DNA of 64,000 bases, taken from assembly GCA_963733195.1 (NCBI GenBank), contig CAVTCR010000073.1, positions 128,001-192,000 of the forward strand, read 5' to 3'. Below are positions 1 through 64,000 of this stretch, one piece after another. Each line of letters opens with the position of its first letter. Position 1 is the stretch's first letter. The notes below the pieces were generated by a model, which did no database searches, was not told the DNA's origin, and saw only the letters and a list, made by a program, of their open reading frames with translations. Source of the stretch: an uncultured delta proteobacterium (GTDB lineage: Bacteria > Desulfobacterota > Binatia > Bin18). The translations under genes were made by a program, and so were the position numbers.

Positions 1-68
1 CCAAAAGAACAAGTTGAAAAGATTCCCAGCCAATACGTCGCATCATTGAGGAGCATCCGTATGCACAT
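1..68 (-). CDS. Possible 5' end of a gene running off the window edge
   Basis: ATG at 68 preceded by GGGAGG on the minus strand; only about 22 codons are visible. Confidence 0.25.
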   Translation of the reverse strand, partial: MCIRMLLNDATYWLGIFSTCSF

Positions 69-129
69 GAGACCTCCCGGAAAAGGGGCGACTTCGTGCC
101 CCACCGGGTGCTCCCTCGAAAATAGTGGC

Positions 130-1384
130 TTAACCAGGCAACGCGAGGGAGCGCTCTTCTAGGCTTTGGACGGTCACGTGTAGCCCAAGGCGTTCGAGTC
201 GCTTCAGGAGCATCCGTTTCCGGTGGTCGGCGTTGAGGCGGTCCACATAATCTGCACCCAATTCTCGGTCCGGCTGTTTGGCTTTGAGCCTATGATACAC
301 TATCCCCAAGATCGTATGGGCGACGGCGACAATCGCGCGCTTCTTCCCCTTACGGGCAGCGAGGCGACGGAACCGAGTCGCCAAGTAGGTGTCCTTGGTA
401 TGCGACGCCGCCCAAGCAGCTTGACAGAGACTACGCCGCAACCACGCGTTCCCCTTACGAGAGGTCCCCGACAAGCGCTTGCCAGCGCTCTCGTGATTGC
501 CGGGACACAGACCCGCCCAGCTGGCCAAGTGCTGGGCAGAAGGAAACTGCTCCTTATTCACTCCGATCTCGGCCACCAGATTGGTGGCGGCGACCTCCTC
601 AATGCCGGGAATCGTCGTACACAGGGTGATAGCGTCCTGGTACTCTGTGACATGCGCTTAAATCTGTTCGTCCAGCCTTGCAATCTGGGATTCCAGGAAT
701 GCCAATTGTTCCCACTGCGAGACGCAACCGCCAGCGATGGTGGTCTGTGAGGCGGCCGTGGAGCGCGAGCTGCAGGGCGGGAATCTTCTCCCGCAAACGG
801 CCGCGGGCTAGGTCAGCGCGTGTGGCGACATCTTCTTCCCCGCCAGCAGTTGGGCGGGCATAGCGCGGCCCAGAAACCCCTAACCAGTCACTCGCCACCG
901 AGGCCAGCTTGAGGTTAGCGTCCTCCAGGATCTTTTGCCTGCGCTTGGCGACCGCCGTGTGATCCTGACGCAGACTCGTTCGCAGCCGGGTGAGGTCCCG
1001 CAGCTCCCGTATCGGCGGTGGAGGCCAGAAGCTGCCCCGCAGCAACCCCTGCTGGAGTAAGTCCGCAATCCATTGATAGTCTTTCGGGGTCAGTTTTGCG
1101 GCCGGGGACCGCTTTGATGTGCTGAGCATTGATTAGCAACACCTCAAACTGTCCTTCCAGGATGTTCCAGACCGGCTGCCAATAAACCCCCGTGGATTCC
1201 ATTGCCACATGAGTGACCTGCAGGCCGTGCAACCAGTCTGTCAACTCCAGCAGGTCGCGGGTCATGGTCCCGAACCGACGAATCTCCTGCTGGGTGGTAC
1301 CGGCAGCGTCCCGCAGAAGAACACAGGTGGTGATCCTCTTCTTGTGCACGTCCAATCCACAACAGCGAGCATACCTGACGCACC
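130..1384 (-). pseudogene. IS110-family (DEDD/RuvC-like plus Tnp20) transposase, several frameshifts
   Basis: Motifs CCGLDVHK, AMESTGVYW, GRKTD and the C-terminal ASWAGLCPGNHESAGK, spread over ORFs 915-1355, 599-1129 and 130-576; AGGAGG RBS near 1392-1397. Confidence 0.9.
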
Positions 1385-1399
1385 TGCCTCCCTCCTTCC

Positions 1400-1628
1400 A
1401 CGCGTCAAAAGCCGAGCGTCTACTCTCAGTAGACTCTCCCTCGCGTGCTCGCCACTGATAGCGGCGGCGACAATTCGTTATGCCTGCGGGCGCTCCGGTT
1501 ACACTGGTGCGCGGGCTTCTACAGCGCCAGCACCCTTCAACCTCTCTGCTCTTGACGACGCACCCTCAAGAGAAGCACAGTCCGTCCTCATTTTCATCCT
1601 TCACTGTGAGCACTCAGCTCATCACCCA
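1400..1628 (-). ncRNA. Predicted IS110 bridge RNA
   Basis: Non-coding end upstream of the transposase, with guide-like matches to the reconstructed target (1504-1510, 1527-1535) and donor junction (1436-1443, partial at 1472-1482). Confidence 0.7.
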
Positions 1629-1680
1629 CTGGTGCCATTCGCAAACCCAGGACGCGCGAGGGTAGGTGCGGAGGCACTGC

Positions 1681-1990
1681 TCAGGCAGCCAATACTGCCT
1701 CCCAGATCTGTGGAGTTCGTGCATGAGGGGAGCAGAGGACCGAGACATCAAATTGCCCTTTCTTCATCTGGTGAACGAGTTCGATGCCAGTGCTAGTAGT
1801 AGTCGTGTAATCAAAGCGCTTGCATCCCAGCATCGGTCGCACGCGCTGTTTCACTCGCCTGTGGTCCTGCGCAATCAGGGTGTTCACATAGCGGTTCGTC
1901 CGCCCACGGAGTGTTGTTGGTAAGAGGCCCTCTGCTTGGAGTTCGCCTACCGCGACATGCGAGGCGGTATAGCCGTCAAGGGCCATCTTC
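1681..1990 (-). pseudogene. IS6-family transposase, C-terminal fragment
   Basis: DGYTASH...TNRYVNTLIAQDHRRVKQRVRPMLG resembles the IS6 DDE C-terminus; truncated at the next IS6 end. Confidence 0.8.
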
Positions 1991-2797
1991 GGCTTTGTCG
2001 CAACTTTGCAGGTGAGAGTTGATCCGCTATGCTTCTTCCCTGATTGGGCGGTGGAAGAGGAGCGGGATGAGCGATTTCAAGGGGAGCCCATTTGAGCGAG
2101 AGATCATTATGTGGGCCGTACGGTGGTATGTTGCGTATCCCATCTCTTATCGACAGCTCGAGGAGAGGATGGGCGAGCGAGGGGTGGCTGTGGATCATTC
2201 CACCCTTAATCGGTGGGGCATTAAATACGCTCCCGAGTTTGAGAAGCAGTTCCGTTGCCGGCAGCGCGCCGTGGGAAAGAGCTGGCGGCTCGACGAGACC
2301 TACGTGAAAATCAGAGGGAAATGGGCGTATTTGTATCGCGCCGTCGATAAAGACGGCCACCCCATTGATTTTTTGCTGACCCCCCAGCGCGATCGGGACG
2401 CTGCAGAGACCTTCTTACGCAAAGCTATTCGTAGTCAGGGACTCCCAGAGAACATCACGATCGACCAGAGTGGCAGTAACACGGCAGCAATCACGCACTA
2501 CAATAAGACGCAGAAGACCGCGCTTGTCATCTGCCACTCGAAATATCTCAATAACATCGTCGAGCAAGACCATCGGGCAGGGAAACGGCTGACGCGTCCC
2601 ATGTTGGGTTTCCAATCCTTTTGGGCGGCCCGCTGTACGGTCGCCGGCATAGGGGTGAGGCATGCGATTCGCAAAGGCCAGCTGATATGCACTGGGAATG
2701 CACCTCAAACGCCGGCGGAGCAATGCTATGCTTTGGCCGCATAAGTCACTAAAAGTAAATACTACGCTCGTCTCCATTTTAACTTTGCGACGGAATC
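1991..2797 (+). mobile_element. IS6-family insertion sequence
   Basis: Imperfect terminal inverted repeats GGCTTTGTCGCAACTTT (1991-2007) and AACTTTGCGACGGAATC (2781-2797); no target-site duplication. Confidence 0.8.
2067..2744 (+). CDS. IS6-family DDE transposase
   Basis: AVRWY..YPISYRQLEE, WRLDETYVKIRGKWAYLYRAVD, YLNNIVEQDHR; RBS GAGGAG before ATG 2067. Confidence 0.92.
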   Translation: MSDFKGSPFEREIIMWAVRWYVAYPISYRQLEERMGERGVAVDHSTLNRWGIKYAPEFEKQFRCRQRAVGKSWRLDETYVKIRGKWAYLYRAVDKDGHPIDFLLTPQRDRDAAETFLRKAIRSQGLPENITIDQSGSNTAAITHYNKTQKTALVICHSKYLNNIVEQDHRAGKRLTRPMLGFQSFWAARCTVAGIGVRHAIRKGQLICTGNAPQTPAEQCYALAA

Positions 2798-3576
2798 TTG
2801 CATAGTGCTGCTCAATGTACGTGTCGTATTCATGCACTTGGGTGGTGTAGAAATCATACAAGGCCAGCGCCTGCTTGAGGGCAAAGACGTGTTCGGGCCG
2901 GTAGTGGCCGCTCAGCGCTTTGGCAATCTCGGCGGCACTCGCATGGCAGCGCTCATGGCGTAGCTGGGCCAGGGCCTGCGGATCACGCTCGCCCGCGACG
3001 ATCGCGCGAATCAGCCGCAGCCCGGTGAGACCCATAATGTCACTCACCACTTGCGTCAACTAGCACGTTCATCTGCTGCAACGCTTTCTGCATATGCTGG
3101 ATATGCGTGGCGCGATTCTCGAGCAACATGGTCCGTTGCCGCAAATAGGTCCGCAACACCCGCATCTCTTCCGCCGGACGAAAAGACGCCGTGAGCAACC
3201 CATAGCTATGCAACTGCTGCAACCACTGACAATCTTGTACCCCGCTCTTGCGCCCCGGCACGTGCTTCAGATGGCGCGCATTGACCACCTAGACCTCCAT
3301 CCCGCGTGCTTCCAACACTTCATAGAGCGGAATCCAATACACCCCTGTCGATTCCAGCGCCACGCTCGTCACCTGACACTGCCCCAACCAATCCGCCAAC
3401 GCATACAAGTCTGGCGTAAACGTGCCAAAGGCCCGCACCGGCTGCGCCGCGCGCTCGGCGGGCACGCTGACCCACATCTCTTCCGCTCCAATGTCCACCC
3501 CCGCCGCCGCACGATTCTGTACTCCCAGCTTCGGGGGTACTACCGCTTGGGGCGCCCGCCGCTTGGGTCTCTGCAT
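2798..3576 (-). pseudogene. IS110-family transposase (copy 2), with in-frame stop and frameshift, truncated by IS6
   Basis: AAGVDIGAEE, VALESTGVYWIPLYEVLE, VNARHLKHVPGRKS; TAG at 3289-3291; homology ends at the IS6 right inverted repeat. Confidence 0.88.
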
Positions 3577-3589
3577 CGCCTTGTTCCTC

Positions 3590-3830
3590 CTGTCCCTGGT
3601 CTTCAGCCCCAGACCTGGACACCTCAGTCCCACCTACGCTGCTCAGCGGGGTCGCGGCTTGGTGCCAGCCTCGCCTCCATTCTTTGCTCCATTAGGGTCC
3701 AGAACCAGTCTCAGCATCGGGCTCCTGCAGCACCATTCGTAACGCCGGTCTTAGCTTGTCGGGGCAGGTCGCTGAGGATAGCACTCTCCCGTTTCTGTCT
3801 CCATGCTGAGCGCCCCGCGCTCTGGGGACT
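3590..3830 (-). ncRNA. Candidate bridge RNA / non-coding end of the second IS110
   Basis: Non-coding region upstream of the transposase sharing the CGGGCT...CAGC(A/G)CCA scaffold motif with copy 1. Confidence 0.45.
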
Positions 3831-3969
3831 CAGCATGAACGGGTGTTCTGGTTTAAGGTGAGGATTATTCCGCTTGTCCTGAGCGTCGTCGCGTAAGCGA
3901 CAAAGTCGAAGGGCGGAGAGAAAGGAGACGTTGCACGCGGGCAAATTTTCCTCTCCTTCTTCCGTTCCT

Positions 3970-4722
3970 CTATCGAAACAAATCCGCCTCTGCTGGACGA
4001 ATTAGCTTCTTGCTGTCACCTTCAGCGGGAATAAACTGATAACCTCGGATGATAACTGCCGGGACTCCAGCTCCTTTTTCCATTAATAATCCTGCGGCGG
4101 CAGCAAGTTCATCAGCGACCGCGACAACCGTGTGATGCAGCTCGCGTCCCCGTAGGTCAGTGGCACCACGGAGATCGAGTAATGGCTCAAGTCCTGACAC
4201 ACCAAGCGCGAACTCGACCAGCCCATCACGCCATGGGCGACCAAATGTATCGGTGATGATAACACCCAGTGTGACTTTGCGCTGTTCTTGGAGGGCAAGC
4301 CGTAGCGCACGAGCTGATCCATCAATGTCCTTGGGAAGAAGAATAGCGATATCATCCCCAAGGCTGTTCGATTCATCCATCCCTGAGTTTGCGCACACCC
4401 AACCATGCTTGGTCTCGGTGATCACCACACCGTTCTTCATCCGCACGATACGGCTACTCTCACGCAGAACGACCTCTACTGCTCGTGGGTCTTTGTCCCA
4501 TTGCGTGGCGATTTGCTGTGCGAAGGGTGAAGGCTCGACAGTTTTGAGATCGACGATCGCCCCTTCTGCCTTTGACACGATCTTCTGACAGAGAATAACC
4601 ACATCGCCGTTTTGCAGGCCAATCTGTGCCTTATCGATAGCGCTTAGCAAAATCGCTGGGAGGTTGTCTCCTGGAGAAATTGCTGGGATACCGGGAATGG
4701 GAATGATTGAGATTGTATTCAT
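3970..4722 (-). CDS. cofE: Coenzyme F420-0:L-glutamate ligase
   Basis: QKIVSKAEG, CANSGMDESN, DTFGRPWRDG, AVADELAAAA motifs; adjacent to cofD. Confidence 0.93.
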   Translation of the reverse strand: MNTISIIPIPGIPAISPGDNLPAILLSAIDKAQIGLQNGDVVILCQKIVSKAEGAIVDLKTVEPSPFAQQIATQWDKDPRAVEVVLRESSRIVRMKNGVVITETKHGWVCANSGMDESNSLGDDIAILLPKDIDGSARALRLALQEQRKVTLGVIITDTFGRPWRDGLVEFALGVSGLEPLLDLRGATDLRGRELHHTVVAVADELAAAAGLLMEKGAGVPAVIIRGYQFIPAEGDSKKLIRPAEADLFR

Positions 4723-4770
4723 AATATCCTAATGCATGATGCGTGAAACGTAATGCGTAAAGTGTGAAAC

Positions 4771-4812
4771 GTAGAACGTAAACTCTGACGTTGTCGCGCG
4801 TTTACGTTCTAC
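4771..4812. repeat. Perfect 13-bp inverted repeat within a 7-nt periodic tract
   Basis: GTAGAACGTAAAC (4771-4783) and GTTTACGTTCTAC (4800-4812). Confidence 0.6.
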
Positions 4813-4815
4813 TCT

Positions 4816-5787
4816 TTATGTATTCTGAGGCAAGCAGCGTTTCTTGTGAGGATATTCTATAACGGCCTGTGCTAACGCAATCGATTTCTCCATATCGCTC
4901 ATAATCGTGTCAGTGACGATCACCGATATGCCGAGTTGCTCTATCTGTTGCCTCTGTTGCTGGTCTTGTGAATCAATGACAAAAGTATTGAGGAAGTCCC
5001 GATAAAGACCAGCGACGCCGACCGCTGAGACATCGATTCCGAGACCACTGAGTAAGCGGTCTGCGGGTCCTTTGATTGGCTTGCCGGCAACGAGCGGGCT
5101 GATCGCAACGATTGGTGCGGCAGTTTCTCGCAATGCCGATCGCACGCCGGGGAGTGCCAGAATCGGACCAATACTTACAATCGGATTGCTCGGCGGAAAA
5201 ATCACTAGATGTGCAGAACGAATCGCATCGCAGACGTCAGGAGCGGCAGTCGCGTCCTCGATGCCACGGAATTCGACATTATTCACAGTTCCCTCACTTC
5301 GGCGTTTAACAAAATATTCCTGAAACGGAAGTGCTCCAGCTTCGGTGTGAACAATAGTACGCACAGGATCGTTACTCATGGGAAGAATAGTGGCACGGAC
5401 GTTCCATGATTGTGCGATGGCCTGAGTGATTTCGCTCAGTGACTTCCCCTGGCGCAATTGTTGGGTACGGAAGAGGTGCGTGGCAAGATCGGTATCCCCC
5501 AAACCGAACCAGTTCTCAGGATAGTAGCGACCTAATGCGTTGAGGCAGCGAAAGGTTTCTTCTGGAAGTCCCCAGCCCTTTCCCGTATCCACTGAGCCGG
5601 CGAGCGTATAAGTGATCGTATCGAGATCAGGGGAAACTGAGAGGCCAAAAAATTCGTCATCATCCCCAGTATTAACGATGACACACAATCGCACTGGATC
5701 TATGACGCGTACAAGGCCGCGTAAAAAACGTGCGGCGCCAACTCCTCCAGCCAGAGCAGTGACGGTGAGATCTGTGGGTATCGTCAC
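4816..5787 (-). CDS. cofD: 2-phospho-L-lactate/EPPG:FO transferase (CofD/FbiA)
   Basis: LAGGVGAARFLRGL, VNTGDD, SPDLDT, WFGLGDTDLATH, PSNPIVSIGPIL, KGPA. Confidence 0.95.
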   Translation of the reverse strand: MTIPTDLTVTALAGGVGAARFLRGLVRVIDPVRLCVIVNTGDDDEFFGLSVSPDLDTITYTLAGSVDTGKGWGLPEETFRCLNALGRYYPENWFGLGDTDLATHLFRTQQLRQGKSLSEITQAIAQSWNVRATILPMSNDPVRTIVHTEAGALPFQEYFVKRRSEGTVNNVEFRGIEDATAAPDVCDAIRSAHLVIFPPSNPIVSIGPILALPGVRSALRETAAPIVAISPLVAGKPIKGPADRLLSGLGIDVSAVGVAGLYRDFLNTFVIDSQDQQQRQQIEQLGISVIVTDTIMSDMEKSIALAQAVIEYPHKKRCLPQNT

Positions 5788-5855
5788 GCGCGCTCCTGGC
5801 CTGCCCTTTTATTATTTCCCCGTTTCGCCTGTGGGGAGAGTAATGTGTGGCGAGG

Positions 5856-7142
5856 TTAATGTGATACTTGCTGCTTCTCGCGTTCAAACGGATGGACGTA
5901 GCGAAATTGGTCGGAGGCAGCAAGTCGTTTGTATGAACCAAAACGTTCGTCTGGATTCTCAACCAGATCAAGCGGACTCAATTCCTCATCATCACCCGTA
6001 AAGATTTTTCGCAAGGTGTACGTTGTCGTGCGTTCCGCTGGGGTGCGCCCGAGGTCGCGTGTCAACCGGCGTAATTCCTTAGGTGGGACGAGTTGTCCAT
6101 ATTGTGCGCCAGCCGAGGTGGAGATGCTTTCATTAATGAGCGTTCCACCAAGGTCATTGGCACCTACAGTCAATAGATATTGCGCCATCTTAGGGCCTTC
6201 TTTGACCCACGAAGCCTGAATGTTGCGGAACGTAGGTCCCAACATCAGCCGAGCAACTGCATGCATCTTGACGACTTCCGCGCCAGTCGCACCTTGTCGG
6301 ACATTCTTGACGAGCTTGCGTTGGTACATCGGGGCTTCTTGATGAATCAACGAGAGTGGCACGAATTCCGTAAACCCACCGGTCTCTTTCTGAATATCAC
6401 GTAGCAAGTTCATGTGCTTGACCCAGTGCACCGGAGTCTCGACATGGCCATACATGATAGTCGAGGTCGTCGGGATTCCGAGACTGTGAGCAGATGTGAT
6501 GACCTCGATCCACTGTTGTACCGTCACACGGCCTGGGGCAATAATGTCACGAATATCCTGATCGAGAATTTCTGCCGAGGTTCCTGGCAGAGTGCCTAAG
6601 CCTGCTTCTTTCAACTCTTTGAGATACTGGATGACTGGAATGCCGGCACGAACAGAGCCGTAGTTCACCTCCTCCGGTGAAAACGCATGAACATGCAGAT
6701 CAGGCAATACTTTCTTCACCGCTCGGGTCAGATCGATGTACAAGCGACCATCCATCTTTGGCGGTAAGCCTGCTTGCATGCAGACCTCAGTGGCCCCCAT
6801 ATCAACGGCTTCTTGTGCGCGCCGAATAATTTCTTCCATGGGCAGGAAGTAGCCTTGTTCTTCGCGATACTCGCGGCTGAACGCGCAGAAGGTGCAGTGT
6901 TTGATGCAGACGTTCGTGAAGTTGATGTTGCGATTGACAACGTACGTGACGACTTCACCGACGTGGCGGCGACGCATTTCATCAGCGACGAGGCCTACAG
7001 CTTGAAGGTCAAGACCGTTGGTGTCACACAGCCGTAGACCTTCGCTCCACGAAATCTCCTCACCATCGAGAGCACGATTAAGGATCGTGCTCACTTCACG
7101 ATCAACATGTTCAAGGATAGCAGTCAGTCCGTTGGTTACCAC
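5856..7142 (-). CDS. cofH: FO synthase subunit 2 (radical SAM)
   Basis: YVVNRNINFTNVC...CTFCAF, GATEVCMQAG, PGTSAEIL, NIQASWVKEG; follows cofG. Confidence 0.92.
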   Translation of the reverse strand: MVTNGLTAILEHVDREVSTILNRALDGEEISWSEGLRLCDTNGLDLQAVGLVADEMRRRHVGEVVTYVVNRNINFTNVCIKHCTFCAFSREYREEQGYFLPMEEIIRRAQEAVDMGATEVCMQAGLPPKMDGRLYIDLTRAVKKVLPDLHVHAFSPEEVNYGSVRAGIPVIQYLKELKEAGLGTLPGTSAEILDQDIRDIIAPGRVTVQQWIEVITSAHSLGIPTTSTIMYGHVETPVHWVKHMNLLRDIQKETGGFTEFVPLSLIHQEAPMYQRKLVKNVRQGATGAEVVKMHAVARLMLGPTFRNIQASWVKEGPKMAQYLLTVGANDLGGTLINESISTSAGAQYGQLVPPKELRRLTRDLGRTPAERTTTYTLRKIFTGDDEELSPLDLVENPDERFGSYKRLAASDQFRYVHPFEREKQQVSH

Positions 7143-7244
7143 GGTAAAACTCCTCAGGATTAAAACGTCAAACGTGATGCGTGAGAGTTGCTCACTCCCT
7201 AGGCTCGTTTTGCGCCTTAGTCATTACTCGTTACGTCTGTATTC

Positions 7245-8402
7245 TTAGCAAGCCGCCACTTGCTCTTGTAATTCTTGGGTGCGCGGGCGTAGTGCAGGTA
7301 AGAGAAATCCTGGACGTGTAATGTACTCTGGGTAAATCGCGAGCCGTTCCCGCAACGTGAATCCCTCCTCTTCACATGTCTGTGCGAGCGTTACCAGGTG
7401 AGGCCATGCCGCTTCGGGATTCACGTAATCTTTCGTTACTGGTGAAATACCGCCCCAGTCGTTAATTCCTGCACGCAGGATCAACTTATGATCATGTGGG
7501 CTGAGGTTGGGCGGCGCTTGCAGGTTCATCTTCCCACCCAAGAGCAGTCGTGCAACCGCGACTGTTTTCGCCATCTCCAGACTTTCGGGCTCTGGCGCAT
7601 CAGCCATGCGCGTCTTCGGCTTGGCTCGAAAGTTCTGCACGATGACTTCCTGAATATGGCCGTACTCCCGGTGAATGTCCCGGATGGCGATAAGGCTATC
7701 GACACACTCTTCGCGCGTCTCGCCAATACCGATAAGGATGCCGGTTGTAAATGGAATCTCCAGCTCACCGGCTTCACGTAACATGCGCACACGTACGACA
7801 GGATCTTTGTCAGGTGCAGAGAAGTGGGCCATACCACGTTGGCGTAGGCGCGGGCTGATATTTTCCAGCATCAGACCAAGACTCACGTTCACTTCCTTGA
7901 GCCACTTCATTTCGTTGTAGCTCATCACCCCAGCGTTGGTATGTGGCAACAGTCCCTGCGTGAGTGCGATTTCGCATGCACGATAGATATACTCGGTGGT
8001 GTTCTGATGGCCAAATCCGGCGAGTGTGGCACGATAACCGCTGTACGCGAGCTCTGGTTTATCCCCTAAACACATCAACGCTTCTTTGCAGCCCTGGGCT
8101 CTGCCGCGCTTAACCCAGTCAAGAATCTCGTCTGGTGTCATAGTCCACGCATCAGGATCACGTGGATCTTTGCGGAACGTGCAATACGAACACCGGTCAC
8201 GGCATAAATTGGTAACCGGGAGGAACACCTTACGCGAATATGTAACTGTCCTCCCCTTATGGCGATCACGAAGCTCCCCTGCAGCTGCCAACATGGCAGG
8301 GACATCTTCGTCGGCGCAGCTGATGAGCGTATAACCTTCCTCAGCGGAAAGCGACTTGTCCTGAAGGGCTTTGTTGAGAATCACTAAAAAGTGAGGTTGC
8401 AC
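7245..8402 (-). CDS. cofG: FO synthase subunit 1 (radical SAM)
   Basis: TYSRKVFLPVTNLCRDRCSYCTF, LPHTNAG, HIQEVIVQNF, QAPPNL, GINDWGGISPVT. Confidence 0.95.
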   Translation of the reverse strand: MQPHFLVILNKALQDKSLSAEEGYTLISCADEDVPAMLAAAGELRDRHKGRTVTYSRKVFLPVTNLCRDRCSYCTFRKDPRDPDAWTMTPDEILDWVKRGRAQGCKEALMCLGDKPELAYSGYRATLAGFGHQNTTEYIYRACEIALTQGLLPHTNAGVMSYNEMKWLKEVNVSLGLMLENISPRLRQRGMAHFSAPDKDPVVRVRMLREAGELEIPFTTGILIGIGETREECVDSLIAIRDIHREYGHIQEVIVQNFRAKPKTRMADAPEPESLEMAKTVAVARLLLGGKMNLQAPPNLSPHDHKLILRAGINDWGGISPVTKDYVNPEAAWPHLVTLAQTCEEEGFTLRERLAIYPEYITRPGFLLPALRPRTQELQEQVAAC

Positions 8403-8580
8403 GGAGATCTCCTGCCAACGCTTGCCCGAGTATTAGTGGAGGGGGGTGGTAATGTCAACCAGGTTTTTGCCGAAATATCACTTTTCTGTGATATTACTAA
8501 ACAATATTCTAGCGAAAAGTCTGAAATGATGAAGATTGTAGAGACACTCTCGCTCGCATCTCTACACAAAGGAGGAGAGA

Positions 8581-9453
8581 TTACACGATTTTATTCAACG
8601 GATACTCGATAATTCCTTCAGCTCCGTTCTTGATGAGCTTGGGAATAAGTTCCCGAACTACTTCTTCGCTAATCACACTCTCTACTGCGAACCAATCACT
8701 GTGATAGAGCGGCGAGACGGTTGGTGCGTTGAGACTCGGCAGCATGTTCACAACGGTATCGAGTTTTGCTCTCGGTACATTCAGTTTAATGCCGACCTTG
8801 GCTTCCGCCATGAGCGCGCCTTTGAGCAACAGCGCAATTTGCTCAATCTTCTCGCGCTTTCCTGGATCTTTCCAGGCTTGCCGATTGGCAATGATCTGGG
8901 GATTCGAAGTAAACAGCTCCCACACAATCTTGAGTCCATGCGCACGAATAGTCGAGCCAGACTCGGTCACTTCTACAATCGCATCGACCAAGCCTTCAGC
9001 TGCTTTGGCTTCGGTTGCACCCCACGAGAACTCTACGTCGACTTTGACCTTACGTTCAGCAAAATAGCGGCGTGTATACTCGACTAACTCGGTGGCGATC
9101 CGTTTGCCTTGCAGATCTTCCGGCGTGCGGATGGGAGAATCATGGGGAACGGCAAGGACCCAGCGCGTCGGTTGAAAACTGGCTTTGGAATACACCAGGT
9201 CAGAGATGACCTCAACGTCGGCATCGTACTCCATGATCCAGTCTTTACCAGTAATGCCAGCTTCGAGCGTGCCAGACTCAATGTAGCGTGCTATCTCTTG
9301 GGCACGCACCAGCATGCAACGGATTGAGGGGTCGTCGATGCTGGGAAAATAACTACGAGAACTAGTTGTGATTTTCCATCCAGCCTTGCGAAATAATTCG
9401 ATAGTAGAATTCTCAAGGCTTCCTTTGGGAATACCAAGCTTTAATGCATCCAT
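8581..9453 (-). CDS. hisG: ATP phosphoribosyltransferase (long form)
   Basis: [28 protein letters not shown]-terminal regulatory domain ending [11 protein letters not shown]; start at ATG 9453. Confidence 0.95.
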
Positions 9454-9514
9454 ACGGAAAAAGTTCCTAACATAGGGGTAGCGGGGTCGCAAGTTGGACG
9501 GTGTGAAGATTGTG

Positions 9515-9748
9515 TTACTGACCACCGCGCACGTGCTGCTCAAGCAGTTGGATATGGCGACGCAGCAGGAGGTCGCGATTGCGAAGGGCTTCGACTGCAT
9601 CTTGAGTGAGTCCTGCGACCGCTTTGGGGTCACACGGCACGACATAGGTGACTTCTGGCAGGGCTGGCCCTGGAGGCAATGGCTGGACCCTCGTACTAAA
9701 TGAGCAACCGGAGAAAACCAATCCTAATATAACCAACCCCTTCCTCAT
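9515..9748 (-). CDS. Small hypothetical lipoprotein (77 aa)
   Basis: RBS GAGGAG; [15 protein letters not shown] lipobox; Pro-rich linker followed by a predicted helix. Confidence 0.7.
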
Positions 9749-9853
9749 GATCTCCTCTTTCACACAAGTGCACACATAGTCGTCCCGAGTGGACTCTGCT
9801 ACATATGGCACGCGTACGGCTTTGACAAGACACGCGAGGTGGAGGACAGGACG

Positions 9854-10894
9854 ATGAAACTTGCCGAGATTGCCCAGCGACTTGGGTGTGAGCTGCGAGG
9901 AGACGGAGATGTCGAGATCGCTGGGATGAATAGCATCGATGAAGCGCAACCACATGAGATGACCTTTGTCGCGAACAAAAAATATCTGGCTAAACTGGCG
10001 ACGACCAAAGCCGCCGCTGTCATTCTTGCTCCTACTGACCCAGACACAGCTCTCCCGTCCCTGCGAACGCCGGACCCCTATCTCGCTTTTGCCAGAGTAC
10101 TTGAATGGTTTTATCCGCCCTATGTTCCTCCAGTTGGGATACATCAAACTGCGGTGATTGCACCGACTGCACGCATTGGTGTATCCGCTTTTGTCGGGCC
10201 ATACGTGGTTATTGGTGAGAACGTTATGATTGGCGATCATGCGCGGATTTTTGCTCATGTTGTGATTTATCCAGACGTCCAGATTGGCCATTCGTTTACC
10301 GCACATGCTGGGGTAGTGGTTCGTGAGGGAACGAAAATCGGAGACCGTGTGGTCTTGCAAGGCGGAGTAGTGATTGGTGGTGATGGGTTTGGTTATGTAC
10401 CGCTTCCGGACGGATCAGCCTATAAAATCCCGCAAACCGGGACCGTTACGCTCGCAGATGACGTTGAGATCGGTGCGAATACCACGATTGATCGTGCGGC
10501 GATGGGAACCACTATGATTCGTCGCGGTGCAAAGCTCGACAACCTCGTCATGATTGGTCATGGCTGTGATGTCGGAGAGGGAGCGCTTCTTGCTGCGCAA
10601 GTGGGACTCTCGGGGAGTACCAAACTAGAAGCTGGGGTACGTATGGGTGGGCAAGTCGGGGCTGCGGGCCATCTGACCGTGGGAAAAAATACGATGGTTG
10701 CAGCGCAAAGCGGTATTCCCCACGATGTACCGGCGAACTCAGTAGTCGGTGGATACCCTGCGGTTGATATTATGTTGTGGCGGCGCTATTCGGCAGCATT
10801 GCCGAAGTTGCCCGAGCTCATGCGCAGGATACGTCGACTTGAACAAGCGCTGCAAGGGAATGAAGAATTAAAAATAAAGAGTGAAAACCAATAA
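9854..10894 (+). CDS. lpxD: UDP-3-O-acyl-glucosamine N-acyltransferase
   Basis: Hexapeptide repeats, IGGDGFGY, VEIGANTTIDR, KLDNLVMIGH. Confidence 0.95.
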   Translation: MKLAEIAQRLGCELRGDGDVEIAGMNSIDEAQPHEMTFVANKKYLAKLATTKAAAVILAPTDPDTALPSLRTPDPYLAFARVLEWFYPPYVPPVGIHQTAVIAPTARIGVSAFVGPYVVIGENVMIGDHARIFAHVVIYPDVQIGHSFTAHAGVVVREGTKIGDRVVLQGGVVIGGDGFGYVPLPDGSAYKIPQTGTVTLADDVEIGANTTIDRAAMGTTMIRRGAKLDNLVMIGHGCDVGEGALLAAQVGLSGSTKLEAGVRMGGQVGAAGHLTVGKNTMVAAQSGIPHDVPANSVVGGYPAVDIMLWRRYSAALPKLPELMRRIRRLEQALQGNEELKIKSENQ

Positions 10895-10966
10895 AAGACT
10901 CAGGAAAAATACGCAGCAATCCATATCCTACGATTACTCTGCATTCCCCATTTTCCATTCTTCATT

Positions 10967-11608
10967 TTGTTGGTGATGCTTGTGGCCCGCACAAAGAATC
11001 CATCTCCTCTACCCAACCGTAAAGAATCACAGGAGGATTGGATTCTGGATGACCAGGCCCTGGTGGCGGCGGTTGCACGTCAGGAACAGGAGGCCATCGA
11101 GCGTCTGTATGACCGATATCACATTATGGTGTACCACCTCGCCCGCAAAATCCTGAATGCTCCAGACCGTGCTGAGGAGGTCGTCTACGACGTATTTTGG
11201 CAAGTCTGGCGCGAGGCTGGACGTTACGATGGACAGCGCGGTAGCGTTGGTGCGTGGTTAACCACGCTCGCGCGTAGTCGAGCGATTGACGCGCTACGAG
11301 TACGAAAAGTTCAACCCTCGACAATAAACGACACAGAACTTGCGGAACGTTCCCTGCTCACTGACCCGACACCGAACCCAGAGGAACACACGGGCCTCGA
11401 GCAGCGAGCTGCCCTTGTGCGGATGGCAATAGAAACGCTACCGACTGAGCAGCGAGCCGCCCTGGAATTAGCCTTTTTCCGCGGATTGTCACACAGTGAA
11501 ATCGCCGAACATCTAGACGAACCCGTTGGGACGGTCAAAACACGTATTCGCACAGCTATGCTACGGCTGCGAGACCGCTTACGTCCACTTCTTGGTGGTA
11601 CCTCATGA
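10967..11608 (+). CDS. ECF RNA polymerase sigma factor (SigK-like)
   Basis: AEEVVYDVFWQVW, WLTTLARSRAID, LAFFRGLSHSEIA, PVGTVKTRIR; overlaps the anti-sigma gene (ATGA). Confidence 0.9.
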   Translation: MLVMLVARTKNPSPLPNRKESQEDWILDDQALVAAVARQEQEAIERLYDRYHIMVYHLARKILNAPDRAEEVVYDVFWQVWREAGRYDGQRGSVGAWLTTLARSRAIDALRVRKVQPSTINDTELAERSLLTDPTPNPEEHTGLEQRAALVRMAIETLPTEQRAALELAFFRGLSHSEIAEHLDEPVGTVKTRIRTAMLRLRDRLRPLLGGTS

Positions 11609-12849
11609 CGCATCAAGAGTTGAAAGACCTTCTGCCGCTCTACGTTGTGGGCGGGCTCGATTCGGAGTCCATCGCTGAGGTCGAATATCACCTTGACACT
11701 AACTGTGACTCATGTCCAGACGAGCTTCGCGAATGGCGAGAAGTCGCGGGTTTGATTCCTTTAGGAGCAACCCCAGAGGGCCCGAGCGCAGGAGTAAAAG
11801 AGCGACTATTGCAGCGTGTCAGACAAGAGAACGGTACCGCCAAGGTCATTCCCTTGCGACCACGGCGATGGCAGGCCTCGTGGATTACGTTGCCGTTGGC
11901 CGCTGCCGCTGCAATACTCTTAGTGATTGGCGGGCTGCGGTATCGTGGTCTGACGACGCTGGTTGCAACCCAAATGCAACGCATTGAAGAACTTACTGTT
12001 CGTACGGCAGAACAGGCGGCGCAGGCGGAAACAATTGGGTCACTGCTCAAACAAGAACAAGCGAAACTCGCGAGTCGCGATACGGAAATCCAACGGCTCA
12101 CAGCCTCGCTTGCTGAATACCATTCCGCCAGCACAGGGAAATCGCAGCAAGTGATTACACTCGAAGCTGCGCTCGCGGAACAACAACAGCGGGTTGCTGC
12201 ACGTGAGCAGGAGTTAGCTCGAGTGAAAGAGCAAGCTGTGGCGACGGAACGCGAACTTGCGCAGACGCGACGAACCAGCAAGGAGCGCCTGGAATACGCA
12301 ACTGCGGCTACCGCTGCTCAACGTGAGATCCAACGTCTGAGGGTGGAACTTGCGCAGGCGCAAGAAGATGTCGCGACCAGCGAACGCGAAGTGCGAGATA
12401 TGCGGGGCCAGATAGAACAACAGCGGACTTTGGTAGCAGTGAGTACACGCGAGCTTGACCACTTACGTGAGGCTGTTGCACGTCAACGCGGCGTGATCGA
12501 AGTACTGACTTCACCTGGAGTGCGGGTTGAGTATCTGCGTCACGCGATGCCTGGTCTTGAGACTGAAGGACATGTACTCTGGAATGAGCGGAAGAAAGCG
12601 TGGGTGTTCTACGCTTTTCGTATGCCACAGCCAGAACAGGGCAAAGAATATCAAGTTTGGTTTATGACTGAAAAAGAAGGCCCAGTCAGTGCGGGAGTAT
12701 TCATGCCTGATCAGTCAGGGACTGGGCAGGTTCTTGCTGCTCCACCATCAAAGTTATTCGGCAAGATTACTGCGGTCGCAGTAACGTTGGAGCCGAAGGG
12801 TGGTCTGCCTAAACCGTCGGGGGCGATGTACCTTCGTGGATCGCTCTAG
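11605..12849 (+). CDS. RskA-type anti-sigma factor with a long coiled-coil insert
   Basis: N-terminal HLDTNCDSC zinc motif, one TM helix, C-terminal YQVWF...PVSAG...AVTLEPKGGLPKPSG RskA domain. Confidence 0.85.
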   Translation: MTHQELKDLLPLYVVGGLDSESIAEVEYHLDTNCDSCPDELREWREVAGLIPLGATPEGPSAGVKERLLQRVRQENGTAKVIPLRPRRWQASWITLPLAAAAAILLVIGGLRYRGLTTLVATQMQRIEELTVRTAEQAAQAETIGSLLKQEQAKLASRDTEIQRLTASLAEYHSASTGKSQQVITLEAALAEQQQRVAAREQELARVKEQAVATERELAQTRRTSKERLEYATAATAAQREIQRLRVELAQAQEDVATSEREVRDMRGQIEQQRTLVAVSTRELDHLREAVARQRGVIEVLTSPGVRVEYLRHAMPGLETEGHVLWNERKKAWVFYAFRMPQPEQGKEYQVWFMTEKEGPVSAGVFMPDQSGTGQVLAAPPSKLFGKITAVAVTLEPKGGLPKPSGAMYLRGSL

Positions 12850-13178
12850 CAACACGGCGGAAGTTTGGGGTCTAGCACGGCTCGTAAGCGGCTCGGGTCG
12901 AGGTTAAGTCCAAGACAGATGTTCTCGAAGGAAAAAAGCCAGGTGTGATCGTGGCCTCGTATCCAACGTAAGGCGTCATGGTAGGTCGAACGGCTGCGGG
13001 CTCCATATGCATAGCGATAGCGTTCGATACACTCGACTGCATCTTTCAGTACTGCCAGCATCAACCGTTCCTCGCCACGGTCATAATAGAGTTCCTCAAG
13101 GGTGGACAGTAGGGAGGGGGCAGGAGCGCGATTAGAGACACGATAAGCCTCATGCAGATTCCGTGCGTGTATATTCAT
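12846..13178 (-). CDS. Conserved hypothetical protein (paralog of 26465-26902)
   Basis: RBS AGGAGG; GEERLMLAVLKDAV...WLFSFENICLGLNLDP motif shared with the second copy. Confidence 0.7.
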   Translation of the reverse strand: MNIHARNLHEAYRVSNRAPAPSLLSTLEELYYDRGEERLMLAVLKDAVECIERYRYAYGARSRSTYHDALRWIRGHDHTWLFSFENICLGLNLDPSRLRAVLDPKLPPCC

Positions 13179-13347
13179 TCGTCAGCCTCCTTGTACCTCC
13201 TTTTACGACTGAGAAGCTGGGTTGGATGCAGAGGCGAGCCCTTGCCGAATGCTGAATTCTTTGTCACGGAAGCACAACAAGGGTATAAAGAAACTGGTCG
13301 CACTTGCAAAAGCAACGACAATACAGGCAAAATAAAGTTTCTCCCAG

Positions 13348-13375
13348 TAAATCCAAATCTGGTTCATTATCGTAG
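13348..13375 (+). promoter_or_regulatory. Candidate SigK-type ECF promoter
   Basis: TAAATCC-N16-CGTAG about 100 nt upstream of the DUF4331 gene. Confidence 0.4.
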
Positions 13376-13475
13376 ATTCACGGAGGGGAGTGTCTTTCGG
13401 GGGTAGGGCAACAACTCAAAAAGAGAGAGCTTCGTATAGAAAAGGAGTCTCTTTTTAGGCAAAGGAGGTAGGCAT

Positions 13476-14676
13476 ATGAGGAAACTATTCTTTGGGGGTT
13501 CGTTCAGAGCAATCGGTATTCTGACACTGGCATTGGGGTTCTGTTTGACCGCCGTTCCACGCGTGAATGCGGCTGACCACGGAGACGCGCCCATTGCTGG
13601 GAACAATCAGTCTACAGATATAGCGGACGTATTCGCATTTCTTGATCCGAACGATAACTCCAGGCTCGTTCTGGCCCTGACTCAGCGTGGGTTCATTGCG
13701 GCAGGTGAGAATGCCAACTTCGGCATCTTCGACCAGTTTCTGCAATATCGATTTTTATTGGAGACCACCGGTGACGCGGAGCCAGACCAGTTCATCAACA
13801 TTACCTTTACCGCACCGGCAGGTTCGGGTGGACCGCAGACGGCGACTATCAAATTGTCCGGCGACCGGAGCTTTAGCGCTCCTACCACCCAATCCTCAAC
13901 TGCCCCCGCCGCACCAACGCAAGTGGTGACAACCGACTCGGCGACTGGCATCTCGTTCTTTGCCGGTTTAGTTGACGATCCGTTCTTCTTTGATATCCCA
14001 GCCTTCGGTCGCTTCGTGGCCTCGGTGCGCGCTGGGGCACCTGATGCCACCCAGTTGCAGCGCGGACGAGACAGCTTTCGCTGGGTACAACATTATGGGG
14101 ATCGCACTCAGTATTCCCTTGTCGTTCCTGCAAAGTCCCAGCTCCATTGGCGTAAGCGCGGCCATCCGGCGCAACGAGGAGACGCGCGTTCGCAACGACG
14201 AGTTCGACACCTCGGGGAAATTCCGCCAGGTTGAGCGCATGGGTAATCCCGCCGTCAACGTCGCACTTATTCCCTTTGCTCGCAAGGATGAGCACAACTT
14301 TGCGACTCCGGAAGACGATGCGGACGGGCAGTTCGCTAACGACATCGTGGCGACACTGACCGCGCTGGGCACCAATGCAACCAACATCGGTATCCTTGCC
14401 AGTGTGGCTGTGACCAACGGCGATTATCTGCGACTCAACACCCAAACTGCCAATGTGGGGCCGATGGGTGGCAACAATGCTGGAGCGGGATTTCCCAACG
14501 GACGGCGACTTGCCGATGATACCATTGATACGATCCTCTTCTTCGTCGCCAACCAGAATACCTTGGGGGACAATGTGAATGCGAGCGACGTTCCCCCTGG
14601 CAACACCTTTCCCTTCCTTGCGCTCTCGCAGCAACCGCGCGATCCTGGCGTAATTGACGACAACACGCGTAATTGA
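13476..14676 (+). CDS. Secreted DUF4331-family protein (frameshift near 14080)
   Basis: Signal peptide then AADHGDAP, DIADVFAF, FAGLVDDPFFFD, QVERMGNPAVN, GFPNGRRLADDTID, FPFLA. Confidence 0.85.
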
Positions 14677-14713
14677 TCGTTGGAAGAGACTGTTCAGAAA
14701 GGGGTAGAACAGT

Positions 14714-14789
14714 GTCATTGCGAGCTGCAGACGAAGCAATCTTTGTTTGAAAAGAGATTGCTTCATCGCTGGTGGCTCCTCGCAATGAC
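14714..14789. repeat. REP-like palindromic element
   Basis: GTCATTGCGAG...GAAGCAATCT / AGATTGCTTC...CTCGCAATGAC nested inverted repeats. Confidence 0.75.
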
Positions 14790-14850
14790 TCATCTCTTTG
14801 GCTTTTCGGATAGTCTCTAACTATCTCGGTCGTCCGTAGGTTCCGGAAGA

Positions 14851-16168
14851 ATGATCGCTCTCAGCTTTGTCTCTGTCTTCATGATTGCGTTCATATGGAC
14901 TGGCTACAATGAGGAAACAGCAACGGCGGACCAATCATTTTCGCTCCCTCCTGCTACACCACTGGCATCGGACACGGATCAGGTAATCGCCACGATCCGG
15001 TCTCTTGAAGAGAAGGTCAAGAAAAACCCTGACGACTTCATTGCCTACACCAAGTTGGCAGGGTATTACCTCCAGCGGCAGCGCGAGACCGGCAGTAATG
15101 AATATCTCACGCTAGCTGGGCGTGCCGCCCGGGCCTCGCTTGCCGTTTTACCACCGGAACAAAACTACAGTGGTCTTGCCGTGCTCGCACAAACCGAATA
15201 CGCGCTACACAATTTCGCCATTGCACGTGACCACGCTATGCGGTTGACTGAGCTGAGCCCGGTCAAAAGCATCGGATTTGAGATTCTCAGCGACGCGCTC
15301 CTCGAACTTGGTGAATACGACAGTGCCCGACGTGCGCTCAATCGAATGCAGGGTCTCAAAGAAAAAACTACCCGTACGCAGACTCGTCTCGGCAAATACG
15401 CGCTGTTGCGTGGCCACCCTCGGGATGCTGCACAGTATCTTTCAGAGGCTCTGGTGCTGGCGCTCGAACAGTCTCCCCCTCAGAGCGAGACCGTAGCCTG
15501 GTGCCGCTGGCAATTAGGTGAGATCGCGTTCTCGGTCGGTGATTACCAAACTGCTGAGCACCACTACCGTGAGGCATTGATTACCTTTCCTAATTTCTTT
15601 CGTGCGCGCGCAGCGCTGGCCCGTGTTTTGGCTGCTCGTAGGGATCTCTCAGGGGCGATCGCGTTGTACGAACCAGTTGTACAGTCCCTTCCAGATCTCA
15701 GCTTTGTTGCAGCTCTTGGGGACTTGTATCACCTTGTCGGGACGAGAGCAGGATGCTACGGCGCAATATGCACTGGTTGAACGGATCGCCCAACTCGAGA
15801 CGGTTAACGGCTCTCTGTATAATCGCCAACTCGCGCTCTTTTACGCTGACCATGACCATAAGCCCGAAGAAGCCTACACCAACGCAGTGAAGGAATACGC
15901 CGTACGACGAGATATTTATGGAGCAGATGCGGTAGCGTGGACAGCGCTCAAAGCCAACAAAATTGCTGAAGCGAAAAGTGCTATCAAAGAAGCACTGCGG
16001 CTCGGCACTCAGGATGCACGAATCTTGTATCATGCTGGGATGATTGCTGCCGCGGCAGGAGAGCGTGTACGCGCTCGTGAATATCTGACTCAGGCATTGA
16101 CCCTCAGCCCTGGGTTCGATCCGCTACAAGCGTCGATTGCGAGGAAAGCTTTAGCACTGCAGAAATGA
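14851..16168 (+). CDS. Membrane-anchored TPR protein (frameshift near 15740)
   Basis: N-terminal hydrophobic helix, tandem TPRs; C-terminus RRDIYGADAVAW...ALRLGTQDARILYHAGMI. Confidence 0.8.
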
Positions 16169-16211
16169 CATAGCAGGGACAAGAGCGGAGTCGTACTGTC
16201 CTTGGCCCGTA

Positions 16212-16362
16212 GACTAAATCAGACCGCAAGAGATTGGCACCCCGGTCATGTTACCCTGAACAAAGTGAAGGATGTCTCAGAGAGAGTTTTCGCTCGCTCA
16301 GAATGACAACAGTGAGCAGGCTCGTTGGAAAGCATAGGAATCTGATATGGTTCGATTGAGAA
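16212..16362 (+). mobile_element. MITE-like repeat (~150 bp)
   Basis: Homologous to 61884-62035; ends CTAAATCAGACC / TGGTTCGATTGAG are imperfect inverted repeats. Confidence 0.65.
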
Positions 16363-16507
16363 AATCTGATTACAGCAGCCTGCACGTATAGATCAGTAGA
16401 ACTTGTGTAGTGGTGGCCTTGAAAGCAAAGACCGGGTGAACTGTAAAAGGTGAAGGCTCCTAATGTTGTCACAGTCCTTGGCCCCAATACAATTGGGAGA
16501 GCAGAAA

Positions 16508-18060
16508 ATGAGCGCGAACAGACCACTTCCCTCATCGCCACTCGCGGTTCTTGTTTTTGTCGTGTTGCTCTTACTGCCGGGGCACTGCCTTGCCCACCCA
16601 ATGGGGAATTTCAGTATTAATCATTTCTCCGCTATCGCTGTTTATCCGACGTTCGTTCGTGTGTCGTATGTCATTGACATGGCAGAGATTCCTACGTTCC
16701 AGGAGATACAAGACTCTGGGCTAGTTGCTCAACCAGATGACCCTTCAGCGACTCTGTATCGAGACCGCAAAGTAGAGGAGTGGCGACAAGGTCTTGTGTT
16801 GCGTGTCAGCGAGCAAACTCTGACTTTGTCTCCTCGTTCAAGTGAGCTGACTTTTCCCGCAGGTGCTGGGGGATTGCCGACCTTACGGCTTGCGGTCGTA
16901 TATGAAGCACCCCTGCAATTCGAGAGTGGAACACTCGTGTATGAGGACCGCAATTATCCACAACGAGTCGGATGGAAGGAGGTCGTGGCACGTTCATACG
17001 ATGGAGCGAAACTCACTCGCAGTTCAGTTCCTGGGGAAAGTAAGAGCCAGCAACTGACCAATTATGCGTCCGATCTCTTGCAAGCGCCACCACAAGATTT
17101 GCAGGCAGAGCTGATGTTTTCTATCCCAACGACTGCACATGCTCAAGCTTCGAGTACCCCGTCGGCGACAGAGATAGGTTCCGCAAACGTTCGAGAATCG
17201 CCAACTCCGCGGAGTTGGCTGACCGAACTCATTACCGTGCGACAACTCACGCCCGGTCTTATTGTCCTATCACTGTTAGTGGCAATGGGATTCGGAGCTT
17301 TGCATGCCCTTGAACCTGGACATGGCAAAACGCTTGTTGCTGCATATCTGGTGGGAGAACGTGGGACAGCCTGGCATGCGCTATTGCTTGGTCTCACAGT
17401 GACAGCAAGCCATACCATCGGAGTGTTTGCACTCGGTGCAGTGGCACTTTTTGCTTCACATTACATCGTCCCTGAGCAACTGTATCCCTGGCTTAACCTC
17501 GTTTCTGGGCTCCTCATCGCGGGTATGGGAGGGATACTGCTTCGTCAAGCCTGTCTGCGCTCCGTCGGCTATGCGCCCTCGCACCATCATCATTCTCACG
17601 ATTCCGACCATCATCATGCCCATGATCATCACGATCACACGATCACCATCATCACGATCATACCCATACGCATAAGGATGCGTCCCGCCACCATCACGAT
17701 GCTCACGATCCTAGCGCAAGCAATCACGTGTCGTATGGCACCCTACTCACGTTAGGCATTACGGGAGGCATGATTCCGTGTCCTGGGGCGTTGGTTGTGT
17801 TACTCAGTGCGGTGGCGTTGCAACGTATTGCCTTTGGCCTGCTCTTGATCGTAGCCTTCAGTGTTGGCTTGGCTGCCGTCCTCGTTAGCGTTGGTTTACT
17901 TCTCGTCTCTGCGCGTGGTTCACTCCAACGATGGAGTGGAGGAGGGGTATGGGTGACGTACCTCCCATTCTTATCTCCTCTGGTAATGACCCCAGTAGGC
18001 GTGCTGCTCGTTCTTCGTGCGCTCTCTGATACTGGTCTCCTGCCGCAATTCCTTTTCTAA
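16508..18060 (+). CDS. NicO/RcnA-like Ni/Co transporter with N-terminal extracytoplasmic domain and His-rich loop (frameshift in the His tract)
   Basis: AHPMGNFSINH, GALHALEPGHGKTLVAAYLVG, His/Asp tract, GITGGMIPCPGALVVLL. Confidence 0.85.
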
Positions 18061-18173
18061 CAGAAAGTCTCACGTCTCTTCAATCGAATAAAAACCCCTG
18101 CTTACTCACAGGGATATCATCTCATCAACAGTAAAGGTTTTTCAATCGAGACCGATCTTGCTGTCAGGGTGCA

Positions 18174-18188
18174 TGGTACGCCATTTGC
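18174..18188 (+). promoter_or_regulatory. Sigma54 (-24/-12) promoter candidate
   Basis: TGGTAC-GCCAT-TTGC, 80 nt upstream of the histidine kinase. Confidence 0.6.
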
Positions 18189-18267
18189 CACCAATAGGCG
18201 CACGCAATAATTCCTCGAGCGTGCAAACCATTGGAACTATGTCGTGGCCCCTGGAGAGGAGTTGTTT

Positions 18268-20226
18268 ATGTCTCGCTTTTCCCTAGCGAGCTTACGTTTT
18301 CGGTTGCTCTTACTCGTATTATTTGCTGTTATCCCGGCATTTCTGTTGACGGTGTTCACGAACTGGAACGAACGCCGACTCGCCGCATCAGAGGTTCGTG
18401 AAGAGGCGCTACGCCTCGCTCGACTGGCAGCAGCAGACCAAGAACAGTTAGTAGAGGGTGTACGTCAACTGCTGTTGACATTGGCTCGCATTCCCGAAGT
18501 TCAAGGTGGCGATGCTGCCCACTGCCGGGCTCTCTTGGCTGATCTTCTCAGACAACATCGCCGCTATACCAACCTTGGGGTGATTCAAGCCAATGGGGAT
18601 GTGGTTTGTAGCGGTTCTCCTGTTGCGAAAGGGGATCTCAACACTGAGCAATCGCTCGTGGCGGCTGCTCGACAAACGATCGAAACCGGGGAGTTTATCG
18701 TCGGAGATTACCAAGCCGGGCGTACAACACGCGGTGAAGCCGTTGTTTCTTTCACTTATCCAGTGTTCAACGCCACTGGCGAGAGACATGCAGCAGTGTT
18801 CGCCACCCTCGATTTGACTTGGCTCAATCAATTTGCCGCGGAAATCGATTTACCGCAAGATTCCACACTGACAGTGATTGATCGTAAGGGGATTGTCTTG
18901 GCCCGCCATCCGGAGAGAGGAAAATGGGTTGGGCAAGTGGCCCCAGAAGCGGCGCTGATCCAGGGGTTAGCAGGAAACCTGGATGAAGATACTGCCCAGG
19001 TTGTTGGTGATGATAACGTCTCCCGACTCTATGCCTTTACTGTATTGCGTGCCGCTGGTGGTGCCGCTTATGTCAGCGTGGGCATTCCTACGGAAGTTGC
19101 TTTTGCTGCCTCTAATCGTGTGTTACGCGTCACCATGGCTGGGTTAGCACTGGCTGCGGCGTTCGTTCTGGCCTTAGCTTGGTTTGGTGCAGATCTTTTG
19201 ATTCTTCGTCGGGTGAACCTCGTACTAGGTGCTACGGAGCGCTTGAGTCATGGCGACCTGAGTGTCCGTACTGGACTTCCACATGGTCCTGGCGAGCTTA
19301 ACCTCTTAGGTTACGGTTTTGACCAAATGGCCGAAACTCTTCAGTTACGAGAAAAAGAGCGGACTGCTGCTGAGGAAGAAATCCGTACTCTCAATAGCGA
19401 TCTCGAACTACGAGTGACGGAACGAACAACACAGCTAGAGTCAGCTAACAAGGAGTTAGAAGCGTTTTCGTACTCGGTATCGCACGACTTACGAGCGCCT
19501 CTACGTGGGATGGCTGGATTCGCACGCATCCTGATGGAAGATTACGCCGAACAACTTCCCGAAGATGCAGTACGCTCGCTGAAACGGATTCAGGATAACG
19601 CCCAAAAGATGGGAACATTGATTGATGATCTACTCGCTTTTTCTCGCCTTAGCCGTCAGGCTTTGAGCAAACAACCCATCAATCCTGGTGGCCTTGCACG
19701 CCAGATTTTCGAAGAACTGCGTGGAGACCAAGATGGTCGGAAGCTTGATATTGTCATTGAAGAGATGCCGCAATTCCAAGGTGACCCCGCGTTGTTTAAG
19801 CAGGTATATGTGAACTTGCTTGCCAATGCGCTGAAATTTACTCGCAAGCGTGAGCCTGGGCGTATCGCAATCGGCTGTCAGAACATTGATGGAGAAGACG
19901 TGTATTTCGTCAAAGATAACGGAGTCGGCTTCGATATGCGCTATGCCAATAAGCTCTTTGGCGTGTTTCAACGACTTCATGATGCAAAGGAGTATGAAGG
20001 TACCGGTGTTGGCCTTGCCATCGTCCAACGCGTTATCACACGACATGGTGGACGTTTGTGGGCCGACGCAGAGATTGAGAAAGGTGCTTCGTTTTACTTT
20101 ACAGTTGGAGATGCACAGCAGGTTGAGCAGGACGATACGACAGGACAGAATAGCGTGGTGGTGAACGGGGTGGTACCGAATGGACAGTCGAACGGCCTTG
20201 ATGCCCAACAGAGTAGTCACTCGTAG
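18268..20226 (+). CDS. Sensor histidine kinase (Cache-HAMP-HisKA-HATPase)
   Basis: Two TM helices, HAMP, FSYSVSHDLRAPLR H-box, NLLANALKF, DNGVGF, GTGVGLAIV. Confidence 0.92.
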   Translation: MSRFSLASLRFRLLLLVLFAVIPAFLLTVFTNWNERRLAASEVREEALRLARLAAADQEQLVEGVRQLLLTLARIPEVQGGDAAHCRALLADLLRQHRRYTNLGVIQANGDVVCSGSPVAKGDLNTEQSLVAAARQTIETGEFIVGDYQAGRTTRGEAVVSFTYPVFNATGERHAAVFATLDLTWLNQFAAEIDLPQDSTLTVIDRKGIVLARHPERGKWVGQVAPEAALIQGLAGNLDEDTAQVVGDDNVSRLYAFTVLRAAGGAAYVSVGIPTEVAFAASNRVLRVTMAGLALAAAFVLALAWFGADLLILRRVNLVLGATERLSHGDLSVRTGLPHGPGELNLLGYGFDQMAETLQLREKERTAAEEEIRTLNSDLELRVTERTTQLESANKELEAFSYSVSHDLRAPLRGMAGFARILMEDYAEQLPEDAVRSLKRIQDNAQKMGTLIDDLLAFSRLSRQALSKQPINPGGLARQIFEELRGDQDGRKLDIVIEEMPQFQGDPALFKQVYVNLLANALKFTRKREPGRIAIGCQNIDGEDVYFVKDNGVGFDMRYANKLFGVFQRLHDAKEYEGTGVGLAIVQRVITRHGGRLWADAEIEKGASFYFTVGDAQQVEQDDTTGQNSVVVNGVVPNGQSNGLDAQQSSHS

Positions 20227-20268
20227 TGTGAGATTCTGACTTTGTTTGAGATGAGGAGGATACATAGC

Positions 20269-20730
20269 ATGGCTGCACAAGGGGAAATTGCAATCCTATT
20301 GGTAGAAGATAACCCAGATGATGCGGACCTAGCGCTTCGCGCGCTCAAGAAAGTGAAAGTGGATAACGGTACCCTGCCCATTACGATTGAACATGTGATC
20401 GACGGGGCACAAGCAATCGACTTTCTTTTCTGTACTGGGGACTATACGACCCGGAATCGGCAGAACCGCCCTAAAGTAATTTTGCTTGATCTGAAGTTGC
20501 CAAAAGTTGATGGACTTGAAGTGCTCCAACGTATTAAGAAGGAAAGTGATACACGGACGATCCCTGTGGTGATGCTGACCTCATCACGTGAGGAACGTGA
20601 CCTCGTCGAGAGCTATCAGTTGGGAGTGAATAGTTATATCGTCAAGCCGGTGGATTTTGAGCAATTCACTGAGGCGGTCAAACAGCTTGGCTCATACTGG
20701 TTACGACTCAATCAGCAGTCGGGACACTAA
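20269..20730 (+). CDS. Single-domain response regulator (Rcp1-like)
   Basis: [38 protein letters not shown]. Confidence 0.92.
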
Positions 20731-20941
20731 CGTCATTGCGTCACCGTGCCACTCATCGCTCAGTGCACGTGTTTCCAGTACAGTCTCCTGCCTCGTTTTC
20801 GCTCGGGCCATGCTCTTCGACTACGCCGTCGTGGCGGCGTAGTTTCTCCTGAACTACAATGAAAGATTTGTGCGAACGGAAACATTTTCCGTTGTTGGAC
20901 AGAAGGCTTCGGTTGCCTCCTGTCAGGTCCGCCTTCCTTCC

Positions 20942-22371
20942 TCATACCTGATCAGTGAACAACATATTGTGTTCGGCAGAAATGCTAGAGAAGACAATGA
21001 CTGTTCCACTATTGTTGCCAGAGGTACGCATAAATTCCTTTGTCTTCTCGATCATCCCTTCTCGTGTCGTTATGTCCGGAGGTAGGAGAAGCGGAGTTAC
21101 CCCACGAATAAGGGCAAGTCGCCGGTAGGTATCGACCCGCGGCGTGGCTGCAAGAATCGGTGTGCCGGGCGGTATTTGGCGACGAGTCGTGCGCTTGTTC
21201 CTTCGAAGGTAACGGTGACAATCGCTTCTAATCTGAGTGTAGAAGCAATGTGACAGGCGGCCTGGGCCATGAGATCAGCTTCCGACGGTGCAAATTCCTC
21301 CACTCGACGATCTCTAGTACCGGGAGATAGCTCTGTGTGTTCTGCTTCGCGCGCAATGTCCGCCATTGCCTGTACCGCTTGTACGGGATAGCGACCGATA
21401 GCGGTCTCTTCAGAAAGCATCAGCGCATCGGTGCCATCGATGACCGCATTGGCAACGTCCGCAGCCTCGGCGCGCGTTGGGCGAGGAGCGTTTACCATTG
21501 ACCACAGCATTTGCGTGGCGGTAATCACTGGTTTTGCTTGTTGATTGGCCTTGGCAATGAGCTGTTTTTGCACGAGAGGGACGCGCGCAAAAGCTGTTTC
21601 AATGCCAAGATCACCGCGTGCGACCATAACACCATCGGCTGCAGCAATGATCTCATCAATGTGGCCGAGTGCGGCTTGTGTTTCAATTTTGGCGATGATG
21701 GGGATATTGCTCCCTCGTTGCGCAATTTCCGACCTGGCGATGCGGATGTCCTCAGCAGTGCGTACGAACGAAAGTCCGATATAGTCAATCTGGTGGTCGA
21801 TCCCGAATTGAAGGTCGGAAAACAAATCTTTGAGGCTGAGGATTGGTAACTTGAACAGACCAGAGGGACAATTCACGCCCTTATGCGCACTGAGGTTGCC
21901 GCCTACAGTGACTTGGCAGTGAATATCCTCTGCAGTGACCTGCCGTACTTCGAGGGCAACTGCTCCATCTGCGAGAAGCAAAGTGTCTCCTGGCTTCACT
22001 TCTTGTGGGAGGTGAGCGTAGGAAACAGATACTACTTGTTGCGTGCCGACTATTGGCCGTGTGGTTAATGTGAATGACTCGCCAGCCCTGAGCGTAATGC
22101 TTCCGTTCGTGAAGGTACCGATCCGTACCTTTGGACCAGCAAGATCTTGTAGGATTGCGACCGGTACGTTGAGCTGCTCAGCAATGCGACGGGCGCGAGT
22201 AATTACCTGAGCATGTTCTTCCTGTGTCCCATGAGAGAAGTTGAGACGAAGAACATCTGCGCCTGCCTCAAGGAGCGCTCGGAGTTGCTCTTCAGATTGT
22301 GAAGCTGGACCGATCGTGCAAACAATCTTACTTTTCGGTTCTGCGCGCCAGGGAGCAGAGCTGAGAGCCAT
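20942..22371 (-). CDS. pyk: Pyruvate kinase (frameshift near 21160)
   Basis: KIVCTIGPAS, RLNFSHG, IIAKIET, MVARGDLG, ATQML, PTRAE; C-terminus continues in a shifted frame to TGA at 20942-20944. Confidence 0.93.
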
Positions 22372-22683
22372 ACGTGTTGTTCTCCTCTCACTTTAAAATC
22401 CCACCGACACTCCTACTGTAGCAAAAAATACTACCTGGTCCGACTCGCCGATACATAGGTCGCTTCCAAAGTCAGACAATTGACGGCTGATAATAAGCGA
22501 TTGAAGAGGTCCGAGGAGGAAAGGCTCCTATACGAGCTAATCAAATAAGAACGAAAGAAAGGTGGGGTTAGCTAGAGGTAGAGGACAGAAAGCGTCACAT
22601 ATGAAGAAAACAAGGGTAAGGGAGTATTGAGAAAATCTGTCTGGCTCTGAGGCCGTTCTCTCCCATGTTCTGTTTCTTCTTGG

Positions 22684-23328
22684 CTATCCCTTACTGTCTG
22701 ATGCCGAGGCTGTATCCAACTCGTGAAGTTTATTTTGTAGGGTCTTGATCAGTTCTTCATACGACGACTTGGTGAGAATCCGGTTAAATTGGTTGCGATA
22801 GTTCTGCACCATGCTCACGTTTTCGATCACCACATCGTAGACGAGCCATTTCCCGTTAACGTTATGCAAACGGTACCCAATCGAGAAGATTCTGTTCTGT
22901 ACCGGATCAAGCACGCGTGTATCGACTTCAGAGAATTTGTCCTCGATACGCTCGTGGTCAAAGAAAAATTGGACACCGTTGTTGTAGCGGTCAAGATTGT
23001 GCGAGTATGTCTTCTCGACGAGAGCAATGAAAAGCTGGACAAACTCTTGCTGCTGCTGATCCGTGAGGCCTTTCCAATGCGTGCTCAGTGTCCGCTTCGC
23101 CAATTCTTGTGAATCGAACTGCGGTAAAACAACCTCTTTGACCTTCGCGAGGCGCTGTTGCTTGTGGTCTTGGCCCTGATAACTCGGGTCTTCCAAGACC
23201 GCGCGCGCTTGCTGGATTGTCGTGCGGATCGTCTCGATCGGCGAGTCGGCAGTTGCCCAGGCATTCACCGTCATCGTTATGAGAACAGCCCCAGCAATAT
23301 TCAAGAGGACAGCAGATCGACTTCTCAT
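22684..23328 (-). CDS. mlaC: MlaC/Ttg2D-family lipid-binding periplasmic protein
   Basis: Signal peptide, WLVYDVVIENVSMVQNYRNQF. Confidence 0.88.
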   Translation of the reverse strand: MRSRSAVLLNIAGAVLITMTVNAWATADSPIETIRTTIQQARAVLEDPSYQGQDHKQQRLAKVKEVVLPQFDSQELAKRTLSTHWKGLTDQQQQEFVQLFIALVEKTYSHNLDRYNNGVQFFFDHERIEDKFSEVDTRVLDPVQNRIFSIGYRLHNVNGKWLVYDVVIENVSMVQNYRNQFNRILTKSSYEELIKTLQNKLHELDTASASDSKG

Positions 23329-23368
23329 GGTCTTCTCCTCCTTACCGCTGATAAACTATATAAGCCCA

Positions 23369-24136
23369 TTACTCAGCAATTTGTTTTGCGCGTCTTTGTT
23401 GATAACCATCTTGCACTGCTCCGTACAGATCAACAGTATACCGATTCACATCTTCAAAGAGTTCAAGATTCAGGGACCGGTAGTTAATGGCACTTCCTAC
23501 AGTCGTGCCACCACGGACGGCGATCAGTTGGAGAGTTGAGAGAAAATAGGTCATCGGGTTCATTGCTCCGTCTGCAACGAGTCCGACTGTGTCACGAATA
23601 TTCGACGGGCCATAGAATGGCAACATCAGGTAAGGGCCTGAAGGAACACCATACACTGCCAAGGTCTGGCCAAAGTCTTCAGGGCTCTCCTTCCACCCAA
23701 GCCATTCATCAGCGACATCGAGAAATCCGACACCGCCGATTGTTGTATTGATGACAAAGCGACCGACTTCTCGTCCGGCCTGTGGGATTTTGCCCTGGAA
23801 CAGGTTGTTGGCAAAGCGTTCCACGATTCCCAGGTTCTTAAAGAACCGCTGCACCCCACGTTGGGCGGCATTTGGCATGACTGCATCGTACGCAGTAGCG
23901 ACTGGACGCAATGCATACTCATCGAGTTTGAGATTAAACTCGAACACTGGCTGGTTGAACCATTCCAATGTGTCTGGCGGAGGTGGGGAAAATAGTTCCT
24001 CTGCACCAAGTTTTGGACGTGGAGATGTCGTCTCCTCGTCTGTCGATGGTGTTTGCGCCTGGGCTGGCATCGGGAATATAATTCCGCTCAGAATACTAAC
24101 ACTCATGAGCGCTGCGAGTAGTATTCGTACCGTCAC
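23369..24136 (-). CDS. mlaA: MlaA/VacJ-family protein
   Basis: DTLEWFNQ, RFVINTTIGGVG, EDFGQTLAVYG, GPYLMLPFYGPSNIRD. Confidence 0.88.
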   Translation of the reverse strand: MTVRILLAALMSVSILSGIIFPMPAQAQTPSTDEETTSPRPKLGAEELFSPPPPDTLEWFNQPVFEFNLKLDEYALRPVATAYDAVMPNAAQRGVQRFFKNLGIVERFANNLFQGKIPQAGREVGRFVINTTIGGVGFLDVADEWLGWKESPEDFGQTLAVYGVPSGPYLMLPFYGPSNIRDTVGLVADGAMNPMTYFLSTLQLIAVRGGTTVGSAINYRSLNLELFEDVNRYTVDLYGAVQDGYQQRRAKQIAE

Positions 24137-24198
24137 GGTATGCTCCTCTCTCGTCTACTGTTACTATCGTCCTTACCCTCGACTGTCTTTACTCCATT

Positions 24199-24672
24199 TC
24201 ATTGGGTGTCTTGCGGTGAGGGGTTGGTTTCGACATTGCCGAAAATGAACTTTTGAATAATTTCCTGCAAATCAACAGGAGATTCAGTGTTACGAATATA
24301 GCCCCCTGGTGCAATCTGGTTAGCAGTGGTTCCCGGAAGAATCTCAACATAGCGCTCGCCGATGAGTCCGGCAGATTTGATGGCGGCTTTAGCATCTTCT
24401 TTTAATACGATCGTCGGTTTGAGATGGATGGTCACGTGGGCACGATAATCTGGTGTTAACTGGACGGCAACAACGCGGCCAATGTTTACACCTGCTAACT
24501 CTACAAGCGCACCGTCTTGTAACCCTCCAGCGTTGGTAAACTCGGCTTTTACGGCATACCCCTCGGCCGTGCCGAAGCCCACCTGGCCAAGGTGAAGAGA
24601 CAGGTACACCAAGACCACGATGCCGCAGAGCAAGAGAAGGCCAACCAGCAATTCTGAATTACTCGTCTTCAT
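24199..24672 (-). CDS. mlaD: MlaD (MCE domain) protein
   Basis: N-terminal TM, FTNAGGL...VELAGVNIGRV, GLIGERYVEILPG. Confidence 0.9.
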   Translation of the reverse strand: MKTSNSELLVGLLLLCGIVVLVYLSLHLGQVGFGTAEGYAVKAEFTNAGGLQDGALVELAGVNIGRVVAVQLTPDYRAHVTIHLKPTIVLKEDAKAAIKSAGLIGERYVEILPGTTANQIAPGGYIRNTESPVDLQEIIQKFIFGNVETNPSPQDTQ

Positions 24673-24681
24673 AGCTAAGAG

Positions 24682-25428
24682 TTAGTTCGCCTCAATCGGG
24701 CCGTCACTGCGACCATGGATGAACTGTTGGACCAGCGGATTTGTCGAGGATTGGATGGTCACAGGGGTTCCAACGGCAACAATCGCCCCTTCGTGCAACA
24801 TAGCGACCTGCGTGGCTAAGGAAAAGATCTCTGGAATCTCATGGCTGACAATGACCGCGGTGAAATGCAGCATTTCGTGGAGGTCGAGGATGAGTTGGTG
24901 AATCGCATTGACACGAATCGGATCAAGCCCTGTCGTAGGCTCGTCAAAGAGGAGAAACTCCGGTTCAGAAACCAGTGCGCGCGCCATGGCTACACGTTTC
25001 CGCATACCACCAGAAAGTTCAGCAGGAAATTTTTCGTCTACGCCTGCCAACCCGACTTGTGCCAAACGTTCGCGCACCTTTTCCCGGATAACCGTTTCTC
25101 GTAGACGGGTTTTTTCTCTCAGAGGAAACGCTACATTGTCATATACCGAAAGTGAGTCAAATAACGCTCCGCCTTGGAAGAGCATGCCGAAACGAGTACG
25201 TATGTCATTCAACGCCCGACCGCGCAAGTGACTCACTTCAATATCATCTACCCAGACTTCACCAGCATCGGGTTGCATTAAGCCAATGAGAAGCTTTAAC
25301 AAACAGCTTTTGCCGGCACCGCTTCGGCCAATGATGGTATAGATAGAGCCGTCGGGGATCTCTAAATTCACACCAGCGAGGACACGTTGGCTGCCAAAGG
25401 CTTTGTGCAGGTTGACAACGCGAATCAT
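24682..25428 (-). CDS. mlaF: MlaF ABC transporter ATPase
   Basis: GRSGAGKS, MLFQGGALFDSL, LSGGMRKRVAMARAL, DEPTTGLDP. Confidence 0.9.
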   Translation of the reverse strand: MIRVVNLHKAFGSQRVLAGVNLEIPDGSIYTIIGRSGAGKSCLLKLLIGLMQPDAGEVWVDDIEVSHLRGRALNDIRTRFGMLFQGGALFDSLSVYDNVAFPLREKTRLRETVIREKVRERLAQVGLAGVDEKFPAELSGGMRKRVAMARALVSEPEFLLFDEPTTGLDPIRVNAIHQLILDLHEMLHFTAVIVSHEIPEIFSLATQVAMLHEGAIVAVGTPVTIQSSTNPLVQQFIHGRSDGPIEAN

Positions 25429-25435
25429 GAGGATG

Positions 25436-26203
25436 CTACAAAATCGAAGTGAGGAAATAATCCCATACTAAGATGAGTACTGAGCACATAACAACAGCTT
25501 GCGTCGTAGCGTGACTGACCCCCTCTGCGCCGCGTGCAGCATAAAAGCCTTTAAAACAGCAAACCCACGCGACGATCACGCCAAACGAAAGAGATTTGTA
25601 CAACCCGCCCCAAATGTCGTCGAGCGTAACGGCACTGCTCATCTGCGTGAAGTATGAACCCGCACTCACGCCAAGGAGTTGCACCCCAACGAGATAACCT
25701 CCATAGATACCAACGACAACAAACACCGCATTGAGTAAGGGAAAGGTAATGATGGCGGCAAGGAGAATGGGGACGACGAGATACTTGATCGGGTTGAGGG
25801 CCATCACTTCCAATGCATCAATCTGTTCGGAGATGCGCATGATCCCAAGTTCGGCGGTTAACGCCGATCCTGCCCGCCCAGTGATCATCAACGCCGAGAG
25901 CACTGGGCCTAACTCTCGTATCAAGCTGAGCCCGACGCCAGGCCCAAGAAAAGCCTCACCGCCAAAACGCCGTAGCGCGGTGTAGCCTTGGAAGGCCACA
26001 ACCATACCGGTGAATGCTCCAGTGAAAATGATCAAAAGGAGAGATCGAGCACCAATGAAGTCAATGCGACGAAGGAGCTGATTCAGTTGGAGTGGGGGAA
26101 CAAACAGATGTAAAAGGACTGAGGCAAGAAAGATTCCCATCTTGCCAGTTTCGTGGAGAAAACGATTGGTAACCCGTGCACTGAAACGTGCTAACGTCAA
26201 CAC
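25436..26203 (-). CDS. mlaE: MlaE ABC transporter permease
   Basis: RELGPVLSALMITGRAGSALTAELGIMRISEQIDALEVM. Confidence 0.92.
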   Translation of the reverse strand: MLTLARFSARVTNRFLHETGKMGIFLASVLLHLFVPPLQLNQLLRRIDFIGARSLLLIIFTGAFTGMVVAFQGYTALRRFGGEAFLGPGVGLSLIRELGPVLSALMITGRAGSALTAELGIMRISEQIDALEVMALNPIKYLVVPILLAAIITFPLLNAVFVVVGIYGGYLVGVQLLGVSAGSYFTQMSSAVTLDDIWGGLYKSLSFGVIVAWVCCFKGFYAARGAEGVSHATTQAVVMCSVLILVWDYFLTSIL

Positions 26204-26464
26204 TCGCGCAACCTCACCCTATAACCCTCGTCGCGGCACTGTTTGCTATACAATGAGGTATCGAAACTCAACGCCTCATATAAGCCGCATTGCGGTGGTA
26301 GCGCGAATGACCTACCACACGCACTCGGACCGCTCAAGAGAGCAGGCTATGATGAGATACTGGATGTTTTCTCGATCTATCGCAGCGATGCTCACTTCGC
26401 CAAAGCGTACCGCGAGTGTAGTCGTACGGGCGCGGTGTTCCGAGAACGTGGGGTTAGAACGGAA

Positions 26465-26902
26465 CTAACTGCGCCGGCGAGTGAGCTTGTACGGCGAGTC
26501 CCAGACGTCGGGCTCGATATACGCAGGATTCAAGGTATCCCACCGAATCAGTTTACGACGGAAGTATTCGGCATTGAGATCAAGATGAACACAGATACTC
26601 TCAAAGCCAAACAACCATTCTGGGTTTGTATCCCAGAACCAGTCGCGAATCTCACGGAAGACCTCGCGACCGTAATCTGTTCGTGTATGCCGGTAACGGA
26701 ACCAACAGGCGACAGCGTCTTGTAGCACTGCGAACATCAGTCTTCGTTCGCCGGTCCACGTCGCTGTCGATTGTTGACCTGCGGTAAAGAACTGTTCAGG
26801 AAGGAAGAGGAGGGGTTGTAAACGATGATGATCGGCAGGGGGAATGCCAAACACCTCTTGTTCAGGAAACGGGAGAGATTTTGCTGTATTTGTCTGTTCC
26901 AT
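26465..26902 (-). CDS. Conserved hypothetical protein (paralog of 12846-13178)
   Basis: LLFLPEQFF...GERRLMFAVLQDAV...WLFGFESICVHLDLNAEYFR; RBS AAGGA. Confidence 0.7.
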   Translation of the reverse strand: MEQTNTAKSLPFPEQEVFGIPPADHHRLQPLLFLPEQFFTAGQQSTATWTGERRLMFAVLQDAVACWFRYRHTRTDYGREVFREIRDWFWDTNPEWLFGFESICVHLDLNAEYFRRKLIRWDTLNPAYIEPDVWDSPYKLTRRRS

Positions 26903-27190
26903 GCTGCTATTCCTTATCTGGGGAAGGGGAGATCTTAACTGCGCGTATGGGAGCAGAGTTGCAGCCCTGGGCTTATTCGATTTCTCGTGGGTCCCATATT
27001 TCAGCAATAAATAGGCCAAATATAAGGCCACTTCGAGTACGTAAATCTCTCCCTAATGAGGAGAGTTGCCTCATATAGTGTGTTTATGTCCCTTTTTGCC
27101 CCACTGTTGTACCTTTCGAAATATACGAATAACCCTACTTCCTATATATTTTCCCAGAGGATGCGAGAATTTAGCTGTAGATGCGATTGA

Positions 27191-27205
27191 TGGCACAGCC
27201 ATTGC
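27191..27205 (+). promoter_or_regulatory. Sigma54 (-24/-12) promoter
   Basis: TGGCAC-AGCCA-TTGC, exact consensus, in an AT-rich intergenic region. Confidence 0.7.
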
Positions 27206-27374
27206 GGGAATACAGACTACACATCATAACTACCTGCCCTCATTCCATTATTATTTCGATATTTAGTAGGTATCGAATTGAAATTTTAACAAGGATCCTC
27301 GCTCTTTAGTCTGATCATCGATGAAGAACCTGATGGTTCGTTCGTCACGCGGGGATTGAGAAGGAGATTAATTA

Positions 27375-27653
27375 ATGGTGCAAGCGCAAAATCCGCAAGA
27401 GGCATATGAAAAAGGGTATATTGATGGATCGCGGATGGCGGAACAGATGCGATGGCAAGGAACGCCGATCGGCAACATGCTTAAAGGCTCTTGTTATGAC
27501 CCAGATCGTCATTTTCATGCCGCCTACGACGATGGCTTTAAGCGTGCGATGGATGCTGCAAGCCGTGTGGAATGGTCTTTTCCCGAAGGAAAAACCTCGA
27601 CTATTGAACATTTTGAGGTCTCTAGTCCCAATCGCTGGTTGTCTGCTGTATAA
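27375..27653 (+). CDS. Hypothetical protein (92 aa)
   Basis: RBS AAGGAG; lies between the sigma54 promoter and otsA. Confidence 0.6.
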   Translation: MVQAQNPQEAYEKGYIDGSRMAEQMRWQGTPIGNMLKGSCYDPDRHFHAAYDDGFKRAMDAASRVEWSFPEGKTSTIEHFEVSSPNRWLSAV

Positions 27654-27717
27654 AAAATTGCCGCCAGTGGCAAAAAAATACCGATACGAATAGCGGCGAA
27701 TGATCCGGAGGACAAGA

Positions 27718-29286
27718 ATGACCGTGAGAGCTTTTCAGAGAGACGGATCGTGGACTGCGACGTTCTTGCAAAAGACTATTCGTGAAAAATTACAAGGGCG
27801 CCGCCTCGTGGTTGTATCAAACCGTGAACCGTATATGCACGAATATGGGAGAGACCTGCTGGTGTGTGAACGCCCTGCATCCGGTATGGTAAGTGCCATC
27901 GACCCAGTGTTACAGGCCTGCGGTGGATTATGGGTTGCGCACGGCAGTGGTTCAGCCGACCGTTTGGTTGTTGACGAACAAGACCGTATTGAGGTCCCTC
28001 CAGAGGCTCCACGTTATACTCTCAAGCGTGTGTGGCTCTCGAAACAAGAAGAGCAAGGGTATTATTACGGATTTGCAAACGAAGGACTCTGGCCACTTTG
28101 TCATGTGGTGTTTGCCCGTCCTCGCTTCGACCTCAGCGACTGGGCTACCTATGTCGATGTCAATCAAAAGTTTGCCTATGCGATTCTTGCCGAAATTCAA
28201 GATACGCCTGCGCTCATATGGATTCAGGATTATCACTTTGCATTGCTGCCACGTATGTTGAAGGAATCGCGGCCAGACGTGATGATCGCACAGTTTTGGC
28301 ACATTCCATGGCCGAATCCTGAAGCCTTTCGTATTTGCCCCTGGAAGCACGAGATATTGTGGGGGCTGTTAGCGAACGACCTACTAGGCTTCCATATTCG
28401 TTATCATTGCGACAATTTTCTCGCGACAGTGAAGCGTGAACTGGAAGTGCGCGTTGATCATGAGCGCTCATCAGTATTTCACCATGATGGGATAGAGACT
28501 CTTATCCGACCCTTCCCTATTAGTACTGACTTCGCTGGGGTCTCTAAGCAAGCCGAGAGTGATGAGGTCAAGGCGGAAAGTCGGCGTTTACAGGCATTGC
28601 GCGAAATTCGTGGACGACGCGTATGTCTCGGTCTTGATCGTCTCGACTACACGAAGGGGATTCCTGAACGCCTGCGGGCGTTTGAACGACTCCTGTGTAA
28701 GTATCCGCATTTGCAACGGAAGGTCGTGTTCGTGCAAGTCGGTCCTGAAAGTCGTATGGCGATCCCACGTTATAAGGCTCTCAATGAAGAGATTGTTCGT
28801 TTGGTTTCTGAGCTCAACCGCAAGTATGGAAGTCCTGACTGGGTTCCGGTTGTCCTGTTGCGGCAGCATTTATCGCTCGCACGTGTATTGGCTTGGTACC
28901 GTCTTGCTGAGGTTTGCGTTGTCAGTTCTTTACACGACGGGATGAATCTCGTTGCCAAAGAGTATGTAGCGGCCAAGAACGACCGAGAGGGAGTGTTGGT
29001 GTTAAGCCGGTTTACCGGGGCGGCTCGCGAGCTAGATCAAGCGCTTCTGATTAATCCGTATGACACTGAAGCCTTTGCTGATATTCTAGCTACGGCTTTA
29101 GACATGGAGAATGAGGAGCGAGAAAACCGTATGCAGCGTTTGCGGGATACGGTGAAGAGCAATAATATCTATCGCTGGGCAGGAAAAATACTTACGACCT
29201 TAGCATCTCTGCATCAGAAGCCGCAGTCAAGCCAGCCTGTGTCTACTGTGTCGGTTGAAATTGCCGCCCTGGCCTCAGGGGCCTAG
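27718..29286 (+). CDS. otsA: Trehalose-6-phosphate synthase (GT20)
   Basis: VVSNREPY, YYYGFANEGLWPLCH, WIQDYHF, FWHIPWP, DRLDYTKGI, DGMNLVAKEY. Confidence 0.92.
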   Translation: MTVRAFQRDGSWTATFLQKTIREKLQGRRLVVVSNREPYMHEYGRDLLVCERPASGMVSAIDPVLQACGGLWVAHGSGSADRLVVDEQDRIEVPPEAPRYTLKRVWLSKQEEQGYYYGFANEGLWPLCHVVFARPRFDLSDWATYVDVNQKFAYAILAEIQDTPALIWIQDYHFALLPRMLKESRPDVMIAQFWHIPWPNPEAFRICPWKHEILWGLLANDLLGFHIRYHCDNFLATVKRELEVRVDHERSSVFHHDGIETLIRPFPISTDFAGVSKQAESDEVKAESRRLQALREIRGRRVCLGLDRLDYTKGIPERLRAFERLLCKYPHLQRKVVFVQVGPESRMAIPRYKALNEEIVRLVSELNRKYGSPDWVPVVLLRQHLSLARVLAWYRLAEVCVVSSLHDGMNLVAKEYVAAKNDREGVLVLSRFTGAARELDQALLINPYDTEAFADILATALDMENEERENRMQRLRDTVKSNNIYRWAGKILTTLASLHQKPQSSQPVSTVSVEIAALASGA

Positions 29287-29288
29287 GC

Positions 29289-30077
29289 ATGTTGGAGAGG
29301 ATGCCCGTTTCTCTTTGGAAAAGCCCGTGGCCTGAGCGGTTGCGTTGTGCTTTGCCGCGCTTGTTGTTATGTCTTGATTATGATGGCACGCTTACTCCCA
29401 TCGCTGAGCGTCCGGACGAGGCGCGTCCTCCTGCTGCATTGTTGACCCTTCTTTCCCGGCTTGTTGAGCACCCCCACATCGCCGTTGCTATCGTCAGTGG
29501 TCGAGCCCTTCCTGATCTGCGTGCGCTCCTGCCAATACCTGGACTTGTGTTCATCGGTACTCATGGGTGTGAGGTCGGAACCGCAGACGGAGGGACACGG
29601 TTACTTGTGCCGGGTGGGGTGGTTTCTTTAGCGATCACTCGCCTCCGTCAAGAGATTGCCCCTATGCTGTTCGACTCGCCAGGCCTCCTTTTGGAAGACA
29701 AACGCTACGCCCTTGCACTCCACTATCGCCTCGCGCGACCAGAGGACATGCGGGTCATTGAAGGATTTCTTGCTGCCGTACGGGAATATCAACGCAAAGG
29801 AATTACATTGGAAGTGATCCACGGAAAAAAAGTCGTCGAGGTTCGGCCAGTCGGTAGCAACAAAGGGAAGGCCGTGCAGTTTCTCCTCGCTGGAAAGTAT
29901 ACCAACACCCTCCCTATCTACATAGGAGACGATCTAACCGACGAGGAGGCGTTTGTGGCCCTTGGCGAGCGTGGGGTAACAATTATCGTGGCCGATCCAC
30001 CTCGCGCCTCTGCAGCTCAGTGTTATCTGAAAGACCATCGAGAAGTTCTTCGCTTCCTATCTGGATTGGTGAGTTAA
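29289..30077 (+). CDS. otsB: Trehalose-6-phosphate phosphatase (HAD)
   Basis: LDYDGTL, IVSGR, GKKVVEVRP, KGKAV, IGDDLTDEEAF. Confidence 0.92.
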   Translation: MLERMPVSLWKSPWPERLRCALPRLLLCLDYDGTLTPIAERPDEARPPAALLTLLSRLVEHPHIAVAIVSGRALPDLRALLPIPGLVFIGTHGCEVGTADGGTRLLVPGGVVSLAITRLRQEIAPMLFDSPGLLLEDKRYALALHYRLARPEDMRVIEGFLAAVREYQRKGITLEVIHGKKVVEVRPVGSNKGKAVQFLLAGKYTNTLPIYIGDDLTDEEAFVALGERGVTIIVADPPRASAAQCYLKDHREVLRFLSGLVS

Positions 30078-30078
30078 T

Positions 30079-30093
30079 TGGCACCTCTTTTGA
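30079..30093 (+). promoter_or_regulatory. Possible sigma54 promoter
   Basis: TGGCAC-CTCTT-TTGA (one mismatch in the -12 element) upstream of the histidine kinase. Confidence 0.35.
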
Positions 30094-30235
30094 AAGAACA
30101 AAGAATATTGTGGAAAATCATCAAGGAAAACTTGTGACCATGTCTTTTCCTCTGTCGGGGTTCACGATAGAAACAGAGAAATGGGGGCTAGATGAGGCGT
30201 TGGGAGGAAACTTGTGGCATCTTGCCCCGGAGACT

Positions 30236-31759
30236 ATGAGCCTAGGCAATAAACTTACCTGCTATCTCTTAGTTGGTGTCCTCTTGGTCATGGGAATCGA
30301 CTTGTATCTTAGTGTCGAGCGGACACGTGCCAATCTCTTAGTCGATTTGCGGAGCGAAGTATCAACTCTTAGTCGCACTTTGCAACTTGCATTGGATACT
30401 GCGGGGGGAGATACGCCAGAGCGATACTTCGATCGCCTCGTCGTCGGGATCAGTGGATTTGAGAACGTACTTGGGGTGGCCTTCTATAATCGTAACGGTG
30501 ATATCACCTCGCTTTCGGCCTCACTAGAGAATCGTAAACTACCGGATGTCGATGTTCGTGGGATTATTGATTCTCGCACTCCGGCCGAGGGATTGCTTAC
30601 CGAAGGAAAGGCACAACGGTATTACCGCGTCGGGCCGATTGCAAACTCAGAGGGGGAAGGAATCGCTGCATTTTTGGTCATCGAAGATCTGCCACTATTC
30701 ACCAATGAGTTTCGTGCACGAGCCTACCAAACGCTACTGACAACTGCTGGTTTAATGGGAGTGCTAGTTCTTATCGTTCCCGTAATGATTCGTCGTGGAG
30801 TTACGCAACCTCTCAACCGCTTCGCACAACAGATTGAAGTTATCGGTCAGGGGAGATTCGATCAACGTCTGGCAACGACGCGTCGCGATGAAATCGGTCG
30901 CCTCGCACAAGAATTTGATCGTATGTGCAGCCGGCTGGAATCTGCCCAGCATCGTCTGCTTGTCGAGAGCGAGGAAAAGTTGCGGTTGGAGCGAACTCTG
31001 CGCCATTCTGGGAAACTTGCGGCCTTAGGACAACTCGCTTCACGTCTCGCCCACGAGATTGGTACGCCACTCAATGTCATCCAAGGACGAGCAGAGCAGC
31101 TGTTACGACAAGAAGGATTGGTTGAGAAAGATCGTAATTTCATTCGGGTGATTATTTCTCAGATCGAACGTATCAGTGGATTCCTCCGTGAACTGTTAAC
31201 CTTGGCACGACGACCAGAGCCGCGCTTACGGGTAGTGTCGGTCAATGACATCGTTCGTCACGTTCGCGAAGTGATTGGTGAGCAAGAGCAACAAGCTGGA
31301 GCTGAAGTCATCCTTGCCTTGGCATTAGAAGACGCGCTTCCGGCAGTGCAGGTCGACCCGGACCAACTCGAACAGGTTCTTCTCAATCTCACTGTGAATG
31401 CACTCCAAGCAGTAGGAACGGTGGGTTCGGTGACGTTGAAGACCCAACTTGTAGAACAGGGGCATAGCAACAGAGAGGCAACTGTTGACGTGATTGTTGC
31501 GGATACTGGTCCTGGGATTCATCCGGACGATCTTCCTCGTGTGTTTGAGCCGTTCTTTACGACAAAAGGATCGAGTGGGACCGGCCTAGGATTGGCAATC
31601 AGCCGCGAGATTGTTCTCAATCATCACGGGGAGATTCGCGTTGAGAGTGAGGCCGGACGCGGGGCACGATTCATCGTGTCGTTACCGGTTCAGAAAGATC
31701 TCGCGATTGGAGAACAATCAGTGACTATGATTGAGTCTAGGGGAGGAATTTCATGCTAA
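30236..31759 (+). CDS. Sensor histidine kinase (HAMP-HisKA-HATPase, NtrB/AtoS-like)
   Basis: LAHEIGTPLNVI, NLTVNALQA, DTGPGI, FEPFFTTK, GTGLGLAIS. Confidence 0.92.
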   Translation: MSLGNKLTCYLLVGVLLVMGIDLYLSVERTRANLLVDLRSEVSTLSRTLQLALDTAGGDTPERYFDRLVVGISGFENVLGVAFYNRNGDITSLSASLENRKLPDVDVRGIIDSRTPAEGLLTEGKAQRYYRVGPIANSEGEGIAAFLVIEDLPLFTNEFRARAYQTLLTTAGLMGVLVLIVPVMIRRGVTQPLNRFAQQIEVIGQGRFDQRLATTRRDEIGRLAQEFDRMCSRLESAQHRLLVESEEKLRLERTLRHSGKLAALGQLASRLAHEIGTPLNVIQGRAEQLLRQEGLVEKDRNFIRVIISQIERISGFLRELLTLARRPEPRLRVVSVNDIVRHVREVIGEQEQQAGAEVILALALEDALPAVQVDPDQLEQVLLNLTVNALQAVGTVGSVTLKTQLVEQGHSNREATVDVIVADTGPGIHPDDLPRVFEPFFTTKGSSGTGLGLAISREIVLNHHGEIRVESEAGRGARFIVSLPVQKDLAIGEQSVTMIESRGGISC

Positions 31760-33168
31760 CGGCGGAGCGTAGGGGCCGTGCGCGAGTTCTCGTACTGGAT
31801 GATGAGCGAGAAATGGGGTCATTTCTCGTCGATCTCCTGAGTGATGAAGGCTACACCACAGAGGCGTACCAGAGAGGGACTGAGGTCGTCGCCGCACTAG
31901 AGAAAGAAGGCGCAGACTTACTCATCACGGATATGGTGATGGATGGCATGAAAGGCATGGAAGTCTTACGGGCTGCGAAACTCCGCGACCCGAGCATTGC
32001 AGTCGTGATGATTACTGCCTTTGGGACGATTGAGAGTGCCGTAGAAGCGATGCGCGGAGGAGCATTCTATTACCTCACCAAGCCGTTCAAAAGTGCGGAC
32101 CTCCTGTTCATCGTACAAAAGGCTCTGGAAGAAAAACATCTGCGGACCGAGGTCCTGCGATTACAGAAGGAAGTCGAATCTCACTATCACTTCGACCAGA
32201 TCATTGGCAAAAGTGCGGCTATGCAGCAGGTGTTTGAGTTGGTCGAGCGTGTCAAAGAAAGTCCGGTCAACATCCTGCTGACCGGTGAGAGTGGCACAGG
32301 AAAGGATCTGCTCGCGCGCACGCTACATTACCAGAGTGGACGGAAGCACTCTCCTTTTGTCCCAGTGAATTGCGCTGCGATCCCGGAACAGTTACTCGAA
32401 AGCGAACTGTTCGGCTATGTTCGTGGGGCGTTTACTGATGCCCGGAAGGATAAGAAAGGGCTGTTTGTTGAAGCCGACGGAGGGACCTTATTCCTCGATG
32501 AAGTAGGCGAATTGCCGTTGCTCCTGCAAGCGAAGCTGCTCCGCGTGATCGAAGACAAAGAAGTCCGCCCACTCGGTGCGACCAAGGTAGAAAAAGTTGA
32601 TGTGCGGATTATTGCGGCGACTAATCGTGACATGCGTGGTACGGTCGAGCGAGGAGAATTTCGCCAAGATCTCTTCTATCGGCTGAGTGTCGTCGACATC
32701 CACATCCCGTCACTACGTGAGCGACCGGAAGATTTGCCATTACTGCTACAGCATTTCATCACTCGCTCGTCCCAAGCCTCGCAAGTACGACGATTGTCCG
32801 CTGATGCGCTACGCATTCTGTTGAATTATCCATGGCCGGGAAACGTCCGTGAATTGGAAAATACTATTGAGCGTGCCCTCGTATTATGTCGGGGGGAGGA
32901 GATTACACCTAACGATCTGCCAGCGCACCTCACTGCTAGTAAACCTCAAGTCTCCGGGCTAGAACACGCCCTCCTGCGACGTCGCTCCTTGGCTGACCTC
33001 GAACGGGAATATATTCGCCTCGCACTTGAGTTCACCGAAGGTAAAAAGAAAGAAGCTGCAGATATTCTTGGCATCGACCGCAAGACGTTGTATCGCAAGC
33101 TGGAGGAATACGACAAAGAAGACGGCGAGCCAACAAATGTGTCGACGAGTATGACGTCGATAATATGA
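31753..33168 (+). CDS. Sigma54-dependent response regulator (NtrC/AtoC family)
   Basis: Receiver domain, GESGTGKD, GAFTDA, LFLDEVGEL, WPGNVRELEN, Fis-type HTH. Confidence 0.95.
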   Translation: MLTAERRGRARVLVLDDEREMGSFLVDLLSDEGYTTEAYQRGTEVVAALEKEGADLLITDMVMDGMKGMEVLRAAKLRDPSIAVVMITAFGTIESAVEAMRGGAFYYLTKPFKSADLLFIVQKALEEKHLRTEVLRLQKEVESHYHFDQIIGKSAAMQQVFELVERVKESPVNILLTGESGTGKDLLARTLHYQSGRKHSPFVPVNCAAIPEQLLESELFGYVRGAFTDARKDKKGLFVEADGGTLFLDEVGELPLLLQAKLLRVIEDKEVRPLGATKVEKVDVRIIAATNRDMRGTVERGEFRQDLFYRLSVVDIHIPSLRERPEDLPLLLQHFITRSSQASQVRRLSADALRILLNYPWPGNVRELENTIERALVLCRGEEITPNDLPAHLTASKPQVSGLEHALLRRRSLADLEREYIRLALEFTEGKKKEAADILGIDRKTLYRKLEEYDKEDGEPTNVSTSMTSII

Positions 33169-33226
33169 ACTGCCGATTGACCTGTCTGGTGTAAGAGCAA
33201 CCCTCTGTGGTGGTCCTTTGTCATTA

Positions 33227-34465
33227 TCAGGGAAGCGGAGCTGGACCAACATACTGCGCGCGTGGACGAATAAGTTGATCGAGTTGGTACTGTTCAATGG
33301 CGTGACCGATCCAGCCGATCGTGCGCCCTATAGCAAAGAGGGCTAGCGCTGCGCCAGACGGAAGCTGCAGTGCACTGCTCAGTGTTGTAAGCGCGAAGTC
33401 AATCGTTGGGGATTGTCCGATCGTTCGCTGTACTTGATCGATAACAGCTCTCCCGAGGGTGACTGCCGAAGCACGGGGATATGTCTGAGCGATCAATTCG
33501 AGTAATGCCTTACCGCGCGGGTCGCCGTCGGGGTACAGTGGATGGCCAAAACCAGGAAGCCACTCTCCACGTTTCAAACGGTTTGAGATGATTGTTCGCA
33601 CCTGAGACGGTGTCTGTACTTCGCGTAAAAATGCCTCAACTTGATCGGTGTACCCACCGTGCTTTGCGCCTTGCAGTGCAGCTAAACCTGCGGTGACAAC
33701 TGCGTACGGTGTTGAGTTTGCCGACGCCACACACCGAGCAGTGAATGCCGAGACATTGAGTTCATGATCTGCACACAGAATCAATGCAGCTCGTAAAAGT
33801 GCGGTCGCTTCGGGCTGCTGCGGGGCCCAGCCTTTTTGTAACGTCTGGGCAATGCCGTGGCTACTGTTCTGCTGGCCAACCCCGACGAGGGTTAGCAAGC
33901 GGAGAATACGTGCGCCAGTCTGGGCGACGGCCAACGGGCGGAAATCATACGCTGCCAAATCTTCGACTGCTGCCATCGGTAGCAATATCTGAAATAGTTC
34001 GACCGGAGCCAAGTCCGTCAGTATGTTGGATAGCCGTTTATGCATAGTTACACAGCGTGACGCAAGCTTTTGGTTCGTGGTGTCGAAAAGAGGTACGGGC
34101 TCGGTGACAAGATCCCCGAGCCAGAGTAACGCAGCAACCTCCTCAACGCTCCTAGTCATTGCGAGAGTCACTGCATCGTGCCCACGGTAATACAATCGTC
34201 CATCAGTGATAAGTGTGAGAGCCGACTCAAGCACTGGTGATCCTAAGTGCAAAGCTTTGGCCGCTACCTGCGCAGGGTTGCGACGTATTTCTTTGCGTTC
34301 TTTAAGATGCTCTACATCGTCCCGGTGATAGCGGTGCACCCGTTTGCTGCCGTCGGCAGCTTCGGAACGAATCAATCCTCGACTCACATACGCATACAGG
34401 GTTGCTGCACTCACTCCTAATGTCTCAGCTGCTTCCTGCGCGCTGAGATACTGCCCTTTTCCCAT
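33227..34465 (-). CDS. HTH-fused citrate synthase family protein
   Basis: N-terminal YLSAQEAAETLGVSAATLYAYVSRGLI HTH; LYYRGHD, ADHELNVSAF, KHGG, GFGHPLY..GDPR, IDFAL. Confidence 0.88.
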   Translation of the reverse strand: MGKGQYLSAQEAAETLGVSAATLYAYVSRGLIRSEAADGSKRVHRYHRDDVEHLKERKEIRRNPAQVAAKALHLGSPVLESALTLITDGRLYYRGHDAVTLAMTRSVEEVAALLWLGDLVTEPVPLFDTTNQKLASRCVTMHKRLSNILTDLAPVELFQILLPMAAVEDLAAYDFRPLAVAQTGARILRLLTLVGVGQQNSSHGIAQTLQKGWAPQQPEATALLRAALILCADHELNVSAFTARCVASANSTPYAVVTAGLAALQGAKHGGYTDQVEAFLREVQTPSQVRTIISNRLKRGEWLPGFGHPLYPDGDPRGKALLELIAQTYPRASAVTLGRAVIDQVQRTIGQSPTIDFALTTLSSALQLPSGAALALFAIGRTIGWIGHAIEQYQLDQLIRPRAQYVGPAPLP

Positions 34466-34504
34466 ACGTCAGATCCTCCCTCAGAGACAGAGAAATATAT
34501 TTTA

Positions 34505-34552
34505 TATTGATCAATAAATCAATGTTGACAATATAAATATAATTCGTACACT
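34505..34552 (+). promoter_or_regulatory. Palindromic operator plus sigma70 promoter
   Basis: TATTGATCAATA perfect palindrome (34505-34516), further ATCAAT, TTGACA (34525-34530)-N16-TACACT (34547-34552). Confidence 0.6.
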
Positions 34553-34604
34553 CAGTGCAGAACTCCATCGTTTTCAGGACAATGAGAGAGAGAGGAGGTC
34601 TCCT

Positions 34605-35942
34605 ATGGCAGTCAATCACTACGAAGTACATGACGTATCTGAGCCGAATTTGCTCCGCGACATCTTTCCCTACGACACAGTGCCGAAAGTGGTCTTTGAT
34701 GGTGTCAACGAAGCACTCGATCCTGCACCGGAGTTTTTCATTACCGATACCACCTTCCGCGATGGGCAGCAGGCGCGGCCGCCGTATACAGTGCAACAGA
34801 TCGTTGACCTCTACACGATGCTCCATCGTCTCGGTGGCCCACGAGGGGTGGTCCGCCAAGCCGAGTTCTTTCTCTACTCTGATGTGGACCGCGAGGCGGT
34901 GCAGAAGTGCCTCGAACGTGGATATCAGTTTCCGGAGGTAACCGGCTGGATTCGGGCGGTGAAATCCGACTTTCAACTTGTGAAAGCAGTAGGGTTAAAA
35001 GAGACAGGGATTCTCACTTCATGCTCGGACTACCACATCTTTCTGAAGCTCAAGAAAACTCGTCGCCAAGCGTACGAAGAATACCTGAATGTAGTGACAG
35101 CAGCACTCGATGCCGGGATTCAGATTCGTTGCCACCTTGAGGATGCGACGCGGGCGGATTTCTATGGGTTCGTGGTTCCGTTTGTGTCGCAGTTGATGCG
35201 GCTCCGCGAAGAAAGCGGGATTCCGATTAAGATCCGCGTGTGTGACACTATGGGGTTTGGCGTGCCGTTTCCTGGTGTAGCGTTACCACGGAGCGTGCCG
35301 AAACTGATCCAGGGGTTACGCCGCGAATGTGGTGTACCTCCAGCGTGTTTAGAATGGCATGGGCATAACGATTTTCACAAAGTGTTGGCGAATGCCACCG
35401 CGGCGTGGCTGTACGGCTGCATGTATGCTAACGGGACACTTTTAGGGTATGGCGAGCGCACAGGAAACCCGCCGCTTGAAGGCTTGGTAATGGACTATAT
35501 TTCGCTCACCGGAGACACTAACGGCATAGATACATCCGTTATTACCGAGATCGCATATTACTTTGAACATGAGATTGGCTACCGTATTCCACCAAACTAT
35601 CCCTTTGTTGGTCGAGATTTTAATGTGACACGTGCTGGCATTCATGCTGACGGCCTTTTGAAAGACGAAGAGATCTACAACATCTTTGATACCAACAAAG
35701 TCCTGCGGCGGCCGCCCCGAGTTGCGGTGGATAAAACCTCCGGCACAGCTGGCGTGTCGTGGTGGATCAATACCTATTTCAATCTTGCCAACGTCCGACG
35801 AGTCGAAAAAAGATCCGCAGCCGTGCAGAAAATTGCCGACTGGGTTGATGCCCAATATCGCCAGGAGCGTACGACCTCGATCTCTGACGAGGAGATGTTG
35901 ATGCAGGTGCGACTCCACTGTCCAGAACTTCTGGCTCACTAA
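34605..35942 (+). CDS. Re-citrate synthase-like DRE-TIM metallolyase
   Basis: ITDTTFRDGQQARPPY, ETGILTSCSDYHIF, EWHGHNDF, GERTGN, RAGIHADGLLK; no LeuA regulatory domain. Confidence 0.8.
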   Translation: MAVNHYEVHDVSEPNLLRDIFPYDTVPKVVFDGVNEALDPAPEFFITDTTFRDGQQARPPYTVQQIVDLYTMLHRLGGPRGVVRQAEFFLYSDVDREAVQKCLERGYQFPEVTGWIRAVKSDFQLVKAVGLKETGILTSCSDYHIFLKLKKTRRQAYEEYLNVVTAALDAGIQIRCHLEDATRADFYGFVVPFVSQLMRLREESGIPIKIRVCDTMGFGVPFPGVALPRSVPKLIQGLRRECGVPPACLEWHGHNDFHKVLANATAAWLYGCMYANGTLLGYGERTGNPPLEGLVMDYISLTGDTNGIDTSVITEIAYYFEHEIGYRIPPNYPFVGRDFNVTRAGIHADGLLKDEEIYNIFDTNKVLRRPPRVAVDKTSGTAGVSWWINTYFNLANVRRVEKRSAAVQKIADWVDAQYRQERTTSISDEEMLMQVRLHCPELLAH

Positions 35943-36187
35943 TCGTCAGTATATGATAGGAGAGGCGAACGTTCGTTCCTCGTTTCTTATCGCCTCTTCT
36001 TTCTCACTGCTTCCCTCACCCTCCTGCTGGCACGCTACGGTGTCTTCAGTGTCTCAAGGCACGCAGGTAAGAAATCTCCTTAACAAAAGAATCTCCTTTT
36101 GTTTTCCTCTTTTCTTAGTGGAACACTTTACTTTCCTCTAAAGAATCCGCGCCTCTATCCGATTCTGCCTGTAGGAGGACAATCATC

Positions 36188-36782
36188 ATGAAAAACTTCC
36201 GCTTCTTACTCTCCTATGGGGCTACGGCTGCTCTGGTAGCGTCGTTAGGGCTGGGAACCACGACTGCTCACGCTGGGAACTCCCCTACAGAGGTGCAAGC
36301 CGAGTCCACGACTTCATCTCCGATCGTCCTTGCGGGTATCGAGAGAGTTGCGAAACCGGCAACCGGAAATATAGCAAAGGCGGTCAAGAAGACCCAGGAG
36401 AAATTAGCCAAGGCCGAGGCGAAGCTTGCCAGGCTCCAGAATCAACTGAATGCACTTCAGCAAAAACTTGCCAATGGCGAAATTTCTCAAGCTGAGTTCG
36501 ACGAAAAAAGCCGGAAACTCGAGAACAAGATTGCCGCTGCCGAGCAGAAGGTCGAAGTGGCAGAAGCAAGGATAGAGGTGGCAGAAGCAAGGCAGGCTGA
36601 GAAAGAGGCAAAACGGGCGCTGAAAGCAGCGAAAGAGGCTTTCAAAAAAGGCGAGATTTCCCAGGCTGCAATTAGAGGCAAAGAGGGTGGCGCTAGCAGA
36701 AGCGAAAAAAGACCTTGATGAAGCGAAACAGGAGCTAGCAGACACGAAAAGGGATGATCCTAAGCACAGTCCAAGTGCGTAA
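36188..36782 (+). CDS. Secreted Lys/Glu/Ala-rich coiled-coil protein (frameshift near 36672)
   Basis: RBS AGGAGG, signal peptide ending AHA, repeated GEISQA; shifted frame ends ...DDPKHSPSA. Confidence 0.65.
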
Positions 36783-36812
36783 GCAGTGCAGAGAACGGTG
36801 GGGGAAAAGAAT

Positions 36813-37981
36813 ATGCGCTTTGCAGTAGGTCTTATCTCGATTGTGATGTTCATAGTCGCTCTCCTGGGGTGTACTCCGTCTTCGCGGCCAATCGGTGTCG
36901 TGCAGCCTGTTGGGACGACAACTCAGGTTAATTTAGAAAGTCCTGTAGTTTCTCCTAGCATTGGCCTGACGTCACCGGGGAATGTGAGGGAGTGGAACGT
37001 TGATCGCGAGTAACGACACCAATGACGCTGAGATGCTCACGAAGTTGTGGTACAAACGTACCCGTGAAGCAGCGCTTGCAGACTATCCTTTAGGCCCAGG
37101 CGATGTACTCGAAATCTCCGTGCCCAACTTGGATGAAATCCAGACCTTTAGTGCACGGATTACTGGGGACGGGACGATCACGCTCCCGCTGGTTGGGGTG
37201 ATCCAAGCCGCAAACTTGACGGAAGCACAACTCCGTGACGAGATCCGTCGCCGCCTGGAAGCAAAATATATGAGACGATCCCCAGGTGAATGTCTTCGTG
37301 CGCGAGTATCGGAGCCGGCAAGTGGCAGTGACCGGTGCGGTGCAAAAACCTGGACTGTACAGCCTCACGAATGGGAGTAATACCGTTCTTGATCTGATTG
37401 GGTTGGCAGGAGGCATGACTCCAGAGTCTGCACCACGTGTGCTACTGTTTCCGTCCGAATCAACAACACAAGTCTCAAATGGTGCAGCGACTTCTCCAAG
37501 CGCGATGGTGGCTTTCAGTAATGGGCCGCATTCCCAGTTAGTTCCGAAGCCGGACCCCGTTGTGATTAATCTCCAGACCTTGTCTCAGGGAGGAAGTCAG
37601 ATCCATCTGACTATGCCTGTCCGGCCGGGCGATGTGCTGATGATCCCTCCTGGTGGTGAGGTGCTCGTCGAAGGCTGGGTTGAGAAGCCAGGATCATACA
37701 AGATTACTCCTGGACTCACACTGCTGGGATCCATCGTGGCGGCGGGAGGGCCGCATTTTGCCGCGAATTCCTCAGCCGTCGAACTCATTCGTGCAAAGAG
37801 GGATGGGGGAAAAATTTCCTTTGTTGCCGACCTGGAGAAGATCAAACGGGGTGAAAGCCAAGATATCGCCGTCCAGGAAGGCGATATCATTGCCATGCCA
37901 TCCTCACCACTTAAAGTGGGACCGTACGGGGTGTACTCAATCATTACCACTATGGTCCGAGTTGGGGCGTCTATCTACTAA
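36813..37981 (+). CDS. wza: Polysaccharide export lipoprotein (Poly_export plus SLBB), frameshifted
   Basis: ALLGC lipobox, DYPLGPGDVLEISV, DGTITLPLVG, VTGAVQKPGLY. Confidence 0.8.
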
Positions 37982-38110
37982 GTTCAGTTTTTCAGTTGGG
38001 TACCGTGTATCCGGTGGTCGGTCGCACGAGAGCGATAGCGTGCGACACTTGTAGAGTACTGTCTATCGTGGGGGAACTTCTCATTATTTGCGAAACAAAA
38101 GGGCCTTTCT

Positions 38111-40477
38111 ATGCGTGAACTATCTCCATACGTGCTGCAACCGAGCCCGACACCAGACCGGGGAGGGCCTATAGGTTTTCAAGAACCCGTAGTTGAGGAA
38201 GAACCGCATTTGCGCGATTACTGGCGTGTCCTGCACAAGCATAAGCAATTGATTGGAGCATGCGTGCTTGGCGTGGTCGGATTTGCAACTCTTGTGGTGT
38301 TCATGATGACGCCACAGTACACAGCAGAAACAACCTTGTTGGTGGAACGTAAGGCACCGCAGGCACTGAAAGTCGAAGGAGCACAGGCCGAGGCGCTCGG
38401 ACCTGATGAATATGATTACTATAAGACTCAGTACGAACTTCTGAAGAGCCGTGCCCTCGCTGCTCAAGTGATTCAAGAACACAATCTTGAACAGCACGAT
38501 TGGTTCGTGAAGAAAGAACAAAAGGGATTGTTTGCCGACGTCTGGGCGCAGGTCCGCAGTTGGCTCGGAAGAGCCTCAACAAAGACTCCAAGTGAGGATC
38601 AATCGACCGTTGATCCACGGGTGATGAAGACCTATCTGAACCAACTGCAGGTGAAACCATTCCCACGAACACGCTTAGTCAAGGTGCTATTCACTTCACC
38701 AGACCCGGCACTCTCAGCACGTCTCGTCAACGCGCATGCTACAGCGTATATGCATTACGGTGTCGAACTGCGGACGCGGGCGAATATCGAAGCGCAACAG
38801 TTTCTCGAAGAAAAGCTCGTCGAACTGAAAGAGCGAGTCGAAAAGTCGGAAGCTGCTCTCAACGACTACCGCCGTGACAAAGGGATTCTCTCCCTCGATG
38901 AAAAAGAAAATATTGTGGTCGATCGCTTGTCGGACCTGAACAAGCGCTTGACAGAAGCCGAGGCAGATCGCATCGAGTTAGAGGCTCAGGTGCGTCTTGT
39001 TCGTAAGCGTGATTATGCCTCCTTGCCGTCTGTACTCGAGAGCGAACTTATTCACCTGTTGAAAGGGCAATTGGCACCCATGGAGGCGGAATACGCCCAA
39101 CTCTTGGCCCGCTTTAAACCCGACTATCCGAAGGTGGTCGAACTGAAAGCACAGATTGAAGAAACTCGGCAACGCATCAACGCTGAAATCACCCGAGTCG
39201 TGGCAGGGGTTGAATCTGCCTTTCTTGCAGCTGAAGGCAAGGAAACAAGCTTGCGCGAGAAAATGGAGGAGCAAAAAACTGCGACGTTGGGGCTCAAAGA
39301 TGCGTCAGTCAATTATGCAATCCTGGCTCGTGAGGTTGATACCAACCGTCAGCTCTACGACAGCGTCTTGCAGCGGATGAAAGAGATGGGAGTAGCCGCT
39401 GAGTTGCGGAGTTCCAATGTGTCAGTGGTGGACAAGGGAGAGGTTCCGCAATCTCCTTCAAAACCACAAAAGGGAGTAGTTATACTTCTCAGCTCGTTGG
39501 TCGGATTACTTGGCGGGGTTGGGGTCGCATTCTTTCTTGAGTACATCGACAATACAATTAAAACACCAGAGGAAGTCCAACGTCATCTCGGACTTCCCAG
39601 TCTCGGGGTAGTGCCAGACTTCGCGACTATCGCTCATACTGCAGGAAGTGGACCGAAAGTACTTGAGGCTCCGGAGCAAGAGCAAGTTGAGGGTACTGAG
39701 CCGCAGGCTGTTTCTCGTGCACTCACGACATCCCCGCGGACGGAACTCGTGCTCTCTCACCATCCGCTCTCACTGATTGCTGAAGCCTATCGGACGTTGC
39801 GGACGGCGCTTTTTCTTTCCCGTGCAGGCGAAGCACCACGAACGCTGCTTTTTACCAGTGCAACGGAGAGAGAAGGGAAAACGCTCACGACTATCAACAC
39901 GGCGGTGATCTTTGCCCAGATGGGGTTACGGGTAGCTGTGATTGATGCAGACTTGCGCCGCCCTCGTTGTCATAAAGTGCTCGGGGTAAGAAATTGGGCG
40001 GGGCTTACAGAGGTCTTGGCCGGGCAGCGTGAGCTACAGGAAGTTATCAAGCCCACCGCAACAGAGAACCTCTTTCTTTTACCGAGTGGCGCAGTGCCAC
40101 CAAACCCAGCGGAACTTGTGGGCTCACGGAAGATGCAGGAGCTGATGGCCAATCTTCTGCAGCAGTTCGATTGCGTGATCGTCGACACGCCACCAGTGCT
40201 GCCTGTCAGTGATGCGCTCCTGATGACCCGGTTGGTCGATGGGGTTGTGTTGGTGGTCAACGGTCAGAAAACCCCTCGGCATCTGGTGAAGGAAGCACGT
40301 TCGCGGCTCTTATACGCTCGGGCCAAGATTCTGGGGGTGGTCCTCAATCGAGTTGACATGGTGAAAGGTGACTACGCCTATTACTATGGTCACTACTCGT
40401 CTTATTACCGCCGCAATAGTGAAGAGTGGAATGGAAGCCAGAGTGACAATTTCGACCAAAGAAAAATGTCGGCGTAA
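38111..40477 (+). CDS. wzc: Polysaccharide co-polymerase / tyrosine autokinase
   Basis: Wzz N-terminus, AEAYRTLRT, EGKT, IDADLRRP, VDTPPVL, Tyr-rich tail. Confidence 0.93.
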   Translation: MRELSPYVLQPSPTPDRGGPIGFQEPVVEEEPHLRDYWRVLHKHKQLIGACVLGVVGFATLVVFMMTPQYTAETTLLVERKAPQALKVEGAQAEALGPDEYDYYKTQYELLKSRALAAQVIQEHNLEQHDWFVKKEQKGLFADVWAQVRSWLGRASTKTPSEDQSTVDPRVMKTYLNQLQVKPFPRTRLVKVLFTSPDPALSARLVNAHATAYMHYGVELRTRANIEAQQFLEEKLVELKERVEKSEAALNDYRRDKGILSLDEKENIVVDRLSDLNKRLTEAEADRIELEAQVRLVRKRDYASLPSVLESELIHLLKGQLAPMEAEYAQLLARFKPDYPKVVELKAQIEETRQRINAEITRVVAGVESAFLAAEGKETSLREKMEEQKTATLGLKDASVNYAILAREVDTNRQLYDSVLQRMKEMGVAAELRSSNVSVVDKGEVPQSPSKPQKGVVILLSSLVGLLGGVGVAFFLEYIDNTIKTPEEVQRHLGLPSLGVVPDFATIAHTAGSGPKVLEAPEQEQVEGTEPQAVSRALTTSPRTELVLSHHPLSLIAEAYRTLRTALFLSRAGEAPRTLLFTSATEREGKTLTTINTAVIFAQMGLRVAVIDADLRRPRCHKVLGVRNWAGLTEVLAGQRELQEVIKPTATENLFLLPSGAVPPNPAELVGSRKMQELMANLLQQFDCVIVDTPPVLPVSDALLMTRLVDGVVLVVNGQKTPRHLVKEARSRLLYARAKILGVVLNRVDMVKGDYAYYYGHYSSYYRRNSEEWNGSQSDNFDQRKMSA

Positions 40478-40545
40478 CGGGGGCATGGGAGTCATCCTCC
40501 GAGGAGCATGACATGGGACGTTTTCGCCCGCATCTGTGCGTGCGT

Positions 40546-40748
40546 GTCATTCTGAGCCCCACTCCCCTTCGACAAGCTCAGGGTACGCTCAGGACAGGCT
40601 TCGCAAAGAATCTCTCAGAGAGACCCTTCACGGAGTTTATCTTGAGTGTCCTTCGACTTCGGTGCTGCGCACCTACGCTCAAGATGAGCGGACGCGAAAG
40701 GTTCAGGGTGATACCTCCCGTGTGCCAATCTCATGCCTTGTCGTTTAG
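40546..40748 (-). repeat. Composite palindromic repeat related to the MITE-like family, with nested CCTTCGAC..GCTCA units
   Basis: GTCATTCTGAG, AAGAATCTC, AGACCCTTC and CGTGTGCCAATCT match the reverse complement of 61884-62035. Confidence 0.65.
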
Positions 40749-40775
40749 GGTCGTTTCTTCCCTGATGAATAATCT

Positions 40776-43700
40776 ATGGTTAAGCCCGTGAGTGCGACAC
40801 CTTCGGTTCTTTTCCGTCTGTGCGACCGCCTTATCATCGGAGGCATTTGCTTCCTACTCCTTTTTACCCCGTTAGCCTTTGGTGCCGTCCACCATCAAGC
40901 CTACTCTCTTATGGAAGGCGTGGTGTTTTTTCTGATTGCGTTCTGGATGGGAAAACTAGTGGTGATGAAATGGCAGCAGGTCTCTCCTGCAGTGCAGTTG
41001 CCCGAGCATCTATCTTTAATTCGCCGTCTCTTTCTTCCTCTTTTTTTGTTTGTGGGACTTATCGGTTTGCAGCTTGTTCCGCTACCGCCTGAACTGTTGG
41101 CTCGACTCTCTCCGGCGACGTACACATTGTACCGTCACAGCTTACCAGGATGGCCTGAACAAAGTCCGTACTGGGAGTGGCTGAAGCAAGAAGAGGGAGA
41201 GACGAAGACGGAGATAGAGACAGAGAGACAAGGAGACGAGGCTAAGAGCAGTGTCAGTACGGCGGTCTCTGCCTCAAATCGCTGTCTCACCTGTATAGCT
41301 ACAGTGGGAGAGTGGATGCCGTTATCTGTTGCGCCGGAATTGTCCCGCGCCGCCTTACTGCAGCTCCTTGCCTATGTCGGGTTCTTCGCTCTTTTACTTC
41401 TGTACCCTATGAGCGAGGACAACACGAAAAACGCCGAACGTCGATTCGTGCGCACGATTCTCGTTATCGTTCTGACCAGTGGAGCCCTCATTGCCACCAT
41501 CGGGGTCATCCAACGCTTTTTCTGGAACGGCAAGATCTTGTGGTTCTTTGTTCCGGAACAGTGGGAAGGTGCTTTACCGGATATCACTCCCCGTGCGAGT
41601 GGTCCATTTGTCAATAGCGACCATTTTGCCAACTACCTTGTACTCATCTTTCCCCTACTGCTTGGTGGGATTTCGGCTCAGAGGTTTTTTGCTTCTCGCA
41701 AGCAGGAAAATGCCTTCAAGATCTTCTGTGTGTTTGCCTTGTTTGTTTCTTTCGTTGGCATACTGCTCAGTCTTTCGCGTGGTGGGTGGATTGGTACAAG
41801 CTTAGCGACTGCGTATTTTCCTGTGGTTACTACGCAGGATACCTCTCGAACAACAGCCTCAGATTTTTCTCGCAATTTGGCTTCTCACGACTTCGCCAGG
41901 TGGTTCTCGGCTGCGGTATCTTCGTCTTCCTTACGCTCCTATTTATCGGATCATCAGGGCGGAACCAGATCGACGAGCGATTAGAGGAAACCCTGGCGGT
42001 TAACTCCGGACTGAGTGATCGGTTGTTGGTGTGGCAGGATTCATTGGGCATGATCCGCGACTTCCCACTTCTTGGGGTGGGATTCGGAGCATGGCCAGAA
42101 TTGTTTCCGCACTACCAACGTCCTCCGTGGGATCCTTTGCCATGGCGGGAAGCGCATAACGATTATCTTCAGTGTCTTGCGGAGACCGGCGTATTAGGCC
42201 TTGGTTTGTTGGTGTGGTTTTTCACCTCTGTTGTTATGCGGATGTGGAAAAAATTACAAACAGCGACCTCGCCATACATGTCACTTATCGCGGGCATCAT
42301 AGCAGCACTCGCCGCGATGGCTTTTCACGAAGGGTTTGATTTTAGTCTACAAATACCGGCGAATGCCTTGCTTTTTGCTACCCTTATCGCTGTAGGGTTG
42401 CGGATGGTTGGAAGTCGGGACTCCGATCTTGGAGGTAAGAGCAGTCGTCGATGGCAAACTCCTCTCGCTGTGAGTGTGGGAATACTGGCTGTCGTTCTGG
42501 GTGTTGTAGCGCTCACGCAGGAGAAAGTTACTCGCCGAAACGATCCTGACGACTTCACTTCTATAGCTGAGGCTCGAGAAAATATTCTCGCCTTTCCCGC
42601 ACGCTCTGACGGTCACGTTGCCTTCTTTGACCTCCAAGAAGAAAACGTGCCGCTTCCGGAGCGGATGAAAGAACTTGAGATTGCCCTGCGGTTGACTCCA
42701 CTCAATCCAGAGATCCGCGATCAATATATCGTTGCGCTCCTTGAGCAAGGACAACAGGAAGCCGCTCTGAAAGAAGTCCAGCAGTCGGTTTTTAACTCTC
42801 CTCTTCTTGGCACGCATTTTTATCTGGCTTCCGAAGCAATTCCATCACTTGATCCGCCGGAACTGCGAGCGATCGAGGAGGGGATGGTGAAGGCAACAGA
42901 CTGGCGGGATTTGCTAACTCGGGGATGGGGCTGTGGTGAGTTTTTATACTATACTGAATCGATTCTCAGAGGCTGGGGAGACCTATGGTAAAGGCGGCAG
43001 AGAAGGGGAAACAGCAGACCGTTATCGAGTTCGCCCCTTGTTTGAGGCGGCCCGAGCGTATGCGCGAGCCGGGGAGGGGAAGAAAGCAGAATCCTTTTTA
43101 CGCCAGGTCTGCCAGCTTACTCCCACTGACCCTGTTCCTTATCAACTACTTGTGAATGAAGTGCTGGTTCCTAGAGGGGCAATCACTGAGGCAAAAGATA
43201 TTGTGAACACGGGTATCAAGCAAGGAGCACCTCCGATGATATTACTCATGTCCCTTGCTGAGGCAGTACGGAGAGCCGGTAAGATGGACGAAGCCAAATC
43301 CATATTGCAAGAGGTGCTCAAACGTTACCCTCGGACTTTTGATGCACAGGTGCGATTCGGACGCTTGTTCCTACAAGAACAAAACTTTGATCGAGCTGTA
43401 CTGACGCTACAGAAAGCGATCGAACTTCAGGGAAATTCTGTTTCTGCCCTTGACCTGCTTGGCCAGGCTGAAGAAGGACGGAAGCAATTCGGAGCAGCGG
43501 AAAAGGCATATGCAACGGTACTACACCTCGAACCCAACAATGCCTTAGTGCGACAGCGATACGTCGCTTTACAGCAGCGACTCAACGAAAATGATCTGCT
43601 CTCAAAAGGGGAAGAGGTAAAGCGTTACTACCGAAAGTTCAGTCCCGCTTCTATAAAGAGTCAGCAGGTCGCTGAACGTGACGACGGAGACGCATTTCCC

Positions 43701-43832
43701 CGAGGCGCATCTCAGAAAATCCCCATTGCTGGTAAAGTTTTCTCTTTTTCTGCCGAAAGCATCTTTGTCGGGGCGGTTCCTAGTTCCATCCAATTTTTAG
43801 ATCAAAGCGAAATATGCGCAGACAGCAGTTGA
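40776..43832 (+). CDS. O-antigen ligase (Wzy_C) family protein with C-terminal TPRs, frameshifted
   Basis: RASGPFVNSDHFANYL, LSLSRGG, DFPLLGVGFG, EAHNDYLQCLAETG, DFSLQIPAN, then TPRs (ORFs starting 40776, 41786, 42933). Confidence 0.8.
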
Positions 43833-45326
43833 CAAAAGGCATCTCTCAATGCCCTTGCCGGTTCGCTCGATTATATCGGCGGTATGGTTGTCTCATTTGT
43901 CATTACCCCAGTATTGCTCGGGGGATTAGGGAGTTCTGTTTTTGGGTGTGGCAGGCGCTCCAGCGTTTCACTGGCGCGATTTCCGTGGCTGATGGACGAT
44001 CGAGTCAGGTGTTGAAATGGGTCATTGCCAATCATCAAGATTCGACCGATGACGCACAAAAGCGACGCGATATTGGTGCTGCACTCTGGGCCTGGGGCTC
44101 TCCTGGGTTGCTTGTCTTCAGTAGTGTCGTGGTGTGGCTCTCTCCCTATGTGGCAAAAATCCCTCCTGAAATGTATCCGTCATGTACATGACGAGTGGAT
44201 TGCTCGTCACAAATTTGCTCATTGCTGGGCTTGTCGAATTACCAGCATCTGCCTTGCGAGGAATGAACCTGGGTTACAGGCGAATGGGCCTCGGAGTAGG
44301 ACTGACAGTAATGGGCGGGTTACTTTCAGCCCTTGTTGTGGCGCGGGGATGGGGACTCGTTGGATTGGCAGCAAGCAAGATCGCCGTCTGCGTTGGTGAC
44401 TGGGGCTCCTATTCTGGCGAATTGCGTTTCAACACCTTTCCTGGTTTGGCATTGAGCGACCAACATGGAGTGAGGTGCAGCAAGATTCACTCAGAGTGGC
44501 TGGTTTCTGGCGTGGGCCTTAGTGGATAAGCTGTTGTTTACTTGTGATATTGTTCTCTTGCTTATCTGGGTTCGGCTTCTGCGGTCACCAATTTTCACCG
44601 TGACTGGATACGCCATTCAGATGCTTGCCGGCTTGACGACAATGGGTGTGGGCGTGACGAGCCCTGGGCTTGGCGGGTTAGTCGGACAAAACAACTCCCT
44701 AAAGTTGCTACCCTACGCCAGGAAATACTGCTCTATAGTTGGTTATTTACGACAGTGTGTGGAGCGATGGTATTGCTCTGGAATCGCTCTTTTGTCCATC
44801 TTTGGGTTGGGAACGAGCACTACGCTGGGGAGCTCACCAACTTTCTTCTCGTCCTACTTGCCATACAGTTGATTTTTATTCGGAATGAGGCAGGTATTCT
44901 CGATTTAACTTTGGATTCTGCGTAAAAAAGTGGCACTAGGTACAGTAGCTGCTGTGTTGTCGCTCGGACTTGCACTCGTACTAACCCCGAAGTTCGGCAT
45001 GATTGGCCTTTGCCTCGGTCTGCTGGTCGGGCGCTTAGTCTTGACGATCTCGTATCCGTTACTTGTCAATGCATTTCTCCAGCACTCTACTGAGGCGCAA
45101 CCCATTTCGTGGTGGCGGCCACTACTGGTAACGATGGCCTTGTTTGCCTTCTCAGCTCATGTCGGCCAAGAGACGCGTCGTAAAAGAGTGGACCTCATGG
45201 GGGGCTGCGGTTGGGACAAGCTTTCTCTTATTAATGGCTTGTTGCGTGACGCTGGGACTCTCCCCAAAACAAAAGCAGCAACTGTTCACTCGAGTAAAGG
45301 CTGTTCAACCACTTCCTGGAGTGTAA
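43814..45326 (+). CDS. Wzx-like flippase, multiple frameshifts
   Basis: Hydrophobic fragments in several frames (FGVWQALQR, LRGMNLGYRRMG, PKFGMIGLCLG). Confidence 0.65.
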
Positions 45327-45392
45327 AGTCCTCATGAGGGGTACATCATTGCAACTCCAGACACGGGCGTCCTCAGTCAAACAAGATCAGAA

Positions 45393-46737
45393 GTGATGGC
45401 GTCTTTCGTTTCTCGACCACCCACGCCGGTGTTGTGGTTGCTCGGCGTTGCCCTCATGCTTTTCACGGTACAACCGTGGTCAGTCGAAGTTGCCGAGATT
45501 CCGCTCCAAGTCATCCTCATATGGATCCTCGCAGGGTGGTTGATACTGTTTCGGACTCAGCTCTTTGCGAGGACGCTTCTCCTCTTCTCACCTTTTCAGT
45601 GGAGTCTGATCGTGGTGTTGGGAGTCGCTATTTTCCTGCGGTCGGCCTTGGATGGGTGGGAGATGTTGCGATTTATCCAGTTCTTGACGGGACTCCTGAT
45701 CGCATTCTGCAACTGTGCGCTGTTCAAGCATGAAAAAACACAGAAAGTGATATTTTATGCGCTTGCACTAGCAGGTGCCATTAGTGGCGCTGTCGCGGTC
45801 TTACAGCTTCCCGGCTATGCCTCTTGGACCTGGGAGAGAACTGTCTACATGACCCTCCACGGCGGTTGGAAAATTGGTGCACCAACAGGTTTGGAAGCAT
45901 CTCCGGTAGCGTTTCCTTTCAGTATGTTGGGGATTGGGGTGGTTCTGCTCTTCTCTTGGATTATACAACGACGAACTGACATCGTATTGGTGCGTATTTC
46001 ACCCCTTCCCGCTCTTGTCATGCTCTTTGCCATTTTTACCGGTCTGCTTGTGACGCAAAGTCGCTCTGGAATTTTGAGTGTTGTCGGTGGCATCTTATTG
46101 TTAATGGTAGGGACTCGGCGATTGTCTCTCAAGTTTCTTCCCATAGCCACCGTTCTTGCCGCAACCGTGTGCGTCGCCTACGCCCAGTTCGTGAAAGACG
46201 GCACTGGTCAAGATGCACGGTTGGGAGCGACATGGGCTGCATTGGGCCCGTACTATGGCATTTCCCATTCGGAAAACCTCAGGGATTCGAGAACCTCGAT
46301 GCGTTGGATGCTGCGTCTTTGGGAATAGCCGACGAAAAGTATGGGCTGGCGATCGAACAAATCATGTTCAAGGGAAAAGCTATTGCTCCCCACAACTTCC
46401 TCTTGACTACTGGCGTAGAGTTGGTCCCGGCGCAGTCGCGTTAGCCCTCCTCTATGGTTCGGTGCTGCGGCAAGGAATGAAGAAACTACGACTGTTACAA
46501 CGAACGAAGGATACGATACCTGCGTTGTGGCTCCTCGCTTTTTTGGCAGCGAATACGTGTCTCCTCATTCATTCGTGCTTTCATAATGCCAACTTGGCGA
46601 CAGGAGAGATGCGAAACTGGCTGTGGCTCGGTCTGTTGCTCCTCGTGAGTCGGCCTCAGGCGGAACAGTGGCTGCGTCCGCAGGTTGAGTGGCAGGAGAC
46701 GTACCAAGACTCTCTCTCTCGTGAGGAAATGTGGTGA
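45393..46737 (+). CDS. Wzy-like polymerase, frameshifted
   Basis: Many TM helices, TQSRSG, APHN, HSCFHN. Confidence 0.65.
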
Positions 46738-46787
46738 TGGAGAAGTACATTAAATTGACAGTAAATGTTCACTAATAGAGAGTGACT

Positions 46788-47814
46788 ATGAAAACAGTAA
46801 GGAAGATATGTATTCCATCAGAACGCGGTGGAGTTGGCGGACCAGCCTCATTTCAAAAAAAGCTGACTTCCGGCCTCTTTGCAAAGCAGGTGGAGGTAAC
46901 CCATGATTTCATGGATACCCCCTACGATGCGGTTCTCGTTATCAATGCCACCAAACATCTTGGTGCACTCTGGAGATGTAAGAAAAGAGGGATTCATAAT
47001 CAGCGTCTCGGTGGTCTCAACTGGATGCACCGCCGTATGTCATTCGGTCTCCGGACTTCTTTCTTGGCAGAATTTCGTAACTTTACCATGGCGTTCGTAC
47101 GCAGGCACCTTGCTGATCATATCGTGTACCAAAGTCAATTCGTTGCCGACTGGTGGGCGAAAAGCTTCGGTCGAAGCACGAAGAAGGAGCACCTGATCTA
47201 TAACGGAGTTGATCTCTCTCAGTTTGGCCATCAAGGAGATACTAGTCGGAAGCGGATGTCTGTGTGATCAGTGTAGAGGGAACTCAAGGGATAACGATCA
47301 CTCGATACAGCTAGAACTGGCTCGTGAACTCTGCGAGCGCGGACTCAAGAGTGAGGTGCTCATGTTTGGAAGTCTCTGGTCGGGGGTGCAGCGTGAGGCT
47401 GTGGTGAAGTATCCCTTCGTTCATTTTCGTGGCGCTATTCCCAATGCTGAACTGCCATACTTCTATCGCGGAGCCAAACTATACGTCTCTACTGATGTAC
47501 TCGCAGCATGTCCAAATAGTGTGATTGAGGCATTAGCCGTGGGACGCCGGACTAGGATTCATGCCGGTGTGCTGCCAGAGATGGTTGCAAGAACAGCAGG
47601 CCGTTGTGTTCAGCCAGTCGGAAACCCGTGGCAATGTGAAACACTTGGTAACCTCAATGGTCTCTGCGAGGCAGCGCTCGAAGTCTGCGACAACTGGTCA
47701 CACTTTCATCGCAATGCGCGAGGATTAGCAGAAGAACGTTACAGTTTGGACCGCATGGTCAATGCCTATTGGGGAATCTTGCTCAATGAAAAGCTACGTC
47801 CTGCTTCTTCGTAA
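46788..47814 (+). CDS. GT4-family glycosyltransferase, frameshifted
   Basis: GGVGGPASF, ADHIVYQSQF, IYNGVDL, ACPNSVIEALA. Confidence 0.8.
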
Positions 47815-47942
47815 AAATCGAAAAGAGAACCGCTCAAAAGTCATACAGGTATGAACGGTCCCTTGCCTCCGCCAGATATTAGCTTGAGGTGAGCAACTCA
47901 TTACTTTGAGACAAGAATCACTTGAATCGAGGCTGGTTGTCT

Positions 47943-49053
47943 ATGCGGAAGCCTAACGTCCTTATCGTCCAACGAGTACTGCCACCGTATCGACTACCAT
48001 TATTCCAGCGATTGGCGGCATCATCAGATTTTTCGTTGACAATGGCGTATGGTGACGCAGTTGCCGGTTCAGCATTGGAAAGCTTGTCACAACCCGGCGG
48101 ACTACACGTTACACAGTTAGACAATATCTATGTCGGCGGAGCAGAGCGTATGGTATGTCAGCGAGGGATATTGTCGCTCCTGCGGTCTGGCAAGTATGAG
48201 GTCGTCATTGCTGAGTTTAATCCCCGAATTATTTCCAGTGTACTCGCCTGTCTTTATGCCAAACAGAAAACTGTGAAGTGGATCTGGTGGGGGCAAGGAA
48301 TGGGCCCCTTTGCAACTGCACTAAGTGTGCGTCTGCGTTTGCACTTAGCCCAGGTCGCCGACGCGCTCATCTTCTACGATGATGAGCAACAAGAACGATT
48401 TGTTTCACTAGGAGTGCCACAAGCAAAGGCCTTCGTGGCACGCAATTCTATCGAGACTGAGGGCATAGAGTTACTTCGGCAGCCACGGCCACGGAGTGAA
48501 AGAAACTATGTCCTTTATATTGGCCGTCTAACTAAACGGAAGAAAGTTGACTGCCTCATTCGAGGGTTTTACGAGAGTTCTATCCCCAGTTGCCTCCAGA
48601 GACACAGCTGGTCCTTATCGGCGATGGTCCGGAGCGAAATGCTTTAGTACAACTTGTGACACAGCTTGCCCTGACTGAACGGGTGCAGTTTCTTGGTGCG
48701 CTCTATGATCAAAAGGAACTGGCGCCGTGGTTTAATGCGGCGTGGGCCTCAATTTCCCTGGGGCAATCGGGTTAAGTGCAATTCACAGTCTAGCCTACGG
48801 TGTGCCGCTCGTTGTCGCTCGCAGTGAAGCTCATGGCCCTGAAATCGGAGCTATGGAGAATGGTACGAATGGTTTGTTTTTCACCTCAGATGATGTCGCA
48901 GACCTGAGTCAAAAGCTCTGGACGCTTTCCAGTAACCCTCAACGATGGGAATGTATGGCAAAGGCCGCATACTGTACAGTCCAAGATCGTTTCAGCCTAG
49001 AGAAAATGGTTCGTACTTTTGAGTGCGCGGTCAAATATGTGCAAAGAACCTAA
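47943..49053 (+). CDS. GT4-family glycosyltransferase, frameshifted
   Basis: PPYRLPLF, LYIGRLTKRKKVD, IGDGPER, GLSAIHSLAYGVP...HGPE. Confidence 0.8.
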
Positions 49054-49159
49054 GGCACAGGGGGACCTCTCTCGTTATAGGAGAAGGAGAGTACGGTCAC
49101 GCATTGGGGAAACGGTATCAGCAGTGACAAATGATATCTCAGAGTTTCGGAGGATCACA

Positions 49160-50050
49160 GTGAAATTACTCGACATCGCACGCTTTATCATCAATCATCC
49201 GTTAAGCACTGGCAAAAAGTTCACTGCTCTCAGTCGCTTTGCCCAATGGCAACTAAGTAGTCGGGTTTTTCCGAGCCCTATCGTAGTTTCGTTTGTCAAC
49301 GATTCGCGTCTGTTGATGAAGCGAGGAATGACTGGTGCGACTGCCAATCTGTATGCTGGACTGCATGAGTTTGCCGATATGGCGTTCGTGTTACACGTAC
49401 TCAGAAAGACTGACGTCTTTGTTGACGTTGGTGCGAATATTGGCTCCTATACGGTACTTGCGGCAAAAGTAGTTGGCTCGAAGAGCATTGCTATTGAGCC
49501 TGTTCCGGTGACGTTTTCCCATCTGTTGGACAACATTAATCTAAATCGGATCTATGAGCATGTTGTAGCACTGAATATTGGGCTTGCGAGCAGTAATGGG
49601 ACACTCGCATTCACCTCGGCGCTCGATTCGACAAATCATGTCGTCCCAAACGGTAGCAAAGATGCCGCAACCGTTGAAGTCTCGGTTAAAAAACTTGATG
49701 ACGTGCTGACAGAAGCAGAGCCTTTTCTCATGAAAATAGACGTTGAAGGCTATGAGTCTGAGGTTGTCACCGGTGGAGAGAAGGCGTTTAGGAGAAGCTC
49801 GCTGAATGCTGTGGTTATGGAGCTCAGAGGTTACGGGAGGCGTTATGGGCAGGACGATTCAGCGGTACACCAGAAAATGCTTGATTATGGGTTTACTCCT
49901 TGTGCTTATTTGCCCTTGAAGCGAGAAGTGGTTTCCCTCGGGAATAAAATCTCATCTTCTGGGAATACGCTTTACCTCAGAGATATTGAAGAGGCTGGAC
50001 ATCGGGTGCGAACTGCACCGGGATTCGCAGTCAACGGAAAAGTCATTTGA
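49160..50050 (+). CDS. FkbM-family methyltransferase
   Basis: FVDVGANIGSYT, AIEPVP, MKIDVEGYE; RBS GGAGG before GTG 49160. Confidence 0.88.
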   Translation: MKLLDIARFIINHPLSTGKKFTALSRFAQWQLSSRVFPSPIVVSFVNDSRLLMKRGMTGATANLYAGLHEFADMAFVLHVLRKTDVFVDVGANIGSYTVLAAKVVGSKSIAIEPVPVTFSHLLDNINLNRIYEHVVALNIGLASSNGTLAFTSALDSTNHVVPNGSKDAATVEVSVKKLDDVLTEAEPFLMKIDVEGYESEVVTGGEKAFRRSSLNAVVMELRGYGRRYGQDDSAVHQKMLDYGFTPCAYLPLKREVVSLGNKISSSGNTLYLRDIEEAGHRVRTAPGFAVNGKVI

Positions 50051-50348
50051 GAACGTATCACTCGTAGACACGCAAGCTGCCATTGTTCGATCTGAGTCTC
50101 TTCCATCTGGTGCAGATTAGTTGGAGTCTCGTCGATTAGCACGGTCTAAAGAGGATAGCATCTGGGACCGTATCGATGTGCCCTGTCATGCTTCATCCTA
50201 AGTCAGGAAGTTTGGATACGGCCTAAAGTTTCTCGTCACTTTGCCGAAGACATGTGATACCGGGAACAACTCAGCCTTCAGTACGCATTCTGCGTGAATA
50301 CATAGCTCAATGCAGGGGGATGCATGAGGACTTTTGAGGAGTCTGCTG

Positions 50349-51617
50349 ATGAAGCTCTGTTTTCTTGCTGATGCCCGTAGTCCGATCGCGCAGAACTGGA
50401 TTCGCTATCTGCTTCGTGCTGGGCATGAGGTCCATCTCGTTTCCTCGTATCCTTGCGATCCTGCCATGTTGCCGGTGCTTCGCTGCATGTTGTACCCATC
50501 GCATTTCGTGGTTTGGCTCTCAACCAATACGAAACACCAGTAGGAGGGAGGACGACCAAGAACGATTCCCTCACTGGACAACTGTGACCAAGAGGCATTT
50601 ATGCCCCTTTTTTCGCATGTGCGTCATTGGCTCGGTCCACTGGATGTCTATCGCTATGTTGGTCAAATCCGCCAGCTCCTGACTCAACTGCAGCCGGAGC
50701 TGTCCACGCGATGCGCATTCCGTTTGAAGGGATTCTTGCTGCCGAAGCACTGCAAGGACAGAACGATCCCTCTGTTAGTCTCAGTCTGGGGAAACGACTT
50801 TACATTGCATGCACACGGGTCGCCTCTGATCGGTTACCTGACTAAACGGGTTATCACGTGCGAATGGGCTGCATCCAGATTGTCATCGTGACCTCCTCCT
50901 GGCGCAGGCAATGGGGGTTTGCCAGAGACAAAACCCAGCGGCCGTTCTTCCGAGCGCGAGGAGGTATTCAGACCGACTTGTTTCATCCAGGACCAGCAGA
51001 TCGACAGTTGGTAGAGCGTTTGCGGATTCCTGTCGACGCTCCCGTGGTGCTCAATCCGCGCGGCATTCGCGGCTACGTGCGAAACGATACTTTTTTTCAG
51101 GCCATCCCGTTAGTCCTAAGAAGAAAACCGAACGTGATATTTCTCGGTTTAGCGATGCACGGCAGTCCGGTTGCAGAGAAATGGGTTGAGCGCCTTCACC
51201 TTGGACATGCTGTCCGCCTGCTTCCGCCAGTATCTCGTAGTGAGGTAGCTGATCTCTTTCGTTTGGCAGATGTAGCAGTTTCACCGAGTGAACATGACGG
51301 CACTCCGAATACTCTTCTTGAGGCAATGGCATGTGGCTGCATTTCCTGTCGCCGGGAATATCGAGTCGGTCCGAGAGTGGATTGATGATGGAGAAAATGG
51401 ACTCCTGTGCGATCCCGCAAACCCAGAATCGCTAGCCGCAGCTATTGTCCGTGCCCTCGATGATGCAGAGCTGCGCCGAAAAGCAAAGGTGCGCAATCAA
51501 CAACTTGTAGCTGAGCGAGCGGATTATCAAACAGTGATGGCACAAGCTGAGGCGTTCTATGCGGATCTCATTCGCAATGCCACGCCCATGAATTCTGTGT
51601 TTCAGAAAGTAGCCTAG
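50349..51617 (+). CDS. GT4-family glycosyltransferase, multiple frameshifts
   Basis: SVWGNDFTLH, NPRGIRGYVRNDTFF, SEHDGTPNTLLEAMACG, WIDDGENGLL. Confidence 0.8.
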
Positions 51618-51619
51618 TT

Positions 51620-53796
51620 ATGAAACAACTGATGCAATCAGTCCGTACTGGAGAGACGCTCGTCGCCGACTTGCCTGCTCCGCAAGTGCAGGCCGCGACA
51701 GTGTTGATACAAACTGCGGTCTCCCTCGTTTCCGCTGGCACGGAACGTATGGTAGTGGAGTTTGCGAACAAAGGGTTATTAGCCAAAGCACGGAGCCGTC
51801 CGGACCTAGTGCGTCAGGTGTTCGATAAAGCGAAGCGCGAGGGTATCCTCAGCACCTTGGAGGCCGTCCGCAATCGTCTCGATCAGCCGATGGCTCTCGG
51901 CTACAGCAGTGCCGGTGTCGTTGTCGAGGTTGGTAAGAACGTTGAAGGCTTTCACGTTGGTGACCGTGTTGCATGTGCCGGTGGTGGATACGCGGCGCAT
52001 GCAGAAGTCGTCAACGTTCCCAAGAATCTGGTTGCCAAACTCCCTGCCGAGGTTGAGTTTGAAGCGGCTGCGTTCGCCACGCTTGGTGCCATCGCGTTAC
52101 AGGGAATTCGCTTAGCTGAGGTCAAACTCGGTGAAGTTGTTGCGGTGATCGGCCTCGGTCTGCTTGGACAACTAACCGTTCAGATGCTCAAGGCGGCAGG
52201 ATGCGTAGTTGTAGGGATGGACATCAAGTCACAGCGTGCGGAGCTTGCTCACCAGTTCGGTGCCGATGCAGTGGCGATCACTGCGGAGCAATGTCATGCG
52301 CTGTGTAGTCAACTTTCCGTTGGTCATGGCGCCGATGCTGTGCTTATTACTGCTGACACCAAAGAAAATCTTCCCGTCGAGCTGGCTGGCCAAGTGGCAC
52401 GCAACAAAGGCATTGTCGTCGCTGTAGGTGCGGTGGGTATGAACATCCCACGCAAAACGTATTACGAAAAAGAGCTTGACTTCCGCATCTCACGCTCCTA
52501 CGGTCCTGGCCGCTACGACGCCGAGTACGAGGAGAAGGGACACGACTACCCCATCGGCTATGTGCGCTGGACGGAGAACCGCAATATCCAAGCCTTCGTG
52601 CGCTTGCTTGCCGAAGGCAGAGTCAATGTGAAACCACTGATCACACACCGGTTCGCCATCGAGCAGGCAGCTCAAGCATACGACGTAGTTTTGGGTAAAA
52701 CTGGCGAGCCATTCATGGGCGTTCTGTTAACCTACCCTGAGCAGCCGAATCTCTCTCGGCATGTTGCTTTACGTGTCATCCATCCCCGTCCTGAGGAGCA
52801 CCGGCTTCTTTCTAATCAACTCACTGTTGGTTTTCTCGGTGCAGGAAACTTTGCTACAGCGACTTTGCTACCAGCCATGAAAGACCTTCCCAGCTTAACG
52901 CTGACAGGGGTGTGTACTGCGACTGGCATGACAAGTCGGACTGTTGGCGAAAAGTTTGGCTTCAATTTTTGCACGACGGCTGAGGATGAACTTTTCCACA
53001 ACCCTGAGATCAACACGGTCGTCATTACGACCCGCCACCATCTCCATGCTCGACAAGTGTTGGCTGCGCTCTGCAGCCGGAAAACGCGTGTTCTGCGAAA
53101 AACCTCTGTGTCTGAACGCTGATGAGCTACAGACGATAACTCAGGCGTACGAAGGGCACAGCAATCCCTTTGTGATGGTAGGTTACAATCGTCGCTTTGC
53201 GCCGATGGCGCGACAATTGAAAACGTTTCTCGCCACCGTGCAGGAACCGTTGGTGATGCAGTACCGCGTGAATGCAGGGTACATTCCACTGGAACACTGG
53301 GTGCACGATCCTCAGCAAGGCGGAGGGCGGATCATTGGTGAAGTGTGTCATTTCGTCGATTTCCTTTCATTTCTGACCGGCTCACTTCCTATGCAAGTGT
53401 ATGCCTCGGCGTTACCAAATAGTGGCCGCTACTGTGGCGATAACATTGCGGTAACACTCACTTTCGCCAATGGCTCGATCGGGACGATTACCTACGTTGC
53501 CAGTGGTGACAAATCTTTTCCTAAGGAACGAATCGAGATATTCGGCGGAGAGTCGGTCGCTGTGCTTGACGATTTTCGTAGCCTCGAACTCATCCGCAAT
53601 GGAGACCGCCAGGTCCACAAGGCTCGACTCCGACAAGATAAGGGGCATCGTAGTGAATGGGAGGCGATCGTAGCGGCGGTACAAAGTGGCGGGCCGGAGC
53701 CGATTCCTTTCAGCTGAAAGTGTGGCAACCGCGCAAGCGACGTTTGCGATCATCGAATCGCTCCGAACGGGTAAGGCGGTCGAGCTAAGGGCATAG
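51620..53796 (+). CDS. Bi-domain oxidoreductase (Zn-ADH plus Gfo/Idh/MocA), frameshifted
   Basis: SLVSAGTE, GLGLLGQL, SRSYGPGRYD, YVRWTENRN, GAGNFA, EKPL, GYNRRF, GEVCHFVD, QDKGH. Confidence 0.88.
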
Positions 53797-53803
53797 GAGA
53801 GAC

Positions 53804-55657
53804 GTGGTGCTGTCCTGGTTGTTGACTCGACGATCTCTGTTGAAATTTGGCGGACTAGTGACCCTGCATGCCTGTGGCCTGAGACTAGGATTTGCAGCCG
53901 AGGAAGCAGCCAAGTTATGTGTATTCGAACATGGAAGCTGGCGTGCGGTGGTGTGTTGTGAGGCACAGGCGAGCCCACAGGTTCGTGCTGCAACAGAGCT
54001 GCTCGCACGTTACTGTCAGCAGAGCACTGGTGTGGCGGTCAGTGTGGTAGAACACCCCGTGGAAGGACAGCTCTGCATACAGGTTGGTGCGAGCAAAGAC
54101 TTCGCGTCTCCAAGTGAATTGCACTCTCTTGATGCTGATAGCTTCGTTATCGACTTTCCCGACGCCAAGACGATACGTATTCTGGGCGGGACTGACTGGG
54201 GAACCGAGTTCGGTGTGTATGAGTTTCTCGAACGCTATCTTGGCGTGCGTTGGTTGTTGCCAGGACCAAAGGGAGAGTATGTGCCGCAACTCCAAACGAT
54301 TACGATACTCCCTGACCCGATTCGTCAGCAACCGACTTTTACGTCACGGTTGCTGAGCGGGTTACGTGGCGAGGAACAAGAGATCTGGGCACGCCGACAA
54401 CGTCAGCATGGACAGATCGAATTTCATCATAATCTCCTCAAGCTGTTCCCGCCAGAACAATATACCAAGACGCATCCGCAGTTTTTTCCTATCCTCAAGG
54501 GACAGCGGTATTTGCCGGCGACAAACCGGACAGATGGCTGGCAACCCTGCTTCTCTGCCGAGGGAATTGTTGAAGAGGCGGTCAAGAATATCTGCGTATA
54601 CTTTGCTCAGCATCCGGAGGCTACATCATATTCACTCGGAGTGAACGATGGGAATGGCTACTGTGAATGTGACGCATGTAAAGAAAGGACGGGCGAACGA
54701 AAGAACTTCCTCGGGCTTCCTGACACTTCTGAAGCATATTTTACCTGGGCAAACGCGGTCGTGACCGGCGTATTGGAACGCTACCCGGACAAATGGTTCG
54801 GCTGTCTTGCATATCGTGCCGTTGCGCAGCCGCCTCCCCAGACAAAGATTCATCCTCGCATCGTTCCGTTTCTGACCTACGACCGTATGAAGTGGGTTGA
54901 CGCGACAATTGCTGCTGACGGAAAGCGAGTCACCGAGCAGTGGCAGAAAGCGGCTTCGCGGCTCGGATGGTACGATTATATTTATGGGACACCCTACTGT
55001 GTGCCACGTGTCTACTTTCACACTATGGCTGACTACTATCGCTACGGGGCACAGCATGGTGTCTCTGCTCTGTATGCTGAAGCCTACCCGAACTGGGGTG
55101 AAGGTCCGAAACTGTATATCGCGCTGAAACTACAGTGGGACCCGACACTCGATGTGGATGTGCTGCTCCGTGAATGGTGCGAAAAGGCTGTCGGTGAAGA
55201 CGCGGCTGGAGATCTCCTGGCCTACTACAAATTGTGGGAGCATTTCTGGACGCAGACTATTGTAGCGTCGCCCTGGTTTACCACGAAGAACAACGAGTAT
55301 CTGTTCTTTGGCCGCCCCGAGTACCTCGAGATCATTACCGATGAAATCTCGCGCAGCCGCTCGTTGCTTGAAGCTGTAGTGGGTAAGGTCAAGACAGCGG
55401 AACAAAAGGCGCGTGCAGACATCCTGTTCCGCGCATTTTCTTACTATGAAGCATCGGCGCTTTCGTATGGAGGGATCAAGAAGAAGGGAGCTGTTGTTCC
55501 TGGACCACCTGAGATCATCGCCTCAGAAGAAACCAAAAACCACGAATACTACAGCCAACTCGCAGCGAAAAGGCAGGCATTGACCGAAGAGTTTCAGCAC
55601 GATCCGGTCTTGGTCCACCCGCTGCCGTTTAACCGGTATCGTACATTACGGTGGTGA
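53804..55657 (+). CDS. Tat-exported DUF4838-domain (glycoside-hydrolase-like) protein
   Basis: TRRSLLK Tat motif, GTEFGVYEFLERYLGVRWLLPG, NDGNGYCECDAC, LKLQWDP. Confidence 0.75.
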   Translation: MVLSWLLTRRSLLKFGGLVTLHACGLRLGFAAEEAAKLCVFEHGSWRAVVCCEAQASPQVRAATELLARYCQQSTGVAVSVVEHPVEGQLCIQVGASKDFASPSELHSLDADSFVIDFPDAKTIRILGGTDWGTEFGVYEFLERYLGVRWLLPGPKGEYVPQLQTITILPDPIRQQPTFTSRLLSGLRGEEQEIWARRQRQHGQIEFHHNLLKLFPPEQYTKTHPQFFPILKGQRYLPATNRTDGWQPCFSAEGIVEEAVKNICVYFAQHPEATSYSLGVNDGNGYCECDACKERTGERKNFLGLPDTSEAYFTWANAVVTGVLERYPDKWFGCLAYRAVAQPPPQTKIHPRIVPFLTYDRMKWVDATIAADGKRVTEQWQKAASRLGWYDYIYGTPYCVPRVYFHTMADYYRYGAQHGVSALYAEAYPNWGEGPKLYIALKLQWDPTLDVDVLLREWCEKAVGEDAAGDLLAYYKLWEHFWTQTIVASPWFTTKNNEYLFFGRPEYLEIITDEISRSRSLLEAVVGKVKTAEQKARADILFRAFSYYEASALSYGGIKKKGAVVPGPPEIIASEETKNHEYYSQLAAKRQALTEEFQHDPVLVHPLPFNRYRTLRW

Positions 55658-55658
55658 T

Positions 55659-57851
55659 GTGATGACACGCACAGTGCGACATGCGCTACAGATGGGGAAA
55701 GTGTTCGGTCCGGCATGGCTCGCCTATCGACTCGGCTATGCTCTCCGGTTACGAACCGGTGCGTTCCGTTATCAGTTACCAGCAACAAGTTGGACTGCAC
55801 AACCGCTGACAAATTTCCTGCGTGATTCCGCACTTGCTGATCCAGAACGCTACTTGGCCTATCGGCGCGAACAATGCCCGCAGTTCTTCTTCGCTGCGAC
55901 GGATCGTCTCTGCTATCAGCCGTTGCTGAAAATGTGGGATCAGGACGAGGAGAGTGCAGTCGCCACTGCTGACAAGCTCTCACAGGGGGTGTGTACCTAT
56001 TTTGCTCATACACCTGTGGCGACAGGTTATCCACCTGACTGGCATCAGAGTCCCTTTTCTGAGGATACGCCTGCACGGGATCGTCACTGGAGCGAGATCG
56101 ATGACTTTGCCGCTGGTGACATCAAACTGATCTGGGAACCGAATCGCTTTAGTTTTGTGTACACTTTAGTCCGAGCGTATTGGCGTACAGGTGATGAACA
56201 CTACGCCGAATTGTTCTGGCAGCTTGTCGAAGACTGGCGACAGCATAACCCTCCGCAGCAAGGTGTCAATTGGAAGTGTGGCCAAGAAATCAGCTTTCGC
56301 GTTATGGCATGGTGCTTCGGGCTCTATGGAGTCCTCGACGCACAAGCGACGACTCCAGAGCGAGTTGCAATGCTGGCACAAATGATTGCCATCTCCGGCC
56401 AGCGCATTAACGCTAATCTGTCCTACGCCCTAAGCCAGAACAACAATCACGGCATTAGTGAAGGTGTGGGGTTATGGACAATCGGTCTCCTCTTTCCTGA
56501 ACTCCGTGCAGCGCAGACATGGCGGGATACAGGACGACAGGTATTAGAGACGCAAGGCAAAAGGCTCATCTATGACGATGGGGCATTCTCGCAGCATTCG
56601 GTGAACTATCACCGGGTGATGTTGCACGACTACATCTGGTGTTTACGTCTTGCCCAGTTACACGGACGTCGTCTGCATGAAGACCTCTGTAAGAGGGTGA
56701 GCAAAGCGACGGATTGGTTGTATCAGATTCAAGACGAGACCAGTGGCCGTGTCCCATATTACGGACAGAACGATGGTGCCTTGGTCCTACCATTGAGCAA
56801 CTGCGACTATCAAGACTTTCGTCCTGTCATCCAAGCGGCACATTATCTCGCGAACAAAACTCGCTGTTATGAGAGTGGACCGTGGGATGAAGATTTGCTC
56901 TGGCTCTTTGGTGTTGATGCAGTTCAGGCGCCAGTTGTCTCTTCTGAACGTACAGACCTGCAAGCCAAAGACGGAGGCTACTATACAATCCGCTCCTCGC
57001 AGAGTTTCGCTTTTGTACGTTGCGGTTCATTTCACCACCGCCCAGGGCAAGCTGACATGTTGCACGTTGATCTCTGGTGGCAAGGACAGAACATTGCCCG
57101 TGATGCTGGAACCTACAGCTACAATGCCGCGCCGCCGTGGGACAATCCTCTAGCGCATTCGGTCTACCATAATACAGTCACCGTCGATGGCATGGACCAA
57201 ATGGAACGCGTCGACAAATTTCTCTGGCTTCCGTGGGTACGTGGAAAGGTACGATGTTCAGCATTGTCTAATCAGAAGAACATTGCCTATTGGGAGGGCG
57301 AGCATGATGGGTATGGGCGTCTTCCGATGCCAGTCACGTATCGCCGCGGTATTGTCCGCTTAGGCGAAGAATGGTGGGTGGTGTGTGATGAACTACGCAG
57401 CGCAGGGCCGCACCAATATCGACTGCACTGGTTGTTTCCTGATTATCCGTATGCGTGGAACGAAGACACGGGGTCCCTAACCCTGTTTACACCTGCCGGA
57501 CCGTATCACATGCAAACGATGGTCTCGTCGAACGAGGTGAAGACTTCACTGGTGCGAGCCGATTCCAAAAGTCCACGTGGATGGTGTGCCCCATATTATT
57601 TCTCCCGCGAACCTGCCTTATCAATTGACTTGACAGCTATTGTTGACTCCTCGACATTCTGGACCGTTTTTGGCCCTCAGGCGGGCATGATCCATCAGCG
57701 TGAGTCTACACTCAAGATCGTCACAGAAAGTTGGCAAGCCGTGATGCAGGGAGAGACCAGGACTAACTCACAGCTTCCCCTCATGAGCGCAATCACACTA
57801 ACGGGAATGATGAACGACCAATTGGAGATTTCCTCATGCATATCCTCTTAA
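55659..57851 (+). CDS. Heparinase II/III family protein
   Basis: DIKLIWEPNRF, QNNNHGISE, QHSVNYHR, QADMLHVDLW, DAGTYSYN, HNTVTVDG. Confidence 0.88.
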   Translation: MMTRTVRHALQMGKVFGPAWLAYRLGYALRLRTGAFRYQLPATSWTAQPLTNFLRDSALADPERYLAYRREQCPQFFFAATDRLCYQPLLKMWDQDEESAVATADKLSQGVCTYFAHTPVATGYPPDWHQSPFSEDTPARDRHWSEIDDFAAGDIKLIWEPNRFSFVYTLVRAYWRTGDEHYAELFWQLVEDWRQHNPPQQGVNWKCGQEISFRVMAWCFGLYGVLDAQATTPERVAMLAQMIAISGQRINANLSYALSQNNNHGISEGVGLWTIGLLFPELRAAQTWRDTGRQVLETQGKRLIYDDGAFSQHSVNYHRVMLHDYIWCLRLAQLHGRRLHEDLCKRVSKATDWLYQIQDETSGRVPYYGQNDGALVLPLSNCDYQDFRPVIQAAHYLANKTRCYESGPWDEDLLWLFGVDAVQAPVVSSERTDLQAKDGGYYTIRSSQSFAFVRCGSFHHRPGQADMLHVDLWWQGQNIARDAGTYSYNAAPPWDNPLAHSVYHNTVTVDGMDQMERVDKFLWLPWVRGKVRCSALSNQKNIAYWEGEHDGYGRLPMPVTYRRGIVRLGEEWWVVCDELRSAGPHQYRLHWLFPDYPYAWNEDTGSLTLFTPAGPYHMQTMVSSNEVKTSLVRADSKSPRGWCAPYYFSREPALSIDLTAIVDSSTFWTVFGPQAGMIHQRESTLKIVTESWQAVMQGETRTNSQLPLMSAITLTGMMNDQLEISSCISS

Positions 57852-59085
57852 TTCACCAAGCTTTTGTCGGTCCCAACGAAGCAGGAGGGACACGGCACTA
57901 CGAACTTGCTCAGCATGCCATCAAGAACGGCCATCGCTGTTCGATTGTCGCGAGTGATATTAGCTATCTCACCGGTCAGGTAGCGATACAGAAAACCGGA
58001 CTGGTGAGTGAGCAGGATTGCAATGGGGTACGAGTGCTCCGTGCGTATACGTATCCAGCACTGCATCGGAGCTTCATCTGGCGGATTGTGTCATTTCTCA
58101 GTTTTATGTGTACTTCAGTGTGGGCTGGGTTGCGAGCCGGACCAGTCGATCTTGTCATGGGAACGTCGCCACCTATTTTCCAAGCGGTGTCTGCTTGGCT
58201 TGTTGCACTACTCCGTAGAAAGCCGTTTCTCTTGGAGATTCGCGATTTGTGGCCGGAATTCGCCATTGACATGGGAGTGCTGAAGAATCCTGTACTCATC
58301 TGGCTGTCGCGGTGGTTAGAGCAATTCCTCTATGCACGAGCAACCCATCTGTTAGTGAATTCTCCAGCGTACCGCGAATATCTCATCAGCAAAGGTATTC
58401 CCGCGACGAAAATCAGCCTCATTGCTAACGGTGTTGATCCGGACATGTTCACTCCTGATACGGAGGGGAGCGAGATCCGGCAACGATGGAATCTCACAGA
58501 TCACTTTGTTGTGACCTATGCCGGGGCGTTGGGATTGGCAAATGATATTCCCGTCATCTTGCAAGCTGCTGCACAGCTACAAGATCACGATCAGATTCGA
58601 TTCCTCATTGTTGGTGATGGCAAAGAGCGTGCCGCGCTTGAAGCCCAAGCCCAACAGATGACGACTCACCAATGTGATCTTTACTGGATCACAACCGAAA
58701 GTCTGAGATGCCAGCAATTCTGGCGGCATCCGACGTCTGCATCGCCATTCTCCAGAATATCCCGCTCTTTCGTACAACCTATCCAAACAAAGTGTTTGAT
58801 TATATGGCAGCAGGACGCCCGACCTTGCTCGCAATCGATGGAGTAATCCGCGAAGTGGTCGAAGCTGCAAATGGCGGAGTATTTGTTCCCCCTGGCGACG
58901 CAAGTGCTTTGGCGCAAGCGGTACTATCACTGAGCTATGACCGAGAGAAAGCGCGAAGCATGGGAAAATCGGCTCGCGCTTATGTGGTCGAGCATTTCAA
59001 TCGTCACTACCAAGCCGAGCAGTTTGTGACCCTTCTGCAAGAAGTCGCTCTTACAGCGATACAATCGAGATCAGAGAGGCAGCTT
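57836..59085 (+). CDS. WbuB-like GT4 glycosyltransferase (frameshifted; runs in frame into the sugar transferase)
   Basis: GGTRHYELA, TSPPIFQ, LEIRDLWPE, YAGALGLAN, TYPNKVFDYMAAGRP. Confidence 0.85.
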
Positions 59086-59676
59086 GTGAAACGTGCGTTT
59101 GACCTTGCAGTAACGATTCCCGCCGTGCTTCTTCTTTTACCGCTTCTTGCCATTGTCGCTGTCTTGGTACGGTACAAACTTGGGACGCCGGTGCTCTTTC
59201 GTCAGCAACGACCGGGACTGCATGGAAAGCCATTCACTATTTACAAATTTCGTACGATGACTGATGCACGAGATACACAAGGCATGCTTCTCCCAGATAG
59301 TGAACGCCTTACCCCATTTGGCCGTTTCTTACGCTGTACCAGTCTCGACGAACTGCCGGAACTCTTCAACGTATTGAAAGGGGACATGAGTGTAGTCGGA
59401 CCGCGTCCGTTGCTTATGCACTACCTCGGACGCTACACGCCCGAGCAAATGCGCCGTCACGATGTTAAGCCAGGTATTACTGGTTGGGCGCAGATCAATG
59501 GGCGAAACGCGCTTACGTGGGAAGAAAAATTTTCCTTAGATGTCTGGTATGTAAATAATGCAACCCTGTGGCTAGACCTGAAAATTCTTGGGTTCACGAT
59601 AGGAACAATCTTTCGTCGTGAAGGCATCAACCAACCTGGACACGCCACAGCGCAGGAGTTTCTCGGAAATTCCTAG
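59086..59676 (+). CDS. Initiating phosphoglycosyl (sugar) transferase, PglC-like
   Basis: KRAFDL, FRQQRPGLHGKPF..YKFRTM, SLDELPELFNV, GPRPLL, KPGITGWAQINGRN. Confidence 0.9.
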   Translation: MKRAFDLAVTIPAVLLLLPLLAIVAVLVRYKLGTPVLFRQQRPGLHGKPFTIYKFRTMTDARDTQGMLLPDSERLTPFGRFLRCTSLDELPELFNVLKGDMSVVGPRPLLMHYLGRYTPEQMRRHDVKPGITGWAQINGRNALTWEEKFSLDVWYVNNATLWLDLKILGFTIGTIFRREGINQPGHATAQEFLGNS

Positions 59677-59793
59677 ATCATCGCTCTCTAAAGTTCCCTT
59701 ACGCGTGGTCGATATTCTAAACAATATCCAAATCCTTCCTTGTATCAGTCTTGTCACGAGCAAAAAGCTCTGAACATAAGGAACAAGAGAGCC

Positions 59794-60453
59794 ATGCGTA
59801 TACTAATTATTGGGGCAGGGGGACACGCACAAGTCGTTGCCGATATTCTCCTCCAACGACAAGAACAAGACGACCTCACCCAGCCAGTGGGGTATGTCGA
59901 TGATTGTCTCTCTCTCCGCGGACAGCATCTCCTCGGACTGCCAGTGTTCGGGACACTCAACGATATTCCTCAGATTCCTCACGATGCCATTGTGATCGCG
60001 ATCGGGGACAATGCCACTCGCGCACGGCTTTTTGCCTCACTACGTGCACGAGGAGAAAAACTGGTGAACGCAATTCACCCGAGTGCTGTGATCTCCCGAG
60101 ACGTGCATCTTGGCATAGGGGTCATGTTCTGTGCTGGGACAGTAGTGAACTCGGGGACGGTGATTGGAGATAATGTCATTGTCAATACCAATTCCAGTGT
60201 CGATCATCATAATTATGTTGATGACCATGTGCATATCGCTCCTGGGGTTCACCTCGGAGGAAACGTGCACGTCGAGACTGGAGGATTTGTTGGCATCGGC
60301 GCTGCTGTGATTCCTGGGCGCACAGTTGGGAACTGGGCGATTGTTGGGGCAGGAGCAGTGGTGACTGAGGATATCCCTGCGTGGACGACCAGCGTCGGTG
60401 TTCCAGCCCGAGTGATCAAATGTCGTGACACACACGAGAAGATTGCTGCATAA
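59794..60453 (+). CDS. PglD/NeuD-family sugar acetyltransferase
   Basis: IIGAGGHAQVV, AIGDN..R, IHPSA, hexapeptide repeats, VGVPARV. Confidence 0.88.
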   Translation: MRILIIGAGGHAQVVADILLQRQEQDDLTQPVGYVDDCLSLRGQHLLGLPVFGTLNDIPQIPHDAIVIAIGDNATRARLFASLRARGEKLVNAIHPSAVISRDVHLGIGVMFCAGTVVNSGTVIGDNVIVNTNSSVDHHNYVDDHVHIAPGVHLGGNVHVETGGFVGIGAAVIPGRTVGNWAIVGAGAVVTEDIPAWTTSVGVPARVIKCRDTHEKIAA

Positions 60454-60690
60454 GGAATGTGTTGAAACGACAGAGAGCTGTCTTGTTGCACGCACCAAAG
60501 ACATGACCATATCTAAAGTTGGGTAGACGTTTGCCGATAGTATAAGCACACACAGTGACACAAGTGGTTTTTCTCGGCTTGTGTGAGACCGTGCGTGTCC
60601 TGGGGGACTTGTCGCAGCCAGTAAAAACGAAACCAAACCTCTCAGTGAGAGATACTTCTCTCCTGCATTCAGACACTTCTGGGGGATGCG

Positions 60691-61881
60691 ATGATGAATC
60701 AGTCGACGTTGAATAAAACCCTTTCGATTATTTATCCTACCCTGCCATCACTGACGGCAATTGAAGAGGTCGTCCGGAAAAGTTGGGAGTCGGGTATTGT
60801 TACCGTGGGTCCGACCGTCCGTGCTTTTGAAGAAGAAACCTGTCGCTACACTGGGGTGCGCCATACGATTGCGTTCTCTTCATGTACCGCTGGGCTTATG
60901 CTCGTGCCTCGCGCGATGAATCTTCCTCCTGGTGGCGAAGTTATTGTCCCGTCGTTTACCTTCGCAGCCACTGCACAAGCGCTAGTATGGAACGGGCTGA
61001 TTCCGGTATTCACAGATTGCCTTCCGGGGACGTGTACATTGGACCCTGAAGATGTAGAGCGGAATATCACGTCGAAAACCGTGGCGATCTGCCCAGTATA
61101 CATCTACGGGTTACCACCGGACATTGAACCACTTTTGGAAATAGGCAAACGCAAAAATATTCCAGTGTATTTCGACAGTGCACAAGGCTTAGGCTCGACC
61201 TATCGTGGCGTAACGGCAGGCAGTTTTGGTGCCTGTGAAGTATTTTCTTTGAGTCCGACAAAAGTCGTTACAGCGATGGAAGGCGGTCTCATCACCACGA
61301 ATGATGATGCCCTTGCTGCCCGCCTGCGCTCTCTGCGGGACTATGGCAAAGACCCAGAGAACGGCGAAGATATGATTCACTTTGGCCTCTCGGCACGAAT
61401 GGGCGAGATCAATGCTGCGGTGGGGATGTTGTCATTAAGAAATATTGAACAGCTTGTGAATCCACGTTTGCACTGGATCTCAGCATACCGCGAACGTCTT
61501 GGTCGTTTGCCTGGATGTTGGGTGCAGAGCTTTCCAGCGGACCGAACAACCAGTGGCAACTACTTTGTCCTGTTCGTTTCCGACAAAGCCCGACGAACGC
61601 GCGATGAAATGTATCATCGGCTTAAGGATGCTGGTATTCAGACCAAACGTTATTTTTACCCCCCTGTCCATATGCAGACCGCGTTTCAACGGGTGCCGAT
61701 TCGTGTCAGTTCGCGCATCAGCAACACAATTAAAGCCGGCTATGAAGGACTTGCCTTACCTCTGTACTCGCACATGATGGAGGAGCAATTCGAGCGTGTC
61801 TGTCGTCAAGTAGAGGATCTCTTACTTGTGACCACCAACGACGCTCAGCGGAACGCACGAGGCGGTCGTCTTGCCGCATAA
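60691..61881 (+). CDS. DegT/DnrJ/EryC1/StrS aminotransferase
   Basis: SSCTAGL, VPSFTFAAT, DSAQGLG, FSLSPTK...EGG. Confidence 0.9.
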   Translation: MMNQSTLNKTLSIIYPTLPSLTAIEEVVRKSWESGIVTVGPTVRAFEEETCRYTGVRHTIAFSSCTAGLMLVPRAMNLPPGGEVIVPSFTFAATAQALVWNGLIPVFTDCLPGTCTLDPEDVERNITSKTVAICPVYIYGLPPDIEPLLEIGKRKNIPVYFDSAQGLGSTYRGVTAGSFGACEVFSLSPTKVVTAMEGGLITTNDDALAARLRSLRDYGKDPENGEDMIHFGLSARMGEINAAVGMLSLRNIEQLVNPRLHWISAYRERLGRLPGCWVQSFPADRTTSGNYFVLFVSDKARRTRDEMYHRLKDAGIQTKRYFYPPVHMQTAFQRVPIRVSSRISNTIKAGYEGLALPLYSHMMEEQFERVCRQVEDLLLVTTNDAQRNARGGRLAA

Positions 61882-61883
61882 CT

Positions 61884-62035
61884 GACTAAATCAGACCACA
61901 AAAGATTGGCACACGAGTTCTGTCACCCTGAGTGCAACGAAGGGTCTTTCAGGGAGATTCTTCGCGCTGCTCAGAATGATACGAGCGAGAGGTCGCGTTG
62001 GTACGTGTACGAATATCATGTGGTTCGATTGAGAA
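61884..62035 (+). mobile_element. MITE-like repeat (~150 bp)
   Basis: Second copy of 16212-16362, with internal GTCACCCTGAG...CTCAGAATGA palindrome. Confidence 0.65.
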
Positions 62036-62079
62036 GCCCAGCAACCGTACGTGTTGGTCTCCCTACAACATAACTCGCC

Positions 62080-63993
62080 ATGGTTTATCTGAATCGAATA
62101 CTTCGTCATTTTCTGCTCGTCAGTACGCAGATTACGCTCGTATTGCTTGCACAGTACTTCGCGTTTCTTGTACGTTTTGATGGGGTAGTTCCGCCGTACT
62201 ATAGACACATGTACGAGCACGGACTTCTATGGCTGCTTCTCACTCGTGGTGTGATCTTTTTCCCCTTCCATCTATACGGCAGCTTTTGGCGCTACGCGGG
62301 TATTTGGGACCTGCGAAATATTATTGCGGCAGTTGTGACGAGCTCATTCGTGTTTGCCTTGGTGGCTGGAATTGGGTTGGAGGTGCATTATCCTCGCTCA
62401 GTGTTGATCATTGATAGCGTCTTTCTCATCTGTTTGCTTGGGGGGTTACGCTTAGCGTTGCGAATGTTCGCTGAATGGCAACGGGAGGATGGACAGAAGC
62501 GAGTGCTGATTTACGGGGCGGGAGATGCGGGTGAACGCGTTGCTTCTGATATGCAGAAAAGACGATTGCGGGCGTATGCGCCCATTGGCTTTATTGACGA
62601 TGATACCGAGAAGACCGGCATGTGGATTCACGGCCTCCCAGTGTTTGGGGCTGCTAAGGACCTTGCGCAAATTATTGCGCGTGAGAAACCTGACGAAGTA
62701 TTAGTAGCGATGCCGAGTGAGACTCCGGCCCGTATTCGTGCTGTGGTCAAAACGCTTGAACCATTCAAGATGCCCATTAAGACACTGCCAAATTTAGCAG
62801 ACATCATCGATGGCAGAGCAACGGTGAGTCAAATTCGTGACCTTGCGATCGAGGACTTACTCGATCGTCCTCCAGTACAAATGGACCTTGCGCCAGTTCG
62901 TCACTTTGTCAAAGGGAAGCGGGTGTTAGTGACTGGTGCCGGAGGCTCGATCGGGTCTGAACTGTGTCGCCAACTGGCCCAGTGTGAACCCGACATGCTC
63001 TTGATGTTGGATAAGGCAGAGAGTGCGCTCTACGACATTGACATGGAGTTGCGACAGAAGGCTCCCGCCTGTCCTCGCATGACACTCCTTGTTGATATTA
63101 CCAATGCTGGTCGGTTGCATGATGTCTTCATGCGTCATGCACCACAGATTGTGTTCCATGCGGCAGCGTACAAGCACGTGCCGATGATGGAGATGCATCC
63201 GAGCGAAGCCGTCCTCAACAATATTATTGGTACCCGCCGCCTGTGCGAGATTGCCGCCCAGCGGGGAGTAGAAACCTTCGTACAGATCTCGACTGACAAA
63301 GCAGTCAACCCCACCAATGTGATGGGTGCCACGAAGCGTGTTGGTGAGTTGTTTGTGCAAGCCGTGGCACGGCAAGCAGAGGTACAGAGCCAGACGACGT
63401 TTTGTGCCGTTCGGTTTGGAAACGTCCTTGGTAGTAACGGTAGTGTGGTTCCGCTATTTCTCCAGCAAATCCATCAAGGTGGACCAGTGACAGTAACCCA
63501 TCCCGACATTACACGCTATTTCATGACTATTCCCGAGGCTTCTCAGTTGGTGTTGCGCGCGGCAACTTTAGCAAAAGGCGGAGAGATCTTTGTCTTAGAT
63601 ATGGGGGAGCAGATTCGTGTTCTTGATATGGCACGACATCTGATCCGTCTTGCTGGTTTCGTGCCGGAAGAAGAAATTCCCATTACATTCACCGGACTTC
63701 GTCCTGGAGAGAAGTTGTACGAAGAGCTAGTCGGTACAGACGAGGCTGCCGAACCGTCTAGAGAGATGAAGATCAATCGTGTCTGTCCGCAGTGGCAACC
63801 GGATCTTGATCGGTTAATAACGGACTTGCGCGAACTCGAATGGCTTGCCGAGCAAGGGCGTACAAAGGCAATTATCGCATTACTCCGTGAGATCGTACCG
63901 ACCTTTCGTTTGCCCGAAGCTGAGGTAAAAGCGGAGATCCATACGTCGCTACGTGGTATGGCTGATCCTCCTAGCCTTGCTGTGGCAGCATAA
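62080..63993 (+). CDS. PglF/CapD-like UDP-GlcNAc 4,6-dehydratase
   Basis: N-terminal TM helices, YGAGDAG, TGAGGSIGSEL, HAAAYKHVP, STDKAVNPTNVMGATK, RFGNVLGS, GLRPGEKL. Confidence 0.92.
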   Translation: MVYLNRILRHFLLVSTQITLVLLAQYFAFLVRFDGVVPPYYRHMYEHGLLWLLLTRGVIFFPFHLYGSFWRYAGIWDLRNIIAAVVTSSFVFALVAGIGLEVHYPRSVLIIDSVFLICLLGGLRLALRMFAEWQREDGQKRVLIYGAGDAGERVASDMQKRRLRAYAPIGFIDDDTEKTGMWIHGLPVFGAAKDLAQIIAREKPDEVLVAMPSETPARIRAVVKTLEPFKMPIKTLPNLADIIDGRATVSQIRDLAIEDLLDRPPVQMDLAPVRHFVKGKRVLVTGAGGSIGSELCRQLAQCEPDMLLMLDKAESALYDIDMELRQKAPACPRMTLLVDITNAGRLHDVFMRHAPQIVFHAAAYKHVPMMEMHPSEAVLNNIIGTRRLCEIAAQRGVETFVQISTDKAVNPTNVMGATKRVGELFVQAVARQAEVQSQTTFCAVRFGNVLGSNGSVVPLFLQQIHQGGPVTVTHPDITRYFMTIPEASQLVLRAATLAKGGEIFVLDMGEQIRVLDMARHLIRLAGFVPEEEIPITFTGLRPGEKLYEELVGTDEAAEPSREMKINRVCPQWQPDLDRLITDLRELEWLAEQGRTKAIIALLREIVPTFRLPEAEVKAEIHTSLRGMADPPSLAVAA

Positions 63994-64000
63994 ACAGTCT

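Follow-up and report, generated by a model that had tools for sequence, protein, structure and literature searches.

A decayed IS110-family insertion sequence with a probable bridge RNA of inverted end polarity

The described systems that offer the closest comparison to the element reported here are IS621 of E. coli (Durrant et al. 2024, PMC11208160; Hiraizumi et al. 2024, PMC11208158), the IS110-type ISEc21, and the IS1111-type elements. As described for IS621, the left end gives rise to the RNA, the RE-LE junction serves as the donor and reads LD-core-RD, and the guides on the 5' sides have the same sequence as the left halves (PMC11208160, PMC11208158, and 10.64898/2026.10.21.760802, a 2026 preprint that models 32,190 bridge RNAs). 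The RNA-bearing left end of IS621 carries the right donor, and its right target guide is followed by a 2-nt handshake guide (PMC11208158). In the seekRNAs of IS1111 types, the complement of the top strand comes first, and in IS110-type ISEc21 the order is the reverse (Siddiquee et al. 2024, PMC11187229).

Here, we describe positions 111–1630 of a 64,000-nt stretch of bacterial DNA (the window, i.e., the whole stretch that was analysed). Judged against the published accounts of IS621, the likeness is extensive: the two share the DEDD RuvC-like and Tnp serine domains, a long non-coding end upstream of the gene, and an RNA comprising a 5' stem-loop and two internal loops. The target loop has a 5' side identical to the left target plus core and a 3' side complementary to the core plus right target, with a 2-nt handshake guide after it. 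The core is CT, no target duplication extends beyond it, and a donor guide matches an element end. The window lineage differs from the published IS621 in that the left donor guide is not recognisable and the right target guide comprises 5 nt plus core; moreover, the copy in the window is a pseudogene. We conclude that 111–1630 is very probably a decayed IS110-family insertion sequence with a bridge RNA, with transposase and RNA both on the minus strand. This level of confidence applies to the explanation as a whole, i.e., fossil IS110 element, bridge RNA, guides, inverted polarity, and a mechanism assigned by analogy. For comparison, a set of 121 loci was compiled from the window, 40 loci from genome contigs, and 80 of 175 confirmed relatives from metagenome contigs. 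A conserved second-loop motif was carried by 103 of the 121. A search of plasmids yielded one record at 60–80% identity, and others below 60%, i.e., remote relatives. The element and its surroundings comprise the following features.

106–110, + strand: left target GGGTG on the guide-defined top strand, the flank adjoining the short element end; reverse complement of the non-core part of the 5'-side guide (1531–1535), with flank and guide covarying in relatives
111–112, + strand: left copy of the core CT, where matches from relatives begin (at 111)
113–129, − strand: short non-coding end (RE in gene orientation), downstream of the transposase stop; 113–118, CCCTCG, is the right donor
130–1385, − strand: transposase pseudogene of the IS110 family, in three overlapping ORF pieces, recognised by Pfam PF01548 and PF02371 and by alignment with the orthologue at locus L018
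1388–1395, − strand: putative Shine-Dalgarno-like GGAGGGAG before the former start, assigned by its position
about 1417–1628, − strand: bridge RNA gene in the long non-coding end (LE), extent predicted from a 55-sequence alignment and consensus structure
1620–1628, + strand: left donor CATCACCCA, at the tip of the RNA-bearing end; the handshake guide pairs with its final 2 nt (76/77 loci)
1629–1630, + strand: right copy of the core CT, confirmed by string check
1631–1635, + strand: right target GGTGC, start of an IS6-type inverted-repeat-like stretch with an IS6-family transposase fragment beyond
1684–1986, − strand: C-terminal fragment of an IS6-family transposase (PF13610, E 2.1e-10) that points at the junction; context of the target

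Family, ends and decay of the element

The element had originally been predicted to belong to the IS110 family, and the protein domains bear this out. PF01548 (DEDD_Tnp_IS110, the N-terminal RuvC-like DEDD domain) matched ORF pieces of the window with E-values of 1.3e-10 and 2.2e-06, and PF02371 (the C-terminal Tnp domain) matched window positions 133–576 (E 7.3e-18). An intact orthologue with an open frame of 417 aa, 87% identical over its full length, was identified at locus L018 of genome G016. The intact orthologue (protein P0001) scored 310.5 bits on NCBIfam NF033542 ('IS110 family RNA-guided transposase'; cutoff 140), a score that applies to the orthologue and not to the broken window gene as a whole. 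Its protein aligned with the solved IS621 transposase, from which the proteins of the window lineage differ by being remotely similar (E 2.5e-21) and about 90 aa longer. The D, E, DxxD, and ES motifs were in register, including the conserved serine, with HESAG of the orthologue aligned to YESGS of IS621. The aligned D, E, and DxxD are described as catalytic residues in IS621 (PMC11208158), the correspondence being one of aligned motifs and not of residue numbers.

Regarding the ends, CT represents the sole bases common to both junctions, and the core is therefore exactly 2 nt long. Three of four aligned relatives (70–87% identity) begin to match at window position 111; the fourth (G016:C133, 87% identical) matches on into both flanks because its target site resembles that of the window. 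Across the set of 121 loci, the downstream end, TTTTCGAGGG-AG in transposase orientation, is kept and followed by differing flanks, and relatives end at the same bases as the window element. The non-coding ends measure 243 nt upstream and 17 nt downstream of the transposase gene, which is the layout of the IS110 group. All strings quoted in the original prediction were recovered from the window, including CCAGCACCC at 1527–1535, CTGGTGC at 1504–1510, and CTCCCTCG at 1436–1443.

Compared with the orthologue at L018, the window transposase has lost both start codons and carries four 1-nt indels near 719, 838, 868, and 1085, so that no open translatable gene is left. The extra bases at 719 and 1085 were absent from contigs of one public DNA run. 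In addition, the stem closing the donor loop is mutated, with AGACG at 1417–1421 versus GGGCG in close relatives. The element had been proposed as a decodable scaffold for a bridge recombinase; three guides can indeed be read, but the gene for the recombinase is disrupted and the stem that closes the donor loop is altered. A second copy of the element was sought in the genome and none was found, the only trace being on contig C39, where a related RNA-bearing end survives as a truncated relic. The window RNA might still be functional and used in trans by another IS110-family recombinase of the genome. The target-binding loop of this RNA has stayed intact, with a perfect match to the element's own flanks, and the C-terminal piece of the transposase has 13 matches in the genome, which would fit such use. 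However, the best of these paralogues is only 50% identical, neither a second element nor another RNA copy accompanies the relic, and the mutated stem belongs to the donor loop of this very RNA, so we regard use in trans as very unlikely. Given the lost start, the four frameshifts, the mutated donor-loop stem, and a nearest paralogue of only 50% identity, the window copy is, as far as its sequence tells, a fossil unable to move by itself.

Structure and strand of the predicted RNA

To describe the RNA, we built an alignment of the non-coding end from 55 non-redundant sequences. From it, RNAalifold recovered the first loop's outer stem and the second loop's hairpin, and the structure was completed by hand to 26 pairs. 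Of all cells of this structure, 85.7% were paired, compared to 77.9% in column shuffles (0/500 reached the observed value) and at most 55.7% when partners were slid. The predicted elements of the RNA are as follows.

1607–1621, − strand: 5' stem-loop (TGAGC / GCTCA), helix 1; 93.9% of cells paired, both-side changes in 3/5 pairs
1538–1542, − strand: 5' strand GGTTG of the outer stem of the target-binding loop, pairing with 1497–1501; 98.9% of cells paired, one pair being CG in 28 and UA in 24 sequences
1513–1528, − strand: inner stem-loop within the target-binding loop (GG-n-GC ... GCCC, one base bulged), helix 3; 81.3% paired, read by eye, one subfamily being misaligned by MAFFT
1497–1501, − strand: 3' strand TAACC of the outer stem of the target-binding loop, from consensus structure and covariation
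1488–1492, − strand: 5' strand CGCCC of the outer stem of the donor-binding loop, partner 1417–1421, read by eye from the alignment
1446–1472, − strand: hairpin of the donor-binding loop, helix 6; both-side changes in 4/4 pairs, 93.4% of cells paired

Two internal loops thus emerge. Covariation supports both stems of the target loop, outer and inner, and the donor hairpin; the outer stem of the donor loop was seen by eye only. The latter (helix 4) was just 53.7% paired because the alignment ends there. The guides sit between the covarying stems and not within them. Folding had been put forward as a check on the original prediction, and its outcome depends on the approach: the consensus stems covary, but the single-sequence fold is not unusually stable (z −1.22; 27/200 shuffles fold equally well). 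A search of Rfam returned no family at threshold, and its four weak matches (E 0.4 or worse) were unrelated.

Two G-U pairs were invariant in 55/55 sequences and several more were frequent. On the opposite strand these would be A-C mismatches, which argues that the RNA is made in the direction of the transposase. Transcription from the plus strand, antisense to the transposase, would be compatible with the integrated copy, on which neither a sigma-70-like promoter (scanned on both strands) nor a terminator was found. Yet it would turn the invariant G-U pairs into mismatches, and by our own reasoning neither loop of an antisense RNA would obey the IS621 rule, which requires a 5' side with the sequence of the left target plus core. 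We therefore consider an antisense RNA extremely improbable, and retain transcription in the transposase direction. Public sequencing runs covered too little of the locus to bear on expression, at most 0.14 of the sampled words being present in any of them. From the only run that is certainly RNA, a single 229-nt contig over 242–470 was obtained, and no contig of the two RNA-labelled runs lay on 1380–1654, which is uninformative on expression.

Guides for target and donor

In the two loops, we assigned the following segments.

1529–1535, − strand: left target guide, RNA GGGUGCU (left target plus core); 7/7 match in the window, covarying with the flank
1502–1510, − strand: right target guide with core and 2-nt handshake guide, RNA GCACCAGUG (CACTGGTGC on the + strand); 9/9 in the window, 70/77 loci
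1473–1484, − strand: 5' side of the donor-binding loop, expected site of the left donor guide; cannot be decoded, with a nearly invariant 8-mer GG[AC]ACAAC
1436–1443, − strand: right donor guide with core, RNA CGAGGGAG; identical to the last 8 nt of the other element end in 83/85 loci

A left target guide had been proposed at 1527–1535. The guide itself covaries with the flank, but the segment was 2 nt too long: positions 1527–1528 are part of a stem, the first two G's of which do not vary among the compared family consensus sequences, and the true guide accordingly comprises 7 nt. Among 38 distinct pairs, the 5' side of the first loop matched the reverse complement of AG plus the other flank. 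The mean longest shared run of guide and flank was 5.16, compared to 3.56 for permuted pairs, a value that 0 of 20000 permutations reached (38 distinct pairs from 71 loci). The guide of the window, GGGTG-CT, matches its own flank exactly, and the nearest relative, whose guide is one base different, has GGGTT-CT beside GGGAT. In subfamily C, 5–7 nt of the flank are matched, but the core positions are AG or AA and not CT; subfamilies D and E show a weak left-target match.

For the right target guide, the junction at the RNA-bearing end was placed in 77 loci by a structural pattern that is blind to the flank. In 70 of these, the first loop carries on its 3' side a 9-mer identical to the 5-nt flank followed by AG and the first 2 nt of the element. 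Considered separately, the five flank positions agree in 71/77 loci and the two element positions in 76/77. Sorted into nine classes, the right guides match their flanks at 38 of 45 positions versus 21.2 under permutation (4/100000 permutations reach this value). The classes include GCACC, GCAAC, GCGAC, GGATG, AGCTA, GGGGC, and CCGTT. The covariation of this guide, predicted at 1504–1510, was thus borne out, and its extent was corrected to 1502–1510, which takes in the last 2 nt of the element as the handshake.

In the donor-binding loop, the right donor guide predicted at 1436–1443 was confirmed. Over 85 loci, it is present in two covarying versions: the Paenibacillus subfamily has CAGGGTAG in both guide and end, where others have CGAGGGAG. 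The proposed left donor guide at 1472–1482, a match of 7/11, was not supported, since a match of at least 7/11 was found somewhere in 977/1000 shuffles and the register does not covary. The element tip varies across loci while the 8-mer on the 5' side of the donor loop stays nearly invariant. Comparison of this side with the element end gave a mean match of 3.93/8 versus 3.95 for permuted pairs (three loci, the window included, being mis-anchored), and a free scan of diagonals across the relatives produced no covarying diagonal. The IS621-like register, read by eye, reaches 3/8 in the window. A left donor guide of 7/7 was identified in subfamily E only (L077/L121), and one pair reached 7/8 in the permutation comparison. 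At the handshake position of the donor loop, the first base alone fits in most loci, and in the window there is no fit. Comparison among homologues therefore supports, as far as sequences can, three of the four guides, i.e., both target guides and the right donor guide, and does not support the left donor guide.

We also considered that the non-coding end is merely a leader or promoter region whose matches to the flanks arose by chance. The single-sequence fold, being not significant, would fit this. The joint match of the empty-site 9-mer and the circle-junction 8-mer is unlikely by chance, with 21/5000 random segments and 16/5000 shuffles (about 0.3–0.4%) equally good, a probability that is small but not negligible for a single sequence. 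Taken alone, the rebuilt empty-site 9-mer was matched in 82/5000 random 211-nt segments of the window and 142/5000 shuffles, and the rebuilt circle-junction 8-mer in 553/5000 and 617/5000, respectively. However, two target guides and one donor guide covary over 71–85 loci, and the flanking stems show compensatory changes. We give next to no credence to a chance origin and proceed with the non-coding end as the source of a bridge RNA.

On the model of IS621, excision of an active copy would give a circle that joins its ends into the donor CATCACCCA-CT-CCCTCG (window + strand). The circle would then transcribe a bridge RNA of roughly 200 nt from the long non-coding end. GGGUGCU of the first loop would pair with the bottom strand, as it is identical to the left target plus core, and in the second loop, CGAGGGAG would pair with the core plus right donor. 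The DEDD/Ser recombinase would exchange strands at CT. For this element, transcription, RNA ends, protein binding, and chemistry are all modelled on the known system; the mechanism is assigned by analogy, as neither of the two experimentally characterised IS110-type systems shares the polarity seen here.

Polarity, target sites and affiliation of the lineage

Read from its guides, the element is inverted in polarity relative to the published IS621: the RNA-bearing end supplies the left donor and abuts the right target. In guide-defined terms, this end is the left-donor side because the guide on the 5' side has the sequence of the strand that lies opposite the transposase. As the original prediction had noted, the strand of the CT core and that of the transposase are opposite here, which differs from IS621; this applies to all loci decoded in the set, to a protein identity as low as 45%. 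On the transposase strand, the guides are ordered with the top-strand complement first, followed by the bottom-strand complement.

The published description of ISEc21 (PMC11187229) shares with this locus an upstream non-coding region and two short RNA segments matching both target strands. ISEc21 also homes into another insertion sequence, i.e., into IS3-family transposase genes. In contrast to the order found here, its bottom-strand complement comes first, and the target here is a terminal inverted repeat of the IS6 family and not a coding region. ISEc11, ISPa11, and ISKpn4, as IS1111 types, are described with the same order of target-matching segments as found here; they differ in that their RNA lies downstream of the transposase gene and in subterminal inverted repeats of 7–17 bp, neither of which was seen here (PMC11187229).

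This raises the question of affiliation. The lineage could be better placed with the IS1111 types, as a system of IS1111 polarity in which the donor junction has moved across the RNA gene (circular permutation), so that the RNA now lies upstream of the transposase. The mechanism would be the same as in the main explanation; the affiliation alone would differ. The guide order, equal to that described for IS1111-type seekRNAs and the reverse of that in ISEc21 (PMC11187229), favours this placement, whereas the upstream RNA and the downstream end of 17 nt correspond to the IS110-group layout as described (PMC11208160). Likewise, no terminal or subterminal inverted repeat above chance level was found (the longest measured 6 nt, reached in 424/2000 shuffles), and the protein has 412–417 aa compared to the about 340 aa given for IS1111 types (PMC11187229). 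Weighing these points, we consider an IS1111 affiliation unlikely, though still worth keeping in view, and continue to treat the element as a member of the IS110 group with its polarity inverted.

The target sites of close relatives revealed a common theme. In the clades nearest the window, RNA-side flanks end in T[TG]GC[AG][AC]C in 30/30 cases, and the rebuilt sites read GG[CT]T-CT-G[GT][TC]GCAAA. In four of five relatives tested, an IS6-family transposase (PF13610) starts 10–90 nt from the junction and reads away from it. At L084 and L092, an uninterrupted partner repeat identical to the rebuilt site lies 98 nt away. Close relatives thus insert into IS6-family terminal inverted repeats, and the site of the window itself is a less typical version of the IS6 repeat. 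The flank in G016 had been considered as the end of a neighbouring IS6 copy and was rejected, as the end of that IS6 lies 32 nt away; insertion into IS6 repeats is supported by loci other than G016. Terminal inverted repeats of other mobile elements are also the targets of IS1111 types. Of these, IS4321 and IS5075 target inverted repeats of the Tn21 family.

An empty site had been suggested as a further check; none homologous to this locus was found. The 12-mer of the empty site occurs at the background level of the genome (82 matches versus 66 for the control at up to 1 mismatch, 3 of them exact). The IS6 fragment adjoining the element is single-copy in the genome, and a partner repeat was sought in the window and not found.

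Among the main texts of the literature searched, we found no statement of a reversed-polarity IS110-type bridge RNA or of targeting to IS6 repeats, and these may already be catalogued; nor is an upstream RNA combined with the reversed order stated in the available part of the text of the 2026 survey of 32,190 bridge RNAs (10.64898/2026.10.21.760802). It is possible, as a tentative proposal that we hold with less than even confidence, that the lineage (Acidobacteriota and Paenibacillus, with recombinases down to 45% identity) represents an undescribed architectural class that combines an upstream RNA with IS1111-type polarity. One branch of it would home into terminal inverted repeats of the IS6/IS26 family, and in close relatives the left donor would be read with hardly any RNA pairing. 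If this were true, upstream RNA with IS1111 polarity would be the arrangement expected if the programmable donor junction migrates around the circular form, and the IS6/IS26-homing branch would be a parasite of another transposon that splits that transposon's end.

IS110 bridge RNAs have been known since 2024, and finding one more is no news. Positions 111–1630 contain a real bridge RNA in a dead IS110 element; the kind is known and the member ordinary, its ends being exchanged compared with the textbook case. It provides a worked example in which three guide segments were read and checked by covariation from public data alone, and the lack of a left donor guide prompts one to ask to what extent donor recognition in this lineage depends on RNA pairing. 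Furthermore, it illustrates a natural class of targets, i.e., terminal inverted repeats of the IS6 family. Among elements with an upstream RNA, the ends do not have one fixed polarity with respect to the genes, and this variability matters wherever targets or insertion orientation are predicted from IS621 rules.

Insertion sequences and genes beside the element

Assembled sequence from public DNA runs covers the short-end junction of the decayed IS110 element: a 151-nt contig from one run spans it and is identical to the window (60–182), and a contig from another run shows two differences from the window over 102–388 before running into a dissimilar flank. Next to the element, the window carries the following features related to IS6-family insertion sequences:

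1684–1986, minus strand: IS6-family transposase fragment (PF13610)
1987–2001: inverted repeat (IR)-like sequence GGCTTTGTCGCAAC, ahead of the full transposase
2019–2741, plus strand: full IS6-family transposase (PF13610)
3897–3911: 15-nt inverted partner of GGCTTTGTCGCAAC, 1.9 kb distant

An ORF lying between these features (2418–3059, minus strand) had no Pfam match. The arrangement is one of insertion sequences nested together. Ordinary chromosomal context follows (3970–12849), comprising the F420 biosynthesis genes CofE, CofD, and a CofH/CofG-like radical SAM, after which come hisG, lpxD, and a sigma/anti-sigma pair of the ECF type; no resistance gene adjoining the IS110 element was found in this neighbouring context.

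Donor-loop hairpin and a related relic

The substitutions that abolish the donor-loop closing stem in the window copy also create a perfect 6-bp hairpin, GTCTAC-TGAGA-GTAGAC (1417–1435), which is probably incidental. Contig C39 of the same genome carries the RNA-bearing end of a related element, truncated and standing alone (locus L002, 1500–1607); this end is cut directly past the left target guide and flanked by CT-GTCGCG.

Target sites of related elements

Close relatives of the IS110 element are housed in IS6-type terminal inverted repeats, GG[CT]T-CT-G[GT][TC]GCAAA (flanks of L081–L113 and L039–L043). As an intact partner repeat lies only 98 nt off in L084 (about 5–20) and L092 (about 360–375), these two loci suggest miniature IS6-derived elements. 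In L018, the locus of the 87%-identical intact orthologue (G016:C133), a second IS6 subgroup with the end ...CAAGTTGACAAGGCC stops 32 nt from the IS110 junction (about 1440–1493). This subgroup has many copies in G016 and differs from the IS6 type carrying the target repeat; the repeat entered by the IS110 element in L018 may be a remnant severed by the second IS6.

Subfamily C was compared using copies with a readable downstream flank. Nearly all of them (L042–L064, L118–L156) share an identical stretch of at least 100 nt (AAGGCCGGTCTCC...GGAGACCGGCAATGAAGAAG) downstream of the element end, the exceptions being L058, L074, L118, and L122. The common stretch contains a ribosome-binding site and an ATG, and subfamily C homes to a repeated locus ahead of a conserved ORF.
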